Below the pieces are notes generated by a model. It did no database searches, was not told where the DNA came from, and saw only the letters and a list, made by a program, of their open reading frames with translations. The translations under genes and the position numbers were made by a program. DNA of 64,000 nucleotides from Candidatus Thorarchaeota archaeon (lineage in GTDB: Archaea; Asgardarchaeota; Thorarchaeia; Thorarchaeales; Thorarchaeaceae), in assembly GCA_048882325.1 (NCBI GenBank), contig JBHLRS010000007.1, positions 1 through 64,000 of the forward strand. The letters run 5' to 3'. This document shows positions 1 through 64,000 of this stretch, piece by piece. Each line of letters begins with the position of its first letter. The stretch's first letter is position 1.

Positions 1-402
1 CGGAGAGAAGAAATGGTAAACATGAGGGCTCATGCTCGAGCATTGAATGATCATCTGATCAATCTATTCAGAATTGAGGATGTCCTGTCAAATGTCAGAG
101 ATGAGCTGAAATATGTTCACGAATCTATTCGGTTGGTTTACGAAGAGAAGAACAGAACCATCCAAGAACGACAGGAACGTCTCTTCCTCTACTTGAATAT
201 CATTCTCGGAGCATCGATAGTCATTGAAGCAATTAACATATTGATTGACCCTTTCCGAGAGACCTTCGAGTACTTGGTTATTCGTTACGCAATGTCTTTC
301 ACGATCATTGCAATATTCGGAATCATTCTTCTCAGTATCTTTAGGAGAAAGGGCAGAGGAGATGAAAGAAAATCATTATCTAGTCCTCTCCCTGAAGATT
401 AG
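1..402 (+). CDS. Membrane protein, C-terminal fragment (long helix plus two TM segments, CorA-like tail topology); runs off the window 5' end
   Basis: Frame is open from base 1; an amphipathic helix is followed by two hydrophobic segments and a basic tail; no GMN motif. Overlaps the convergent SBP gene by 27 nt. Confidence 0.55.
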   Translation, partial: RREEMVNMRAHARALNDHLINLFRIEDVLSNVRDELKYVHESIRLVYEEKNRTIQERQERLFLYLNIILGASIVIEAINILIDPFRETFEYLVIRYAMSFTIIAIFGIILLSIFRRKGRGDERKSLSSPLPED

Positions 403-2445
403 AACAATCACAATTATGATGACAAGACCTGACCCTACTGATATGACAATTATTAGGGTTTGATAACCTCCATCACCAGGTCCAGTGTGGTTGTCAGTTG
501 GAGACGTATCAACTGTGTAATCTGAGATGGGTGGAGTTGTTAGTGGAGTTCCGGTCTTGTAGTAGTGATAGAAATATGGATCATGCATAGGATTGAAAAC
601 ATATCCATTATTGCGTGCCCCTTCCACATGGAAATTGAGCGCTTGATAGCCCCAGATGTAAGCACAATGTTCAACTATTGCCGCTTGCACATCCTCGTAA
701 AGAAAGATTCGCGTTGCCTCATCGGTTTCAACAGCTGCGTTATCGATCCATCCATCTATAGTTGCAGCATCCCACACAACACCATTCTCCCCAAGTGATC
801 CCTGTAGTCCAACATAAGACGCATAAACACCAGTCGACTTCACGATGGGTTTAGCATAGAAGTCTGGATCTGCATAATCAGGAGTCCAACCCAACCAATA
901 TACTGGAAGTTGGTGCATTCTCGTCAGGTACACATAGTTTGCCCACTCTAATGGCATAACATCAATTGTTAGCGGACTGGATGGATCAGTCGAGGCAGGA
1001 TCAGCTATGATGTTCTCTATTGCATCTTTAAGGAGAAGACCAGCAGCCCGTCGGTCATAATTCCCCGCGTTATAGTAAATATTGAGCTCATACGAGTTAT
1101 TAGCCCAGACAATATCTAGACCATTTGCCATGGCAATATTCCAGTGATTTACAGCTTCAAGCATATCTTGAGAGAACATGAAAAGATCATTATCGTGCGC
1201 AAACATACCTAGCGGGATCGGACCCTGGAGCTGGACACCCAGACCATCAATGATTTGGTCAATTAAACTATCATAGTCAAATGCATAGGAAACCGCAGCA
1301 CGTAATTCCCAATCCACAAATGGATTCAATCTGATATCGCCGGACACGTTCAGACTTGGATGCATATTGAATCCTATGAACATGATATCAAAGGTTGGAT
1401 TGCCTGCCCAGACCTTAATATCCGGGTTGAGGCTTTGTAGCGTACCATCACCAATGGTGCTTACATTGTTCCATATATAGTACGCATTTGAAGTAGGCCA
1501 ATAGCAGCCATCAGTTGTACCAACTTGAAGGTTGAGAATTCTACTATTCACGTCATGGTTTAGTTTGAATGTCACATCAGTGATTGAGCCAGCATAAGGA
1601 CGAATGGTCCTGGCAGCATCAGCTCTCCAATACTCCTCATTGAGAGTTAGCTCAATTCTGTCATCTTGAATCCATTGTACCAATTCATATGGACCCGTTC
1701 CACATGCTTCCTCATCCAATGTCTGGTCATAACTTTGAGGTGACACTCCACCATGATTCATAAAGAAGGATGGGCTGATCATAGAACAGACTGGTGCGGC
1801 TATAATCGAGATGAAGGGTGTAAATGGATAAGCTAAATTAATTGTGACCTCATAATAACCAGTCACCACAACAGCACTGACATTCTCGACCCAATTTGCC
1901 CAAGCTGCAATGTGTTCTGGACTCCCATCTCCATATGCATAAACTGCATCCTCAATGGCTTGTCCTCCAAGAATTGGTTCTGCAACCATCCAGACTGGTC
2001 CCCATCCATGATCCCAGCCACGTCCTAACATTCGCCAGAAGTTCATCTGTACTGCAGTTGCATTGAATTGCGTACCATCATGAAACGTCACACCTTGTCT
2101 AAGGGTGAAAGTATAGTTCAACCCGTCTGCTGATATTGCTACACTCTCGGCAAGCAATGGAACAGCAGGAGTTGTGTCTGCGGTATCCCACGGGTACGTA
2201 AACAATGTTTCATACACATTGTAGTGTATCCATTGGCCCATTGATTCGTAGTTCTTATGAGGATCCATATACTCTGGCATTATGATATCTTCCCAAATAA
2301 TGGAATGATCACTAGATTGCTGAGCACCAATGGAGTGATTGTGTGCTGTGACAATTTCTGTTGAAGTAGCAACTTGACTTAACAAAAAAACTGTCAGGAT
2401 CAAGACTTGCAGAACTAAGATTGACCTTCTTGGAATAATTCTCAA
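376..2445 (-). CDS. ABC transporter solute-binding protein, family 5 (DppA/OppA-like), C-terminal TM anchor
   Basis: Signal peptide; PLLAES..SADGLNYTFTLRQGVTFHDGT signature; GTGPY; GWTPDYADPD; Thr-rich linker, TM and basic tail. TTG start with a purine-rich SD. Confidence 0.92.
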   Translation of the reverse strand: MRIIPRRSILVLQVLILTVFLLSQVATSTEIVTAHNHSIGAQQSSDHSIIWEDIIMPEYMDPHKNYESMGQWIHYNVYETLFTYPWDTADTTPAVPLLAESVAISADGLNYTFTLRQGVTFHDGTQFNATAVQMNFWRMLGRGWDHGWGPVWMVAEPILGGQAIEDAVYAYGDGSPEHIAAWANWVENVSAVVVTGYYEVTINLAYPFTPFISIIAAPVCSMISPSFFMNHGGVSPQSYDQTLDEEACGTGPYELVQWIQDDRIELTLNEEYWRADAARTIRPYAGSITDVTFKLNHDVNSRILNLQVGTTDGCYWPTSNAYYIWNNVSTIGDGTLQSLNPDIKVWAGNPTFDIMFIGFNMHPSLNVSGDIRLNPFVDWELRAAVSYAFDYDSLIDQIIDGLGVQLQGPIPLGMFAHDNDLFMFSQDMLEAVNHWNIAMANGLDIVWANNSYELNIYYNAGNYDRRAAGLLLKDAIENIIADPASTDPSSPLTIDVMPLEWANYVYLTRMHQLPVYWLGWTPDYADPDFYAKPIVKSTGVYASYVGLQGSLGENGVVWDAATIDGWIDNAAVETDEATRIFLYEDVQAAIVEHCAYIWGYQALNFHVEGARNNGYVFNPMHDPYFYHYYKTGTPLTTPPISDYTVDTSPTDNHTGPGDGGYQTLIIVISVGSGLVIIIVIVLIFRERTR

Positions 2446-2501
2446 CCTCTTCCACTCCCAACTTAACCTCTAACTACGAAGCTCTAACACATTGGGGCAA
2501 A

Positions 2502-4487
2502 TCAATGTTTCCTTATTATGCCTATAGCCACAATACAGATGCCAATATATACCGATGCCAATAGAACCTGAATCAGAATGTTTGGAGCAAGTCTTCCTGT
2601 CGATTTATAGTAATGGTAAAAGTACGGTTCGCGCATTGGATTGTATACGTAACCGTTTATTTCAACCCGTTCAACGTGAAATTCAACACCTTGGTAAAGC
2701 CAAAGATATGCACAGTGATCGATGATAGCCTCTTGAATTTGAGTGTAGAGTGAGATCCTTGCAGAAGAATCCAACTCATTAGCCGCTGCGTCAATCCAGG
2801 CATCTATTGTAATGTGATCCCAGATGTAAGCACCCCTCCCATGTGAGCCCTCTAGACCTACCCTTTTTGGGAAAGTACTAGTGCTCTTGACAAAAGGCGT
2901 TATGTAATCATCAGGATCAGCATAGTTTGGAGCCCAACCTAGAAAAAAGATCGGTATCGAGGGCCGCCCGGGTTTGATTAGATATAGATACTTTGCCCAA
3001 TCAATACCAATTAGATTGATTGTAAGTGGGAGAGAAGGATCTAAGGATGCTGGATCAGCAATGATGATCTCGATAGCTTGCTTAAGCAGCAAGCATGTAT
3101 TCCAACGGATGAAACCACCCTCAACGTAGTAGATGTTAAACTCGTAAGAGTTGTTTGCCCAAACATCATCTAAACCTAGTACCATTGCTTGGTTCCACTG
3201 AAGAACTGCCTCTGACAAATTCAATTCAGGCGTGATAATATCATCATCATGCGCGAACATTCCTCTAGGAATCGGTCCTGCCAGGTGGATAGCGACTCCG
3301 TTTTGGGTGCTATCAATGAGAGCCTGACTATCAAACGCGTAGCTTACTGCTTTTCTAAGTTCGTAGATTCTGAAAGGATTCTCTACTATATTGCCTGAAT
3401 CATTTAGATGTTGGCGCATGTTGAATCCGAGAAATTCAATATTGTAATTTGGTAAACCAGTCCAGACCTTAATCTTAGGGTCAAGACTTTGCAATGTCCC
3501 ATCACCACGAGTAGTTACATTGTTCCAGATGTCATAAGCGTTGAAAAGGCTCCAATCACAACCATCTGACGCTCCTGCTTGAAGGTTCAGCATCCTGCTA
3601 TTGATATCCATATTCAACTTGAAAGTAACCTCTGACATGGATCCAACTTGTGGATGCATGATTTTGGCATTATTCTTCCTCCAATAATTTCCATTCAGAG
3701 CAATTGTAAGGTTTTCATCCTGAATCCATTCCTCAAGTATGTATGGTCCAGTACCGCATGCTTCCTCATTTAGTGTTAAATCGTCACTCTCCGGAGACAT
3801 GCCACCATGTGCCATAAAGAAAGTTGGACTCACTATCGACGCAACCGAGTAAGCAACGACTGTTAGAAATGGTGAATATGCATGAGCCAACCTAATTCGA
3901 ACAGTGAACTCATCCAAAACAATGATGGCATTAGAGGTCTCAATCCATTCCGTCCAGTTACCGATATGTTGTGGACTTCCATCTCCATATGCATAAACTA
4001 CATCCTCAATGGTTTGTCCTCCAAGAATTGGTTCTGCAATCATCCATACTGGTCCGAAACCAGAATCCCAACCTCTGCCTAGCATTCGCCAGAAGTTCAT
4101 TTGCACGCATGTCGCATTGAATGATGTACCATCATGGAAGGTGATCCCTTGTCGGAGTGTGAAGGTATAATTGAGTCCATCACTAGATATGTGAACACTC
4201 TCAGCCAAAAGGGGAATTATTGGCCTCGTGTCAGCTGAATCAAAATCATAGGTAAAGAGGGTTTCATAGATGTTCGCATGAATCCACCCACCAGCACTTT
4301 CATAGTTTTTATGCGGATCCATGTACTCAGGCAAAGCGAATGTTTCCCAGATTATTTGATTTGTTCTCAATAAGACAGGATTAGTGGGTTCAGCAAATGC
4401 GACCAAAGTAGCTGGTTGATAAGCAAGAACAAGTAATAGGAGAAATATCGGGTTGGCTAGGCCAAACTTCTTCCTTTCTCTTGACAA
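2502..4487 (-). CDS. ABC transporter solute-binding protein, family 5 (paralog of the adjacent gene)
   Basis: Same motifs (PEYMDPHKNYES, YTFTLRQGITFHDGT, QMNFWRMLGRGWD, GTGPY). Likely TTG start at 4487 after a GGAGGGAG SD; ORF track starts at 4529. Confidence 0.92.
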   Translation of the reverse strand: MSRERKKFGLANPIFLLLLVLAYQPATLVAFAEPTNPVLLRTNQIIWETFALPEYMDPHKNYESAGGWIHANIYETLFTYDFDSADTRPIIPLLAESVHISSDGLNYTFTLRQGITFHDGTSFNATCVQMNFWRMLGRGWDSGFGPVWMIAEPILGGQTIEDVVYAYGDGSPQHIGNWTEWIETSNAIIVLDEFTVRIRLAHAYSPFLTVVAYSVASIVSPTFFMAHGGMSPESDDLTLNEEACGTGPYILEEWIQDENLTIALNGNYWRKNNAKIMHPQVGSMSEVTFKLNMDINSRMLNLQAGASDGCDWSLFNAYDIWNNVTTRGDGTLQSLDPKIKVWTGLPNYNIEFLGFNMRQHLNDSGNIVENPFRIYELRKAVSYAFDSQALIDSTQNGVAIHLAGPIPRGMFAHDDDIITPELNLSEAVLQWNQAMVLGLDDVWANNSYEFNIYYVEGGFIRWNTCLLLKQAIEIIIADPASLDPSLPLTINLIGIDWAKYLYLIKPGRPSIPIFFLGWAPNYADPDDYITPFVKSTSTFPKRVGLEGSHGRGAYIWDHITIDAWIDAAANELDSSARISLYTQIQEAIIDHCAYLWLYQGVEFHVERVEINGYVYNPMREPYFYHYYKSTGRLAPNILIQVLLASVYIGICIVAIGIIRKH

Positions 4488-4654
4488 TGCATCTCCCTCC
4501 AGATGAATGAAGAATGATTTACCTAACAATCAGTGCTCCTTCCAAATCAATATGACGATTCTTTGATTTTGAGGAAGAACAGAATATGTGGATAGGTGCA
4601 TTCAGCAAACCTTAATCAGTTAGGATGTGTATTCACCAGCTGTCTGAGGTGTGT

Positions 4655-5710
4655 ATGGTGCGTACCTGCGAAAAATGTGGTAAAGCCAATCAACCAACGC
4701 GAAAATTCTGTATCAGATGTGGAGCATCACTTATTGCGAAGGAAGCTCCGAAAGAAAAAGCACCACTACCTGAAGCTCCTGCAGCAACACCTGTCGCAGA
4801 ATCTCAACCAACAGCTCCACCTCCATCTGGCACAGAGGAGAAATGGGTGAAACCTAGTCAGGTGGCTAAAGACCGTGTCAGAACTGCTGGAGGACTCACT
4901 CGCCCAAAATCAGAGTTCGAGAAAGCTAAGGAAGCATTTGCTAAAGCTGAAACTGTAGGAATTGACGAGGCTGATGGTTCAGGAGTCGTTGAAACTCGCA
5001 TGCTTCGTGCAAGCGAAGTAAAAGAATTACTTGAAGGACCAGGGATGATGGCTGGAGGTGAAGAAATTCCACCTCCTACAATGATGGAGGGCAGTGAACC
5101 ACTACCACCTGAAGCAGCTCATTTGATACCTCAATCAGCTCCTACACAGTCACAGATTGAGGAATCGATACTCGGTTCAAAATCTGCTTATGTCGAGCAT
5201 CCTCCTGAGCCAGAACCTGATAACCCTCCTGTTGATGAAGCACCAGTTTCTGCAGATTTCTCATCATCACAGTATGAAATGGACAGTGAACCCCCAGTCC
5301 TTGAGGCAACTACGGTGCAACAGCCAACAGATACTCTTCAAGAAGTAGCAGCTGAACCAGACGCGACGGGCTTCGCTCCTATCGCTCAACCACCTCCAGC
5401 TGAACCTGCACCAGCTCCGATTCCAGAACCAAAACCAGCAACAAAACCAGATGCTGATCTTGACCTCGTAATTACTTGCCCAGATTGTGGCAAGGTCATC
5501 AACGTAGATATGTTTGAGTATCCAAAAGATGTTTACATCCAAATGGGAGCTGCCAGACTGAAGCAGGCTCGGTTCTTTGTTGTACAAGGCAAACCTAATG
5601 AAGCCATGCAAGCGGTCCGAAAGGCGCGTGCTCTCTATGAGAAGGCAGACGACAAGAAGGGTCTCAGAGAAGTCCTGAAACTAGTCGAATCTCTCGCAAA
5701 AGCTGGTTAA
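4655..5710 (+). CDS. Zinc-ribbon protein with long Pro/Glu-rich disordered linker and C-terminal CxxC plus helical domain
   Basis: N-terminal CEKC..CIRC ribbon, low-complexity P/E/A middle, C-terminal CPDC and helical hairpin. GAGGTG SD precedes ATG 4655. Confidence 0.8.
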   Translation: MVRTCEKCGKANQPTRKFCIRCGASLIAKEAPKEKAPLPEAPAATPVAESQPTAPPPSGTEEKWVKPSQVAKDRVRTAGGLTRPKSEFEKAKEAFAKAETVGIDEADGSGVVETRMLRASEVKELLEGPGMMAGGEEIPPPTMMEGSEPLPPEAAHLIPQSAPTQSQIEESILGSKSAYVEHPPEPEPDNPPVDEAPVSADFSSSQYEMDSEPPVLEATTVQQPTDTLQEVAAEPDATGFAPIAQPPPAEPAPAPIPEPKPATKPDADLDLVITCPDCGKVINVDMFEYPKDVYIQMGAARLKQARFFVVQGKPNEAMQAVRKARALYEKADDKKGLREVLKLVESLAKAG

Positions 5711-6498
5711 GCAGTCAACCAGAGTTCATTAAACCGCTCTCGCTCTCTTGGGAAATCCGCGAGACATTCACACATCATTAGAAACTTTCCATCGTAACCA
5801 CGCTGCTTTAGGTCTCCGAAGATAGCGCAAAAGTCAATTTCACCCTGACCAATGGGTAGATGGGTGTCATATCTAACTGCAAGTTCTCTAATCTCCCCTT
5901 GAGACACCTCCCTCTCTTTCTTTATCTTCAAAACATCGTCCAACATCTTTGAACCATTGTTATCATGAACGTTTACCATCGCGATTTGGTCATAGAAAGA
6001 GGTGATGTGATTAAGGGCGCGGTTTCTCTTAGCTAGGATTTGACCGTGACCGATATCCAATGCCATTTTCATATTCGGGAACATATCGAACAAGAGCTGG
6101 GTTTCAGTGTAAAAGAGTCCTAGGGTTTCAATGGCCAAAGTCACACCAGATTCCTTTGATGCCTCACATGCAAGAGGTAGGGCTTTCAGGAAGATATCAA
6201 TATCATGATCATCATAGAAAAGTGTGGACAACATAGTGTGAAATGTGACAATCTCTGCATCAATCCGTCTACCCAAGTCTATGTAGGGTACGATACCTCT
6301 ACTCAGCTCGATTGGCTTCCAATCAGGATTACTCGGAAGATGAAGGGTACAAGGGATACCAGCATTGTTCAGATCCGTCTTAGCCTCTGCGAAGTTGATA
6401 CTGAAATTTAGGTCCATACGCAGATCCACAAAATCAGGTTCCATCTCAATGGCTTTCCGAACCTGCTCATTGTTGCGTGCGAAGGTGCCAATCTCCAT
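5707..6498 (-). CDS. Xylose-isomerase-like TIM-barrel protein (sugar-phosphate isomerase/epimerase, AP endonuclease 2 family)
   Basis: Metal-binding motifs HLP, LAIET, LDIGH, VHDNNG, HLPIGQGEIDF, GYDG. Confidence 0.85.
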   Translation of the reverse strand: MEIGTFARNNEQVRKAIEMEPDFVDLRMDLNFSINFAEAKTDLNNAGIPCTLHLPSNPDWKPIELSRGIVPYIDLGRRIDAEIVTFHTMLSTLFYDDHDIDIFLKALPLACEASKESGVTLAIETLGLFYTETQLLFDMFPNMKMALDIGHGQILAKRNRALNHITSFYDQIAMVNVHDNNGSKMLDDVLKIKKEREVSQGEIRELAVRYDTHLPIGQGEIDFCAIFGDLKQRGYDGKFLMMCECLADFPRERERFNELWLTA

Positions 6499-6591
6499 TT
6501 CTTTCGACCTGTGACCCCAGGAAATTCATATGCCTTTTCTGGCTTTTGGTGCATGGACAAAGCCTTGCAACATGGGCGATACTGTTATTAG

Positions 6592-7170
6592 ATGAATAGC
6601 GTTTCCAAGTTTCAAAGGCGCTATCCGCGGAGCGTACAGACACTGCCAGAGAATGTTGACTATCTCTTCAAACTGGTCTTTCTCGGAGAGGGAGCAGTAG
6701 GTAAAACAAGTCTGGTAGGTCGTTATGTCTATGATAGCTTTGAGGGCGATTACTTAGCCACCATTGGAACTGATATTCATGTGAAGATGGTGAATGTCGA
6801 TGATACAGTAGTGAAGTTGGTCATATGGGACATAGCTGGCCAAGATAACTTCGCACAACTCAGAAGGGCCTATTACATGAACGCTTCTGGGGCATTTTTC
6901 GTGTTCGACACAACGCGCCCTGAAACGCTCGAACGTGTAGACGAGTGGCTAAATGCACTATTCACAGTGACTGGAAAGATTCCGTTGGTTCTTCTGGAGA
7001 ACAAGACTGATTTGGAGAGTTTAGTCACAGAGGGTTCAAAGGATGCTGTGACAAAGAAACATGGTTTTCCAATCATTCCGACAAGCGCAAAAGAAGATAC
7101 AAATGTTGAAGAAGCTTTTAGACAAATGACTCGTGATATACTAGACAAGTCTCGCGACAAGACAGTCTAG
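6592..7170 (+). CDS. Rab-like small GTPase (Ras superfamily)
   Basis: G1 GEGAVGKT, G2 TIG, G3 WDIAGQ, G4 NKTD, G5 TSAK; RabF-like IGTDI/KLVIW/YYMNA. No C-terminal Cys. Confidence 0.93.
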   Translation: MNSVSKFQRRYPRSVQTLPENVDYLFKLVFLGEGAVGKTSLVGRYVYDSFEGDYLATIGTDIHVKMVNVDDTVVKLVIWDIAGQDNFAQLRRAYYMNASGAFFVFDTTRPETLERVDEWLNALFTVTGKIPLVLLENKTDLESLVTEGSKDAVTKKHGFPIIPTSAKEDTNVEEAFRQMTRDILDKSRDKTV

Positions 7171-7194
7171 CTAAAGAGCCATAGGAGATATGTA

Positions 7195-7713
7195 ATGGTG
7201 GCCTCATCTGAACCGGACTTCGTTCATAAGCTAGTGTTTCTAGGTGATAGTGGTGTTGGGAAGACCTCACTTGTCCAACGATATGTTTACGACAGTCTTG
7301 CACCCGATATTGGTAGGACCATAGGCGCTATGCTTCATGTCAAGTCGGTCGACTTCGAAGGTGCAAAGCACAAACTGGTCGTGTGGGATCTCGGAGGTCA
7401 AGTTGCTTTTGCTGCTTTGAGAGAACAGTACTGTTCTCGAGCTTCTGGAGCGTTCTTTGTCTTTGACAGAACACGTGTAGAGACCCTAGAGCATATCGAT
7501 GATTGGCTCAGCTCACTTTACTCAGCAGCAGGTGAAATACCTGTTGTGGCAGTTGAGAATAAGATAGACTTAGAGTCTGTCATTACTGAAGAACAGATTA
7601 CAGGAGTACTCGAGGCACGCGGCTTAAAGTGGATAAGGACCAGTGCACTTGAGAATACAAATGTTAACATGGCTTTTGAAGAGCTTGTGAAGGAGATTCG
7701 CAGTCCAAAATAA
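7195..7713 (+). CDS. Rab-like small GTPase, second tandem paralog
   Basis: G1 GDSGVGKT, G2 TIG, G3 WDLGGQ, G4 NKID, G5 TSAL; GGAG SD. Confidence 0.92.
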   Translation: MVASSEPDFVHKLVFLGDSGVGKTSLVQRYVYDSLAPDIGRTIGAMLHVKSVDFEGAKHKLVVWDLGGQVAFAALREQYCSRASGAFFVFDRTRVETLEHIDDWLSSLYSAAGEIPVVAVENKIDLESVITEEQITGVLEARGLKWIRTSALENTNVNMAFEELVKEIRSPK

Positions 7714-7717
7714 TGAT

Positions 7718-8404
7718 TCAATCTAGCATACTCTCAGGTTCTTCATTATATGCTATTCCAAGTTTCTTGCGTTCATTTGTTACGATGTACACTGCTGATT
7801 CTGCGATTCGTATTGCCTGGTCTGCAGCTCGTTCACAGTATCGTCCGACAATGATGTAGTACATCGCGAGTTCACTGATGTCTCTTCTTTTGTTCAAATA
7901 CTCAGCAATCTCCTCAAACATGTCAGCAGCCTCACTGTCACTCTGAGCCTCTAATTTTTCTAATTCGTCAATCTCGGTGAGGTCCTCATCAAGCACAGCC
8001 TTGATACTAAGGTCTAGGGATGAAATAGCGAGCTCTGACAGATAGGGAAGTGAAACCAACTCTTTGAAGTGATCAAGGTCTGCGCATAGTTCAGTTATAT
8101 TGGCAATCTTGTCTGCGTATCTTCCAACTCTGTGAAGACATGTTGATGTTGTCCCATAGGTGATGAGACGTCGGAGGTCAATGCCAGTTGGTTGACACTT
8201 TGAAACAGTGTCATAGACCATGTCCTCTATCAGATTATGAACATTCTCAACCTGGTCTGACACTGCTCTCGCTTTATCAGCTAGGTCGGTGTCTAAGTCC
8301 TCGAACGCCTTCATCGACTGTGTGAAAGCCGTGGCTACGAGCGTGTGGAGGTTTGTCAACTGCTCAGTTACTTTCTTGATATCTGAGGTAGGGTCTGGAC
8401 ACAT
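7718..8404 (-). CDS. phoU: Phosphate uptake regulator PhoU family protein (paralog 2)
   Basis: Two PhoU helical repeats (DLRRL..LHRVGRY; GRYCERAADQA..IAE) at the end of the pst operon. Likely ATG at 8404. Confidence 0.88.
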   Translation of the reverse strand: MCPDPTSDIKKVTEQLTNLHTLVATAFTQSMKAFEDLDTDLADKARAVSDQVENVHNLIEDMVYDTVSKCQPTGIDLRRLITYGTTSTCLHRVGRYADKIANITELCADLDHFKELVSLPYLSELAISSLDLSIKAVLDEDLTEIDELEKLEAQSDSEAADMFEEIAEYLNKRRDISELAMYYIIVGRYCERAADQAIRIAESAVYIVTNERKKLGIAYNEEPESMLD

Positions 8405-8456
8405 TGTAGTACAACCAACCAAGTCTGATAGTAATTGACAGATTAAGATGTTGCGA

Positions 8457-9143
8457 TTAGTGGGGAGCTTGGCTTGCTTTTCCTTTGTATGCAAGTCCGA
8501 GTTTTTTTCTCTTGCCAGTTATCATGTATACTGCCTTCTCAGCGATTAAGAAAGCTTGATCCGCTGCTCGCTCGCAGTACCTTCCAACAAGAATGTAGAA
8601 CAATGCCATCTCTTCGATGTCATCACGCTCACGAAGGTACTGTACAATCTCTTCAAACATCTCCGCGGTTTCTTTATCGCTGTCTGCCTCTAGTTTCTCA
8701 AGTTCATCTATTTGCGATAGGTCCTCCTCAAGAATTCCTTTCATTGCAATATCAAGTGTCTTCACAGCCAAGTCTGCTAGATAGGGAAGTGAGATCAGCT
8801 CCTTGAAATGCTCCAAATTCTCACAAAGGTTGGTGATGTGTGCAATCTTATACGAATATCTACCAACACGAAACAGACTATGAGATATTTGGAGATAGAC
8901 GGACAGTCTTCTCAGGTCTTTAGCAACAGGTTGTCTCCGACCTATTGTTTCTACGACATTACGTTCAATACGGTCTGAAAGATCCTCAATTTCACGAGTT
9001 AGTTCCTTTACTTGATGAGCTTCTTCCTGATCTAGTTTCTTGAACGCATCCATCGCTTCCACAAGTGATTTTGCTGCAAGCCCATATAGCGTGCTTAGTC
9101 TTTTCTCTATCTCCATCAAGTAGAACTCTAGTTGTGTAGCCAT
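8457..9143 (-). CDS. phoU: Phosphate uptake regulator PhoU family protein (paralog 1)
   Basis: QPVAKDLRRL and GRYCERAADQA..IAEKAVYMITG motifs; directly follows pstB. Confidence 0.9.
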   Translation of the reverse strand: MATQLEFYLMEIEKRLSTLYGLAAKSLVEAMDAFKKLDQEEAHQVKELTREIEDLSDRIERNVVETIGRRQPVAKDLRRLSVYLQISHSLFRVGRYSYKIAHITNLCENLEHFKELISLPYLADLAVKTLDIAMKGILEEDLSQIDELEKLEADSDKETAEMFEEIVQYLRERDDIEEMALFYILVGRYCERAADQAFLIAEKAVYMITGKRKKLGLAYKGKASQAPH

Positions 9144-9152
9144 AATACTCAC

Positions 9153-9917
9153 CTATCCAATTCGTCCTGTAATGAATGCCTCGGTTCTCTCGTCAGCCGG
9201 GGCTTCAAGTATCCTCTGTGTCTTATCAAATTCAACGAGGTCTCCTAGATACAGAAATGCTGCTTGATCGGACACCCTGAATGCCTGTTGTACATTGTGA
9301 GTGACCAAAATGATTGTGTAATCCTTCTTCAGTTCAACAATCAGTTCCTCAATCTTTGCTGCACTTATGGGGTCCAAAGCAGAAACCGGTTCATCAGCTA
9401 GCAAAACTGGTGGGTCCACAGACAGTGCACGTGCAATGCAGAGTCGCTGTTGTTGCCCACCTGAAAGATTGGGAGCTGGTTTCTCTAAATCCTCCTTTAC
9501 CTCATCCCAAAGAGCAGCCTTCTTCAATGAGGTTTCAACGATTTTCTCCAGCTCATCCTCATCTTTTGCTCCATGAAGTTTAGGACCATAAGTCAAGTTG
9601 TCTCTAATACTCATCGGAAATGGATTAGGCCTTTGAAAGACCATCCCTATATGTTTACGAAGATCATAAACACTGTAGCCTACTTCATAGATGTTCTGAC
9701 CGTTGAACAGCACCTCACCTTGTTTCTGAAAGTTTGGAACTAGGTCATTTAGACGATTAAGGGTTCGAAGAAGAGTACTCTTTCCACACCCACTAGGACC
9801 CATAATGGCAGTCACAGTGTTGTCCTCGAAGTAACACGATATATCCTTCAGAACTGCCTTCTTCCCAAACCAAGTTGATAAGTTCCGAATCTCGATGTGA
9901 TATCTAAAGTCTGACAA
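9153..9917 (-). CDS. pstB: Phosphate ABC transporter ATP-binding protein
   Basis: GPSGCGKST, GMVFQRPNPFPMSI, LSGGQQQRLCIARAL, DEPVSALDPIS, FITGRIG. Confidence 0.97.
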   Translation of the reverse strand: MSDFRYHIEIRNLSTWFGKKAVLKDISCYFEDNTVTAIMGPSGCGKSTLLRTLNRLNDLVPNFQKQGEVLFNGQNIYEVGYSVYDLRKHIGMVFQRPNPFPMSIRDNLTYGPKLHGAKDEDELEKIVETSLKKAALWDEVKEDLEKPAPNLSGGQQQRLCIARALSVDPPVLLADEPVSALDPISAAKIEELIVELKKDYTIILVTHNVQQAFRVSDQAAFLYLGDLVEFDKTQRILEAPADERTEAFITGRIG

Positions 9918-10832
9918 TTAAACAAGCCTCCTCGTTACTTTTCGTGAGATGAGATTTGCAATAACATCAATTGTAAGAACCATGATCATGAGTGCCAATG
10001 CTGTTCCATGCGCTTTCGCCTGCAAATATTCCCTGGGGTCGCTGATGTATGCCCAGATCGTGTAGGGCATAGAGGCCACCCATGAACCAGAGCCGGTCAG
10101 TTGTGTAGGTACAGTAAGATTGTTTCCAGCAGTGAAAATCAGTGGTGCTGTTTCACCCATCACTCTTCCAATAGCTAGTAGCACACCTGTCACAAGTCCA
10201 GGAAATGCAGCCCTCAAGGTGACATTCCATGTTGTTGACCACTTAGTTGCACCCAGAGCAAGTGATGCCTCTCTCAAGGACATGGGAACAGCTCGTAATG
10301 CCTCTTGAGTTGTTCTCAAAACAGTTGGAATCATCATGAATGCCAAAGTGAGACTCCCAGCCACAATACCCATTCCTAAGTGAAGGAAATCTACCAAGAA
10401 CGCGAATCCGAAAGCACCGAACACGATAGAAGGGATGCCAGCAAGAACGTCCGACGTAAACTCGACTATTGCTCTACCCCATCCTGGTTGGGTATACTCA
10501 GTGATGTAAACCGCACCAAATACGCTCAATGGTATACCTACACCACTGGCTAGGACAACCAATTCAACAGTACCAACGAATGCATTTCTAATGCCACCTT
10601 CGAGGCCAACTCCTGGAAAGGTGAAAAGGAACTCGAAACCTCTTCCAGGTCCTATTCCAAACACCTGTGATAATCCAAGACTAGCAACTTGGATGAGAAC
10701 GAGGAAGAATGGCGAAACAACAATCAGAATTACTCCAGCAAGAATCACCTTGAAGAGAAAGTCAGTGAAGTGCCTGCGTGATTGGGTAACTGTTCGGAGA
10801 TATGCTACTAGACCATTCAGTCGGTCACTCAT
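9918..10832 (-). CDS. pstA: Phosphate ABC transporter permease
   Basis: LAGIPSIVFG, LREASLALGATKW, GRVMGETAPL. Confidence 0.95.
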   Translation of the reverse strand: MSDRLNGLVAYLRTVTQSRRHFTDFLFKVILAGVILIVVSPFFLVLIQVASLGLSQVFGIGPGRGFEFLFTFPGVGLEGGIRNAFVGTVELVVLASGVGIPLSVFGAVYITEYTQPGWGRAIVEFTSDVLAGIPSIVFGAFGFAFLVDFLHLGMGIVAGSLTLAFMMIPTVLRTTQEALRAVPMSLREASLALGATKWSTTWNVTLRAAFPGLVTGVLLAIGRVMGETAPLIFTAGNNLTVPTQLTGSGSWVASMPYTIWAYISDPREYLQAKAHGTALALMIMVLTIDVIANLISRKVTRRLV

Positions 10833-11879
10833 TCAGACATACCCCCGTGTTTTCATGCCCCAGCGAATGAAGAACTTAGCAGTCAAGGTGAAGCAGATTG
10901 ACATAACCATTAACACCAGGCCTACAGCAAACAGCGCAGAACGCCAGAGTGGAAATACAAAGGCATAGCCTAGTTGGTTAGTGATGATGCTGGTCATAAC
11001 ATATGCAGGGTCGAAGAGTGTGTAGGGAATCTGAAGTGAATTACCAGTCACCATCAAAACTGCCATTGTTTCCCCAACTGCACGTCCCAAAGAGAGGACA
11101 ACAGCCGCTCCAACTCCGGGTAATGCGGCTGAAATCACAATCTTGCGTGCGGTTTCACTTTGAGTGGCACCAAGCGCTAGTGATGCTTCTCGTAGACTAC
11201 GAGGGACTGCTTGCAGTGCATCGTTGGTAATCGTTACAATTGTAGGAAGTAACATTATTGCAAGAATTACTCCACCCGCAAGTAAACTAAGTCCATTCGT
11301 TTCACCTTGAAAGAATGGAATCCAACCTGTGAGAGGATTGCTCTGAAGACCTGGAGCCAAGACATTTTTGATATATGGGACCATGACAATATATGCCCAG
11401 AGTCCATAGACAATGGAAGGTATTGCCGCCATCATCTCAGTAATCATCTTGATTGGTTGCCGGAGTCTCATTGGACAGAACTCTGACAGGAAGATTGCTC
11501 CACCAATTCCGATAGGGACAGCGAGGCCAATAGCTATAGTTGTACATAATAACGAGCCAACAATGAACACTCCAATTCCGTATAGATTCCTATTGGGATC
11601 CCATGTGGGACCGACAATTATACCAGGACCTTGTGCTGGGTCAGTAAGTATTGGTGCAGATTCATACCACAAAAAAGCAAGAATTAGTATGATGACTAAA
11701 GTGCTCGTAAATGCAGGGACCAGAAGGAAGACTTTACCAAGCATGTCTGTCTTTCCAGACCTGTCTGCCTCCATGAAGTCATTGATTGGGTCTACCAGCT
11801 TATGTTTCAGTATCTGAATGAGTGTAATATCATTATCATTTGCTGGTTGTTCGGTTGCTTGAGTTTCTGTTTCAGTCAT
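10833..11879 (-). CDS. pstC: Phosphate ABC transporter permease
   Basis: AAIPSIVYGLW, REASLALGAT, LGRAVGETMAVLMV. Confidence 0.95.
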   Translation of the reverse strand: MTETETQATEQPANDNDITLIQILKHKLVDPINDFMEADRSGKTDMLGKVFLLVPAFTSTLVIILILAFLWYESAPILTDPAQGPGIIVGPTWDPNRNLYGIGVFIVGSLLCTTIAIGLAVPIGIGGAIFLSEFCPMRLRQPIKMITEMMAAIPSIVYGLWAYIVMVPYIKNVLAPGLQSNPLTGWIPFFQGETNGLSLLAGGVILAIMLLPTIVTITNDALQAVPRSLREASLALGATQSETARKIVISAALPGVGAAVVLSLGRAVGETMAVLMVTGNSLQIPYTLFDPAYVMTSIITNQLGYAFVFPLWRSALFAVGLVLMVMSICFTLTAKFFIRWGMKTRGYV

Positions 11880-11899
11880 TCAGTTATTCCTCTTGTCTA

Positions 11900-12961
11900 T
11901 CATATAGATGGGGAGAGTACGCTCATGATTGAAAGAGAGTAACTCTGAGCTGCTGTTCCGTTAATAGATACATATCCAACTACACCTACGTATTTCTGAC
12001 CCTGAACCAAGCACCAACTCACATAGGTAATTGTGTTCTGACTTAGATGATTCTTATTAACAAGATAGAATAGCAATCTAGCGATTGGATACGCGCCTTC
12101 GACATTTGAGTTCATGATATTTTGTCCGGGGGCAGATAGATTGGTTGGGATTGCCTTCACTGCATTGGCAATTGAGGGAGTGACCCACTCTCCATTCCCT
12201 GGATTATAGAGATCAGCAGGAATAAGATCCCTCATAAATGCTAGACCAACATACCCAATTGCTTGTTGGTCGTTCTCAACTCCAGAAGCTACTCCAGGAT
12301 TCCCGTCCACAGCATTGACGCCAGCTGGAAATGAGAGGGCTTCTTCATGGCCAAGATGCCATATATAATCTGCACCATTTGTATTGTTGTTCTCCTCTGC
12401 AGTTTCAAGCCACTTTGCAAATGTTGCAGTTGTACCACTTGCATCAGAACGGACAAACACATTGATTGGCCCAGTCTGTAGAATTGCGACATTAAAGATA
12501 GAAGAGAAATCAGCCCATGTTGTGACATTCCGTTGAAAGACTGCAACAACCATGTCAACATCCATCTTGAATGTAGTTCCATTTACAGCTTCGTTGACGA
12601 CAACACCCAATGCATCTGCAGAAACTGGCAGAATCTCAACATACGGGTTTTCATCTATGTAATCTTGTTTCGGATAAGAACTGGTGGCGCCGATATCAAT
12701 CAGGGCCTGTCCTACTAGCGACTGACCTAACCCAGAGCCCCCAGTACTTGGATTAACGGTCAATCCCGGAAAGACACTATTGAATTCAGCTGCCCAAATC
12801 TGTGAGAGAGGATATACTGTTGAGGAACCTGCAGTAGTTATTGTTCCTTGAACTCCACCACCCGCAGGCGGACTTATGAAAATGAGACCTCCTGCTCCAA
12901 GAAGAATCCCTATTATCACTCCAGCCATCAATCCATTCTTCTGTTTCCATATTGATGTCAT
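11900..12961 (-). CDS. pstS: Phosphate ABC transporter substrate-binding protein
   Basis: AGSSTVYP, TGGSGLG, RSDASGTT, IGYVG, YPIARLLF. Confidence 0.95.
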   Translation of the reverse strand: MTSIWKQKNGLMAGVIIGILLGAGGLIFISPPAGGGVQGTITTAGSSTVYPLSQIWAAEFNSVFPGLTVNPSTGGSGLGQSLVGQALIDIGATSSYPKQDYIDENPYVEILPVSADALGVVVNEAVNGTTFKMDVDMVVAVFQRNVTTWADFSSIFNVAILQTGPINVFVRSDASGTTATFAKWLETAEENNNTNGADYIWHLGHEEALSFPAGVNAVDGNPGVASGVENDQQAIGYVGLAFMRDLIPADLYNPGNGEWVTPSIANAVKAIPTNLSAPGQNIMNSNVEGAYPIARLLFYLVNKNHLSQNTITYVSWCLVQGQKYVGVVGYVSINGTAAQSYSLSIMSVLSPSI

Positions 12962-13064
12962 CGCAAGGCTCCTCTGAAATTATACATGAACCCCAAGAAC
13001 AACCTCGAATTAAGGTCATCGCATCGTGTTTGTGTTCAAAGGACAAATCTATGTAATCGGTGTT

Positions 13065-13076
13065 GATGTAGACATC
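13065..13076. promoter_or_regulatory. Palindrome GATGT-AG-ACATC upstream of pstS; candidate operator
   Basis: Perfect 5-bp inverted repeat in the intergenic region between the wHTH gene and pstS. It is short and may be chance. Confidence 0.25.
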
Positions 13077-13114
13077 GCGACAGCAGGTGCCAACTGAATT
13101 ATTGAAAAAGGGCT

Positions 13115-13447
13115 TTAGAATGAACGAGTCCATTTCAAATCCTTGACGATGAAGTTCGCTATAGCATCTAGATGTCTACCCAATTTCTTGCCACGATTTG
13201 TAAGAATGTGAATCAACTCGTTTCCTTCTTTCTCTACTCTTATGATTTCATTGTCAAGTAAGAATTTACGAGCACTAGCAACCCTGGCACCATTAAGTGC
13301 TGGCAGAGTCTTGGTCTTTTTCCCTGCTTTGATTATCTCATCTGCTCGAGCTTTTCCCTTTAATCGAGTCAAAAGCAGGATGATAGTTAATTCATACTCT
13401 CCACGAAGTAATTTCACAAAAGGACTGATTTTTGCCATCGACATCAC
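13115..13447 (-). CDS. Winged-helix DNA-binding protein (HxlR/MarR-like)
   Basis: 110 aa, basic; LLDNEIIRV..HILTNRGKKL wing motif. Confidence 0.75.
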   Translation of the reverse strand: MMSMAKISPFVKLLRGEYELTIILLLTRLKGKARADEIIKAGKKTKTLPALNGARVASARKFLLDNEIIRVEKEGNELIHILTNRGKKLGRHLDAIANFIVKDLKWTRSF

Positions 13448-13560
13448 ATTCTGATATATGCACTACTCATTTATTTCAAATATAGAAATCCCTGATTAAT
13501 TATAACACGAGAGGCTAGACTTATGACTCAGAGTCTAATACCATTAAGCTGGTGTAGGTT

Positions 13561-14397
13561 ATGGTTCAGAATTCCAGGAACACCTTGAATGATCTTGATG
13601 CTAAATCATGGGTGAAGGCTACCAAATCGTGGTTCGTTATCAACCCACGGTCAAGATCTCAAGAGCAGATGAGTCATCCTGCTAAGTTTCCAGAAGAATT
13701 GGTCAAACGGTTTGTGACTTACTTCACCAAGAATGAGGGATGGGTCCTCGATCCATTTGCTGGAGTTGGAAGTACACTTGCAGCATGTCGAGAATCTGGA
13801 AGAAATGCCGTTGGGATTGAGCTAAACAAGGAGTTTGTGGATATCGGTCATGCTGGACTAAAGGAAATCGCAGGTAACGGACAACAAGTACTGATTCACG
13901 GTGATTCGACTCGAGTTGTGGAGCTACTGTCTCATCACTTTGGAAACGATGCTCCTTTGTTTGACTATGTCATAACTTCACCTCCATATTGGAACATGTT
14001 GAGAAAATCCCGTGGTGGAAATGAAACAGTCCACAAACAGAGGGAGGAGAAGGGTTTGAAACAATATTATAGTGAGTCTGCAATGGATTTGGGCAACATT
14101 GAGATCTATGAGGAGTATATTGAGGCAGTCAGTCAAATACTTCGTAGCCTTGAGTCATTATTGACTCCTAAGGCATACATCACTATTATTGTTCAGAACA
14201 TGAGAGACATTGATGGTATACTGAAACCTATCGCGTGGGATTTAGCTCGAGAATTATCCAATCAGTTTAATCTTCGTCAGGAGATGATTTGGTGTCAAGA
14301 CAACAAGAAACTTGGGTGTTGGGGATATCCCACCACATATGTTTCCAATGTTCACCATCATTACTGCATCATTCTCCAAAGAAAAGAATATCTTTGA
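13561..14397 (+). CDS. Orphan amino-methyltransferase (N4-C/N6-A DNA methylase family)
   Basis: HPAKFP, VLDPFAGVGST (motif I), GIEL, and TSPPYW (motif IV) after motif I. No neighbouring endonuclease. Confidence 0.85.
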   Translation: MVQNSRNTLNDLDAKSWVKATKSWFVINPRSRSQEQMSHPAKFPEELVKRFVTYFTKNEGWVLDPFAGVGSTLAACRESGRNAVGIELNKEFVDIGHAGLKEIAGNGQQVLIHGDSTRVVELLSHHFGNDAPLFDYVITSPPYWNMLRKSRGGNETVHKQREEKGLKQYYSESAMDLGNIEIYEEYIEAVSQILRSLESLLTPKAYITIIVQNMRDIDGILKPIAWDLARELSNQFNLRQEMIWCQDNKKLGCWGYPTTYVSNVHHHYCIILQRKEYL

Positions 14398-14492
14398 AAT
14401 CAAGGTGCAAGCATAGATATGTATTCACTCCAGTTATTGTAGAAAAGCCAAGTTCACACGATTATTAAGGAATCGTAATTCGCCTATACAAT

Positions 14493-15377
14493 ATGTCGGA
14501 ACGGATTCTTGAGTTGAACATTGATGATCTTGAGCAGGTCAAGACTCTTTGTGCAACTGTATGGGATGGTAATGACTATGTCCCAGCAATCTTTCCTAAA
14601 TGGGTAGAGAATCCGCTTGCACGAACTATGGGTCTCTTCGAAGCTGATGAACTAGTGGCAGTTGCGAACATCGAGAAGATCTCTGAAACAGACATCGCTT
14701 GGGTGCAAGGTCTTCGAGTAAAGGAAAGTCACAGAGAGAGAGGATACGCAACAAGGATTACACACAGGTTGATCGAAATCGCAAAGGATTTCGGAGTAAG
14801 GCATCTATGGTATGCTACAAGTTCAAGGAATCAATCATCAATGAGGGTTGCTGAGAAGTGTGGATTCCGCCAGGCTGACAAAACGGGGTACTTTAGACTC
14901 TACAAGCCATATCCACCACACCCACGACCAAGTCTAAACATCGTGCCGCTGAAAGCTAATCCAGAGAGACTCTATGAACTGCTGATTGCTAATCCAGCAT
15001 TAGTGGAGAGTTCAACCTTTCCTCTTGCCTGGCATTTTGACTTCAAGACAAAAGACGGGTTAGCTAGACTCATGGAGAATGCATTAGTGAAAGTGGTTGT
15101 AGATAAAACTGGTGTGGCACAAGGAATATACTGTTATACCGAGAGAGAGCGTAATGAAGAGAAGACTGCAGCTTTCACTGTGTTCTCTACTGATCGCTCA
15201 GTGTTCGTTGACATCATGTCTCGAATGATCGAACAAGCTGATTCATCTGGGGCGGATAGAGCAGTATTCTTTCTAGGTCCAAGGGTGTCTGAATGGTCAC
15301 TTGACCTTGGTTATGTAGCAGACGAGTTCATTGATCGAAGGTTTCTTCTCTATGAGCTGAATCCAGCTGAGTTTTGA
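14493..15377 (+). CDS. GNAT-family N-acetyltransferase
   Basis: GLRVKESHRERGYAT acetyl-CoA motif A; N..SMRVAEKCGF motif B. Confidence 0.88.
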   Translation: MSERILELNIDDLEQVKTLCATVWDGNDYVPAIFPKWVENPLARTMGLFEADELVAVANIEKISETDIAWVQGLRVKESHRERGYATRITHRLIEIAKDFGVRHLWYATSSRNQSSMRVAEKCGFRQADKTGYFRLYKPYPPHPRPSLNIVPLKANPERLYELLIANPALVESSTFPLAWHFDFKTKDGLARLMENALVKVVVDKTGVAQGIYCYTERERNEEKTAAFTVFSTDRSVFVDIMSRMIEQADSSGADRAVFFLGPRVSEWSLDLGYVADEFIDRRFLLYELNPAEF

Positions 15378-15379
15378 TC

Positions 15380-18300
15380 TCAGCCGGATCCTCCTCTCAT
15401 TCGTTTCCTTAACAGGAAGATGAATGCAAAGCCTGTTATGGCGACGACGGTGAACACTCCAACCAATACAGCCAAGAACATGATATCGGGTGGGGGAGCG
15501 CCACCTTCTCGTTCCACGATGATTAGAATCTCCATTGTATTCATGTTCTCATAGATGTCATAAACTGTCACAAGCAATGGATATAATCCTTCGTCCAGTT
15601 GGACTATGCTGGTCAGCCAGCCCTGATTATTCATGGTGAATCTTGTGTTGTTCACACTGTAATGGTCAATGCCTGAAAAGTCCTCAGCGAGCACTCGAAG
15701 CTGGAGTACATCACCAAGGCTGATCGTGACATTCACATAGTGGTCTATCCATTCTGGTGGAGTTGTGTCCTGAACGATAACCGTCACTATTCCAACGAGC
15801 TGGTTACCGAATGGATCAGTTACAACTAGTTGAAGCATATAGACTCCGACATCGAGAGCCACACGATTAGTCAACAACCCGGTCTGAGTTACCCTAAACA
15901 GACTATTGTTCACTGAGAATCCATTGATACCAGTATCGTCGTACACTTCAAACTGATGTTCCAAATCCTCTCCCGCCTCGACATAGATTACTCCGGGCTC
16001 TGTTAGCCAAACAGGAGGAGATGTATCCGTCTCGGGGAAGAAGCTTGTATCAACAACTTCACCATATGGAGAATGAGTTGCAAGCACACCATTACTCCGG
16101 AAAACAGTGACTTGATCACCGCTGCCCAATTGAGTCAATGTCCATACAGCATACCCATTCCAGATGGTGTAGCTACTGATATAATACATGTTGAACCATG
16201 CTTCCATCACTATTGGGTCACCAATTTCTGGTAATTCACCAGTCGTAACCGGCGAGTCCATACATGTCATGAAGAATAGGTGCATTCCCATCATACCCAC
16301 CAAATCATACTCAATGTAACCGTTCAGGATATTGACATGCATAGTTGTGTACATTGTATCAACTGGAACTCCGCTATCATAGTACACGTAGACAGCATCG
16401 ACTTCAACTACAAAGTCAGAGATCATGTCATTGAATGTGAAATTACGCGCATATTGATACTGACCGTAGGACTCCATGTAATTATAGTAGTCACCTGGTA
16501 CAGGAGTTAAGATTGGAACAACATCTACTGATTCGAATGTCACCGACGCATATGCAGATGCCATATCATACCAGTAGGCAACTATCGAGATCTCATTTGT
16601 GCCATTCTGGAAAACGGGCACCATGAACTCCTGATAACCAGTGTAAAATACATCTGTGATGTAGTCATCATTGACATAGACTTCGATGTAATATATTTCA
16701 TCAGGAGAAACTGCACTATACTCTAAGTGAACTGTGCCTCCACTAACTATCTCACTCTCAGAAGGTGTCAAGATGTTGAACTCCCGAGGAGCCTCAACTT
16801 CGACTAGCCTGGTCCGTACATTATTTGTAGTAGAATACTCTCCAAGCACGACATCCACAGCTGCAGTCAAGTTGTAGACACGGACAGATGTTGGTGTCCA
16901 CTCATAGACAATACTCTCGCTGTGAAAAGGTGCAAGAGATGCAATGTAGAGTGACTCCACTTGAGAGCCATCAATGAAGAGTCGGAGATAGAAGTTCGAC
17001 TCAGTGTTGTTTCCTGTGTTAACTACAGTAGCTGTAATTTCAACAGGCACATCGAGCCATACTCTTTCTGGTGCACTCAGAGAAGCTGAGAGATCATGTT
17101 CAGGGGTTTCGTATGTGAACTGGATACCAAACTCTGAAAATCCATCCATCGTATCAGCAGGATAAGAATTGTAGTGGATTCCATCTCCATGATTCAATCC
17201 AACTGTGGCATCATAGATTGTATACAGTATAAGATAGTTGAACTCAATCAAGCCACCAGCATGAAGTACAACTTGAAATGTCCCAATGTCTGATCCACCA
17301 AGATATTCATACTCGTTGAACTGAATCACAACTCGATCTGGAGTGGTCCATAGGTAGATATTGTTACTAGCCTGCAGGTCATCCCATAGGGGAGCCATGC
17401 AATATGCATGCATTGGGTCGCTACTTGGGAATTCTGGATTAACAAATTCATATGGGGAGGGATAAGTGAAGCTCATCCAGCCATTACTACTGACATAGAC
17501 CATATCAAAGACATCGTCGTAGTATGGGAAGCTGAACGGCAGTGGAACTGTTACATATGTGTCATCCCCAGACACATAGAGGTTTTCTCCATTCGTTACC
17601 GCATCATACCAATTGTATGCACCTTCCACCATCAGATAGTCCTTCAGGAATTTGATGTTCACCATCTGGGAGTGGATATTGTTCAAGTAGGAGTATTCGC
17701 CAGCTACTGGCTCCACAACTGCTGTCACATTATAGATAGTTTCAACAACAGGCGTCCAAGAATACTGGAACGTAGCAGTTGTTCCATTCTCAAACAAAGG
17801 TACAAAGAGAGAGTCGACTTCGACTTCATCAATGAAGAGTTTCGCTGTGACATCAACCTCATCATTGAGACCCATATTATACACCGTGACATTGAGAAGT
17901 ACTTCCTCATTTGGATTGCTTTGTTGTGGGGCACCAAGACTCACAGAAAGATCGTGGTCTGGAATCACGTACTCGGACCAGACTATTGCGTTGTATGCAA
18001 GTTGACAGTCATCAGTATTACCCATAAACTCAGGAAGGTTAGAGAAATACACCAAACCCCGGTATGTAAGGATTGTTGCATAACCTCCTGAGTCTTGTGC
18101 AAGGTAAGTTGCACCTCTCAATACACTACCATCCCATAGAGAAGGAACCGGATATATAGTACCGCCAAACGCGGGTGAGTATGGGTTTGAAACTCCTGCA
18201 AACAATGGATGTGAAGTATTCTCCAAGGTGAAAATAAGAGGAGAGAAAACCTGTGCATCCATAACCATGTCATCTGCAAGACCAAAGAAACTTCCCCACT

Positions 18301-21300
18301 CGGGATTCATATAGAATGCTGTTGAGCTTACAATCAAACCGTGACCTTGTGCAGTGTAATATTGGATTGCTTCAATCTCTGCTGACGTGTATTCATAGAT
18401 AGGATATCCAAGATACAGAACATCTGCATCCAGTTCTTCTAACTTGGCAAGAGTGACATCTTCAGTAGCAAAAGTCGTATAATCAATATCCAAAGGCATC
18501 GAACCGTAGTCTTCCCAGTTGCTCATGAGATGATCCCAGACGAAATCCTCAGGATACATTGTTCCATAGCTTGGCAGCACGACAACACTCATCCTGACTG
18601 GTAATCCAATCACCGAGCTAATATAGCCTGCGAGAGTTCCATTCACAAAGATCTGACCACCATCATTAGGAGTAAGGGTGAGATCTAACATCCCTGAGGA
18701 GTTTGTGTAGCCATCAACGGAGTTGCCCAATCCTGTTGCATTGATATAACACCCAACAAGTGGGAATAGTTCGTAGTAGTCAGTGGCAATTATTGTTATG
18801 ACTTGAGTTGCATAGGGTTCTAAGAATGCTGGTTCTGCACGTAGCGCAATCATAGGTGTGTCATACACGATTATTCCGGTGGTAAAGTTTAGATACCCAC
18901 CTTTTGTGACGTTGACTTCAATGATTCCTTCGCTTGTGGGTGTAATCGATATACTGCAGATTCCATCCAGTAGAGTAGTATTTACAGCAGTGATTCCACA
19001 GCCTTCAAGGCTAATGTCTGCACTCTTTATCGGTGCGCCTGTTGCTGCATCCGTCACCTCAAAATAAATCGTTTCAGTCGTACCTGTCTGAAGCGCATCA
19101 TCTGACATTGAAACAATTAATGATGGTTGAAGTAGAAATGCAGCTGCATTCGTCACAAGCAAATCTCTTGTTGCCTCATCTTCAATAGCGTCAATAGAGA
19201 ACCCAATGAATACAACCCCTCCAACTCCGGATGATGGTGCTAGACCACTGATTGCTGTGCCCCCAACATAGCTGCCACCGTATGCTGCAGCGTGAGTAGA
19301 TCCATTAACTGGATTGAAGACATCAGCATATACAGTACCAAGTCCATCAGCGAGTGGAACATTCGTTGGCATTCCAGACATTATTGGATGTGAGCTCTTC
19401 ACCAACTCTAGAGATCCTAAGTTTTCAGTATACTCGACATACTCAACATGGAACAGGTTTGGAAATCGAGAAGGTTCACTACTAATGAGTACAGTCAGAA
19501 TTGAGGCACCTTCAAAGAGTATGTGTCCTCCCTCATTGTGATATTGTTCAAGAACGTCGAGGAGATAACTAAGAGGACCACTCAGAGGATAACCGATGTT
19601 GTCTCCTGTTGACACAAAAACTGCATCAAACTCACGAAGGTAACTAATTGTAGGTGCCATCTGATAGATTGGGTAGAATACCGTGATATTGTATTCATCC
19701 TTCAGTGCGGATGCAAAATCTCCCGAATTAGCCCCGTCTCCAACGTTATCATCTGCCCATCCACCCGGATAGTCAATCCAATCAGACCCCGCATTGTCTG
19801 CGATGACCAGAATGTCTCCTCGATTCACTCTCAATGAAAGCTCAGTCCCACCATAGGTTGTGCCATTGTCCAGCTGAATGTAGAGACGAAGGTCACCAAA
19901 AGCAGTCAGATTCAAAAATGATGAATAAGTACCTCCAGATACACTGAAAGTGGAAGTCTGTACTACCGTTCCGCTTGAGTCGATGAGTGACGCATTACCT
20001 GTACAGTCTGCAATGGCAGTTCCGGAGAACTGTAAGAACGTGTTGTAAATGGGGTCATTATCTAACTGAAGTGTCACATCAACAAGACCCACCGTGAATG
20101 ATGTCACGCCAGTATAATCAAAGGGATCAGCTACCTGAGTCCTCACATTATAGATACCTGGATAGTTGGTTGTGTTGAATGTAATAGAATATTCACCAAA
20201 CGGATTCGAGATTATTGGACTACTGGTTGCGACAGAGCCCATAGGGTCAGTGACTGTGACAACCGCATGCGCGTTGGCAAAGGGAACATTGTTGTATGAC
20301 AGCAGTGTCCCATTCAGCTGAACAGTTTCTTGAATGTCTACTTTTGATGCAGTCGATGTGAAGTTCTGTTTCCAGTACATATTCATCGAGGGATCTCCAA
20401 AGTAGATTGCCTGATATACGGTCTCTAGTGTTGGCTCAGATGTGACGTCATATGTAGTCACCATGTAGTTGAGAGCTTGATGGAACGCCATCTTTGGATT
20501 GGCTTCTCTTTCTGAAACTGCTCTCTCGAGGAAGTAGTCCCAGAAGAGATTGTGGAATCCATCAAAAGCCTCTGATGAAGCCCAAGCCACTCGAGTCGCT
20601 CCAATATACGCAGCAGCGCCACCGTTGGGATTTCTGAAGAACGCCTCAGCAATCACGGGTTCACCGACCTCAAAATCAAATGCTGCAGTTTCACATGCCA
20701 TCGCGAAAGCAAACATGGACATGTTACCATTGGATAGTCCCATGACATCAGACGTCATCATAGCACCGGTCCATTGATCATATGCACCATGGTCGAAGAA
20801 ATCAATGATACCAACACCAGAGTTTATCGCGGATACAACATTGGAGGTGGAAAGTGACCCATCAGTCGAATAGAATCTAGACACATCAAAGAAAGAGTCA
20901 TAGAGATATTTGTGATTCACCATGTCCTCTGTCATGACAGGACCATCTCCGTAGCCAAAGCAATCATTGGCGATAAGCATGAAGTTGTCCATCCAGTCTC
21001 CAGAAACAGGATTACTTTCATATTGAATGATGAGTGAGAGAACGCGTTCAGCTTGAGCATAGGTCTGAACAGGAATACGACCAACCATCAGTTCAGGGAA
21101 TAGGTCCACACTGTCATTCATCTCGCCATACATATGATTCCCATTTAGATCCCAGTCACCATCAAGACATTCGTAATATAGGTCCGAGGGCTCAGTCCCA
21201 TTATCGATTCCAGGACCCCAGTATGGATCTACTACTTCTCTTACAGGAACAACATCACCATCTCCAATCAAAAAGACATAGGAGGTGTGATTCTCTGTAT

Positions 21301-22309
21301 ACGATGCATTGATGAAGTTACGAACCATCTCCGGAGGGTCATATCCTGGATATGTGTCAAAGATGTCATCTAAAGTTTCAACAAAGACATTGAATCCAAT
21401 AGCAGTTTTCCATGCAACAAAATCAGCTATGGCTGATTCAAATCCTGGTTCGATGATGATAGTATAGTTGGTACCAGATGCACCACTCCCATTGAATGGC
21501 AAATCTTTGAGTGATATTGGATTGTCAAAAGCCACCTCGATTATAATCTCCGAGTTAATTACAGCATTCTTCTTCATTGGATTATACTGCAGAGGTTTGA
21601 TTGTTAGAAACAATCCCTCTTCCTCCCTCTGTTCAACAATCCGATATTCAACAATTTCTGAATTCAGAAGATTGTTTTGCTCGTAGAAGTCAGGATTGAA
21701 GAAGAGTTTGGAATCTGGCGTAACGTCTTTATAGAGTGCGACCGGTTTTGGACCGGGAACTAAATCAAGATTAGAAACCACTTCAGAAGACAATGTTTGA
21801 ACATTGATACCATTGAAATGGGTATACTCTGGAATTGCCAATAAGAGGTTTCTATATGGCACAACCGGAGATCCATACACACTCGATTGTTGAGTCCCTC
21901 CCATCAGGACTGATTGGAAATCTCCCTCATCAAAGGAATATGTAGCAACACTGTAGCTTTCGATGTCGATTCTGATCGTCAACTTAGATCCTGAAACCTC
22001 GTACACATAATCAAGACCTTTGAAACTCTCCACTCCTTCAATCAAGGAGTGGTGTACTACTGACTTCATTTTATCTTTGTATGCATCCAAGTGAGTCCCA
22101 AAATCAATCGGTTCCACCTCTTCATTCCTTGATGGTGGTCGATAGTCCGAATGGTCAGCTATAGAAACTTCACTCTTATTCTGTGAATTGATGGCTGAAG
22201 TTCCTATAGAAGCTGTATCACTCAAAGGTGCAATACCAAGAAACAGCGAATTCAACATTACAAATAGCGCTAGAATACTCAAGACACATCTCATTCGAGA
22301 ACCGGTCAA
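15380..22309 (-). CDS. Large membrane-anchored C25 (gingipain-like) cysteine peptidase with propeptide, CARDB and Ig-like domains
   Basis: Signal peptide; propeptide GSPVVPY; YVFLIGD, SDLYY, PELMVGRIP; catalytic DHG and AMACET; two HDLS..VxNxGxxxE CARDB repeats; C-terminal TM plus RKRMR. Confidence 0.88.
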   Translation of the reverse strand: MTGSRMRCVLSILALFVMLNSLFLGIAPLSDTASIGTSAINSQNKSEVSIADHSDYRPPSRNEEVEPIDFGTHLDAYKDKMKSVVHHSLIEGVESFKGLDYVYEVSGSKLTIRIDIESYSVATYSFDEGDFQSVLMGGTQQSSVYGSPVVPYRNLLLAIPEYTHFNGINVQTLSSEVVSNLDLVPGPKPVALYKDVTPDSKLFFNPDFYEQNNLLNSEIVEYRIVEQREEEGLFLTIKPLQYNPMKKNAVINSEIIIEVAFDNPISLKDLPFNGSGASGTNYTIIIEPGFESAIADFVAWKTAIGFNVFVETLDDIFDTYPGYDPPEMVRNFINASYTENHTSYVFLIGDGDVVPVREVVDPYWGPGIDNGTEPSDLYYECLDGDWDLNGNHMYGEMNDSVDLFPELMVGRIPVQTYAQAERVLSLIIQYESNPVSGDWMDNFMLIANDCFGYGDGPVMTEDMVNHKYLYDSFFDVSRFYSTDGSLSTSNVVSAINSGVGIIDFFDHGAYDQWTGAMMTSDVMGLSNGNMSMFAFAMACETAAFDFEVGEPVIAEAFFRNPNGGAAAYIGATRVAWASSEAFDGFHNLFWDYFLERAVSEREANPKMAFHQALNYMVTTYDVTSEPTLETVYQAIYFGDPSMNMYWKQNFTSTASKVDIQETVQLNGTLLSYNNVPFANAHAVVTVTDPMGSVATSSPIISNPFGEYSITFNTTNYPGIYNVRTQVADPFDYTGVTSFTVGLVDVTLQLDNDPIYNTFLQFSGTAIADCTGNASLIDSSGTVVQTSTFSVSGGTYSSFLNLTAFGDLRLYIQLDNGTTYGGTELSLRVNRGDILVIADNAGSDWIDYPGGWADDNVGDGANSGDFASALKDEYNITVFYPIYQMAPTISYLREFDAVFVSTGDNIGYPLSGPLSYLLDVLEQYHNEGGHILFEGASILTVLISSEPSRFPNLFHVEYVEYTENLGSLELVKSSHPIMSGMPTNVPLADGLGTVYADVFNPVNGSTHAAAYGGSYVGGTAISGLAPSSGVGGVVFIGFSIDAIEDEATRDLLVTNAAAFLLQPSLIVSMSDDALQTGTTETIYFEVTDAATGAPIKSADISLEGCGITAVNTTLLDGICSISITPTSEGIIEVNVTKGGYLNFTTGIIVYDTPMIALRAEPAFLEPYATQVITIIATDYYELFPLVGCYINATGLGNSVDGYTNSSGMLDLTLTPNDGGQIFVNGTLAGYISSVIGLPVRMSVVVLPSYGTMYPEDFVWDHLMSNWEDYGSMPLDIDYTTFATEDVTLAKLEELDADVLYLGYPIYEYTSAEIEAIQYYTAQGHGLIVSSTAFYMNPEWGSFFGLADDMVMDAQVFSPLIFTLENTSHPLFAGVSNPYSPAFGGTIYPVPSLWDGSVLRGATYLAQDSGGYATILTYRGLVYFSNLPEFMGNTDDCQLAYNAIVWSEYVIPDHDLSVSLGAPQQSNPNEEVLLNVTVYNMGLNDEVDVTAKLFIDEVEVDSLFVPLFENGTTATFQYSWTPVVETIYNVTAVVEPVAGEYSYLNNIHSQMVNIKFLKDYLMVEGAYNWYDAVTNGENLYVSGDDTYVTVPLPFSFPYYDDVFDMVYVSSNGWMSFTYPSPYEFVNPEFPSSDPMHAYCMAPLWDDLQASNNIYLWTTPDRVVIQFNEYEYLGGSDIGTFQVVLHAGGLIEFNYLILYTIYDATVGLNHGDGIHYNSYPADTMDGFSEFGIQFTYETPEHDLSASLSAPERVWLDVPVEITATVVNTGNNTESNFYLRLFIDGSQVESLYIASLAPFHSESIVYEWTPTSVRVYNLTAAVDVVLGEYSTTNNVRTRLVEVEAPREFNILTPSESEIVSGGTVHLEYSAVSPDEIYYIEVYVNDDYITDVFYTGYQEFMVPVFQNGTNEISIVAYWYDMASAYASVTFESVDVVPILTPVPGDYYNYMESYGQYQYARNFTFNDMISDFVVEVDAVYVYYDSGVPVDTMYTTMHVNILNGYIEYDLVGMMGMHLFFMTCMDSPVTTGELPEIGDPIVMEAWFNMYYISSYTIWNGYAVWTLTQLGSGDQVTVFRSNGVLATHSPYGEVVDTSFFPETDTSPPVWLTEPGVIYVEAGEDLEHQFEVYDDTGINGFSVNNSLFRVTQTGLLTNRVALDVGVYMLQLVVTDPFGNQLVGIVTVIVQDTTPPEWIDHYVNVTISLGDVLQLRVLAEDFSGIDHYSVNNTRFTMNNQGWLTSIVQLDEGLYPLLVTVYDIYENMNTMEILIIVEREGGAPPPDIMFLAVLVGVFTVVAITGFAFIFLLRKRMRGGSG

Positions 22310-22457
22310 ATCATTCTCCCCACATTATTATGTAGCGTGCATGCAGAGGATTATTGGTTGTGAAGTCGCTGAAATTGTATCGAGGCTACCCATCCCTTAG
22401 CACGACAGGATGTCTTGGGATTTGAAGACTTATAAAATCAAGGATGAAATACGATTA

Positions 22458-22492
22458 TAAGAAAGAGGGGGAGGCTGGATTAGCCAGCCTTC
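22458..22492 (-). terminator. Hairpin plus pyrimidine tract after the 22494..22853 gene
   Basis: AGGCTGG-N5-CCAGCCT stem (22472-22490), followed on the minus strand by CCCCCTCTTTCTTAT. Confidence 0.55.
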
Positions 22493-22493
22493 T

Positions 22494-22853
22494 TTATTTT
22501 GGTTCAAAATGGACCCTTGTTGGTGGATTCAACAAGTATAGGAAACAGAGCAGACTCAGTACAACACCGGGCCAGTTCTCTCCGATCGCATAGAGGACCA
22601 TTGCCAGAACGTTGAATATAACGGCAATCATCCAGCCACCATAGTCCTGCCTTAGAATAAGAGTATACACCCAGAATCCAATCAGTGCTAGAATTGCACC
22701 AATGAGAGACAGGTCATTTTCCCAATACCAGTATTCAAAGGCACCAATTATCAGGCCTACGATTGATTCAAGTAGAACCAAGTAGGCGGCAACTTTCACT
22801 TCTTGGGGTCTGGCTCCCATAGTACCAGAATCCGCCATCGGAATTTCACTCAT
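22494..22853 (-). CDS. Small 4-TM membrane protein
   Basis: Four hydrophobic segments; RP..V N-terminal and YLLNP.TR.HF C-terminal pattern; GGTGA SD. Confidence 0.75.
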   Translation of the reverse strand: MSEIPMADSGTMGARPQEVKVAAYLVLLESIVGLIIGAFEYWYWENDLSLIGAILALIGFWVYTLILRQDYGGWMIAVIFNVLAMVLYAIGENWPGVVLSLLCFLYLLNPPTRVHFEPK

Positions 22854-22895
22854 GGTGTTTCACCAAAGATTTCAAACCATTCACGATGGGTAATA

Positions 22896-23402
22896 TTACT
22901 CTTTCGTGAGGTCTTCAGTTTCGGTAGAATCCTCATATTCATAGAGAATTGACCAGTTTGGAGCATAGGAAATAGGTTCTAGGTCTCTTGCTTCTAACTC
23001 AAGTGCTTCAGCTTCAGCAACTATTTTCCTGAGTGTATATGATTTGACTCCTTCCCATCGGAGATAGTCATTCAGGTCACTAGAGAACTCTCCCTGATAT
23101 CTGCCGCATCTCCCACTGCAGAACACTTTGACCTCTTCACGAATCTCCAGTGGGCTCTCACACCATTTGCAGACCGCTTCGATTCCATGGGCGTGAATTC
23201 TACCACCAATCAGTTGAACGAAGAGGACTGTGTCATCCAAATTGATAACACCCCACTCTTCATCATTGTTTGTCGTCTTTCTCCAGAGCTTTCTCTCACG
23301 TTTTGGTTTCTTCACTGAAGGTTTGAGTGGCACACTAGGCTTTGGGGGCGCCTCTTCGACTTCACCAAAATCTGATAGTCTGCTTTGGAAGCTCTTCGTC
23401 AT
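22896..23402 (-). CDS. Hypothetical protein with a central Cys cluster (CKWC..CSGRC, putative Zn-binding)
   Basis: Likely ATG at 23402, because the longer ORF overlaps the divergent gene start; acidic C-terminus. Confidence 0.7.
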   Translation of the reverse strand: MTKSFQSRLSDFGEVEEAPPKPSVPLKPSVKKPKRERKLWRKTTNNDEEWGVINLDDTVLFVQLIGGRIHAHGIEAVCKWCESPLEIREEVKVFCSGRCGRYQGEFSSDLNDYLRWEGVKSYTLRKIVAEAEALELEARDLEPISYAPNWSILYEYEDSTETEDLTKE

Positions 23403-23573
23403 GCTAGTCTGTATGATGGGGGATAGATAAACTCCTGTTAATTTTGCACAAACTTTTTTTGACAGCTGACATGTCTGAATATCAGCGTGGTCAGAGGAAG
23501 AACTGGAATTCACCTTGGATTCTTCCAGTGATTGACTAAGACAGCATGATATACAGAGTCCACGTGGGAAGGG

Positions 23574-25739
23574 ATGGAAATGACTCAAAGACAATATGTG
23601 ATTCTTCTTTCACTGTGTTTTATCTGGATTATAAGCTTCTCTGCAATCACACCTCTGGAGAGAGTTGATGAGTTAGAATGTGTTCCTCTTGAGATGTTTG
23701 ACCAAACCCATAGTTTCAGTGCAATCGACTATTCGGCTCTGTGGAACAGCACCTATGGAGGATTTGATAATGACCGACTGTATGATCTTATCCATTGTGA
23801 AGATGGTGGCTATGCAGCAGTGGGCAGTACTGAGAGCTTTGGAACCACTGATAGAGATACGTGGGTGGTCAGAACAGACGAAGATGGAACTGTCCTATGG
23901 ACAAAGAATCTGGGATATAACGGATCTGATGATCAAGGGAATTCCATTTACGAATGTCTGAATGGTGATTTTGTCATTGCAGGACAATATGCAACTGCAG
24001 GAGGTTCAAATGGGTATGTGGTACGGGTTAGTGGAACAGGAGTTCTTCAGTGGACTTATGAAATAGGTATAAGCTCTTCATCTGAAACTTTTAGAGACAT
24101 AATTGAAGCAAACAATGGCGTTATCATCGCCATAGGACAAACAGACAATTGGGGCGCAGGTTTGAATGATGTGCTTGTAGTATCTGTGAGTCCATCAGGA
24201 TCACCCATCTGGACAAGAACATATGGCGGCGGAAATTCAGACACTGGATATTCTATTGTTGAAAGCACAGATGGTGGATATGCATTACTCGCGAATACAT
24301 TTAGCTATGGTGCTGGTGATGCAGACTTCTGGTTAGTTCGTATAGATGGAAATGGAAATCCTAAATGGAATCAAACATATGGAGGTGGGTTCCGTGAAAG
24401 TGGATACGATATCATTCAGGATACTTATGGCGGGTATGTTATGGCTGGTCAGACGAAGAGTTTCGGGGACCCGCAAGGCGACTTCTATGTAGTCAGAGTC
24501 AATTCAGATGGAACTCTTGTTTGGGACGAGTTCTATGTAGGATCAGGAGAGGACTTTGCTACGGGAATAGTTCAAGCCTATCGTGGTGGTTACGCTATTG
24601 TTGGCATTTCGGATTACATTGGTATAAATCCCCAAACCAGAATAACACGAATTGAACCAGATAACACAGAAACTTGGTCTTCATGGTATGGAGGTTCTGA
24701 TGTTGATTATGGATATGAACTCGTGGAGATTTATCCTGAAGAGTATGTAGTAGCTGGGACGAGTAGAACCTATGGAGCCGGGAATTTTGATGGATGGATA
24801 TTTCTCATACCAGGAGAGCCAAGGCTTATTGATTCTCCAATCGATCAATTCTTTGAATTTGGAGATATTCCAAGTGTTGAACTTCAAGTTCGGTCATCAA
24901 GTCCGCTTCATACATGGTGGATAGAAGATACAACAGTGTTTGATATAACAAGAGTTGGAGATTCTCTTTATATTTACACATTATCGACTCCTGATGTTGG
25001 ATTCTATGAAATATGGGTACATGTCAATAACACCGCAGGTCATGAAAAAGAACATATCTTCTGGATTTATGTGGATGATACAACAGCACCTCATTGGACA
25101 GACTTTACTGCTGTGCACACATTGGAGTTTGGTGACCAGTTCCAGTATACACCTCAGGTAGCAGACTTGTCACTATTGGGTGATTGGTTCCTTACTGGAT
25201 CTTCCTACTTCACCATTGATATCAGCCGCGGGGAGATTACAAATAGTGGCTCACCACTAGTCGGTGAGTACAATCTGGAAATTCAAGTCAATGATATGTA
25301 TCACAATTCACTGTTTGATGATTTGCAGATTGTGGTCCAAGACACAGTCGCTCCCGTTTGGGACCAAACCCCTCAGGACCAAGAGATGATTTATGGAACT
25401 CAATTTGTATATGATCTGAATGCATCAGACCTGGCTGGTCTTTCTTCGTGGTGGGTTGACAATCAAGAGTTCTCGGTTGATAGTGTGGGGCGTGTTAGAA
25501 ACTTAGTAACACTTGCACCGGGAGACCATACTGTGACAGTGTACGTTAGTGACAATAATGACAACATCCAGCATGCGACATTCACAATTCATGTTGGAAG
25601 TCCATTTATCACTGAACCTAGCGGAACACCAAGCATCATTGATTCTGCAATATTATTTGGGGCTGGTGTAATCGCGACTACAGCTGTCGCTGCAGTTGTC
25701 TGTGCTTTAGGACGTCGAAAACCATCAGGATCAAAGTAG
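23574..25739 (+). CDS. Secreted, membrane-anchored 7-bladed beta-propeller protein with Ig/cadherin-like repeats
   Basis: Seven WxxxYGG-type blades (DGGY..G.T.SFG.G..D.W.V); three DTTAPxW-type beta modules; C-terminal TM plus RRK. Confidence 0.85.
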   Translation: MEMTQRQYVILLSLCFIWIISFSAITPLERVDELECVPLEMFDQTHSFSAIDYSALWNSTYGGFDNDRLYDLIHCEDGGYAAVGSTESFGTTDRDTWVVRTDEDGTVLWTKNLGYNGSDDQGNSIYECLNGDFVIAGQYATAGGSNGYVVRVSGTGVLQWTYEIGISSSSETFRDIIEANNGVIIAIGQTDNWGAGLNDVLVVSVSPSGSPIWTRTYGGGNSDTGYSIVESTDGGYALLANTFSYGAGDADFWLVRIDGNGNPKWNQTYGGGFRESGYDIIQDTYGGYVMAGQTKSFGDPQGDFYVVRVNSDGTLVWDEFYVGSGEDFATGIVQAYRGGYAIVGISDYIGINPQTRITRIEPDNTETWSSWYGGSDVDYGYELVEIYPEEYVVAGTSRTYGAGNFDGWIFLIPGEPRLIDSPIDQFFEFGDIPSVELQVRSSSPLHTWWIEDTTVFDITRVGDSLYIYTLSTPDVGFYEIWVHVNNTAGHEKEHIFWIYVDDTTAPHWTDFTAVHTLEFGDQFQYTPQVADLSLLGDWFLTGSSYFTIDISRGEITNSGSPLVGEYNLEIQVNDMYHNSLFDDLQIVVQDTVAPVWDQTPQDQEMIYGTQFVYDLNASDLAGLSSWWVDNQEFSVDSVGRVRNLVTLAPGDHTVTVYVSDNNDNIQHATFTIHVGSPFITEPSGTPSIIDSAILFGAGVIATTAVAAVVCALGRRKPSGSK

Positions 25740-25807
25740 ATTGATTTCAGTTAATGGGAAGGAATATCAAGAACAGATGTTCCTTTCCAATCTCAGGAGG
25801 TTCGTGT

Positions 25808-26332
25808 TTGCAGTATCTGGATTTGTATTTGTGGCTCATGTTGATCTCGACATTAATGATCTTCGTACTCATCTTCGTATGTTCCGGAATCAAGGTGCTC
25901 AAGGAGTGGGAACGTGCTGTCATACTGAGACTTGGAAAGTACTATGGGGTCCGGGGACCTGGGATTATCTGGAAAACTCCAATCTTAGATAAGATAGCTC
26001 TTCGAGTGTCACTAAGAGAACAATCAACTGAAATTGACACTGGCAAGTACATCAGCTCAGACGGTTCAACTCGGCGATTGAAGGGCATTGTAGTTTGGAG
26101 GATTATAGATATTGAAAGATACGCACTCCGACTTCAGGATCACGAAAGAACAGTGCACTCAACCATTCATCATCATGTCAGTAAGGTTGCCGAGTCGATG
26201 ACGAGTGATGCGGTATTCAGTGATACAGACGATCTTGCTTTTAGAGTCAGAGCAGCTCTAGAACCCACCTTCGAGAGTTGGGGGCTGAAAGTGGTCAAAG
26301 TTGACCTTCGAATAGCACCAGACTGGGAATGA
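25808..26332 (+). CDS. SPFH/Band-7 (stomatin-like) protein
   Basis: N-terminal TM; KEWERAVILRLGK..RGPGI; WGLKVVKVDL. Likely TTG start at 25808 after GGAGG. Confidence 0.88.
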   Translation: MQYLDLYLWLMLISTLMIFVLIFVCSGIKVLKEWERAVILRLGKYYGVRGPGIIWKTPILDKIALRVSLREQSTEIDTGKYISSDGSTRRLKGIVVWRIIDIERYALRLQDHERTVHSTIHHHVSKVAESMTSDAVFSDTDDLAFRVRAALEPTFESWGLKVVKVDLRIAPDWE

Positions 26333-26335
26333 CGT

Positions 26336-26361
26336 AGGGTTAGAAAGTTAACCCTGTTTTT
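26336..26361 (+). terminator. Hairpin plus T-tract after the SPFH gene
   Basis: AGGGTTA-GAAAGT-TAACCCT followed by GTTTTT. Confidence 0.6.
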
Positions 26362-26575
26362 GCCCCTCCTGAAAGGACTTCTTCTAGCAATATTTTAGAG
26401 CCCATACCCAGTTTCTGGAACACGAAAAATGCTTGATTAAATCCAAAATTCCTGACGTCATATACTCAATTTCTGGATATGGAAAATGGCTGATAATCTA
26501 CCGACAACAAAACTACATAAGACTACAATCGGGCAGCGGATGTACACATGGTTTTCGCTTTCGCGAGGGAAATAC

Positions 26576-28822
26576 ATGATTAGAAAAACAATCACTTTCT
26601 TGTTTGTCGTTTTGATGGTGTCATCAATCTTCATGACCCCTCAGTCGACAAACATCAGCACGCTTGAGATCACACCTGAGAAAAATAATCTGGTAGCTGA
26701 AACGGATCTGAGTAGAGTCACTTTGGAAGCTGATATAGCTCCTAACGGAGATTTTGAAACTTGGTCCGTACCATATTATCCCACTTATGTATATACAACG
26801 AGAACGACTGAAGAGTCAACATGGATTGAAACGGTGATCGTCAATGAAGGTTCAAAGGCTGTTGGCATGCAAGCTCGTTCACTTGATGGTTACTTTGAGT
26901 CAGAAGTTCGTCTGACTCAGCAATCTTGGGTGTACTGGAGCAACCCGGTAAATGCAACAATTGACCTCGATTGGTACCTCGATGAAATTGGTACGCCTTT
27001 GAATTCAGATTACTTCCGAATGCAAGTTAGGATGAGTGGTCGGAACATCTACTATTATCTTGGATGTGATACAACATCTACTAACGTTTCATATGCCGGG
27101 TTCATTAATGTAGATGGACCGATAAAGGCATGGAATCATCTCCATAGAAACCTGACAAGTGACTACTTCGATGTGTTCGGTCTCTATCCAACGCAATTCG
27201 AATTGATCTACTGGTGGGTCTACTCAGAAACGACGGAATATACACGGGCCTATATGGATGACGTGAACCTTGTCAATGGAACATACGTTCATGTTGGTGG
27301 GTCCACACTCAATGGAAACTTTGAAGGCAGTGGAGGATGGACATACCAGAGCGACACTGATCCAGCTGACATCTCTCAGAGTTCAACGAGTCATGGGGGG
27401 AATTGGAGCATGAACATGACTTCAATCTCATACGACTATTCTGCTCGTGCTACGGCTCAGATATATTTCGGTAAAAGACTCTCACCAGACAATCAAGGTT
27501 TGTTTTCATTCTTTTGGCGGATAGATGATTGGGTGAATCCAACCACGAACACCATAGCTGAAGTGAGGGTGGCGGTTTCAAACACAACCACAAGCCTGAC
27601 AATGCACTATTACCTCTGTGTTGGTGGGGCTGGAACACTACCGATAATCCTCTTCGGAGATGATATGAAATTCCAAGTCATTGATTTCAATTTGACTGAT
27701 ACATGGAACTATTTCGACCGTAACATCTGGGAGGACTTTCACACATATAGTAACTCACATGACCTCTATCTAGATAGTATATCGTTCTATGTAACTACGA
27801 ACGACCCAGATAGTCGATTGTCAGTTTTGTTTGACGACATGACCTTCACGTCTGTCCTCGTTACTGACACGGACTATGAAACACAGGGTGCAATTGGAAC
27901 TCCAATAGAGGGGTGGACAGAACCAGTAGGCTATGACACGTTCACTGTCACTGATTTTGCCGCTAATGGAATCAAAGCTGGAAACCTGACTCTTGAAGAT
28001 AGCCAGGACTTCTATGCAGACCAGTCATTTGGCAAACTAAAGTTTGATTCTACAACAGAGATTATCTTTGATTTCAATTTGTATCTGGACCAGTTCAACG
28101 AAACTGCGGATGACGACTTTCTACTCTTTGAGTTTACATTTGGAGATGGTGAGGAACTAACGTACATCATTGCCAATGCAAGTTCAACTTTCGAGGAATG
28201 GATATCTGAAACATCAAATGTCATCTTCCTAGAGGCTGTCACCGAAGACCAATGGTTGAACTACCAAATGGACTTGGTTCATGACTATGAAGCAATAATT
28301 GGGAGTCTACCAGACACAACTCTGGATGATTTCTTTATGATTTCTGTTTCCTCGACTAGTAGCAAGCTGGTTGCTTACATTGATGATCTATATCTCTACT
28401 TTGACCCAGCTCCTGAGATAAGCAATGTCGGACAGACTCCTCTCAATCCAGAGGTTGGAGGATTCACACTGGTATCGGCAACTGTTGTTGATGCCACCAT
28501 CGACTCAGTTGTCTTGAACTATCGAGTTGATACAGGGTCATGGATGACTCTTGATATGGAACAGACTGTTGGTGATTCATTCATTGCGAATATGACTAGT
28601 CTTTCTGAAGGAACATATGAGTACTATATCACTGCAACCGATGCTTTTGGAAAGGCGACTGATGCTTTGAATGACACAGATTACTTCTCATTCAATGTTG
28701 GTGAAGGACCAACTACACCACCGGGTGGTCTGCCGATATTGCCCATTGTGGCTGTCATTGTGATAGCTGCTGTTGGAGTTGTAATTATTCTCTACATGTT
28801 TGTACTCAAGAAAAAAGAATAG
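26576..28822 (+). CDS. Membrane-anchored surface protein with three carbohydrate-binding-module-like beta-sandwich repeats and an Ig-like domain
   Basis: Signal peptide; repeats start NGDFE/NGNFE/DTDYE and end YMDDV/LFDDM/YIDDL; C-terminal TM plus KKKE. Likely ATG at 26576. Confidence 0.78.
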   Translation: MIRKTITFLFVVLMVSSIFMTPQSTNISTLEITPEKNNLVAETDLSRVTLEADIAPNGDFETWSVPYYPTYVYTTRTTEESTWIETVIVNEGSKAVGMQARSLDGYFESEVRLTQQSWVYWSNPVNATIDLDWYLDEIGTPLNSDYFRMQVRMSGRNIYYYLGCDTTSTNVSYAGFINVDGPIKAWNHLHRNLTSDYFDVFGLYPTQFELIYWWVYSETTEYTRAYMDDVNLVNGTYVHVGGSTLNGNFEGSGGWTYQSDTDPADISQSSTSHGGNWSMNMTSISYDYSARATAQIYFGKRLSPDNQGLFSFFWRIDDWVNPTTNTIAEVRVAVSNTTTSLTMHYYLCVGGAGTLPIILFGDDMKFQVIDFNLTDTWNYFDRNIWEDFHTYSNSHDLYLDSISFYVTTNDPDSRLSVLFDDMTFTSVLVTDTDYETQGAIGTPIEGWTEPVGYDTFTVTDFAANGIKAGNLTLEDSQDFYADQSFGKLKFDSTTEIIFDFNLYLDQFNETADDDFLLFEFTFGDGEELTYIIANASSTFEEWISETSNVIFLEAVTEDQWLNYQMDLVHDYEAIIGSLPDTTLDDFFMISVSSTSSKLVAYIDDLYLYFDPAPEISNVGQTPLNPEVGGFTLVSATVVDATIDSVVLNYRVDTGSWMTLDMEQTVGDSFIANMTSLSEGTYEYYITATDAFGKATDALNDTDYFSFNVGEGPTTPPGGLPILPIVAVIVIAAVGVVIILYMFVLKKKE

Positions 28823-28830
28823 ATAAAACA

Positions 28831-28866
28831 GAGCCCAGTCTCGATGACTGGGACTCCATTCTTTTT
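28831..28866 (+). terminator. Hairpin terminator between convergent genes
   Basis: CCCAGTC-TCGAT-GACTGGG stem followed by CATTCTTTTT. Confidence 0.6.
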
Positions 28867-28872
28867 AACCGA

Positions 28873-30309
28873 TTATTCGTCAGAGATGCCAGCGAGATAT
28901 TTGGCGATTTTCTTCCGTTCTTCAACATCATAGCCCTTTAAGATCGCAACATCCTCCATCTGAGGACTACCTCCACCATGTAGACCTGCTACAGCTGATA
29001 CACCACCGATTGACGAGCAGAGCATATCTGAAAGAGTCCGATAGAGCTTGTACACATCCTCTGATGGCACATCCTCCTTTCGCTTGATGTACTTTTGAAT
29101 GAAGGGACCAATCGTTTCATCATAGAAATCCGCTTCATGTGGTAGAGTTGCTGGTAGACCTCCTGAGAGATCTGCTAAAATCTCAAGCTCGTGATAGTAG
29201 TTCTTTCCTGCATGCTTGCGACCCACATTACAGAATACTGGGTCTGGAATCATAGTTCCAGAATCATCCTTAGTGGCCTTGTGTGCAGCTGCAATGCCTG
29301 CAGCATAGACGAGTTCACTCACACTGATTAGATCAGCAAGCTTGGATTGAACATGTTTCTTGTCTTCAATTCCATTGTATTCGCTGACTAATGCACTGAA
29401 TCCCAGAATAATCTCTGAACTTGCTGGCTTACAACCAGTGTAGCTATGTCGATGAAACAGGGCAAAGAGTAGGGCTGTCCAACCACCAAAAGCATGCTCT
29501 CCCTCTCCACCGCCCAAAAAGACTCGTTCGTTTGGCACAAACACATCATCAAAGATTATGAAGTTCTCAACATCACCAAATTCACCAGCAGGGCAAGAAT
29601 AGTGCTCACGTTTATGGCCAGAAGCTCTGGTCACAAGCTTGACACCATCACAATCTGCAGGAATTGCAAAAGCAACAGCGTATGCATCTTCCTCTGGAGT
29701 TAGCATTCGGGTTGGAAGTACAATGATTTCCTCTGCCACCGCTGCCGCTGTAATATGATTCTTTGCTCCTCTGACCACAATTCCATCGTCACGATATTCA
29801 ACGACTCTGAGGTAGAGGTCTGGGTCGGCCTGCTGATGAGGACGTAGTGCCCGGTTACCCTTGACATCTGTCTGGGCGCAGCTACCCACAATGTCATTCT
29901 CTTGCCAATACTTCAGATATTCTTTGAATCTTTGATTATATGGACGACCAGTCATCGCTTCAGCACGATGAGTGATTATGGACAAGGCGTTCATAGCATC
30001 AATACCCATGCAACGAAAGACACAACCTCCAGTTTGGCGACACAATTTCCTAGTGAGTTCTTGTTTTTTCAGCAGGTCGTCAACGCTTTGGTGGATATTT
30101 GTAAAGCGATTGATTGTTCCTTGATCCGGTGTTTCAACTTGTAACAAATCCTTGAATTCAGGATCATTTACCTTGTCTAACGTGAGAGCCATAATCTTTG
30201 CGACAGATTGGAGTCGCGAATCATCGCGACGTACACTCTCCCCATTGATGATTACGTTTGGTTTCATCTCGTACAGTTTTTGAAGAAACTCTTCTCCAGT
30301 CTTCATCAT
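28873..30309 (-). CDS. abfD: 4-hydroxybutyryl-CoA dehydratase / vinylacetyl-CoA delta-isomerase (HpaB/AbfD family)
   Basis: [4Fe-4S] ligand motifs GGCVFRCMG and HRHSYTGCK; QTDVKGNR..RPHQQADPDLYLRVVE; GIVVRGAK.HIT; HGGGSP. Confidence 0.88.
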   Translation of the reverse strand: MMKTGEEFLQKLYEMKPNVIINGESVRRDDSRLQSVAKIMALTLDKVNDPEFKDLLQVETPDQGTINRFTNIHQSVDDLLKKQELTRKLCRQTGGCVFRCMGIDAMNALSIITHRAEAMTGRPYNQRFKEYLKYWQENDIVGSCAQTDVKGNRALRPHQQADPDLYLRVVEYRDDGIVVRGAKNHITAAAVAEEIIVLPTRMLTPEEDAYAVAFAIPADCDGVKLVTRASGHKREHYSCPAGEFGDVENFIIFDDVFVPNERVFLGGGEGEHAFGGWTALLFALFHRHSYTGCKPASSEIILGFSALVSEYNGIEDKKHVQSKLADLISVSELVYAAGIAAAHKATKDDSGTMIPDPVFCNVGRKHAGKNYYHELEILADLSGGLPATLPHEADFYDETIGPFIQKYIKRKEDVPSEDVYKLYRTLSDMLCSSIGGVSAVAGLHGGGSPQMEDVAILKGYDVEERKKIAKYLAGISDE

Positions 30310-30498
30310 AATCAACTGTAACAAATTGTGCATACTGATACTTAACTTGAACGGAATAATGGGAATTCTTGAAGGAAATGACGGAAATCGACATCTATCA
30401 AAACCAATAAGACCATCGACATTTCATGAAGAAATTCTCGACAAAATGAGAATGCTCTTAAGGAAAATCAAGAGACTGGCTGTGTGAGGAGATATTTC

Positions 30499-31578
30499 TT
30501 GACGGATTATCTTGAGAGTCTGAAGGGAGAAATTAGTCTTGTAACTAAGACACTTGACAACTTCTTCTCTGACAGAGTTGATCAAGCGACCCAATTTGGT
30601 CAATGGCATAGACAATATTATTCCAATATCAAGGAGTATATCATGCGGGGTGGCAAAAGACTGCGTCCTGTCCTCGTGATTCTTGGCTATAAGGCAGTTA
30701 AGGGAGATACAGTTCCTGAGAATCTATACACTGCGGCTCTATGCGTAGAGATTCTCCACAATGGCTCTCTCTTGCATGATGACCTCATTGATCATGATGA
30801 AACTCGACGAGGCGGAAAGACATTTCATGCTACCTATCGTGACATCAATTTATCTCGAACCAAAGATGAGGGTGCAGCATTTGATTATGGAATGACTATG
30901 GCTATTCTCGGTGGCGACTCACTCATCAACCTGGGAGCATCAGCTATCACAGCTGCCAATTTAGAATCAGACATCTCCTCGCACCTTCATCATCTCTATG
31001 AGTTTGCATTCCAACACCTCGTTGACGGGGTTCTATTAGAGATGAACATGATATCGGATGAAACCGCAACCACGGATACTTATCTTCAAATGGTTAGAAT
31101 GAAGACAGCAGTCCTCTTTGACAGGTCACTCATGATGGGTGCTGCTGTTGCTCGAGCTACTGGATCTCAGCTCATTGCTCTGGAGGAGTTTGGCATTAAT
31201 GTGGGTAAGGCATTTCAAATCCAAGACGACATTCTCGGATCATTTGGTGATGAAGAGAAACTTGGAAAATCATCATCCGGTGACATACGAGAAGGAAAGA
31301 AAACCATGCTTGTATTTGAGGTGTATGCCAAGGCTGACAGGAAACAACGAGAGGAGTTTGACAAGCTTCTAGGTAAGCCAGAAATATCAGACGAAGAGAT
31401 AGAACGTGTTCGTGAGCTATTTCGTGTAACTGGTGCACTGGAGTCTACACAAAAGAAGATGACCGAACTCCTGACATCCGGACAACAAGCATTGGAGAAA
31501 GCAGAGCCCGCCTTCGATGAGAAATACAAGAACTTCCTCATAGGACTCTCAGACTTTCTAGTTCAGAGAGATTTCTGA
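30499..31578 (+). CDS. Trans-polyprenyl diphosphate synthase (GGPPS/IdsA-like family)
   Basis: GGKRLRP, FARM LLHDDLID..RRGG, KTA, SARM FQIQDDILG, GDIREGKKT. Likely TTG start at 30499 after GAGGAG. Confidence 0.92.
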   Translation: MTDYLESLKGEISLVTKTLDNFFSDRVDQATQFGQWHRQYYSNIKEYIMRGGKRLRPVLVILGYKAVKGDTVPENLYTAALCVEILHNGSLLHDDLIDHDETRRGGKTFHATYRDINLSRTKDEGAAFDYGMTMAILGGDSLINLGASAITAANLESDISSHLHHLYEFAFQHLVDGVLLEMNMISDETATTDTYLQMVRMKTAVLFDRSLMMGAAVARATGSQLIALEEFGINVGKAFQIQDDILGSFGDEEKLGKSSSGDIREGKKTMLVFEVYAKADRKQREEFDKLLGKPEISDEEIERVRELFRVTGALESTQKKMTELLTSGQQALEKAEPAFDEKYKNFLIGLSDFLVQRDF

Positions 31579-31645
31579 AATCAAGAAGAAACGCAGAATT
31601 TAATTTTAATATTTGAAAAATGAGAGAGGGGATAGATCAATCTTA

Positions 31646-32206
31646 CTAGCAAGATTTCATTATCCTCATCCCTGCTAGCCTAGCTGATGCAAGAGCACGA
31701 GTGTTCTCACGGACTGACCCTCTTCCGTTCATTCCTGGAACAACAACCGTTTCGATAAATTCCATTTCAAGGTAGTTGCAGATGTCCTTAATCATGCCAA
31801 TGGTATGTCGAGCATAGTGTTCATTCCCACCACCCATAGGAATTGCAGCAATCACTTTCTTACCCTGGAAACACCTCTGATCAAGACCATACCATCTATC
31901 CACAAAGAGCTTAAACTGAGCTGTCGGTCCCCACCAATATATTGGGGTACCTAAAACCCAGACATCAGATTTCTCCATAAGCGGAAAGAGTGTTTCCATA
32001 TCATCCTTGTGAACACAGGAACCTGTACGTTGACAATTGTTGCAGGCTTGACAGGGAGCAATCTCCAAATCATTCAATATGACCTTATCAGATGTTGCTC
32101 CCTGCTCAACAGCAGAAGCGATGATGGTGTCGACCAGTGTTTCAGTGTTTCCGCCACGTCGAGGGCTACCAACAATTCCAAGAACATGCTTGTCTTTGTA
32201 GGGCAT
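31646..32206 (-). CDS. Iron-sulfur flavoprotein / flavodoxin-family (NADPH-dependent FMN reductase-like) protein
   Basis: GSPRRGGNT, CQACNNCQRTGSC Cys cluster, DDM, GTPIYW, KLFVDR. Confidence 0.9.
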   Translation of the reverse strand: MPYKDKHVLGIVGSPRRGGNTETLVDTIIASAVEQGATSDKVILNDLEIAPCQACNNCQRTGSCVHKDDMETLFPLMEKSDVWVLGTPIYWWGPTAQFKLFVDRWYGLDQRCFQGKKVIAAIPMGGGNEHYARHTIGMIKDICNYLEMEFIETVVVPGMNGRGSVRENTRALASARLAGMRIMKSC

Positions 32207-32228
32207 CACTTCTCACCTCCACATAGGG

Positions 32229-33179
32229 TTACTTCTTCTTTCTCAACCAAACAGATTCGAAATCAGTGAGCTCTGGTCGTAATTCAGCCAGACCAGCTAT
32301 CGCAGGACCTTCTCCTGTAATCCAGCTCTCAGCTTGAATTGGTATGTCGGTCCAGCCGGCATTCTTGCACTCCTTCGCCATCTCGACCAACAAACGTGTC
32401 CAAGCATACTCGTACCCTGGTCGTATCGCAGTGAAGCGCATAATTATTCGGGCTTTGTCACTACGAACCCTGTTGCCATCAGGCTCAAATCGAAGTGGGG
32501 CGGTTCCAGCAACAACTTTGTCACCGTCATATAGAAGAACAGCGTGTCCCGTCTCTAACACCCTGTCAGTGAAGTAAGACCTTGCAGCATCCTCGTCAGC
32601 CACCTGATTCCGTAGTCCTTCTTCCGCCATGAAGATTTCCACAAGATCATCTAGGTCATCCTCTGTTGCTGACTTACTCTTTAAAGCAGATGCTTTCTCT
32701 GTGACCTCCAACTTGCTGGTATCTTCAACATCAAGTGGGAGAACATATGCGTAGATCCGCTCATCCTCCTCGAAACCACGCTCCTTGAAAAAATCAACTT
32801 GTTTTTCTCTAAGGTTAGATCTGGTGATTATAGTCGTGCCAATCTCCTTTGTTTCTTCTCTTTTATCAAGATACGAAAGGAGTTCGTCAAAGATCTTTAT
32901 CTGAACCTCTTCAGGACATCTTGGCATGGTCCATGGATATCCGATATATGTTCGACCTTCACCTGAAGACGAATCCCTAGCAGTGACGTACGCTAGAGGT
33001 TCACCATCTTCGGTGAGTGCATATCGGGTCATCTCTGGTGCCCTCTGCAGGTTTCTCTGTCGAATTACCTCGGCTCTTTCTGGGATGCCTGATGCAGCTG
33101 AGAATATTTGGGCTTGAATATCTTCAAGACCTTTGTCAGGTTCCCAAACTGTATACTTGACTTTCAATTTCCAAGCCAC
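32229..33179 (-). CDS. Hypothetical protein, probable degenerate tandem GNAT fold
   Basis: IGYPW, FFKERGF, R.ATEDD.D.L and MRFTAIRPGY motifs shared with the adjacent paralog. Confidence 0.7.
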   Translation of the reverse strand: MAWKLKVKYTVWEPDKGLEDIQAQIFSAASGIPERAEVIRQRNLQRAPEMTRYALTEDGEPLAYVTARDSSSGEGRTYIGYPWTMPRCPEEVQIKIFDELLSYLDKREETKEIGTTIITRSNLREKQVDFFKERGFEEDERIYAYVLPLDVEDTSKLEVTEKASALKSKSATEDDLDDLVEIFMAEEGLRNQVADEDAARSYFTDRVLETGHAVLLYDGDKVVAGTAPLRFEPDGNRVRSDKARIIMRFTAIRPGYEYAWTRLLVEMAKECKNAGWTDIPIQAESWITGEGPAIAGLAELRPELTDFESVWLRKKK

Positions 33180-33189
33180 CTCATCTGTG

Positions 33190-34128
33190 CTACTCGACCC
33201 TGTATCTCATGAAGAGCTCAAACTCATCCAGGTCAGAATCGATGCCAGCTATACCAGTCGCAACAGCCCCACTTGTTGAGAAACCAAATTGGACTCTTAG
33301 TGGAATGTCTTTGATACCTGACTTCTTGATGTCTTTAGCAATCTCAACCACAAGTCGATTCCAAGCGTAGCGATATCCTGGTCTGATCGCAGTGAATCTC
33401 ATGAGCAAACGCTCTTCCTCACCGAAGAGGAAGACACCATCAGGCTTTAGCCTAAGCGCAGCACTAGCTGCTACGAGTTTGCCTTCTTCATAAAGCATGA
33501 TCGCGTTGCCTTGTGGTAGGACACGGCCGGCAAAGTAGTTCCTGAATCCTTCCTTATCAGGAAAGGCTCGTCCCAGATCGGGATCTGACATTGCTACCTC
33601 AATCAATGCGTCAACATCATCCTCAGTGGCAATCTTCACCTTTAGCTTGGCAGGTTTACCTTCCAGCTTTTTTGAAGCCATCTTCTCGACATCGAGGTCT
33701 TTCGTGTATCGATAGGCACGTTCATACTCAGTAAATCCTCGTTCCTCGAACCACTTGATCTGGTCCTTTGCAATCTTCGAGGAAAGTACAATCCCAGTGC
33801 GAATGTCCTTGAGCTTCTTGTCTTTCTTCAGATGATCTAATAATTCATTGAAGATCTTCTCCTTAGCCTCTGGGGGACAGTCAGGAAAAGACCATGGGTA
33901 TCCAATTCCGCCCTCAGCTGGATTTTCATCATTTATCCATGATGTAACATAGGCAAGTGGTTCACCTTCCTTCGTGAGTACGTAGCGAGTTGAATCCTCA
34001 CCTCGTTGTATGTTTCGTGGCTTGATCTCCTCTGGACGTGCTGGAAGTCCAGACACTCCAGTATAGATCTTAGCCTGTGCTTCTTCTAATTTCTCATCGG
34101 GATTCCATTTCTTGTAAATAACGTTCAT
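33190..34128 (-). CDS. Hypothetical protein, probable degenerate tandem GNAT fold (paralog of 32229..33179)
   Basis: GEPLAYVT, IGYPW, WFEERGF, MRFTAIRPGY. Likely ATG at 34128 after GGAG. Confidence 0.7.
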   Translation of the reverse strand: MNVIYKKWNPDEKLEEAQAKIYTGVSGLPARPEEIKPRNIQRGEDSTRYVLTKEGEPLAYVTSWINDENPAEGGIGYPWSFPDCPPEAKEKIFNELLDHLKKDKKLKDIRTGIVLSSKIAKDQIKWFEERGFTEYERAYRYTKDLDVEKMASKKLEGKPAKLKVKIATEDDVDALIEVAMSDPDLGRAFPDKEGFRNYFAGRVLPQGNAIMLYEEGKLVAASAALRLKPDGVFLFGEEERLLMRFTAIRPGYRYAWNRLVVEIAKDIKKSGIKDIPLRVQFGFSTSGAVATGIAGIDSDLDEFELFMRYRVE

Positions 34129-34310
34129 CTCGATTTCTCCTCTAGTTGTTTTGCAAAAGCAAATGAGACTCAATTAATGGTTTGGGTAATAAACCTTCTT
34201 ACTTGCTTTGCTTTAAAGAACACACTTATATTGAACATTGGTGTGGTATGCCAACTATCGGAAGACTGAACATCTCAGTGAGAGTCAGGTCGAAGGCTAG
34301 TATTCCTTTT

Positions 34311-34748
34311 CTACATCTGAATCAGTGTGTATATGGAAACAATGAGGAACGCGACAAGGAAGACAGTAATCATTCCAGCTAAAGTTCTTGAATACCCCTT
34401 AGGTGTTAACTGGTCCTCTCTGTCCATCTTCTTTGCAAGGGGATAGAGTTTCCAATAGAATGTGGATATTGAAAGCATCAACGCCCATAATGCCCAGAAG
34501 TGCATCATTGGTGTGCCAGACAATATGATAACTGTAAGCAAGAGTAGGAAGATTAGTTTAGTACCAGCAACCCAGTTTACCAAGTAGCTAGTGAAATTAT
34601 GCATCTCAGGATCACTCTTAGATTTCTCCCAAGCAGTGAAGACACCCACACTGTTTGCAATCTTAGAGTCTTTTCTGAAATAAAGCATCATGACGTTAGA
34701 AAATTCTAGAATCATGAATGCGGCGATTGCGATGATTAAGAGACTCAT
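34311..34748 (-). CDS. Hypothetical 4-TM membrane protein
   Basis: Four hydrophobic segments; WVAGTKLIF and PKGYS motifs. Confidence 0.7.
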   Translation of the reverse strand: MSLLIIAIAAFMILEFSNVMMLYFRKDSKIANSVGVFTAWEKSKSDPEMHNFTSYLVNWVAGTKLIFLLLLTVIILSGTPMMHFWALWALMLSISTFYWKLYPLAKKMDREDQLTPKGYSRTLAGMITVFLVAFLIVSIYTLIQM

Positions 34749-34802
34749 AATACATTCAGCGGACTAGGTCCATAATATATAGATACTGCTTATTGTTTGC
34801 AC

Positions 34803-34841
34803 AAAAAACGTAGGAAGGTGGGATACAAATCCCTACCCTCC
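34803..34841 (-). terminator. Hairpin plus T-tract after the NIPSNAP gene
   Basis: GGGAT-ACAA-ATCCC core stem with extended pairing, then TTTTTT on the minus strand. Confidence 0.55.
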
Positions 34842-34865
34842 ATACCAGTTCGGATTGATTTACCC

Positions 34866-35165
34866 TTACATCATTGGTAGAAGTTTAGTCGCCTCAATGG
34901 ATGTTCGGACTTCTTCTAGCCTTTTGCTAAGTCGAGTGTATTCCTCGTCACTTCGTAGGCTTTCGACCTTCATCTTGTAGTCATTCTCATCTTCGTATTT
35001 GGAGATGTAGAAGATCTCATTCTCATCATCCGCATTAGACCAAAAGCCTACAATGTCCACATTGTGTCTTTCGTAGATCTTTTGAAACTTAGAACGTAAT
35101 TCATCCATCTCTTTACCAGAATTAGATTTTGACCTGTATAACATGTACATAGCCATGATTATCAC
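34866..35165 (-). CDS. NIPSNAP-family (dimeric alpha-beta barrel) protein
   Basis: 99 aa; ERHNVDIVGFW, IFYISKYED, RSDEEY, C-terminal LLP pattern. Confidence 0.75.
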   Translation of the reverse strand: MIIMAMYMLYRSKSNSGKEMDELRSKFQKIYERHNVDIVGFWSNADDENEIFYISKYEDENDYKMKVESLRSDEEYTRLSKRLEEVRTSIEATKLLPMM

Positions 35166-35166
35166 T

Positions 35167-35190
35167 GGGAATTAACCATAGTTAATTCCC
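35167..35190. promoter_or_regulatory. Perfect 10-bp inverted repeat GGGAATTAAC-CATA-GTTAATTCCC between the TATA box and the NIPSNAP start; candidate operator
   Basis: Seen directly; minus-strand TATTATAA (35198-35191) abuts it. Confidence 0.55.
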
Positions 35191-35460
35191 TTATAATAGT
35201 TTCGAGAGGGATTTGGAAATTAAAAAGGGATGTGAAATAAAACCCCAGTCGCCTACTAGACCTCTATCTGCATTAATTGACAGTGAGCGCGCGCAAACTG
35301 AAACTGTTAAATGGGAACATGACAATGAATGAATATCATTCAGTCAGATTGTTTGATTCATGATCTGAAAACCTCTCAGATTGTGCCTCAAAGAATCGCA
35401 ACAGAAGACAGTCGAGCTTCTATGGTGCTGAGTGATGTGCTAAGAAATGAGGTACAAAAA

Positions 35461-36882
35461 ATGAAAGATGAAAGACGCTCTATTTTAAAGAAGATAGCTG
35501 ACGGAGAGTTGACCATAGAGGAAGGTCAAGAACTCCTAGAGCAGCTTGACCAGCAACGAAGGGATGACACTGATGATTCTTATGTCCTTATCCATGGCAG
35601 ATTTTTTCATGGAAAAGAGCTCGAGAGAATCAAAAGGAACGCAATTCCTAATGTAAATCCAGAGTTTTTGGAAGAGTTTGAAGCCCTTGATTTAGACCGG
35701 GTTTCATATCGAGTAATTGAGGATCTTATCGTCAAGCATGTCAGAAGCGAATATCTCGCTGAGATGGCTGAAATTGGTTATCCCGACATTGGCAACAGAG
35801 ACCTTGCTCTTCTCATCATGAATGGCGTTGATCCTGAATATGTGAAAGAACTTCAGAAGTTTGGCTACGATAATTTAACAATTCGGCAACTTGTGAAGAT
35901 GGCAATCCACACCGTCACTCCAGAGTACATACAGGAGCTAATTGAACTTGGTTATGAAGGTCTGCCTGTCAATCAACTAGTGAAAATGAGAATTCATGAT
36001 GTGAATCCTGAGTTCATCAGAGGTTTGCAGGAGCTAGGATATCAAGATATCCCAGCGAACCAACTCACCAAGCTCACAATTCATAACGTGACAGTTGAGT
36101 TTGTGTCAGCACTCAAAGAACTTGGGTATACAGACATTCCAATTAGCACTATAGCAGAGTTGCAAATCCATGAAGTCACTCCGGATTTCATTCGTGCAAT
36201 GAATGAAGCAGGTTTGAAGGATATCCCACCTGGTCAACTAATAAAGATGAGAATACATGAAGTGGATCCGGGATTTGTTGTTGAACTTGCTGAAGCTGGA
36301 TACCCAGACCTCTCACCAAATCGGCTTGTTGAATTCAGAATTCATGAGGTGGATGTTGATTTTGCTAGAGGTTTAAAGGAACTAGGATATGATGAAATCT
36401 CACCAAGACATCTTGTCAATATGAGGATTCACAACCTTAGCTTAGACTACATCCGGGAGTTAGCTGAACTGGGGTATGAATCAGTCAGTCCAAGTGTCCT
36501 AGTCGATATGAAGATACACAGTGTACCATTGGATTTCATTCGTGACTTGAAAGAGATGGGCTTTGAAGACATCTCGCCCCGAAGGCTGATTGAGATGTGT
36601 ATTCACAATGTAGACTCATATTTCGTTCGAGCTTTTAAGGAACGAGGGATGGATAATCTCACTGATCGTCAGCTGATTGATATGAGTATCCACGATGTGG
36701 ACCCTAGTTTCATCGATGAAATGGGCGAGCTTGGATACACTGATCTTCAGGCTCGAGACCTCATAGAGATGAGCATTCATGGTGTTGATGCTGACTTCGT
36801 ACGTAAGATGCAGCGTTTAGAAATTGAAGATCTGACTATAAGAAAGCTGATCGATATCAAGATTCATGGGATCTTTGATTGA
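35461..36882 (+). CDS. Solenoid protein: N-terminal SHOCT-like helix pair plus about 14 tandem 29-aa repeats
   Basis: MKDERRSILKKIADGELTIEEG..LL, then IHxVxPEFIxELxELGYxDIxxxQLxxM repeats. ATG 35461 follows GAGGT. Confidence 0.85.
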   Translation: MKDERRSILKKIADGELTIEEGQELLEQLDQQRRDDTDDSYVLIHGRFFHGKELERIKRNAIPNVNPEFLEEFEALDLDRVSYRVIEDLIVKHVRSEYLAEMAEIGYPDIGNRDLALLIMNGVDPEYVKELQKFGYDNLTIRQLVKMAIHTVTPEYIQELIELGYEGLPVNQLVKMRIHDVNPEFIRGLQELGYQDIPANQLTKLTIHNVTVEFVSALKELGYTDIPISTIAELQIHEVTPDFIRAMNEAGLKDIPPGQLIKMRIHEVDPGFVVELAEAGYPDLSPNRLVEFRIHEVDVDFARGLKELGYDEISPRHLVNMRIHNLSLDYIRELAELGYESVSPSVLVDMKIHSVPLDFIRDLKEMGFEDISPRRLIEMCIHNVDSYFVRAFKERGMDNLTDRQLIDMSIHDVDPSFIDEMGELGYTDLQARDLIEMSIHGVDADFVRKMQRLEIEDLTIRKLIDIKIHGIFD

Positions 36883-36891
36883 TTGGTCTTT

Positions 36892-36936
36892 GCGAGAGTT
36901 GCATTCAAAAACTGCATTCTCGCTTCAATCTTTTTT
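36892..36936 (+). terminator. Hairpin plus T-tract after the repeat-protein gene
   Basis: GCGAGA..TGCA-loop-TGCA..TCTCGC, then CTTTTTT. Confidence 0.5.
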
Positions 36937-37029
36937 CTCAGCCCTTTTTGTCTTGTCAACATCGTACTATAATCACCTCTGAAAAAGGCTAAATCAAAGC
37001 TCCGTGTCTAGAAGCGATGGTAGGTTCCA

Positions 37030-37413
37030 ATGGCAGATTCGGATTCAAAGATGATTGGAGATCAAGCAAAAGAAACGACGCTCAAGTTCATTGATTGCAT
37101 CAATTCAGGTGACTGCGAAGGGCTTACGGCACTCCAGACGGAAGATTTCACATTCATTGACCTGTCTGGTGACATGCACATTGGGAAAGACAGCTGGGAG
37201 AACTACTTCTCCTCCTATCCAGACTACAAGATTCATGTTGACAAGCTTATCACAAGTGGAAACGGAGTTGCTGTGATTGGACGGACAACTGGATCCCATG
37301 CAGGTCCCGAGGTTGATGAGAAGTGGACAATCCTGTGGACTGCAGGAATCCGGGATGGTCAAGTAGCTGAGTGGCGAATCTACACTGACTACTATGACAT
37401 CAAAGGAATTTAG
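37030..37413 (+). CDS. SnoaL/NTF2-like domain protein
   Basis: FIDCINSGD..L..LQTEDF.F.D, GK..W..YF..YPDY, IRDGQVAEWRIYTD. Confidence 0.88.
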   Translation: MADSDSKMIGDQAKETTLKFIDCINSGDCEGLTALQTEDFTFIDLSGDMHIGKDSWENYFSSYPDYKIHVDKLITSGNGVAVIGRTTGSHAGPEVDEKWTILWTAGIRDGQVAEWRIYTDYYDIKGI

Positions 37414-37611
37414 TCAAGGATTTTTTGTTATATCACAGTTTGAGACTGGATTATTGACATAGATTAATTCTGTGCATAGACACAGTTTAGCAACGTTCAA
37501 ATATTGAGCATTTGCATAAAATTCTTTAATTCGCATGTCACTATAGTGTAGAGAGAGAAGGAGAAGAATCCATTAAGATAATGGGCTATAGTGGCAGAGG
37601 AGGAGTGTGTA

Positions 37612-40600
37612 ATGACCAAACTACATTTGAAAAGAGGTACAAGCTGCATTCTTGGGCTTGTTCTCGTATGCCTAATGGTGTCAGCATCTTTTGTTGGTTT
37701 ATTGGATAAAACCAAAATATCCACATCTGAGAATGCTCAACCTAAAAGGCTTGAAGAAACGGTTCCAGTTCTTTCTCTAGATGATATGCCTCTGCGTCAA
37801 AGTACACCCTTAGTATACGATTCGGAGTCAGATAGAATCATTCTCTTCGGAGGATCAACTCAAAATGTAGAGGCTGGGTATTCCGACACCTGGAGCTATG
37901 ACTATAATACCAATACTTGGACCAACATGTCCCCTGCAATCCATCCACCTGCATCAAACAGTCATGCGATGGCTTATCACTCTGGAGCTGACAGGATGGT
38001 GCTCTTTGGAGGTCATGTATCAGGTTCAGGTGCGTCTTGGTTAAATCATAACGAAACTTGGACATATGATTATAACTCAAACACATGGACGAAAATGTCC
38101 CCTGCAATTGCGCCGCCAGCTATGTGTGGTTCAATGGAATACGACAGTGAGTCAGATCTCATTGTTTTAGCTGGTGGGTGGCCAGATGGCGGAACATATG
38201 GAGATCATTTTGCCGAAACATGGACGTACAACCTGACATCTGATACATGGACGAATGTCACGCAAAGTGTCCACCCCACACCGCGAGGTTGGACTCAGTT
38301 GACGTATGACATTGAGTCTGATCTTATCGTAGCTTTTGGGGGATTTGATTTAGAGACATGGGCGGTATTGAACGATACTTGGACATACGACACCAATACC
38401 AACACTTGGACGGAGATTTCCACGGTTGGACCGCAAATAACAGGAGATCTTGTGTATGACAGTGAGTCAGACAGGGTGGTCTTCCAAGGTGGTTGTCTGG
38501 ATATGTCTGAATATCCTGAAGACCTGGTTTCTGAAACTTGGCAATATGACACAAATACTGAGACCTGGGAGGAGATGATCAATGATGTCAAACCGCCTAA
38601 GAGGTCTCGAGGAGAGATGGCCTATGACAGCGAGTCCGACAAAGTCATCCTCTTTTCAGGCATTGTCTGGACGGGATTCCCTCCAGAAATTGTTTCTGAC
38701 TGTTGGGTATATGACCTGAACAACAATCTGTGGAATAATTTAGAGTGGGACTGGCAGGAGATGACTCCAGCATTGTCTCCAGAAGCCAATGCATGGCCAG
38801 CAATGACGTACGATTCAGAATCTGACCTAACAGTATTATTCGGGGGACACTCAGAGGAAGAGTACCTAGCGACAGGAGTTTGGGGCGATAACGAGACCTG
38901 GGTCTACGATTTCAACACTAATACCTGGACCAACATGAGTCCATCAACTGGACCTTCCAAGAGATGTTTGATGAACATGGTATACGACGAAGAGTCTGAC
39001 ATCATCATTTTGTTCGGTGGAGTTGCACGAAGCGACTCTGGACCTGTCAAGATTTTCGGAGACACTTGGACATACGATGTGAATACCAATGTGTGGACTA
39101 ATGTGACTCCAGCTACCAGCCCAAGCAAACGTCTTGTCTATGGGATGACATATGATTCAAATTCTGATCTTGTGATCCTGTTTGGAGGGTATGATGGGAC
39201 TGATAACTTGAATGACCTCTGGACCTTTGATTATAACTCAAATACGTGGACCGAAATGAGCCCACCAACGAGTCCAGAGCCGCGAAATGCTGCAGCAATA
39301 ACATATGATGAAGAGTCAGATCTGTGTGTCCTGTTTGGCGGGTACACTTTCACCTATCCATATGAGTTAGCAGACACATGGGTCTACAACGTATCTGCAG
39401 ACACCTGGACTGAAATGAGTCCCTCCTCTCATCCCTCAAAACGGAGTGAGATGCAAGCTGTATACAATCCCTATGTTGACAGGGTCATTATGTTTGGTGG
39501 TTGGGCATATGATATTGTCTATGACGAAACTTGGAGCTATGACTATAATAACAACACTTGGGTGGAAACGAACACACCACACGCTCCATCTGCACGATAC
39601 TGGTATGGACTAGCATTTGACTCAGAATCAAATCGAACCATCCTGTTTTCAGGAAATGATGGACTCGCTGGTGCAATGCATATAGTAGAGGCAGATACAT
39701 GGGCTTACAGGTATCAAGTACATCCTTTGATTATACCTAATCCACCGGAGAATCTAGTTGCCACTAATAGTGAGGACGGTCCGGTTCTAGTATGGGATGC
39801 TCCAGTTCCAATAGCGGGTGTAACAATCATTGGATACAATGTCTATAGAGGAACAGAGTCTGGAATCTACGAGCTGTGGAAAGAATTAGGCGATGTCCTC
39901 ACCTACACTGATTCGTCTGTGGGGTACGATATATCCTACTACTATGTTGTTACAGCAGTGTCGGAAGGTGGAGAATCATTATTCTCAAATGAAGACTCAT
40001 ACTGGAGGCCGCTTGAACAGTACAATGATGATACATACACATTCATCGTCTACGGTGATACGAGAGCTGGTGATGACACCGCTGTGTCTTGGCTACATGA
40101 TGACTTGGTGAGTAAGTATCTTCAGTATGATCCCGAAATGGTCGTTCATTCAGGTGATATGTTGTATCACGGTGGAGAGTCATATCAATGGCCTCTATTC
40201 AACGACTCACTTGCTGCCATCTGGGAATGGGACTCAGACATCGAGTACTTCGGTGCTGTTGGCAACCATGAATGGTATACGGATGTGTATGGCGTTAATG
40301 ATCAGAACTTTACCAATTATCGGGAGTTCTTCGACTACTCAGCTGTTATTGACGAACCTGGGGAGACTGAACTTTACTACTCTTTTGATCGGCAAGGGAT
40401 TCACTTCATAATTCTCAATACAGTCAATGATTGGGTTGGGACAACATACACCTGCCCGGCGGCACAAATGGCGTGGCTAGAAGCTGATCTTGCAAAGGAC
40501 TATGAAACAGTCATCGTGTCCACACACTATCCACTCTATTCAATACTTGCGGATAGACCTGAGAGATTAGCAGAAGCTGCGAGTGTTAGGGCAGCATTCC

Positions 40601-41043
40601 AAGACCTGTTTATCGAGTATGCAGTAGACATAATCTTCACCGGGCACAATCACTACTATCACCGGGCTCCTCGTGATGGCATTCAGTATGTCACTGCTGC
40701 TGGTGGAGGGGCACCACTCTATGCAATCAGTACTGTGGGCACAGATTGGGAACCGGGCGATGTTGGATTTGGTGAGTACCACTATTGCGTGTGTAAACTA
40801 AATCCATTGAATGCAACCCACAATCGTCTGACCATAGATGTTGTTCTACTGGATGGAACTACAGCTGATACATTCAATATCGATGTATTGAAACCACCGG
40901 TAACTACGACAACATCATCAACCACAACCTCACCAACCACTCCGGTTGAACCACCTTCATTCCCAATGACTTTGGTGGTAGTGACAGCTGGTGCAGTACT
41001 GGTCGTTGTTGTTGTTGTACTACTCCTTCGAAAGAAGAAATAG
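37612..41043 (+). CDS. Membrane-anchored Kelch-repeat (2x6 blades) + FN3 + purple-acid-phosphatase-like metallophosphoesterase
   Basis: Twelve YDSESD..LFGG..TW.YD blades; FN3 (PPENL..LVWDAP..GYNVYRG..YYYVVTAV); GDTR, GDMLY, GNHE, VSTH, GHNH; Thr-rich linker, TM, RKKK. Confidence 0.88.
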   Translation: MTKLHLKRGTSCILGLVLVCLMVSASFVGLLDKTKISTSENAQPKRLEETVPVLSLDDMPLRQSTPLVYDSESDRIILFGGSTQNVEAGYSDTWSYDYNTNTWTNMSPAIHPPASNSHAMAYHSGADRMVLFGGHVSGSGASWLNHNETWTYDYNSNTWTKMSPAIAPPAMCGSMEYDSESDLIVLAGGWPDGGTYGDHFAETWTYNLTSDTWTNVTQSVHPTPRGWTQLTYDIESDLIVAFGGFDLETWAVLNDTWTYDTNTNTWTEISTVGPQITGDLVYDSESDRVVFQGGCLDMSEYPEDLVSETWQYDTNTETWEEMINDVKPPKRSRGEMAYDSESDKVILFSGIVWTGFPPEIVSDCWVYDLNNNLWNNLEWDWQEMTPALSPEANAWPAMTYDSESDLTVLFGGHSEEEYLATGVWGDNETWVYDFNTNTWTNMSPSTGPSKRCLMNMVYDEESDIIILFGGVARSDSGPVKIFGDTWTYDVNTNVWTNVTPATSPSKRLVYGMTYDSNSDLVILFGGYDGTDNLNDLWTFDYNSNTWTEMSPPTSPEPRNAAAITYDEESDLCVLFGGYTFTYPYELADTWVYNVSADTWTEMSPSSHPSKRSEMQAVYNPYVDRVIMFGGWAYDIVYDETWSYDYNNNTWVETNTPHAPSARYWYGLAFDSESNRTILFSGNDGLAGAMHIVEADTWAYRYQVHPLIIPNPPENLVATNSEDGPVLVWDAPVPIAGVTIIGYNVYRGTESGIYELWKELGDVLTYTDSSVGYDISYYYVVTAVSEGGESLFSNEDSYWRPLEQYNDDTYTFIVYGDTRAGDDTAVSWLHDDLVSKYLQYDPEMVVHSGDMLYHGGESYQWPLFNDSLAAIWEWDSDIEYFGAVGNHEWYTDVYGVNDQNFTNYREFFDYSAVIDEPGETELYYSFDRQGIHFIILNTVNDWVGTTYTCPAAQMAWLEADLAKDYETVIVSTHYPLYSILADRPERLAEAASVRAAFQDLFIEYAVDIIFTGHNHYYHRAPRDGIQYVTAAGGGAPLYAISTVGTDWEPGDVGFGEYHYCVCKLNPLNATHNRLTIDVVLLDGTTADTFNIDVLKPPVTTTTSSTTTSPTTPVEPPSFPMTLVVVTAGAVLVVVVVVLLLRKKK

Positions 41044-41086
41044 ATGAAGCAAAAGGGGTACTTGGCATGTGCCCCAACCTTTCATC
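41043..41086 (+). terminator. Hairpin after the Kelch-phosphatase gene
   Basis: GGGGTAC-N7-GTGCCCC stem inside outer GATGAA/TTCATC arms. Confidence 0.4.
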
Positions 41087-41139
41087 ACCAAACGACATAG
41101 ACACAAAGAATGGTCATATGCATAGTTGAAGTACTAATA

Positions 41140-42054
41140 ATGTCAATTACCGAGGTACCGACTGTGGAGAGAGAAGTCACAATCTACAACTTCTGTCCTT
41201 GCTTCAAGGATTTTGAGGGGGAGTTGATATGCTTAAACAATGACAGTCTCTGTGATATTGAACACTCTATATTCGCAGCTGACATTCTCAATCAGGACGC
41301 CTCACTAGAGCTAGTAAAACAGTTCGAGGCTACTGATAGTAAGACTTGTTACTCATCGATTTACACGCACGATGGTTCGGTTTATTGCTCATCTCAGGGA
41401 TTTAAGATCCGCATCCATAGAGAGGACATCACTGAAGACATGCTGCTGCAGTCAATCCGGCTCTATGCATTAGGTCCAACAGAAATCACAGTGGATTGTG
41501 CCTCGTGCATTTATGGAATCCTGCTAGCACTCGTTCTTTCTCAAGACCAAGCCTCTATCAAACGGTACCTAGATGAGTTCTCTCTCAAGGTTGCAATCAG
41601 CTTCACCGAGATGGAACTTGAGGAGATTGATGAATCAACTCCATACTTTGAAACTGTCCAGGCATATCTTGTACGACTTCTCGAGGACCAATACTATTGG
41701 CAGGACATCCACGAAAAGCTTGTGGAAAAGGAGGAACCTGCATCTTTGGTAGAATTGGTGGGTAAAATGGAGCTATTGAATAGACTCCAGTTCCTTTTCT
41801 ACAGTCAAGTTCTGAATATCAGAAGTATTGAGAACTCAAGAATACTTGTTCGAATGCTCTCTCATATACTTCGTACTTCCAGAAACATCCTGAGTCTCAA
41901 CGAAGAGATTCACTCATTGGTTTCTACAGACACTATTGGTGGTCATGAGGAAGATGAGATTCTTATAGGAAAGATCGAGGACTACATGGAAAAAAGCAGG
42001 ACACTCGATCACTTCTTTGGGAATATCGCGGACATCATGAAGGGTGGTTCTTAA
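41140..42054 (+). CDS. Hypothetical protein, Cys-rich N-terminal half and helical C-terminal half
   Basis: Long ORF with typical codon usage; FCPCF, CLNNDSLC, DCASC. Confidence 0.7.
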   Translation: MSITEVPTVEREVTIYNFCPCFKDFEGELICLNNDSLCDIEHSIFAADILNQDASLELVKQFEATDSKTCYSSIYTHDGSVYCSSQGFKIRIHREDITEDMLLQSIRLYALGPTEITVDCASCIYGILLALVLSQDQASIKRYLDEFSLKVAISFTEMELEEIDESTPYFETVQAYLVRLLEDQYYWQDIHEKLVEKEEPASLVELVGKMELLNRLQFLFYSQVLNIRSIENSRILVRMLSHILRTSRNILSLNEEIHSLVSTDTIGGHEEDEILIGKIEDYMEKSRTLDHFFGNIADIMKGGS

Positions 42055-42061
42055 GCCAGTA

Positions 42062-43279
42062 TCATGATGCTACGATCTTCCGATACAAAATCGAAATGAA
42101 TAACAACATCAGCAACGCAACCCCGGTTATCCCAAGGTAGAGTGATGTCATTCCAAGTTGAAAGAATGGTTCATATACAGTCGGTATTAGAGCGACTCCA
42201 AAGAAAGAGGCGGATGTCACCACTCCTGCGAGAACACCTCGTCGCTCAGGTGAGATGAGTTGGCTATATGTAATCATCAGAGGAAATAGAACACCTCCCG
42301 CCCAACCCATTGCAGCGAGTGCGATCCCAACAATTAGAGTTGCACTTGGTAGTGTGATATCTCCAATCATCAAGAATAACGTGAGCGAAGCAAACAGTGG
42401 TATGGCACCTATTGAAATTGAGAAACCAAATCCTCTTGTTTTGATGATCCTCCCTAAAGACGCTCCAGCGATTGCTCCAAGAATTCCAGCAACAAGAAGC
42501 ATGGTTCCTGTGATTGATTCGCTCACAGAGTTAGTGAGTCCCCTTGATGTCCAAACCAATGTTCCAAGGTATGTCATTGTGATGAGAAAAGTGGTGATCA
42601 ACATTAGAAGGACAACTGGTTTTCTTAACTCAATTCTGAGATTGGTAATGAAAACATGAATTCCAGACTCCTCATGGACCATTGATGGAGGTCGCTTTGC
42701 TATTGAAATACCTACGAAACTTAAGAAGACAATAATCAGTATTACAAGATAGTAGAGCTGCCAGCCAATGATTGCCAACTGTCCTGCGATGAATGGACCG
42801 AAGCCAACACCAAAGGACGCTAAACCAGACGCAATCCCCATTCTCTTCGGAATCTCGTTTGGAGGCGCACAATCAGACAGAAGAGCAAGTAGAACTGGAT
42901 TCACAAATCCAAAACCAATTCCAGCGATAAGATAACCTAATGCGAACATCGCTATAGTTGTCGAGAAAGTAATTAGGAGAAGGCCAGCAAGGAATCCAAC
43001 CAACCCAGCAGCAATTATCGGGACTCTTCCATAGCTGTCTGACAGAGCACCAGAGAACAGCTGGAATGTCGCGAATGGAAACATGAAGGCGGGGATAGAA
43101 ACAAGTATTGCTGTAGGGTCAACAAGGAAATCACTCGCAATTGGTCCAAGAAGGGTGAGTACCGCATTTCCAACCAGAGGGCCTATTCCAAACAAGAGGT
43201 ATGAAATCAGTTCAATAGATCTGAATCTCTCAGGTTGCTCACAGGGACTCTCTGTTGAATCTAAAACATGCTTACTCAT
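42062..43279 (-). CDS. Major facilitator superfamily transporter
   Basis: 12 TM segments; motif A GALSDSYGRVP; PERRG in the C-terminal half. Confidence 0.92.
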   Translation of the reverse strand: MSKHVLDSTESPCEQPERFRSIELISYLLFGIGPLVGNAVLTLLGPIASDFLVDPTAILVSIPAFMFPFATFQLFSGALSDSYGRVPIIAAGLVGFLAGLLLITFSTTIAMFALGYLIAGIGFGFVNPVLLALLSDCAPPNEIPKRMGIASGLASFGVGFGPFIAGQLAIIGWQLYYLVILIIVFLSFVGISIAKRPPSMVHEESGIHVFITNLRIELRKPVVLLMLITTFLITMTYLGTLVWTSRGLTNSVSESITGTMLLVAGILGAIAGASLGRIIKTRGFGFSISIGAIPLFASLTLFLMIGDITLPSATLIVGIALAAMGWAGGVLFPLMITYSQLISPERRGVLAGVVTSASFFGVALIPTVYEPFFQLGMTSLYLGITGVALLMLLFISILYRKIVAS

Positions 43280-43313
43280 TATACATGAACCGCTTCAGAA
43301 ATCATGTTAACCA

Positions 43314-43337
43314 TTGTTAAATCCTTTGGTTTAACAA
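43314..43337. promoter_or_regulatory. Inverted repeat TTGTTAAA-N8-TTTAACAA in the divergent promoter region
   Basis: Perfect 8-bp arms between the MFS gene and the ATPase pseudogene. Confidence 0.3.
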
Positions 43338-43398
43338 CCGTCGCCCTTATGAGTCATGTTCACAAACACTATGTATTGCGTGTCTTGAGGTAAGGAGT

Positions 43399-44053
43399 GT
43401 GTTTCGGCACTACGGAGCATCTGAAGATGTGTTCGTAGACAGAGAAGAATACATCGAATGGATGGACGATGCCCTAGCTAGGTGTAAGAAGAAGAGTGTG
43501 GTTCTTCATCTGAAAGGCATTGGAGGTATTGGGAAGAGCTTACTCCTAAAACATTGGATCAATACGAAAGAGCGGACAATCCGTGTGGATTGCGAACACT
43601 ATACAGAATTTATGGTCGACTCAATGTTCTCGCGAAAGGAGCTGTATTGCATGGAGTTAATCTGCAAAGATTCGATGTTCTTTGGCAAATAAGACAACGC
43701 TTTGTGGAAGGCGTAGAACCAGTCAAGGAGGAGGGTCGAGCCTGGGCGAAGGATGTAGTGATGGCGATACCATTCATTGGATCCTTGGCATCCATTGGAA
43801 GTGCACTCAGTGCTATTGGCACAAAGGTAACTCCGAAACTAAAGGGAAGGTATGGAATCAATGGGTGACAAAGGCTCCTGAAGTCATAAACATGATGCTT
43901 GAAAAAACTCTATACCATCTACAGAAGGTGTTGTGGGAAAATGGAAGTAAGCAAGATGAATTGAAGGATCTTGAACCACGATTATCAGGCTTAACATTCT
44001 CTGATGATGATGAACTTTGGATTGAAGAAGAAGAACCACTATACATTTGGTGA
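43399..44053 (+). pseudogene. Degraded P-loop (AAA_16/STAND-like) ATPase gene: frameshift near 43610 and apparent large internal deletion near 43856
   Basis: FVDREE and Walker A GIGGIGKS lie in 43399..43692. The coding sense continues in another frame (YGRLNVLAKG..), stops at 43868, and an acidic tail follows in a third frame to 44053. Confidence 0.72.
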
Positions 44054-44114
44054 TTCTTCTTACAACTAAATAGGTGCGCAGGTTTGATGTTCAGTAGAAA
44101 TTGAAGCAACTGAA

Positions 44115-44762
44115 TCAATAATATAGGCGTACCTTTACAGCTGCACGTTTATCTGCAGGTAATTCCTTTGCTTTCTTGACCTCTGGATTTTCTAGAGCAT
44201 CATCCATTGTGAGTTTGAGGTCATCCTTAGATACATCCAGAATGATCTTGTCTCTAATGGCGACAATGCGTTCAATAGGAACTAGAATGTCAACATCGCT
44301 CTTAAGACCAACAGACTCAAGGGTTTCCTCAACAAGACCTCCACCAACAATTAAGCAGGCAGTACCATCTGTATCGAAATCTACATCCACAGCCCGACCA
44401 ATCTTTGTATCATCCTTGTCGAAGATGTCCATCTTTGTGATTTTGGACCATCGAAGCTCACCCATTTCGATTGCTCCTTCATCCAAGGTGGTCTTTAGAC
44501 TATTCACATTTGTATTCAGATGCACCTTATCCCCAATCTTAGAGATTAGACTGGCACTTAACACGGGATCCTTGTCAGGTCTAATCTTGGCAGATTCAAG
44601 GAACTCCTCCCATCTTGACCCTCCCAGAATGAATTGCTTGAGAATCAGTGCACCTTCAAAAACAAAGGTCAGGTCATTTATCCTGCCCACTTTCTCACCA
44701 CTTGAGTCAACAACGTCACAATTTCGTAGCTCGTTGCAGTTCATAGATTTAGTAACATCCAA
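44115..44762 (-). CDS. Tandem PRC-barrel domain protein
   Basis: Two repeats: LRNCDVVDSSGEKVGRINDL and ITKMDIFDKDDTKIGRAVDVDFD; VPIERIVAIRDKIIL. Confidence 0.85.
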   Translation of the reverse strand: MDVTKSMNCNELRNCDVVDSSGEKVGRINDLTFVFEGALILKQFILGGSRWEEFLESAKIRPDKDPVLSASLISKIGDKVHLNTNVNSLKTTLDEGAIEMGELRWSKITKMDIFDKDDTKIGRAVDVDFDTDGTACLIVGGGLVEETLESVGLKSDVDILVPIERIVAIRDKIILDVSKDDLKLTMDDALENPEVKKAKELPADKRAAVKVRLYY

Positions 44763-44843
44763 TTCTATGCACGACCTAAAGCTTTTCTGAACAACTTCTA
44801 GTTAAAGGCTTCGAATTATCTCTTTCTGTCTAAGTGCGTGGAA

Positions 44844-45311
44844 TCACGAGTGCTCACCGAAGAACATCAGATAATCAGTCCCAGGTACTTCCATTCCCAT
44901 CTCGCTAAGGACCATGGCAAGTTGACCTCGGTGATGAGTGGTGTGAATGAGATATTGGAGAAAGAAGTCAACTACATCAATCTCGAAGGATTCCTCTTTG
45001 ATATGCTTGACTTCAATTCGGTCCTGAGGGATCTCATCGATGGCATTACTGAGGTGTGTGTCAAGAATCTCCCAGCGTTTGAGGAGTTCTTGGCGAGGAA
45101 GTCGTTTCACTCGGTCAAACACAGAATTGTCCTTTTCGCCCTCAATGAAATAGAAGCAGGTCTCAAGAGCTAGTACTATGTGTTGCACAAGTTCTCGTGG
45201 GCTTGTTCCAAACACCTCTTGAGAGAAGTCTTCAGCATCTAAGCTACTGAGGAGTTCTCTGATCTTCCAACCCGCCCAAAGATGGTAGTCAGCAAGGTGC
45301 TTGAACACCAA
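44844..45311 (-). CDS. DinB/YfiT-family metalloprotein
   Basis: YHLWA, HIVLA, HTTHHRGQL, GTDY. Confidence 0.9.
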   Translation of the reverse strand: MVFKHLADYHLWAGWKIRELLSSLDAEDFSQEVFGTSPRELVQHIVLALETCFYFIEGEKDNSVFDRVKRLPRQELLKRWEILDTHLSNAIDEIPQDRIEVKHIKEESFEIDVVDFFLQYLIHTTHHRGQLAMVLSEMGMEVPGTDYLMFFGEHS

Positions 45312-45363
45312 ATCCTAGACCTCACCTATTCTTGAACATCCTCACGTATTAGTCTACCGAGTT

Positions 45364-46329
45364 CTATCCAGACAATTCCTCAAGAAGCCCAAGCATCCAT
45401 TGATCTATTGGTTTCTTGTTCATCCAGGTTTCCTCAAATGGCGTCATGACAAGATTCCCATCTACCTCGCCAACCATACCTCCATGCTTTCCATTCAGGA
45501 GACATTCGATTGCGTACGCTCCGAGGCGAGTCGCTAGTATTCTATCGAAATGGGTAGGGTTACCCCCTCTTTGGATGTATCCTAATACTGATACTCTGCA
45601 TTTCTCACCAATTCTCTCAGAAAGCTCTTTACCAATATATTCCGCATTTCCTAGCTCATCGCCCTCTGCCACAATCACAAGAACGGATGATTTTGCCTTC
45701 TCCCTTGCTTTCCGAACTATGTCTGCAAGTTCTTCAAAAGATGTCTGAGTTTCGGGCATCAATATTGCTGATGCTCCTGTCGCAAATCCTACGTGAAACG
45801 CGATGAATCCAGCGTGTCGTCCCATCACCTCAACTAAAAAGATCCTCTGGAATGATTGTGCAGTATCTCTGATTTTGTCTAAAGCCTCCAGAGCGTTATT
45901 GACAGCTGTGTCAAAACCAATTGTATAGTCAGTCCCGTAAAGATCGTTATCGATTGTTCCCGGAAGTCCAATTAGGCATCCTTTCCAGTGATTACTTAAG
46001 GCAGATAAAGCATGCATGGTGCCGTCTCCGCCAATCGCGATAAGTGCATCAAAACCCCTGTCGGTCAGAATCTTAGCCGCTTTCTTCTGACCCGCCTCTG
46101 TCCGGAATTCTTCAGACCGTCCAGTAGTGAGAATAGTACCTCCTCTATGGAGTATCCTAGAAACGGACCGAGAATTCAACTCGTGTATATGCTCATCAAG
46201 GATACCCTGTAGTCCACCAAAAACTCCGAAGATTTCGCAATCACGATTGATTCCGACTCTAGTGATTGCACGGAGTGCCGCATTCATAGCAGGACTATCG
46301 CCGCCACTGGTAAGAACTGCAATTTTCAT
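45364..46329 (-). CDS. pfkA: ATP-dependent 6-phosphofructokinase (bacterial PfkA type)
   Basis: TSGGDSPAMNAA, GGTILTTGR, GGDGT, PGTIDND, EVMGRHAG, LGYIQRGG. Confidence 0.95.
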   Translation of the reverse strand: MKIAVLTSGGDSPAMNAALRAITRVGINRDCEIFGVFGGLQGILDEHIHELNSRSVSRILHRGGTILTTGRSEEFRTEAGQKKAAKILTDRGFDALIAIGGDGTMHALSALSNHWKGCLIGLPGTIDNDLYGTDYTIGFDTAVNNALEALDKIRDTAQSFQRIFLVEVMGRHAGFIAFHVGFATGASAILMPETQTSFEELADIVRKAREKAKSSVLVIVAEGDELGNAEYIGKELSERIGEKCRVSVLGYIQRGGNPTHFDRILATRLGAYAIECLLNGKHGGMVGEVDGNLVMTPFEETWMNKKPIDQWMLGLLEELSG

Positions 46330-46403
46330 GGTTAAACATGTTAACCTTCGGATAAATAAGTACAACTTACACTACAAAATCTGGTTCTGGAGAATGTATT
46401 AAC

Positions 46404-47039
46404 ATGCCAAAGAGAGAACATGGCTTGGGTTCAGAAGAGCATGGCAAGATAGTCAGAGAAGGGTATAACAGGATAGCCAAAGAGTATTACACTGAGAGAG
46501 ATTTGTTCAAGAATGAGGAAGAGATACAGGAGTTCATCTCTTTTCTACCTGAGAAGGGAGTAGTTTTGGATATTGGCTGTGGTGGTGGTGTTCCAGTCCT
46601 CAGAACTCTAGTAGATAATGGATTTGAAGCCAAAGGTATTGACTTCTCACAAGGGATGTTGGACTTGGCAAAGGAGAATGTACCGGAAGCAGAGTTGATT
46701 CTGGGAGATATTACAAAAACAGATTTCGAACCTGAGTCATTCGATGGAATCATCTCGACATATGCTTTCATCCACATCTTCAGGACTGAACATCCGCGAC
46801 TCTATGGGAAGATTTTCACTTGGTTAAAACCTGGAGGAGTCATGCTCGTGGGCACAGCAAGAACCGAGTGGGAGGAAATCAGTGACTTTTTTGGAGTTCC
46901 AATGGCTTGGAGCCATCCTGATGCTCGAGAGAGTCTCCAACTCGTGAACAACACGGGATTTGAGGTGCTATTTGAAAGACTAGTAACTACTGGTGATGAA
47001 ACAGCTTACTGGATTCTTGCTAAAAAGCCAGAGAGCTAG
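46404..47039 (+). CDS. Class I SAM-dependent methyltransferase
   Basis: VLDIGCGGG, GIDFS, GDI, FDGI, WLKPGG. Confidence 0.92.
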   Translation: MPKREHGLGSEEHGKIVREGYNRIAKEYYTERDLFKNEEEIQEFISFLPEKGVVLDIGCGGGVPVLRTLVDNGFEAKGIDFSQGMLDLAKENVPEAELILGDITKTDFEPESFDGIISTYAFIHIFRTEHPRLYGKIFTWLKPGGVMLVGTARTEWEEISDFFGVPMAWSHPDARESLQLVNNTGFEVLFERLVTTGDETAYWILAKKPES

Positions 47040-47992
47040 ACGAGTCCTTTCTTTCGTAAGAAAAGAAGCAACGGGATAGTTATGAAGAGACTTCCAATCA
47101 TGATTGCGGCGAAGGCCAGTGGATCGGTTTGAATTGGTAGGTCAACATTCATACCGTAGATGCTAGCAATCAATGTTGGAACACTGACCAGCAAGGAGAT
47201 TGATGTGAGGGTCTTGATAACACGGTTCAGATTATGGTTGACAATACTGTCATACGCACTCATCGCGTTAGCAATTAGTTCCCTATAGATAGCTGAGAGC
47301 TCTACTTGCTGTTGAAGATCAACCTCGAGTTCCTCAAGGCGATCCACATCGAGAATCATCCGACCTAATACATTGAACCTCTTAAGCCGGCGGAGAACCT
47401 TCATGTTTGCTTTGAGTGAGGTTTCCATGAAGATTGCGTCACGAGAGAGTTGGAAAAACCACTCAAGTTGAGAGGGGTAGATTTCACGCATGATTACATC
47501 TTCTGTCTTGTTAATGGTTTCCTCAATGAGATCGAGTGTGTGCTCGAAGGCGTGGATAATAACCTCAAGCCATCGATAGATAACTTCAGCTGCAGTTGTC
47601 CCAAGCTGTATTTTCTTCCGGAGTCGCGTCTTCCGTAATGGAACCTCTTCGTTCTGAATGACAATGATGTCCCGACCATTCGTGAAGATACCAATGGGAT
47701 TGGTCGAATACTCTCTCTCCTCGATGCGAATGTCCAGAGGAACACGAAAGACCATCATTGTGAACTTGTCTTCAATCTGTAGCCGAGGTCTCTCATCAAG
47801 GTCCTGTACATCCTGAAGGTCCTCTAAATCAATCTCAAAATGTTGGGAAATCCTTGCAAGGTCATTAGGTCGAATTCCAATAATTTCTATGAGCAACGGT
47901 TCATCAGGGGCATCCTCTAAGGTGGCATACTTTATTCCACTCTCCAATGCCATGATGGAGATACTTCCATTCTCTACTGTGTCGCTGCTCAT
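47036..47992 (-). CDS. corA: CorA-family Mg2+/divalent cation transporter
   Basis: DLDERPRL, LNRVIKTLT, PTLIASIYGMNV signature, two C-terminal TMs. ATG 47992 follows GAGGTGG. Confidence 0.93.
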   Translation of the reverse strand: MSSDTVENGSISIMALESGIKYATLEDAPDEPLLIEIIGIRPNDLARISQHFEIDLEDLQDVQDLDERPRLQIEDKFTMMVFRVPLDIRIEEREYSTNPIGIFTNGRDIIVIQNEEVPLRKTRLRKKIQLGTTAAEVIYRWLEVIIHAFEHTLDLIEETINKTEDVIMREIYPSQLEWFFQLSRDAIFMETSLKANMKVLRRLKRFNVLGRMILDVDRLEELEVDLQQQVELSAIYRELIANAMSAYDSIVNHNLNRVIKTLTSISLLVSVPTLIASIYGMNVDLPIQTDPLAFAAIMIGSLFITIPLLLFLRKKGLV

Positions 47993-48072
47993 ATGATCCA
48001 CCTCGGTTGGGGGGATGTTCTTCGTCCATTGATGATAGCCTGCCTGAAGCGGGTATTTTCTCTGAGTCTCAT
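47989..48072 (-). CDS. Putative 27-aa leader peptide upstream of corA (MRLRENTRFRQAIINGRRTSPQPRWII)
   Basis: Translated manually. Its TGA overlaps the corA ATG (ATGA), and its ATG lies about 21-26 nt downstream of an AAAACCCTAAAA promoter-like element. Confidence 0.4.
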   Translation of the reverse strand: MRLRENTRFRQAIINGRRTSPQPRWII

Positions 48073-48199
48073 TTGATTTTGACGTAACTGCCTTTTAGGG
48101 TTTTGTCATACGCGAAAATTCCCAATGAGATTGTGTGTCACCTGACACCACAAGAGTAATGTCGTGGATAGACCCCAAGATACCATTGGAGGTTTAGAA

Positions 48200-50275
48200 T
48201 TGAGGAGGAAGTTGAGATTAGGTCTTTACTGGACTGTTGGAATCCTGATTGTTTCTATGCTTTCAACGGCTCCAGCAACATCAGATATCATTCCTTCTCA
48301 AGTGGATTTGGACGATGGATTATTCATCGATAAGATTGTTTACAAAGTGATAGCAAGCCAGGATCAGAGGGTTCTCGCACTCCAAGCTGGGGAGATCGAA
48401 ATGGACGCCAGCTTCTTTTATCCAGTTAACTACCCAGCATTGAGTGGAGATCCTGATATTGACATTGCAGAAACACTAAGGAATGGATATGGTCACATCT
48501 CATTCAATTGTGGTAGGTATCCAATGAATATCAGTGCATTCAGAAGGGCTTTTGCTTTCGCATTCGACAAGAACAAGGTTACAGATGAGGTAATGAATGG
48601 ATATTCGAAAACCCATGATTCTATAGTGCCATATTCAAATCCAATGTGTATAGAAGACGAGCTAGAATGGCATTACTATGACGCTAGACCAGATATTGGG
48701 AATGCAATTCTAGATGACATCGGATTTCCCATAAGCAATACAACGGGCGTGAGACAGTATCCAGATGGTTCACCCATTAGACTGGTCATATTGAGTTCTG
48801 GGATAGGTAATGATGTAGCAGATATTGCAATAGAGGCTTTTCAAGAACTTCACATCAACGCCACTCGAACAGGACCAATGTGTTGTGAAACGTATTATGA
48901 TATGTATTTCTCTGTAGAGAATTATCCTAGTAACGACTTGTCTTGGCTTGCTACTGAGTACTGGTCTGAGAATGCAGATGAGTATGTAAACGATTGGCCA
49001 ATAAATCCTACACAATTCAGAAACTCAACATTTGATTCATGGAGAGATCAGCTACTACACGGAACAAGTTTTGATGAGGTTTCCGAGGCTGCTGCTGAGA
49101 TGCAGAAGATATTGCACTACAACGTCCCTAGGCTTGTGGTGTATCAGGATATCTACCTTCAGGCATACCGTAATGACGTATTTACAGGTCATATAGATGA
49201 TGAATTACCAATCACAAACCCATGGACAATGCTTAAGATTCACAAACTTGATGGTTCATCTGGAGGTACAGTTCCAATCGCAATTCCTGCTGTACCAGAA
49301 GATCTCAATTTCTTCCACACAATAGGGGGACCAAAATGGGAACTCCTTGAAAATCTCCATCTTTCACTTTACACACCAGGACCTGACCTTGAGCCATATC
49401 CACGTTTGGCATCATCTGTTATTATTGAAACTCATTCCGACAATCAAGCTGTAGCAGCGGGACATACCCGTTTCACGTTTGATATTGTGAATTATAGAAA
49501 ATGGGCTACCGACCAACCAGTGACAGCTGAGGACGTTGCTTTCACATTCAATTATCTCATTGAAAGCAGACTTTTTGGTAATCCTCTGAGCGAAGATTTG
49601 GATAGTCTTGTGGCGGCTTATGCACCAACTCCTGATAAGGCAGTCATTGAGTTCAATTCAGAGTCTTACTGGCACTTCTTCCGGATTGCTTATCTATACA
49701 TCTTGCCGAAGCAAGCGTTCACCTTGGAACCAGCAGCGTGGGAAAGCTGGAATCCTGGATTCAATTCCAGTCAACCAGTTCTCAACTGCGGCCCTTTCGA
49801 GTTTACTGACTATGAAGAAGGAGAATTTTATGAATTGTCAACAAATCCGGATTATGGTCGTGCTGGAGTTGTAGATCAGCTCGAGATAGGCATTATACCT
49901 GCTTTCGATATCGTACGCCCCTTTAGTTTCTCTGGATTTAACATAACTTGGGAGTTAGATTGGCACTCAGGTCACGCGCAGTACACAGCCCTCGACTACA
50001 CCGTGTTTCTTGATGGTGAGGAATATGTGACTGGAATACATGTGTTTGATTATGGCATGGGTTTCTCCCTTACAATTGAAGTCAACTCATTACCCCCAGG
50101 TAGGTATAATTTCACTCTCATGTTGGAGGAAGTCCAAGGAGGATACGAAACAGATACGGTAATGGTCACAATTAGAATCACAGAAGCTCAGATAATCTCA
50201 ATGGCAAGTGTTCCAATCATTATCATTTTAAGCGTCCTCATCATCAGAAGGATATGGCACTCACACAGTGACTAA
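48200..50275 (+). CDS. ABC-type solute-binding protein family 5 (permuted archaeal type) with C-terminal Ig-like domain and TM anchor
   Basis: ALQAGEIE, FRRAFAFAFDK, W..DQPVTAEDVAFTF, GPFEF; C-terminal TM. Likely TTG start at 48200 after GGAGG. Confidence 0.85.
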   Translation: MRRKLRLGLYWTVGILIVSMLSTAPATSDIIPSQVDLDDGLFIDKIVYKVIASQDQRVLALQAGEIEMDASFFYPVNYPALSGDPDIDIAETLRNGYGHISFNCGRYPMNISAFRRAFAFAFDKNKVTDEVMNGYSKTHDSIVPYSNPMCIEDELEWHYYDARPDIGNAILDDIGFPISNTTGVRQYPDGSPIRLVILSSGIGNDVADIAIEAFQELHINATRTGPMCCETYYDMYFSVENYPSNDLSWLATEYWSENADEYVNDWPINPTQFRNSTFDSWRDQLLHGTSFDEVSEAAAEMQKILHYNVPRLVVYQDIYLQAYRNDVFTGHIDDELPITNPWTMLKIHKLDGSSGGTVPIAIPAVPEDLNFFHTIGGPKWELLENLHLSLYTPGPDLEPYPRLASSVIIETHSDNQAVAAGHTRFTFDIVNYRKWATDQPVTAEDVAFTFNYLIESRLFGNPLSEDLDSLVAAYAPTPDKAVIEFNSESYWHFFRIAYLYILPKQAFTLEPAAWESWNPGFNSSQPVLNCGPFEFTDYEEGEFYELSTNPDYGRAGVVDQLEIGIIPAFDIVRPFSFSGFNITWELDWHSGHAQYTALDYTVFLDGEEYVTGIHVFDYGMGFSLTIEVNSLPPGRYNFTLMLEEVQGGYETDTVMVTIRITEAQIISMASVPIIIILSVLIIRRIWHSHSD

Positions 50276-51585
50276 ATGATGACACTCTCTACTTCAACAT
50301 CTCTATCCTTGATGCTAAGTGTTTTGGAGGGTATCCTCTTTCCGCCAAAGAGTTCAGCCTCAGCCTCACCTCTATAGAGAGCATCCGCAATTCGTCCCAT
50401 AGCATCTGCTTTCATGATCCCAGACCCACTCGCACCGTTGACCACAAGTACTCCACTGTCAAGCCAGACAAATGGAATCCTATCGGGACTATAGTTGTAC
50501 CCTCCTGCCCAGCTGTTAACAGGTCTAGCCCCTTGGAAGGCTGGGAAATATTTCGATAGAACAGGATACATGCTGTTCTCATAGTAGGCACTCTCTGGGA
50601 CCATGTCTTCATCAGTCTGTATGTACTTGTATTCACGACCCACCTTATCGCCGCAACCCACCCAGAACCCGCGCTCCTGGAGCTGAGGTCTGAAGTAGAC
50701 ACCCGCAGATGGTAAGATAGTGAATGGAATGCAGCCAAGCTCGTTGAAGCCTTTGACTTCCAAAAGCGCCTGCAAATCCTCTTTATCCTCAGCATGAATG
50801 ACGAACAGTTGGCGCTTCTTCCCTTTGGTCATACTATCCATGCCAATTGGATCTAGGAGTTCGTTTGTCCAAGTCCCGGTCGCAAGGACAACCACATCTG
50901 CCCTCAGGGGTCCCTTGTCCGTTATGACACCGTTCACCTTTTTCTTCTGCCAGACAAAGGGCTCACCAGGAACGTCCAACTTGGGATCAGCCTCAAGTAT
51001 GAGTTTCTCAACCTCTACACCGAACCGAGGTTTGACATGCGATAGCTTGGTGAACTCTTCAAAGTAGTGCTCGACAAGTCTTGTTGGATCCAATACTCCA
51101 CAATCAGCACCAAAGAGACCGTACGCCACCTCTTTAAGGTTCATGAGTTCAGCCTCTTCATCCCCGGCAAAGTCTACATTGAGACCTGGAATCATCTTCT
51201 TTAGTTCTTCTTTGTTGTAGACCTTATAGCTGATTCCGGACTTCTTCATCCGCTCCATCCAGACTTTCACACTTTCATGGTGGAACTGCTCTTCTCCAAG
51301 CAGCCAGAGATATCCAGTCTTCTCAAAATAGAGGTTATGTCCAAGTTCATTCTGAACATGTTCAAAGTATTTGATGGAAGTGTCAGTGAGTAGCTGATTT
51401 GTAGAAGATGCAAACATGTTTCGAACAGCTGCTGCACTCATAGCTGTGTTAGCCTGTCCAGGCGCGAGAGTTCGCTCAACAAGCAGTATTTTCTTGTCAG
51501 GGCTATTCTTCTGCAAATAATATGCAGTCGCGACACCTAGACAACCTGCACCAACTACAATGACGTCAAAGGTCTCTTCGCTCAA
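50272..51585 (-). CDS. FAD-dependent oxidoreductase, DAO / sarcosine oxidase beta / proline dehydrogenase-like family
   Basis: DVIVVGAGCLGVATAYYL, GVITDKG..ADVVVLATGTW, WAGGY.YSPD, GSGIMKA. Likely TTG start at 51585 after GGTGA. Confidence 0.9.
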   Translation of the reverse strand: MSEETFDVIVVGAGCLGVATAYYLQKNSPDKKILLVERTLAPGQANTAMSAAAVRNMFASSTNQLLTDTSIKYFEHVQNELGHNLYFEKTGYLWLLGEEQFHHESVKVWMERMKKSGISYKVYNKEELKKMIPGLNVDFAGDEEAELMNLKEVAYGLFGADCGVLDPTRLVEHYFEEFTKLSHVKPRFGVEVEKLILEADPKLDVPGEPFVWQKKKVNGVITDKGPLRADVVVLATGTWTNELLDPIGMDSMTKGKKRQLFVIHAEDKEDLQALLEVKGFNELGCIPFTILPSAGVYFRPQLQERGFWVGCGDKVGREYKYIQTDEDMVPESAYYENSMYPVLSKYFPAFQGARPVNSWAGGYNYSPDRIPFVWLDSGVLVVNGASGSGIMKADAMGRIADALYRGEAEAELFGGKRIPSKTLSIKDRDVEVESVII

Positions 51586-51747
51586 GAAAGAATCACCATG
51601 TAGGACGCGAGGAAATTCATGGTCCTCTAAAACTTTTTTCTTTAGCCTGCGTTTCCTCATTTTCCTAGTTGAAATGAGAGAAGTATTATACAATGAATCT
51701 GAAGTTGATTTTTAAAACAAAACAACGCATGTGTGAGAGTGGATGCA

Positions 51748-52815
51748 ATGAAGAAGACACGCCACCTCCTCTCATTGATACTTGTCATGAGTTTAGCCTT
51801 GGGAAACATAGAGGCGGTTATGCTGCTACCTGAAACTTATGGCTTGCGTTATAATCATCAAGAATCACAGACTTCTGAACATCCCCCATTTCAACCCCCT
51901 GCATTAAATGCAAGCAAGCAAGACTCAGGTTCTATTTTCATAAACGGTCAAGAGATTTTCTGGAGTTATTTCTCTCCAAATACATCGATAATTCAACCTC
52001 GAGATTTTGGTTTTTCCTTTGAAATCTGGTGGAATAATCCAGATCCCAACATTTCGATTGTAGTTGAACTTTCAGATAACGAAGGAGGAGCAAATTCGAC
52101 CGAAACTTTCGAAACTTTAGGAAGCTATGAGAAAGTTCTGGAAACACAAGAAGGTGATTTCATCCAATATGCGATTTGGATGAATACAACATACTTTTTC
52201 GCGAACGAAACATGGTCTACATTTGGGAATGAATCCATTGATGTTGAGGATCTGAATCTCACAGTTGGAATTCAACATTTCACCTACTTCCCGATATTTG
52301 AGTATTCAATCCTACGGGACTCTGGAGGTCCAACCCTGCAAATTATCCATCCTACCTATGATGAAATAAGAAGCGAAATAGTGCTTGATTCATTCAATAT
52401 CAGCTTTGATATAGTCGTAACTGATTTGAGTAAGATAGAGTATGCCGCTTTGGTCGCTACATTTGTGAACCAAACGACCTTTGAACCTGATGAGATGGTC
52501 ATGTGGGGAACTGGGAATATTGAGAATGGAACAGGTCAGAAAGTCTATGTACCATCCTTAATCACAGAAAAAATTGTAATTGACTCAGGAGGGATGCTAG
52601 ATATTGACACAACTTCAATTACTACATATTTCAGTATTCTTGATAGTTTCGGATATGAAACCAGAAAGAGATTGAATATCATTATAGAATTGCCACAGAC
52701 TACCTCAACAACAGCTCCCACTACAACAAGTGAAAGTCTGGGCCCTCTGATACCTGTCGTGGGTGTTCTTTCGATAGTGGGAGTAATTGTCATTCTTCTG
52801 AGGAGTAAAAGATAA
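51748..52815 (+). CDS. Secreted, membrane-anchored hypothetical protein
   Basis: Signal peptide, beta-rich body with many NxS/T sequons, Thr-rich linker, TM, RSKR. Confidence 0.75.
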   Translation: MKKTRHLLSLILVMSLALGNIEAVMLLPETYGLRYNHQESQTSEHPPFQPPALNASKQDSGSIFINGQEIFWSYFSPNTSIIQPRDFGFSFEIWWNNPDPNISIVVELSDNEGGANSTETFETLGSYEKVLETQEGDFIQYAIWMNTTYFFANETWSTFGNESIDVEDLNLTVGIQHFTYFPIFEYSILRDSGGPTLQIIHPTYDEIRSEIVLDSFNISFDIVVTDLSKIEYAALVATFVNQTTFEPDEMVMWGTGNIENGTGQKVYVPSLITEKIVIDSGGMLDIDTTSITTYFSILDSFGYETRKRLNIIIELPQTTSTTAPTTTSESLGPLIPVVGVLSIVGVIVILLRSKR

Positions 52816-52824
52816 GGTTCTAGT

Positions 52825-53637
52825 TTGGGCACCACAAGTGTCATAAGCAAATCCAAGGTCAGCGCCAAGCCGGAGTGGAGAAAACTGACATCTTCTGATG
52901 AACAAGAAATGGATCTTGTTGAAACTAAAGGAGATACCCGAATAGTTTCAGTAGGAGTGATATTGGTAGGTCTGTTTGTAATTTTAGCAATCATACCTAT
53001 GAGTACCTTCATCGGAGCTGGTGGAGTTGTTAGTGCTCTCAGTTTTGCCGTGTGCATAACTCCGCTCTTTGGAATAATATTAGGTAGCAGGAGAGGACTA
53101 GCATATGGAGCTATTGCAGGGATTCTAGGAACCCTTGTCCTTCTTCCTTTTGGAGGAGGTGTGTTTCTATTTCTCCCCCCCACTATTGTTGGTCCAGCAA
53201 TATCAGGTCTATTCACAGGTTTGTTGTTTAGAAAAGACACGAAATTTGGACCAACTTTGACAGCGGCGTATCTAGTTCTAATCATTGTCATCTTTGAGCT
53301 GTTCAAGTTTGAAGCTTGGTGGTTTATGACACCGTACATGCTAGCCGCTATACTTGCTTTTGGCCTTCAAGTAAAAACCATAGAATTCAGAACGGGTCAG
53401 ACAGGATTCAACAGATATCTTCAGCTAATACCGTTTACCTTCATCGGAGCAATGCTTGACCATTCAATGATGGCTATGGGCTCAGTGTTCCTACTTGACC
53501 TACCACCTGTGGGTATTGGGTTTACATTCGAACTCATCTTCCCACTGATGGTGCTTGAGAGAATCGTAGCTACAATTCTTGCTGCGGTTGTTGGTTATAT
53601 TGTACTCGAATACTTTGGTGACGAAATTGGCCTTTGA
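52825..53637 (+). CDS. Multi-pass membrane protein, possible ECF S-component-like
   Basis: Multiple TMs; PLFGIILG..RGLAYGAIAG motif; ERIVAT near the C-terminus. Confidence 0.6.
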   Translation: MGTTSVISKSKVSAKPEWRKLTSSDEQEMDLVETKGDTRIVSVGVILVGLFVILAIIPMSTFIGAGGVVSALSFAVCITPLFGIILGSRRGLAYGAIAGILGTLVLLPFGGGVFLFLPPTIVGPAISGLFTGLLFRKDTKFGPTLTAAYLVLIIVIFELFKFEAWWFMTPYMLAAILAFGLQVKTIEFRTGQTGFNRYLQLIPFTFIGAMLDHSMMAMGSVFLLDLPPVGIGFTFELIFPLMVLERIVATILAAVVGYIVLEYFGDEIGL

Positions 53638-53648
53638 TTCCAAAAATA

Positions 53649-54257
53649 CTATGATAGATTTCTGATAATGACGTTAAGTGCCTCAACTTGCAACTCGAGA
53701 GGCATAGTCGCCATCGACATGATGTCTTTCTCTATGGCTTGATACGGAAGAGGTGGTAAATGAATGAATGTGGCCTTTGTGTCAAATGGCTCTTTTTCAA
53801 TCATATCCATCACATTGTAGAGTATCCAATTGCAACCGTAGAGACCTGCGTGATAACTCACAAGAGCTGGAATACCTTCCTCTAAGAGTGCATTGACCAA
53901 TGGAATTGGATCGATGTTGGCAAAATAGGCTACTGGACCATCATATTCAATGATGTCAGACTCAGGTATGTTCTCATAATTATCAGGACGTTTTGTAGAG
54001 ATAGCATTCACAGCTATACGCTCAATAGAGATAGCAGCTCGATTTGCCTGACCACAGCACAGAACATAGTCAGGTTTGTGTTTCTTGAGAGTTTCATAGA
54101 GCATGTTATGAGCGCTTTTATAGTCAAGAGGAAGAACCAGACCTGTGACGGAGAAATCATCAATTCTCGTGTCATCAAGAACCTTCACTAATTCTTCCGA
54201 AGGATTTACTGAGAATCCATCGAAAGGTTCGAATCCAGTAATGAGAACCTTTGGCAT
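53649..54257 (-). CDS. pcp: Pyroglutamyl-peptidase I (C15)
   Basis: VLITGFEPF..NPS, SIERIAVN (Glu), AGLYGCN (Cys), FIHLP (His). Confidence 0.93.
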   Translation of the reverse strand: MPKVLITGFEPFDGFSVNPSEELVKVLDDTRIDDFSVTGLVLPLDYKSAHNMLYETLKKHKPDYVLCCGQANRAAISIERIAVNAISTKRPDNYENIPESDIIEYDGPVAYFANIDPIPLVNALLEEGIPALVSYHAGLYGCNWILYNVMDMIEKEPFDTKATFIHLPPLPYQAIEKDIMSMATMPLELQVEALNVIIRNLS

Positions 54258-54322
54258 AGAAACACCACCGAGAGTTTGATTGTCTTCCTAAAGAGTACTA
54301 TATCCAACCTAAACTTTCCTAC

Positions 54323-55021
54323 TCAAGAGGTCCCTAAAAGAAGGCCGGGGAGAGCAAGCCAGATGAAGAAGACACCGAGTGCCACCTGAAATAGACCAAT
54401 TCCAATATTCAACAAATTGAGCCGTCCAGCCTTTGAATCAACCTGAGCCTTTTGGCTCCCGTATGTTGCTCCAACAGAGAGAAAAGCTCCAAAGAGGAAA
54501 TCTGTGGAGATATGTGTGAAATAGATCAATGTACCAGCTATGATTACAGCTCCCAGATTCCATTCTACACTTTCAAGTAGATATGTGATTGCAGTAAAAC
54601 CTGCAGCAATCCACCAGAGAAGGAAATAGGGTGAAAAGATACTAACAAGTGCTCCTTGAGTCGTTGCTTCGATGGCAGAAGATGCAGTAATTTCCTGTCT
54701 TGATGCGATACTCGACCCAACCTCTTCCTGTTTATTATCACGTAGAGCTACTAGGCCAAAAAGAATGATTATGAACCCACCAACTCCCATTAGAATATCA
54801 GTATAGGGATCCAAGGCAGCAGAATTAACACCTAGAATAATGGCGATTACTATCACTAACTCAACTAGTGAATGACCAAGCATTGGTAAAATACCATGAA
54901 GGCGTCCTCGTTTGCTTGCTTGTTGAACAACTGCTGCGGAGAGAGGACCAGGGGCAAGCGCTCCAGTAAGAGAAAGTCCAAACCATCCTGCAAGAACGAT
55001 GAAGACCTCAACAACGCCCAT
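54323..55021 (-). CDS. LysE-family translocator
   Basis: GLSLTGALAPGP, GHSLVE, SPYFLLWW. Confidence 0.88.
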   Translation of the reverse strand: MGVVEVFIVLAGWFGLSLTGALAPGPLSAAVVQQASKRGRLHGILPMLGHSLVELVIVIAIILGVNSAALDPYTDILMGVGGFIIILFGLVALRDNKQEEVGSSIASRQEITASSAIEATTQGALVSIFSPYFLLWWIAAGFTAITYLLESVEWNLGAVIIAGTLIYFTHISTDFLFGAFLSVGATYGSQKAQVDSKAGRLNLLNIGIGLFQVALGVFFIWLALPGLLLGTS

Positions 55022-55193
55022 TCTGTTTTCCTCTGCTTGTTTTGAATGTGAAATCAAAGAAAAGCTTGGTGCTTAATGCGCAAACAGTAAAGAACTGGTA
55101 TTATTTGTATTACAACTAGTAGAAAAATGCTTTGCCAGAAACCCTTAATAGCTTTCCAATGAAGCTGCGCGTTAACTCGGGAGCTGCGCTGGT

Positions 55194-56330
55194 TTGAAAC
55201 AGGTGCAAATCACTGTACCCTACGAAAAGACAGAGGCAGTGTTTGATTTTATTGTTGATGCTCTAGGTATCAACAACGTGACGAAAATGAACACTGACAA
55301 TGCTCACCTACTGCAATTTAGGATTCCAGATGCCCAGGTCAATGAGGCAATAGAGAAGCTGAAGAGCAGAGGCGTCGGTGTCGAATACGGATTCATCGAT
55401 ATTCTTGATCTCAAGGCAACACTTCCTCGAGAAACAGAAGAAGTTAGCGACACCAAGATTCAGAGAGATGCGACTCTTGCTGTCGAAGAGATATATGAAA
55501 ACGTCCACAAGCAGGCATCTCTTAGCTTCGATTTTATCGCATTCTCGATACTTGCAGCGGCAATGGCAGGTTTTGGTCTGATACAAAACAACACCACCGT
55601 TATAGTTGCATCAATGCTACTCTCACCACTCATGGGACCGATGTTGGGTGTGGCTCTTGGTTACGTTGTGAGAGATAGACAGCTATTTGTCAAAGGAACA
55701 GTAAATGAGCTCATCTCACTGGGTTTGTCTTTCACTGTTGGAATTGTAATGGCAATTCTGTTCTATATTGGTGGATCTGCGAATTTTGTCGCAGAGGTGG
55801 TAAGTCACATGAACCCGTCCGACCCAACAATAACCGAGATTACTCGTCGCGCGGGATTCTCTCTGATTGATGTCGGAGTTGCGTTGATTTCAGGACCAGC
55901 TGTTGCAGTTTCAGTAACTAAAGGTGACATGTCAAGTCTCGTTGGTGTTGCAATTTCAGCGGCGCTTATGCCTCCTGCGGTAAATGCTGCTTTGATGATT
56001 GCACTGGGAGCTTTTAATGCAGAATTTATTCTAATCAATATTGGAGTTGGTTCTCTTATGCTCTTGGCGATGAACATTATCCTTATCGACATATCAGCGA
56101 TTGTGATGTTCAGAATTAAGAAACTTACACCATTAGCAAATAGATCAGCCACCTGGACAGCTGTAACTCAATTCACAAAGACTCGTAGAGAGAGTCTCTA
56201 TCATACAACAAGACCGGAGCCTAATGGTGTTGCAACGTTTACTCCAGCTCCAACAACTGATGGTGGATCAGTAGAAACCAAAGAGGAAGAAACAGAGAAA
56301 GAGCCTGAGTCTACCAAAGATAATGGATGA
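55194..56330 (+). CDS. DUF389 / TIGR00341-family membrane protein
   Basis: GLIQNN..VIVASMLLSPLMGP, EITRR, LVGVAISAALMPP; upstream AAACCCTTAATA promoter-like element. Confidence 0.88.
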   Translation: MKQVQITVPYEKTEAVFDFIVDALGINNVTKMNTDNAHLLQFRIPDAQVNEAIEKLKSRGVGVEYGFIDILDLKATLPRETEEVSDTKIQRDATLAVEEIYENVHKQASLSFDFIAFSILAAAMAGFGLIQNNTTVIVASMLLSPLMGPMLGVALGYVVRDRQLFVKGTVNELISLGLSFTVGIVMAILFYIGGSANFVAEVVSHMNPSDPTITEITRRAGFSLIDVGVALISGPAVAVSVTKGDMSSLVGVAISAALMPPAVNAALMIALGAFNAEFILINIGVGSLMLLAMNIILIDISAIVMFRIKKLTPLANRSATWTAVTQFTKTRRESLYHTTRPEPNGVATFTPAPTTDGGSVETKEEETEKEPESTKDNG

Positions 56331-56461
56331 ACAACAGGTTTACAATTTCGCAAATCATAAGCTTTCAGAACCCATGATATTCAATTTGTAATGTCTAGGT
56401 ATCACAAGAGGATATAGTCTACATTTTGGTTAGAATGGTTAACTCTTACGGAGAATGAGAC

Positions 56462-56779
56462 ATGGGCGAACTCAAGAATAAATTGTTCAAAGGCCTTACT
56501 GAACATGACATACTGACCTGGGAAGAGGAAAAAATGCGCTATCAGCGAAAAATGGGAAGAAAAGTGACCGATCTTGAGTTCCTACGCTATTTATTGATGA
56601 AAGCTTCACGACCAGTCATCAAAACCAAGGATGGAGTTTCAACTGGGTTCCTCACAGGAAAAGGACCAATCCATGAAAAAGAGGACACGCTTTTAGAAAG
56701 ATATCGGGCTCAGGGATCAATGAATCCAGCTGGATTGGTGGACCAAAGACTCGCAGACCGAAGGAAAACTTCACCTTAG
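56462..56779 (+). CDS. Small hypothetical basic protein
   Basis: GGAG SD; helical segment KVTDLEFLRYLL, weakly RHH-like. Confidence 0.65.
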   Translation: MGELKNKLFKGLTEHDILTWEEEKMRYQRKMGRKVTDLEFLRYLLMKASRPVIKTKDGVSTGFLTGKGPIHEKEDTLLERYRAQGSMNPAGLVDQRLADRRKTSP

Positions 56780-56795
56780 ATTCTTGGTCATGTGC

Positions 56796-56838
56796 CAACC
56801 CTTAAATGCTAAGATACCAACTGGTACAATAGATGTAC
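56796..56838 (+). promoter_or_regulatory. Promoter-like AACCCTTAAAT plus palindrome GTACA-N5-TGTAC (56824-56838); candidate operator of the Phr-like regulator
   Basis: The palindrome overlaps the expected transcription start about 25 nt downstream of the TATA-like element. Confidence 0.5.
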
Positions 56839-56877
56839 TGAGTTGTTGTACATTTATGCCTTATTGGAGAAAACATA

Positions 56878-57015
56878 ATGGAAATGAATCAACAAGAAGA
56901 GATTTTTCCTGACTGGATGTCAACTTCAGGCATTGAGTTTTGGCAACCAGATGACCTCTATATTGAGTGGATCACTTTTCTCTATGGAATCTGGGAAAAA
57001 GTGGAATATCTCTAG
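56878..57015 (+). CDS. Small 45-aa acidic, Trp-rich protein (MEMNQQEEIFPDWMSTSGIEFWQPDDLYIEWITFLYGIWEKVEYL)
   Basis: Translated manually (below the ORF-track cutoff). GGAG SD; fills the gap between the promoter and the regulator gene. Confidence 0.55.
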   Translation: MEMNQQEEIFPDWMSTSGIEFWQPDDLYIEWITFLYGIWEKVEYL

Positions 57016-57038
57016 AAGACATGGAATGATGACAAAGG

Positions 57039-57761
57039 ATGTCAGAAGAAGGACCGAGTGATCTTGACAAAGTCTTCAAGGCACTAGGAAATGAAACTCG
57101 CAGAAGAATACTTCGCCTCCTAGCACAGGGTGAAAGATATCCCTATGAGTTAAGCAAAGTCCTAGGATTAACCCCACGGGGTGTATTCAAACACCTTGAA
57201 GCTCTTCAAGAAGCAGGACTCGTTGAGCGACAGCATGGCGAAAGCGAGGTAGGCCCAGACAGGGTTTACTACCGACTCAATGTGAGGTTTGGGCTTTCCA
57301 CCACAATCCTTCCAAATGCATTTGTTGTAAGACTAACTAGTCATGGGATAACAGGTCACCGACTCATAGTACCTCAGGGCTTTATCATCCCAGAAGCAAG
57401 ACCTGACGTAGCGGCGGTAAGAAAACTCCTGCGTGAGCTAGGGAAGGTCAACAGGCAACTTGAGAAACTCGAAGATGACAGGATGCGTTTTGCCTCACTA
57501 AGGAGTCAGATAATCAGCAGAATAGAGGCAGTAATGGAGCATGCTGAGTGGGATGAGGAGAGTCGTCAGAAAGTAAGGTCTCTAATTGATCCTATCCGGC
57601 AGCAAGTAGATGACACTGTAGAGGAACGCGAAGATGCTTGGGCTAGCACCGTCCAAGAAGCACTGAAACTTTTCGAGAATATGCTCACGGGGAAACCTCC
57701 GATTGCAAAGAAGAAAGAAGATTCTGACGACGATGTAGAGATAATACTGGATTCTGAGTGA
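57039..57761 (+). CDS. ArsR-like wHTH regulator with coiled coil, resembling archaeal heat-shock regulators Phr/HSR1
   Basis: ALGNETRRRILRLL, ELSKVLGL..GVFKHLEALQEAGLV, GPDRVYY, then P.AF and a long coiled coil. Confidence 0.85.
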   Translation: MSEEGPSDLDKVFKALGNETRRRILRLLAQGERYPYELSKVLGLTPRGVFKHLEALQEAGLVERQHGESEVGPDRVYYRLNVRFGLSTTILPNAFVVRLTSHGITGHRLIVPQGFIIPEARPDVAAVRKLLRELGKVNRQLEKLEDDRMRFASLRSQIISRIEAVMEHAEWDEESRQKVRSLIDPIRQQVDDTVEEREDAWASTVQEALKLFENMLTGKPPIAKKKEDSDDDVEIILDSE

Positions 57762-57762
57762 G

Positions 57763-58458
57763 CTACCAATTCCAGATTATTTTCCAGTCCGCTCTCTTTT
57801 GGCTTGACATACTCGGCACGTATTCAATCGGATTATATGGTAGTTCCACACCTTTTGCTTTCTTCACAGATAGATAGTGTTTTCCACGTGATGTGGTGAG
57901 AGTTATGATGCCTTGAGCGAGTGAATATAATTGGTTGATGGTTACTTCGTCAGCTGTTTCAGCATGTACGAGGTAGAACTCGTTTGACCCAATTTTGATG
58001 CTCTCCTCAACGCACTCTTTGAAGAACTGAACAACATCACGGGCTGAAAAGTCAATCAGAAGTGGTGTTAGACCTTCAAATGTGATTAGATTGGGCATCA
58101 GATCTTTTCTGAGACTTCTAAGTTGAATGTTAATTTCATGTAGATGTGGCGAACAGGTGTATTCTCCTAGAGTTTCTTGACCGTATCCAACCTCCATTAT
58201 CTTGAAGCCATTACCCTGCATCTGCGAAAGTTCAGTCATGAGAGAGCGATTTCTAGCCTCCGTGACTACTTCCAATGTAGAAAGACCAAGCTCAATGGCT
58301 CGTCTGATGAGAGTGAGCATAAAGAGGTCATAATGGCTGTCCTGAGAGGCCATAACGAGGAAGACATAACCTTTCGGAGGTCTAGTGAGTAGATTGTCCA
58401 CTATGCTGAACTTTGAACCGTTCTGGTCAATTGGTTCGCTACGCACTTTTTTACACAC
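57763..58458 (-). CDS. Inactive KaiC/RecA-superfamily single-domain protein
   Basis: Walker A degenerate (ASQDSHYD), Walker-B-like LITFEGL, LYSLAQGIITL, LSVKKAKG. Confidence 0.7.
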   Translation of the reverse strand: MCKKVRSEPIDQNGSKFSIVDNLLTRPPKGYVFLVMASQDSHYDLFMLTLIRRAIELGLSTLEVVTEARNRSLMTELSQMQGNGFKIMEVGYGQETLGEYTCSPHLHEINIQLRSLRKDLMPNLITFEGLTPLLIDFSARDVVQFFKECVEESIKIGSNEFYLVHAETADEVTINQLYSLAQGIITLTTSRGKHYLSVKKAKGVELPYNPIEYVPSMSSQKRADWKIIWNW

Positions 58459-58462
58459 TCAC

Positions 58463-58846
58463 TCATTGACTCATTCCAAGATGTTTTCTAATGGTTGCTA
58501 CGAGTGCCTTACCTGAAAATGGCTTGATGATATACTCGTCAGCACCCGCTTCTTCTCCTCGTTCTACATCGCTACTCAGTCCTTTAGCAGTGAACAATAG
58601 AATAGGAGTATCTTTGAAAGTAGCATTCTCTTTGAGTCTCTTGCAGACTTCAAAGCCATCGATAGTTGGAAGCATCACATCAAGAAGAACCAAATCAGGA
58701 ACCTCCTGATTTGCAAGTTCAAGTGCTTCCTCACCATCACTTGCTACCACCACCTCGAATCCGTGCTTCTCAAGGAATGTCTTCGCTAATTCAGTAGTCA
58801 TCTGTTCATCATCGACGACCAGTATTTTCTTGCTATTGCTGTTCAT
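58463..58846 (-). CDS. Stand-alone response-regulator receiver domain
   Basis: ILVVDDE, PDLVLLDVMLP..DG, LFTAK, GADEYIIKPF. Confidence 0.95.
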   Translation of the reverse strand: MNSNSKKILVVDDEQMTTELAKTFLEKHGFEVVVASDGEEALELANQEVPDLVLLDVMLPTIDGFEVCKRLKENATFKDTPILLFTAKGLSSDVERGEEAGADEYIIKPFSGKALVATIRKHLGMSQ

Positions 58847-58899
58847 GTTTATCACCGGAGGTAGGTGTGTTTTCGTAGTACTGATGAAGATCATATGAA

Positions 58900-58952
58900 A
58901 GGCGGTTCCTGGTGTAAAAAAGATGAGACTTCTTCAGCGACCCGGAACGCCT
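58900..58952 (-). other. Long imperfect stem-loop between the GvpD-like gene and the receiver gene
   Basis: Minus strand AGGCGTTCCGGGT..TGAAGAAG-TCTCAT-CTTTTTTA..ACCAGGAACCGCCT. Confidence 0.45.
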
Positions 58953-58980
58953 GTTATCTTGTGACTTCATCATTTTATCC

Positions 58981-60363
58981 TCATACAATTGGTACTAAAT
59001 CATAATCCAGAAAGCCCTTAGATAGCAAGGGCCTTACTGCAAGGTAGTTTGTACGTGGATTTACACCACATACACTTAGCACTCCACTCAATTCCTGAAC
59101 ACGAAGATGTACACTGTATGCGATTGACCCACTTTTCAATGCCTGCTGCTGTCCAAGAATACTCACAGTTGCCCGGTTTGTCGCTGGCAGGGATGCTGTT
59201 ATTTCAGCCATCATACCTTTGACATCAGTGACACCATACTTGTTTTCAAGAGTATCAAGGGAGAATAACTCAGTTGCTTCAGCGTCAAATTTGCGCTCGA
59301 GCTGTGTAGCCTCATATCTAATCTCTTGGAGCGTCTTCCATGGATCGTCATTTATGGTCCGTACATTTTCTAGCTGTCCTAGAGCATGTCGCCCAAAGAA
59401 AATGACTTGATCCTCGACAAGCTGCTGTTCAACAAAATGACTCAACCCTTGGGAAAATTGATCCGGAGACCATCCTTCTGGGAGAAGTATAACCGCAGGC
59501 CGACCAAGTTGAAGGTGGTTCGATAGAAATGGGATGTAGATTGTTTCAAGATAAGGCGCTGCTAGATTCTCAACCTCTATGAGGCTCAATACACCTTTTT
59601 GAAAACCTCCCCCAATTATTCCATCTAAGCTTTTATTCCCAGTTGATATTCTATCAGGTGAAGGATCTTGAATTGGTTCTCTCTCCACTGTGATTGGTGG
59701 GAACTGATGCACATGCCAGGGTACGTATGTGAATCTACCGTTGTTTAGTGTGAAGAGGAAAGTGTCTTGTTTCAGTGGTAGTGAGCGCATCTTCTCAATA
59801 GTCATTTGTCGATACATTCTCTGATCTTCACGTAGTTTCTTCAGGCGGATGATTGCATCAGCTGAGTGGTGCAGAGGGTGTTGATATTTCTCTTCCCAGT
59901 CACCTTCTGTTACAAGTACTAACTTTTTACCCTCGTTTCGGGCTGCGTAAATCAACGACTGTTGAACTTCATATCTTTTGGCTTCATCAATAGGCATCAT
60001 GAAGTCGGTCCAAGAGTCGATAATTACCACGTTGTGTGATTCTGATACAGACTGCACACCGAGTAATTGCTTCAATTGCTCATGCAAAGGAACTTCATGC
60101 AAAGAACTCTCTTTCAGAGACCTCCAGTAATGAGAAACGAAATACCGCTTAGACCAATTAGGTTCCATAGATAGGCCCTTTTCCGTTACAGATGTTGATT
60201 CAGCGTTAGACATTATGAGTAAAGATTCGTTAAATTCTCGAAAGACCTCATGTACAAACAAAGTCTTGCCTGTTCCAGGCTTTCCTGTCACTACAATAAT
60301 ATAGCCAGGTGCTGAGTCTAATGCATCCCTAATACTAGGCGGAATCGAGCCTTCACTGCTCAT
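58981..60363 (-). CDS. GvpD/KaiC-like two-domain ATPase (N-domain intact, C-domain inactive)
   Basis: IPPSI..GKPGTGKT, VVIIDSW, LVTE, ADAIIRL, IEKMRS; second domain ISTGNKSLDGIIGGGF lacks Walker A. Confidence 0.85.
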   Translation of the reverse strand: MSSEGSIPPSIRDALDSAPGYIIVVTGKPGTGKTLFVHEVFREFNESLLIMSNAESTSVTEKGLSMEPNWSKRYFVSHYWRSLKESSLHEVPLHEQLKQLLGVQSVSESHNVVIIDSWTDFMMPIDEAKRYEVQQSLIYAARNEGKKLVLVTEGDWEEKYQHPLHHSADAIIRLKKLREDQRMYRQMTIEKMRSLPLKQDTFLFTLNNGRFTYVPWHVHQFPPITVEREPIQDPSPDRISTGNKSLDGIIGGGFQKGVLSLIEVENLAAPYLETIYIPFLSNHLQLGRPAVILLPEGWSPDQFSQGLSHFVEQQLVEDQVIFFGRHALGQLENVRTINDDPWKTLQEIRYEATQLERKFDAEATELFSLDTLENKYGVTDVKGMMAEITASLPATNRATVSILGQQQALKSGSIAYSVHLRVQELSGVLSVCGVNPRTNYLAVRPLLSKGFLDYDLVPIV

Positions 60364-60474
60364 TTCTGATTGCCCCTTGCTTGCGCAAATGGAGTTCACT
60401 TGTTTTGAAATATAAGGATATGTGGCTCATTTATTCTAATCACTCTTGTGATAATTCAAGAGCAACTCGAGGGT

Positions 60475-62070
60475 TTACTCTTCAAGCTTTGAAATGAAGT
60501 CCTTGAAATACGGGCATAAACCCCCCATCCAATAGAGGTTTCCAAAGCACTCTTTTCGAAGTCCCAATCGCTCAACTCTGCACTCGAAGCTCTTCTCTCC
60601 ATCAAAGAAAACGCAGAGGTCACTATCTGACTTCGGGTCATCAAGGACCATTCTTCTTACTTCTTTCATTCTATTAAGTTCAGGAGAGTCTGACCATTCC
60701 TTGCTAGGACCCAGTTGTTTGCGAATGTGTGCTAGAAGTTTTTCATCGGGAGTCCTACCATCAGCCCAAAGTGTGACTAACTCACTGACATCTGCATTGA
60801 AACCATAGAGGAGATGATCAATATCTACTGAAACTTCTTTTGCTCTCCTGTATGCTGCTATTGCATCGTCATATCTCTGTAAAATGTAGTTTGCATCGCC
60901 TGCAAGAAACAGTGTGAGAGTCAATGTTGACCTCATTCCTGCTCCTTCTGCAAGTTGGGTAGCTTCATCGTAGAGCCTAATTGCTTCTTCAGTGTCACCT
61001 TTGCGAAGAGCAACATCACCAAGATTGACTGTGGCAGTGGCTATACCTCGCATGTATTCAGCTTCTTGACTGATTTCCAAAGCCCGTCGATTGTAAGTTT
61101 CCATCTGAGATATTTGGTCGAGGGCTCTGTCAATCTCCCCGACATTGATGAGCGTTGCGGCAAGTCCGACTTGATTGTTGAGTTGCTGTTGAATAATAAG
61201 CAATTCCTCGAACTGGTCTCGTGCCTCTTGGAGTCTACCCATGTTGAGGTGGATGACGCCTCGAAGTCGGCGGGCATCTGCAACACCTTGAAGATAACCC
61301 ATCCGCTCATAAGTCCGGAGAGCACTTGTTACTAGACTCAGAGCACGATCATGTTCGTAAAATTCCTCAAGTGCACGACCCCGATAAAATTTGATGTCTG
61401 TCAAAGCCAACTGATGATCAAGATGAGTAGCAGTATCCTGAGCTGAATCAAGCCTAATCAAAGCCTCCTCTCGAGATTCACCTGAAACCGAGATGAATGC
61501 AAGGATAATCCTCGGTCGTAGAAGAGCAGCTTGGACCATGTTACGGATGTTTGTATCCTTTGCAGTAGCTTGAGTGACTTTCTCAATGCTTTCAGACGCC
61601 ACCTCCCTAGCGTGATCTGTGTAGCCTAAATCAATCAGAACAGATGCTAATTGACCAGAAAGCTCTGCAAATGCAATGTAGTCTCTTGACTGCCAAGTCT
61701 GATTTGTTATGTTTCGGAGATTGTTCAACCAACGAGGATCAAGACTTTGTCTACAATATGCTGCAGCTGCATAACCCCTCGCAGTTAGGTTTGATTGGTC
61801 TTTAGCAAGGATCTGGTTGTATCCATACATACCCCTGAGAAAACTTGCTTTCGCACACATCGCGAGAAATGATGGAGTTCTATTCTTCCATTCACCACTT
61901 CCAACATATTCAATCAAAACATCCGTAAAGAGCATGAAACGGTCTTTGGTGGAACGAGATTGCATTCTGAGTCGATTACGTAGTTCATCAACCTCAGTAT
62001 CCTCTAATCCTGGTGTGTACATCATGAACTCTGGGATTACTGGATCGTCTTGCACTTTCTCATTCACCAT
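60475..62070 (-). CDS. TPR-repeat protein with a C-terminal four-Cys motif
   Basis: TPR-type repeats (G.A....G.I....G....A....E.AL.I); C-x10-C-x10-C-x10-C tail. Confidence 0.88.
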   Translation of the reverse strand: MVNEKVQDDPVIPEFMMYTPGLEDTEVDELRNRLRMQSRSTKDRFMLFTDVLIEYVGSGEWKNRTPSFLAMCAKASFLRGMYGYNQILAKDQSNLTARGYAAAAYCRQSLDPRWLNNLRNITNQTWQSRDYIAFAELSGQLASVLIDLGYTDHAREVASESIEKVTQATAKDTNIRNMVQAALLRPRIILAFISVSGESREEALIRLDSAQDTATHLDHQLALTDIKFYRGRALEEFYEHDRALSLVTSALRTYERMGYLQGVADARRLRGVIHLNMGRLQEARDQFEELLIIQQQLNNQVGLAATLINVGEIDRALDQISQMETYNRRALEISQEAEYMRGIATATVNLGDVALRKGDTEEAIRLYDEATQLAEGAGMRSTLTLTLFLAGDANYILQRYDDAIAAYRRAKEVSVDIDHLLYGFNADVSELVTLWADGRTPDEKLLAHIRKQLGPSKEWSDSPELNRMKEVRRMVLDDPKSDSDLCVFFDGEKSFECRVERLGLRKECFGNLYWMGGLCPYFKDFISKLEE

Positions 62071-62266
62071 TGTCTGGTGAGCCTGCTAGTTTCTGCTCCT
62101 CTATCGCTTCGCTGTCTATGGCTATCAAAAGGCTTCTAGTGGTTTTCTCCGCGAAGATGTGTGAAAGCAGAAATATAGGTTTCGAGGATGTATAGCGAGA
62201 ATATAATCGGGCGGTTCTTTCTTAAAAGTTAAAACGGGCAGTGGTATGAAATGGCTTGTGGTTCGC

Positions 62267-63022
62267 ATGCCTAAGACCCGAGTTAGTACAGGTGTCCCTG
62301 GTCTTGACGAGCTTCTAGAAGGGGGCTATGTTCAAGGAAGATCAACACTCCTAGCAGGAGGTCCAGGTACAGGAAAAAGTATCCTTACGTGGCATTTTCT
62401 GTTTGATGGTGTTGAGAAAGGCGAGAGTGGTTTATTGGTGTCCCTCGACCAGACAGCAGATATGATCGTTGAGGATATGTCTGATTTTGGATGGAACGCG
62501 AAGAAAAGGCTTGAATCTGGATCTTTAACTATACTTAGCGGCTCGCTTAATCTGGTTCCAACAGAGAAAAGCTACGAATATGTGATTGACTTTCATCATC
62601 CACTACTACGAGAGCAACCATTTACAGTTCCTAGATTAGCTGAACTCGTCCGAAAGAAAGCAGGAGAGGTAAACGCAAAAAGGATTGTTATTGATGGGTT
62701 GGGACCCCTACTAGAACTAGCTGGTAATCGTTCTGAGATACGTCAACTGGTGTATGGTTTCATCCGTGAGATTGTCGATTGGGAATCGACGATTATTCTG
62801 ACACATGAACTGAAAGCCAGTGAAACTGCCCAAAATGATGAGATGCCTTTCTTCATTTGCGATGGAGTTGTTGTTCTCAAAATGCTCTATACTGCAGGAG
62901 ATTATGTGCGAACGATTCGAGTAGTAAAAATGAGGGGTGCAAATCATGTCATGCGCCCGATTATGTTCAAGATTGGTCCAAATGGCATAGTAGCCTTCCC
63001 AGATGCACGTCTACCCGAATAG
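62267..63022 (+). CDS. KaiC-like (RAD55/RecA superfamily) single-domain ATPase
   Basis: RVSTGVPGLDELLEGG, GGPGTGKS, RIVIDG, CDGVVVL, RTIRVVKMRG. Confidence 0.92.
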   Translation: MPKTRVSTGVPGLDELLEGGYVQGRSTLLAGGPGTGKSILTWHFLFDGVEKGESGLLVSLDQTADMIVEDMSDFGWNAKKRLESGSLTILSGSLNLVPTEKSYEYVIDFHHPLLREQPFTVPRLAELVRKKAGEVNAKRIVIDGLGPLLELAGNRSEIRQLVYGFIREIVDWESTIILTHELKASETAQNDEMPFFICDGVVVLKMLYTAGDYVRTIRVVKMRGANHVMRPIMFKIGPNGIVAFPDARLPE

Positions 63023-63029
63023 ACTATGA

Positions 63030-63407
63030 TCAGTAAACTGGTTGCACCTTTCTCACTGTGTCAGTCATGTCATACATGCTGAATGGTTTTTGAAGAAACG
63101 CCCTAGCTCCCACAGCAAGGACAGTTTCACCCACACCATCTATCGGGTCTGATATTACCACTATAGCAATGATGGGGTCAATGTCAAGAATATCCTCTAT
63201 CAATCGCACTAGGTCCTTCTGGTCCATGTTGAAGTCGATAAGAACGACAGCTGGATTTTGATATTGACTCATGACTAACAGAGTCTGAGCGTCATCCGCC
63301 TCACCAATAACATCGAAACCTGCATCTTCAAGTGCCATTTTCAGAAGAACCCTGAGAAGCGGAACCTCCCCTGCAACTATAATACCAGAATGAGGAACTT
63401 CTGTCAG
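63030..63407 (-). CDS. Atypical stand-alone receiver domain; probable non-canonical start (CTG at 63407)
   Basis: GFDVIGEA, PAVVLIDFNM, VISD, GARAFLQKPF. The beta1 strand GIIVAGE lies upstream of the first ATG (63338). Confidence 0.75.
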   Translation of the reverse strand: MTEVPHSGIIVAGEVPLLRVLLKMALEDAGFDVIGEADDAQTLLVMSQYQNPAVVLIDFNMDQKDLVRLIEDILDIDPIIAIVVISDPIDGVGETVLAVGARAFLQKPFSMYDMTDTVRKVQPVY

Positions 63408-63445
63408 GTTAGTCCTGCCCCCTAGGATTTGATATTAAGACAGCT

Positions 63446-63811
63446 TCAGTCAGACACAGCACTCTCTACAAGGTCTAGCATATGACGTATTGTCACAGGC
63501 TTTAAACCAAAACTTGCAGCACCATTTCCCATTGCCTGCTCCCTCACGTTTGCATCAGCACTGATGAAAACTATCTTGGCCTTGGGATCAATATCAAGTA
63601 TCTCTTTCATGGTCTGCATGCCATCTTTGTTAGGCATTCTATGGTCTAGAATAATGACCTCAGGTTTAGGATCCAGAGCAACGAACTTGTCAACTGCTTC
63701 TGCGCCATCGTAGGCATCAGCCACAACCTCATGCCCCTTGATGCTGAAGACATCTTTGTAGAGCCTGTGAAGAATCGCCTCATCATCTACTATGAAGATT
63801 GTGACCATATG
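63446..63811 (-). CDS. Stand-alone response-regulator receiver domain (CheY-like)
   Basis: IFIVDDE, PEVIILDHRMPNKDG, FISAD, GLKP. Confidence 0.94.
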   Translation of the reverse strand, partial: HMVTIFIVDDEAILHRLYKDVFSIKGHEVVADAYDGAEAVDKFVALDPKPEVIILDHRMPNKDGMQTMKEILDIDPKAKIVFISADANVREQAMGNGAASFGLKPVTIRHMLDLVESAVSD

Positions 63812-64000
63812 CTTCTTCCAACCTTGGAATACTGTCATGCTCAGAACACAGAGAATGTCAATAAACGTTGGTTAGACGGCTATTGGTGTGCGACACTACT
63901 CTCTGTCCCTTACGACTGAGTCTTGTACATGTCGATAACAAAACTTGAGATATAAATGATATGTGACTATGTATTATCTAACAAATCCTATTGCTGGTAA

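Follow-up and report, generated by a model that had tools for sequence, protein, structure and literature searches.

KaiC-like ATPases have been proposed as central signaling hubs in archaea, and the neighborhoods of their genes were reportedly described as a "signal transduction hub" by Makarova, Galperin and Koonin in 2017. To our knowledge, almost nothing is known about the assembly partners of these ATPases. The locus described here comes from an Asgard archaeon, a member of the archaeal group closest to eukaryotes. Archaeal precedents for the pairing of receivers with KaiC include iKaiC-REC in Methanosarcinaceae and the REC-DUF835 and MEDS-REC fusions (Galperin et al. 2018, PMC5847659). 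Our locus resembles these systems in pairing receivers with both active and inactivated KaiC-family domains, in its narrow and lineage-specific distribution, and in that signaling is expected to pass through protein-protein contacts, not through DNA-binding response regulators. It differs from them in that the components are separate genes and not fusions, and a TPR-Cys4 protein and three receivers accompany three KaiC-like proteins of graded degeneracy. In addition, the KaiC layer is optional and lost as a block, and only one Thorarchaeota family has the cluster. On this comparison, in which the 2017 arCOG sets were represented only by the paper citing them, the cluster is a new form of the known archaeal KaiC-receiver theme.

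The DNA analyzed, referred to as the window, comprises positions 1-64,000 of contig JBHLRS010000007.1 from Candidatus Thorarchaeota archaeon (assembly GCA_048882325.1). The seven genes listed by an initial annotation of this DNA were all found where it had placed them and with the motifs it had given. Its starts at 58846, 60363 and 62267 were borne out, but that of the receiver REC3 moved from 63811 to 63808. We consider it roughly 60% probable that the cluster is a family-specific signaling locus in two layers: a core fed by unlinked kinases and an obligate trio of KaiC-like proteins served by the receiver REC1.

The single-domain KaiC-like ATPase (62267..63022, plus strand) is optional and divergent from the TPR gene. 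Its ORF is 62246-63022(+), and the start at 62267 is supported. It matched PF06745 with an E-value of 1.7e-51 (175 bits against a cut-off of 26.6) and KaiC structures in the PDB down to 1e-44. Walker A, GGPGTGK[ST], was found in 26/26 orthologs and the Walker B Asp in 27/27, and the protein is assigned to the KaiC family from its profile score and these motifs. When aligned to solved KaiC, SLDQ falls on the FEE catalytic pair and FF on S431/T432. The catalytic pair is D-Q in 22/26 orthologs, D-E in the other 4/26 and never E-E, and the phosphosite positions are F/Y-F (26-28 orthologs were counted for motifs). The protein does not appear to be clock-type, as the E-E pair and the S/T phosphosites are both absent.

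The two-domain KaiC/GvpD-like protein (58981..60363, minus strand) has 472 aa in its ORF, 58981-60399(-); the start at 60363 is supported. Pfam matches were limited to its N-half, which was hit by PF06745 KaiC (1.3e-10, 41.5 bits) and by GvpD_P-loop PF07088 (3.3e-8, 34.1 bits, cut-off 24). GvpD is the haloarchaeal gas-vesicle repressor. Although PF07088 matches this half above its cut-off, the KaiC model scores higher, and the GvpD label denotes resemblance of a P-loop domain only. Nothing Gvp-like was seen among the scanned neighbors of the cluster, and the gas-vesicle model PF00741 had no match in the genome, but the control genomes gave none either. Walker A and B are both intact in the N-domain, which has a single Glu. 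The C-half opens with the KaiC domain-opening motif and carries VENLAAPYLE in place of the P-loop. Against full-length KaiC, the match of the protein's profile runs from CI as far as the opening motif of CII, and hhalign paired its C-half with the single-domain KaiC at a probability of 85%. These motifs are kept across genera. The KaiC phosphosite positions, four and three residues before a conserved Asp, are variable and mostly His. A "KaiC-fold histidine autokinase" built on this His-His pair was rejected, since the first position is variable and the second, though often His, is not always so. Distant two-domain relatives (~25%) in other Asgard families showed no receiver and no synteny.

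The inactive single-domain KaiC-like protein (57763..58458, minus strand; 231 aa), the product of another optional gene, adjoins REC1. It had no Pfam match in the profile search, and its homologs came to 22 representatives among 1.84 billion proteins. ASQDSHYD occupies the P-loop position and is conserved family-wide. An AlphaFold2 model (mean pLDDT 72, pTM 0.74) had KaiC CI, PH0284, PH0186 and FlaH as its top Foldseek matches (E 1e-9 to 1e-7, TM 0.59-0.67). A distant homolog matched PF06745 at 26.0 bits, just below the 26.6 cut-off, and also DUF835. The one distant homolog in a sister family lies in an unrelated gene context. By this moderate-confidence model and these weak sequence links, the protein is predicted to be an inactivated KaiC (iKaiC) with a KaiC/RecA fold and a lost P-loop. 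We also considered that this protein and the single-domain KaiC might represent the two-domain protein split in two. This idea was not supported: hhalign gave the 231-aa family a probability of 1.4% against the single-domain KaiC and 6.9% against the 472-aa family, the latter aligned to the N-half, values too low to establish homology.

The initial annotation had read the three proteins as one module with an intact Walker A, DQ for EE and no S/T phosphosite, one intact-plus-dead fusion and one fully degenerate module. The alignment to solved KaiC confirmed the first description. The second agrees with an N-half that keeps Walker A/B and a C-half that lacks the P-loop, and the third with ASQDSHYD and a KaiC-like predicted fold. 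The cyanobacterial KaiABC clock offers a further comparison, with its pseudo-receiver partners (the KaiA N-domain and CikA) and its SasA/RpaA output. The clock shares with our locus a two-domain KaiC-fold layout, represented here by the 472-aa protein, and a receiver-fold protein without the acidic pocket, represented here by REC2. In contrast to the clock, our locus lacks KaiB and KaiA as well as S/T phosphosites, has other residues in place of the E-E pair, and includes 2/4 KaiC-like domains without a P-loop. The absence of KaiA/KaiB near the cluster, noted from the start, was upheld. The sole KaiB-like match in the genome is on contig C32, beside two KaiC paralogs and apart from this cluster.

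Two of the three stand-alone receivers are canonical. REC1 (58463..58846, minus strand; PF00072 4e-31) has conserved DD, D, T and K residues; its ORF is 58463-58894(-), and the start at 58846 is backed by orthologs. REC3 (63446..63808, minus strand; PF00072 6e-19; ORF 63446-63838(-)) has DD, D, S and K residues that hardly vary across 55-57 orthologs at 65-97% identity. Both thus hold the full set of acidic pair, acceptor Asp, Thr/Ser and Lys, conserved in 41-57 orthologs. REC2 (63030..63431, minus strand; PF00072 1.8e-10 from the first ATG), the middle receiver, has A/G-G/C for the acidic DD across orthologs (AG in this genome) and keeps the acceptor Asp and Lys. Judged from these residues, it is an atypical or pseudo-receiver. 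Its ORF is 63030-63338 from the first ATG, or extends to 63431 in the open frame (-). In the open frame, PF00072 profile positions 1-110 are covered, and orthologs keep the in-frame IIVAGE that lies upstream. This genome has no ATG, GTG or TTG before the conserved first strand of REC2.

The TPR solenoid protein (60475..62070, minus strand) has TPR Pfam matches over residues 230-415. In its AlphaFold2 model (pLDDT 90), residues 13 to ~440 are entirely helical, and a small Cys module closes the chain. The C-terminal C-x10-C-x10-C-x10-C (C486, C497, C508, C519) is invariant in 17 orthologs. The fold neighbors of the model are generic TPR scaffolds, with no enzymatic domain among the matches. In Bacillus, Rap proteins are TPR regulators of stand-alone receivers such as Spo0F. 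A TPR solenoid is likewise encoded here with single-domain receivers, and Rap structures (Rap phosphatases) were found among the fold matches only at ranks 40 and 50. However, the TPR matches are generic and no Rap N-terminal phosphatase domain was identified, so the likeness is an analogy only.

The cluster had been proposed to be a conserved Asgard module. The module is real, with the seven-gene order kept in 29 loci from 12 genera, but it does not extend beyond one Thorarchaeota family. The TPR protein was found in 70/85 genomes of this family and in all 16 of its genera, and its N-terminal domain in 68/85 genomes of this one GTDB family vs 0/314 other genomes of the phylum. While the core is thus almost universal in the family, the 231-aa protein occurs in just 37/85 of its genomes. 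The synteny might be mere inherited gene order in closely related MAGs, devoid of functional meaning, and DUF389, orf105 and the ArsR-type gene are indeed often syntenic too. This explanation is disfavored and we regard it as very improbable, since the seven-gene order holds down to about 40% (39-47%) protein identity while the outer flanks have been inserted into, moved or lost, and since non-adjacent genes have repeatedly been lost together.

The two layers were distinguished by counting presence and absence in 64 related loci. TPR, REC2 and REC3 persist intact in 33 loci without any KaiC-like gene. They form the invariant core and do not need the KaiC-like proteins, which make up the optional layer. 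This result did not support the original picture of a single unit in which three receivers dock on KaiC rings with the TPR protein as scaffold. Only REC1 tracks the KaiC-like trio, as a trend: it was present in 26/26 trio loci and was absent or broken in 18/30 loci without the trio, and the phylogenetically controlled test gave p of about 0.125, which is not significant. Because the core functions even where the trio is missing, the trio may lie downstream of the receivers, or alongside them, instead of acting together with them.

The three KaiC-like genes occupy three non-adjacent slots. The trio was intact in 21 fully covered loci, 8 partial contigs agreed with these, and none of the three genes was intact in 33 loci. 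A mixed state was seen in one case only among the 64 loci, and this was a frameshift. All genomes are MAGs, and some absences and frameshifts could be assembly artifacts. Decayed KaiC-like fragments were found in five trio-less loci, and these stop-containing remnants indicate that at least five switches were losses. REC1 remains between two deleted slots in 12 loci, so these losses were separate deletions. The TPR gene tree calls for about 13 switches of the trio; this tree came from one gene and a quick search, and its long branches are uncertain. Across 9 well-supported independent contrasts, joint changes of the three genes numbered 8.2-9, and no contrast showed them moving in opposite directions (p 0.004-0.008). 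The KaiC-like proteins had been suggested to act together, and they do behave as an interdependent set. The most likely interpretation is that they are one interdependent unit. Co-loss proves interdependence and not a physical complex, but a hetero-oligomer would be expected to leave just such a pattern, with all-or-none loss from three separate slots. RecA-fold hetero-oligomers in which some subunits lack catalysis are known from the Rad51/RadA paralog complexes (Rad55-Rad57, the RAD51 paralogs) and from Elongator Elp4-6. The trio, as a candidate RecA-fold hetero-oligomer with catalysis lost in some members, would resemble these in fold and principle only, and our locus has no DNA-repair or tRNA-modification context. 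PAXNEB/Elp4 and RAD51D appeared as weak matches.

Another possible explanation for the co-loss is that the trio is a self-contained accessory system, for example stress-related or defense-like, that is lodged in the locus and exchanges no signals with the receivers or the TPR protein. A turnover of about 13 gains or losses inside a single family is what accessory or defense genes typically show, and loci that lack the trio still carry TPR, REC2 and REC3 intact. However, the same three interleaved slots are used in all 12 trio-bearing genera, so the arrangement is old and has been kept. REC1 was never lost while the trio was present and was often lost afterwards, and the 231-aa gene starts 4 nt past the REC1 stop or overlaps it in some orthologs. 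Fusions of receivers with inactive KaiC exist elsewhere, and PADLOC gave only generic receiver, P-loop and TPR matches, by which identity as an anti-phage defense system was rejected. We therefore consider an independent accessory system unlikely and retain the two-layered signaling locus.

The cluster had also been called kinase-less, which is correct locally and not for the genome as a whole. No HATPase_c domain was found in the 64-kb window; the contig has its nearest one at 117.7 kb, and none within 54 kb. The refuting case named at the outset was a cognate kinase just outside the window. Nothing kinase-like was found in the 13 kb beyond it, and a kinase-like gene occurred in the fetched flanks of only 5 of the ~64 related loci, in inconsistent places. 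Genome-wide, there are 23 HATPase_c matches (9 with HisKA), about 20 histidine-kinase-type genes and 10 receiver domains, 3 of them in this cluster. A chemotaxis (CheY) reading of the receivers was rejected on the lack of any CheW match in this 93%-complete genome, with matches in the controls.

The lack of a linked kinase would be explained if a KaiC-like subunit were itself a phosphodonor or autokinase charging the receivers. KaiC is known as an autokinase, no kinase is consistently near the cluster in the 64 loci, and the 472-aa protein often carries a His three residues ahead of the conserved Asp. Against this, REC3 and often REC1 keep all phospho-acceptor residues in the 33 KaiC-less loci, which places the donor elsewhere. 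Kinases outnumber receivers roughly two to one in the genome, the single-domain KaiC has neither an S/T phosphosite nor an E-E pair, and the His-His pair of the 472-aa protein is not conserved. Such a relay is very unlikely. The co-loss pattern and the missing linked kinase also allow the trio to charge or gate REC1 directly, as a non-canonical phosphodonor or a nucleotide-driven switch, in a histidine-kinase-free phosphorelay added to an older receiver-TPR core. We give this variant a similarly low probability, and the intact acceptor residues in trio-less genomes argue against the trio as the sole input.

In the two-layered locus that we favor, REC3, as a normal phospho-acceptor, and REC2, as a receiver without the metal-binding acidic pair, would both belong to the core, with the TPR protein as a docking platform. 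Histidine kinases encoded elsewhere would phosphorylate REC3 and REC1. The members of the trio would work only in combination, most likely as a single hetero-oligomeric RecA/KaiC-type assembly. Within it, the N-half of the 472-aa protein would be the domain that probably hydrolyzes ATP, the single-domain KaiC would bind ATP and be crippled for hydrolysis by D-Q for E-E, and two KaiC-like domains would be dead. REC1, probably translationally coupled to the dead 231-aa subunit, would act as the assembly's own receiver.

The same natural deletion experiment has been repeated about a dozen times in this family, with the trio kept or discarded as a set while the interleaved receivers and TPR protein stay. 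This yields a testable prediction, namely that the KaiC-like proteins form a hetero-oligomeric complex served by a receiver of its own, and matched natural genomes with and without the trio are available for comparison. The locus also suggests how an organism whose kinases outnumber its receivers about twofold could funnel signals through a few stand-alone receivers.

Output possibly runs through the adjacent ArsR-type winged-helix regulator (57039..57761, plus strand; HTH_5 1e-11), which has a coiled-coil tail and is convergent on the cluster. Its gene is adjacent in most loci, is absent from 9 loci of genus g25, and stays beside REC1 in the rearranged genus g29. Like it, the neighbors DUF389 and orf105 often share the synteny of the cluster.

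The locus is two-layered: an invariant core of two receivers and a TPR protein is accompanied by an optional trio of KaiC-like genes. The contig is 124 kb long, its first 64 kb making up the window, and comes from a MAG of 3.6 Mb that is 93% complete. Open reading frames and domain matches placed all seven genes where the initial annotation had reported them. Six are on the minus strand: the TPR protein (531 aa; 60475-62070), a two-domain KaiC/GvpD-like protein (472 aa; 58981-60399, with a start at 60363 backed by orthologs), the canonical receiver REC1 (58463-58894; start at 58846), a 231-aa protein without a Pfam match (57763-58458), and the receivers REC2 (63030-63431) and REC3 (63446-63838; start at 63808). 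The REC1 stop and the start of the 231-aa gene are 4 nt apart. The single-domain KaiC-like ATPase (62246-63022, plus strand; start at 62267) is divergent from the TPR gene and convergent with REC2 and REC3. Directly beyond REC3 is an AT-rich stretch of about 1.07 kb (window 63839-64000, continuing to ~64903 of the contig; L001:6839-7903), which has repeated TTTCGAAAAA-type boxes and no ORFs of at least 80 aa.

Gene order was identical wherever all seven genes occur, which supports the proposal that the genes form a conserved module. The same order was seen in 13 genomes of the host genus (58-93% identity), on 24 public Thorarchaeota contigs and in further genera with identities down to 39-47%, while the outer flanks vary through insertions, moves and losses. 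An unlikely rival explanation is mere synteny; against it stand the seven-gene order retained at 39-47% identity and the joint loss of the trio from three slots that are not adjacent. The suggestion of a conserved Asgard module was not borne out. The TPR protein was found in 70/85 genomes and 16/16 genera of one Thorarchaeota family, and its N-terminal domain in 0/314 other genomes of the phylum. Two-domain relatives in other Asgard families (about 25% identity) lack both receivers and synteny, and in the sister family a single homolog of the 231-aa protein (30% identity) was found, in an unrelated context. This distribution restricts the module to a single family. That homolog (G025, L063:8759-10486), the only one outside the family, lies tail to tail with a radical-SAM protein across a 21 bp gap, and this neighbor has an HVO_A0114-like C-terminal winged-helix domain.

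The 231-aa protein was present in only 37/85 family genomes. Genomes seemingly without the module nevertheless keep the locus, with ArsR, REC1, TPR, REC2 and REC3 present and all three KaiC-like genes absent from their separate slots. When every gene was scored by tblastn in 64 fetched loci, the trio was entirely intact in 21 fully covered loci, with eight partial contigs consistent, and 33 loci had zero intact trio genes. The only mixed locus was due to one frameshift in one MAG. Short or stop-containing remnants of trio genes in five trio-less loci (G017, G068, G008, G063 and G094) identify those transitions as losses, and the retention of REC1 between two emptied slots in 12 loci indicates separate deletions. 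State changes were mapped on a TPR protein tree built by maximum likelihood, the TPR gene being itself part of the locus. The two trio states need 13 changes on this tree (shuffled mean 21). A first count, made with one locus still mislabeled, gave 14, of which at least 10 are required by well-supported branches. Supported branches offered nine phylogenetically independent contrasts; the trio genes changed together in 9.0, 8.5 and 8.2 of these 9, and no contrast showed opposing changes (sign test, p 0.004-0.008). The trio members are thus mutually dependent. The simplest explanation of their co-loss would be that they form a hetero-oligomeric KaiC/RecA-type assembly.

REC1 is probably the partner of the trio. 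It was missing from 0/26 loci with the trio and was missing or broken in 18/30 without it. The phylogenetically controlled test of the association reached only p about 0.125. A less likely rival explanation is that the trio is an independent accessory system. In genus g29 (L094-L096), the ArsR-REC1 pair has been relocated to the far side of REC3-REC2-TPR and is still adjacent, which hints that REC1 is linked to the ArsR-type regulator. One genus has an insert of about 2 kb between REC1 and the two-domain gene (G048, L065:4094-6176). Genome G002 (7% contamination) has two complete copies of the locus, about 57% identical, on contigs C166 (L026) and C150 (L028). The first has a frameshifted single-domain KaiC; the second clusters with a different genus in the TPR phylogeny and probably reflects either mixed binning or a transfer.

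The catalytic states read from the sequence for the three KaiC-like proteins stood up to alignment and ortholog counts. The single-domain protein, described as having DQ for EE and no S/T at the phosphosite, was aligned with solved KaiC and has SLDQ where the catalytic FEE lies and FF at S431/T432. Among 26-28 orthologs, Walker A and Walker B are invariant, the catalytic pair is D-Q in 22, D-E in four and E-E in none, and the phosphosite positions are F/Y-F. The 472-aa protein is an intact-plus-dead fusion, as proposed. Against full-length KaiC, its profile match runs from CI into the motif that opens CII. The N-half retains Walker A and Walker B as well as a single Glu, and the C-half, aligned with the single-domain KaiC at 85% probability, has VENLAAPYLE at the P-loop position. 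For the 231-aa protein, ASQDSHYD at this position and a KaiC-like predicted fold agree with a fully degenerate domain. Its AlphaFold2 model (pLDDT 72, pTM 0.74; the remaining four models were poor) best matched KaiC CI, archaeal PH0284 and PH0186, and FlaH. Profile-profile links were weak, and the family is small (22 representatives in 1.84 billion proteins). A distant member falls slightly below the KaiC cut-off and also matches DUF835, which Galperin et al. class as an inactivated KaiC (PMC5847659). The same paper documents receivers fused to active or inactivated KaiC domains (iKaiC-REC, REC-DUF835, MEDS-REC) and, likewise, TPR-REC fusions. Receiver-KaiC coupling is therefore already known, and the Thorarchaeota locus is a new variation on it; no description of this cluster was found in the retrieved literature covering both Thorarchaeota and KaiC.

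REC1 and REC3 have the full set of phospho-acceptor residues. In REC2, DD is replaced by A/G-G/C in 56/56 orthologs, with the acceptor Asp and the Lys retained. Its conserved first strand is upstream of the first ATG (63339-63431, minus strand), and no ATG, GTG or TTG precedes this strand in the host genome. A CTG is found at 63407, with a G-rich stretch before it. This 5' end suggests that either the start is non-canonical or the sequence contains an error. The TPR protein was confidently modeled (pLDDT 90) as a helical solenoid that spans residues 13 to about 440 and leads into a small C-terminal module with four invariant Cys at 10-residue spacing; its fold neighbors are generic TPR scaffolds.

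The hub had been described as kinase-less, which holds locally but not genome-wide. No HATPase_c was found within the window, the nearest on the contig being 54 kb off, and the 13 kb past the window encodes ferredoxin-type, DUF4760, geranylgeranyl-reductase-like, URO-D-like and HEAT proteins. Only five of about 64 related loci had a kinase-like gene in the fetched flanks, at inconsistent positions. The whole host genome gave 23 HATPase_c matches, nine with recognizable HisKA; CheW was not found in it. The lack of kinases is thus a conserved trait of the locus, not of the organism. The genome has only ten receiver domains, three of them at this locus; kinase-type HATPase_c domains are about twice as numerous. 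Of the ten receiver domains, at least four share an open frame with a kinase-type domain and just five occupy small stand-alone ORFs, two of them outside the locus. Charging of the receivers most likely falls to unlinked kinases, and the adjacent ArsR-type regulator would be a candidate output. An unlikely rival here is a kinase-free relay, which suits the local absence of kinases and has the genome-wide matches against it. A separate cluster in the same genome (C32:13936-15638) has two canonical KaiC paralogs (PF06745, 107 and 239 bits) adjoining an ORF of 114 aa whose KaiB-like match is slightly above the cut-off (27.3 bits); this cluster may represent a KaiBC-type system with no relation to the receiver-TPR-KaiC locus.
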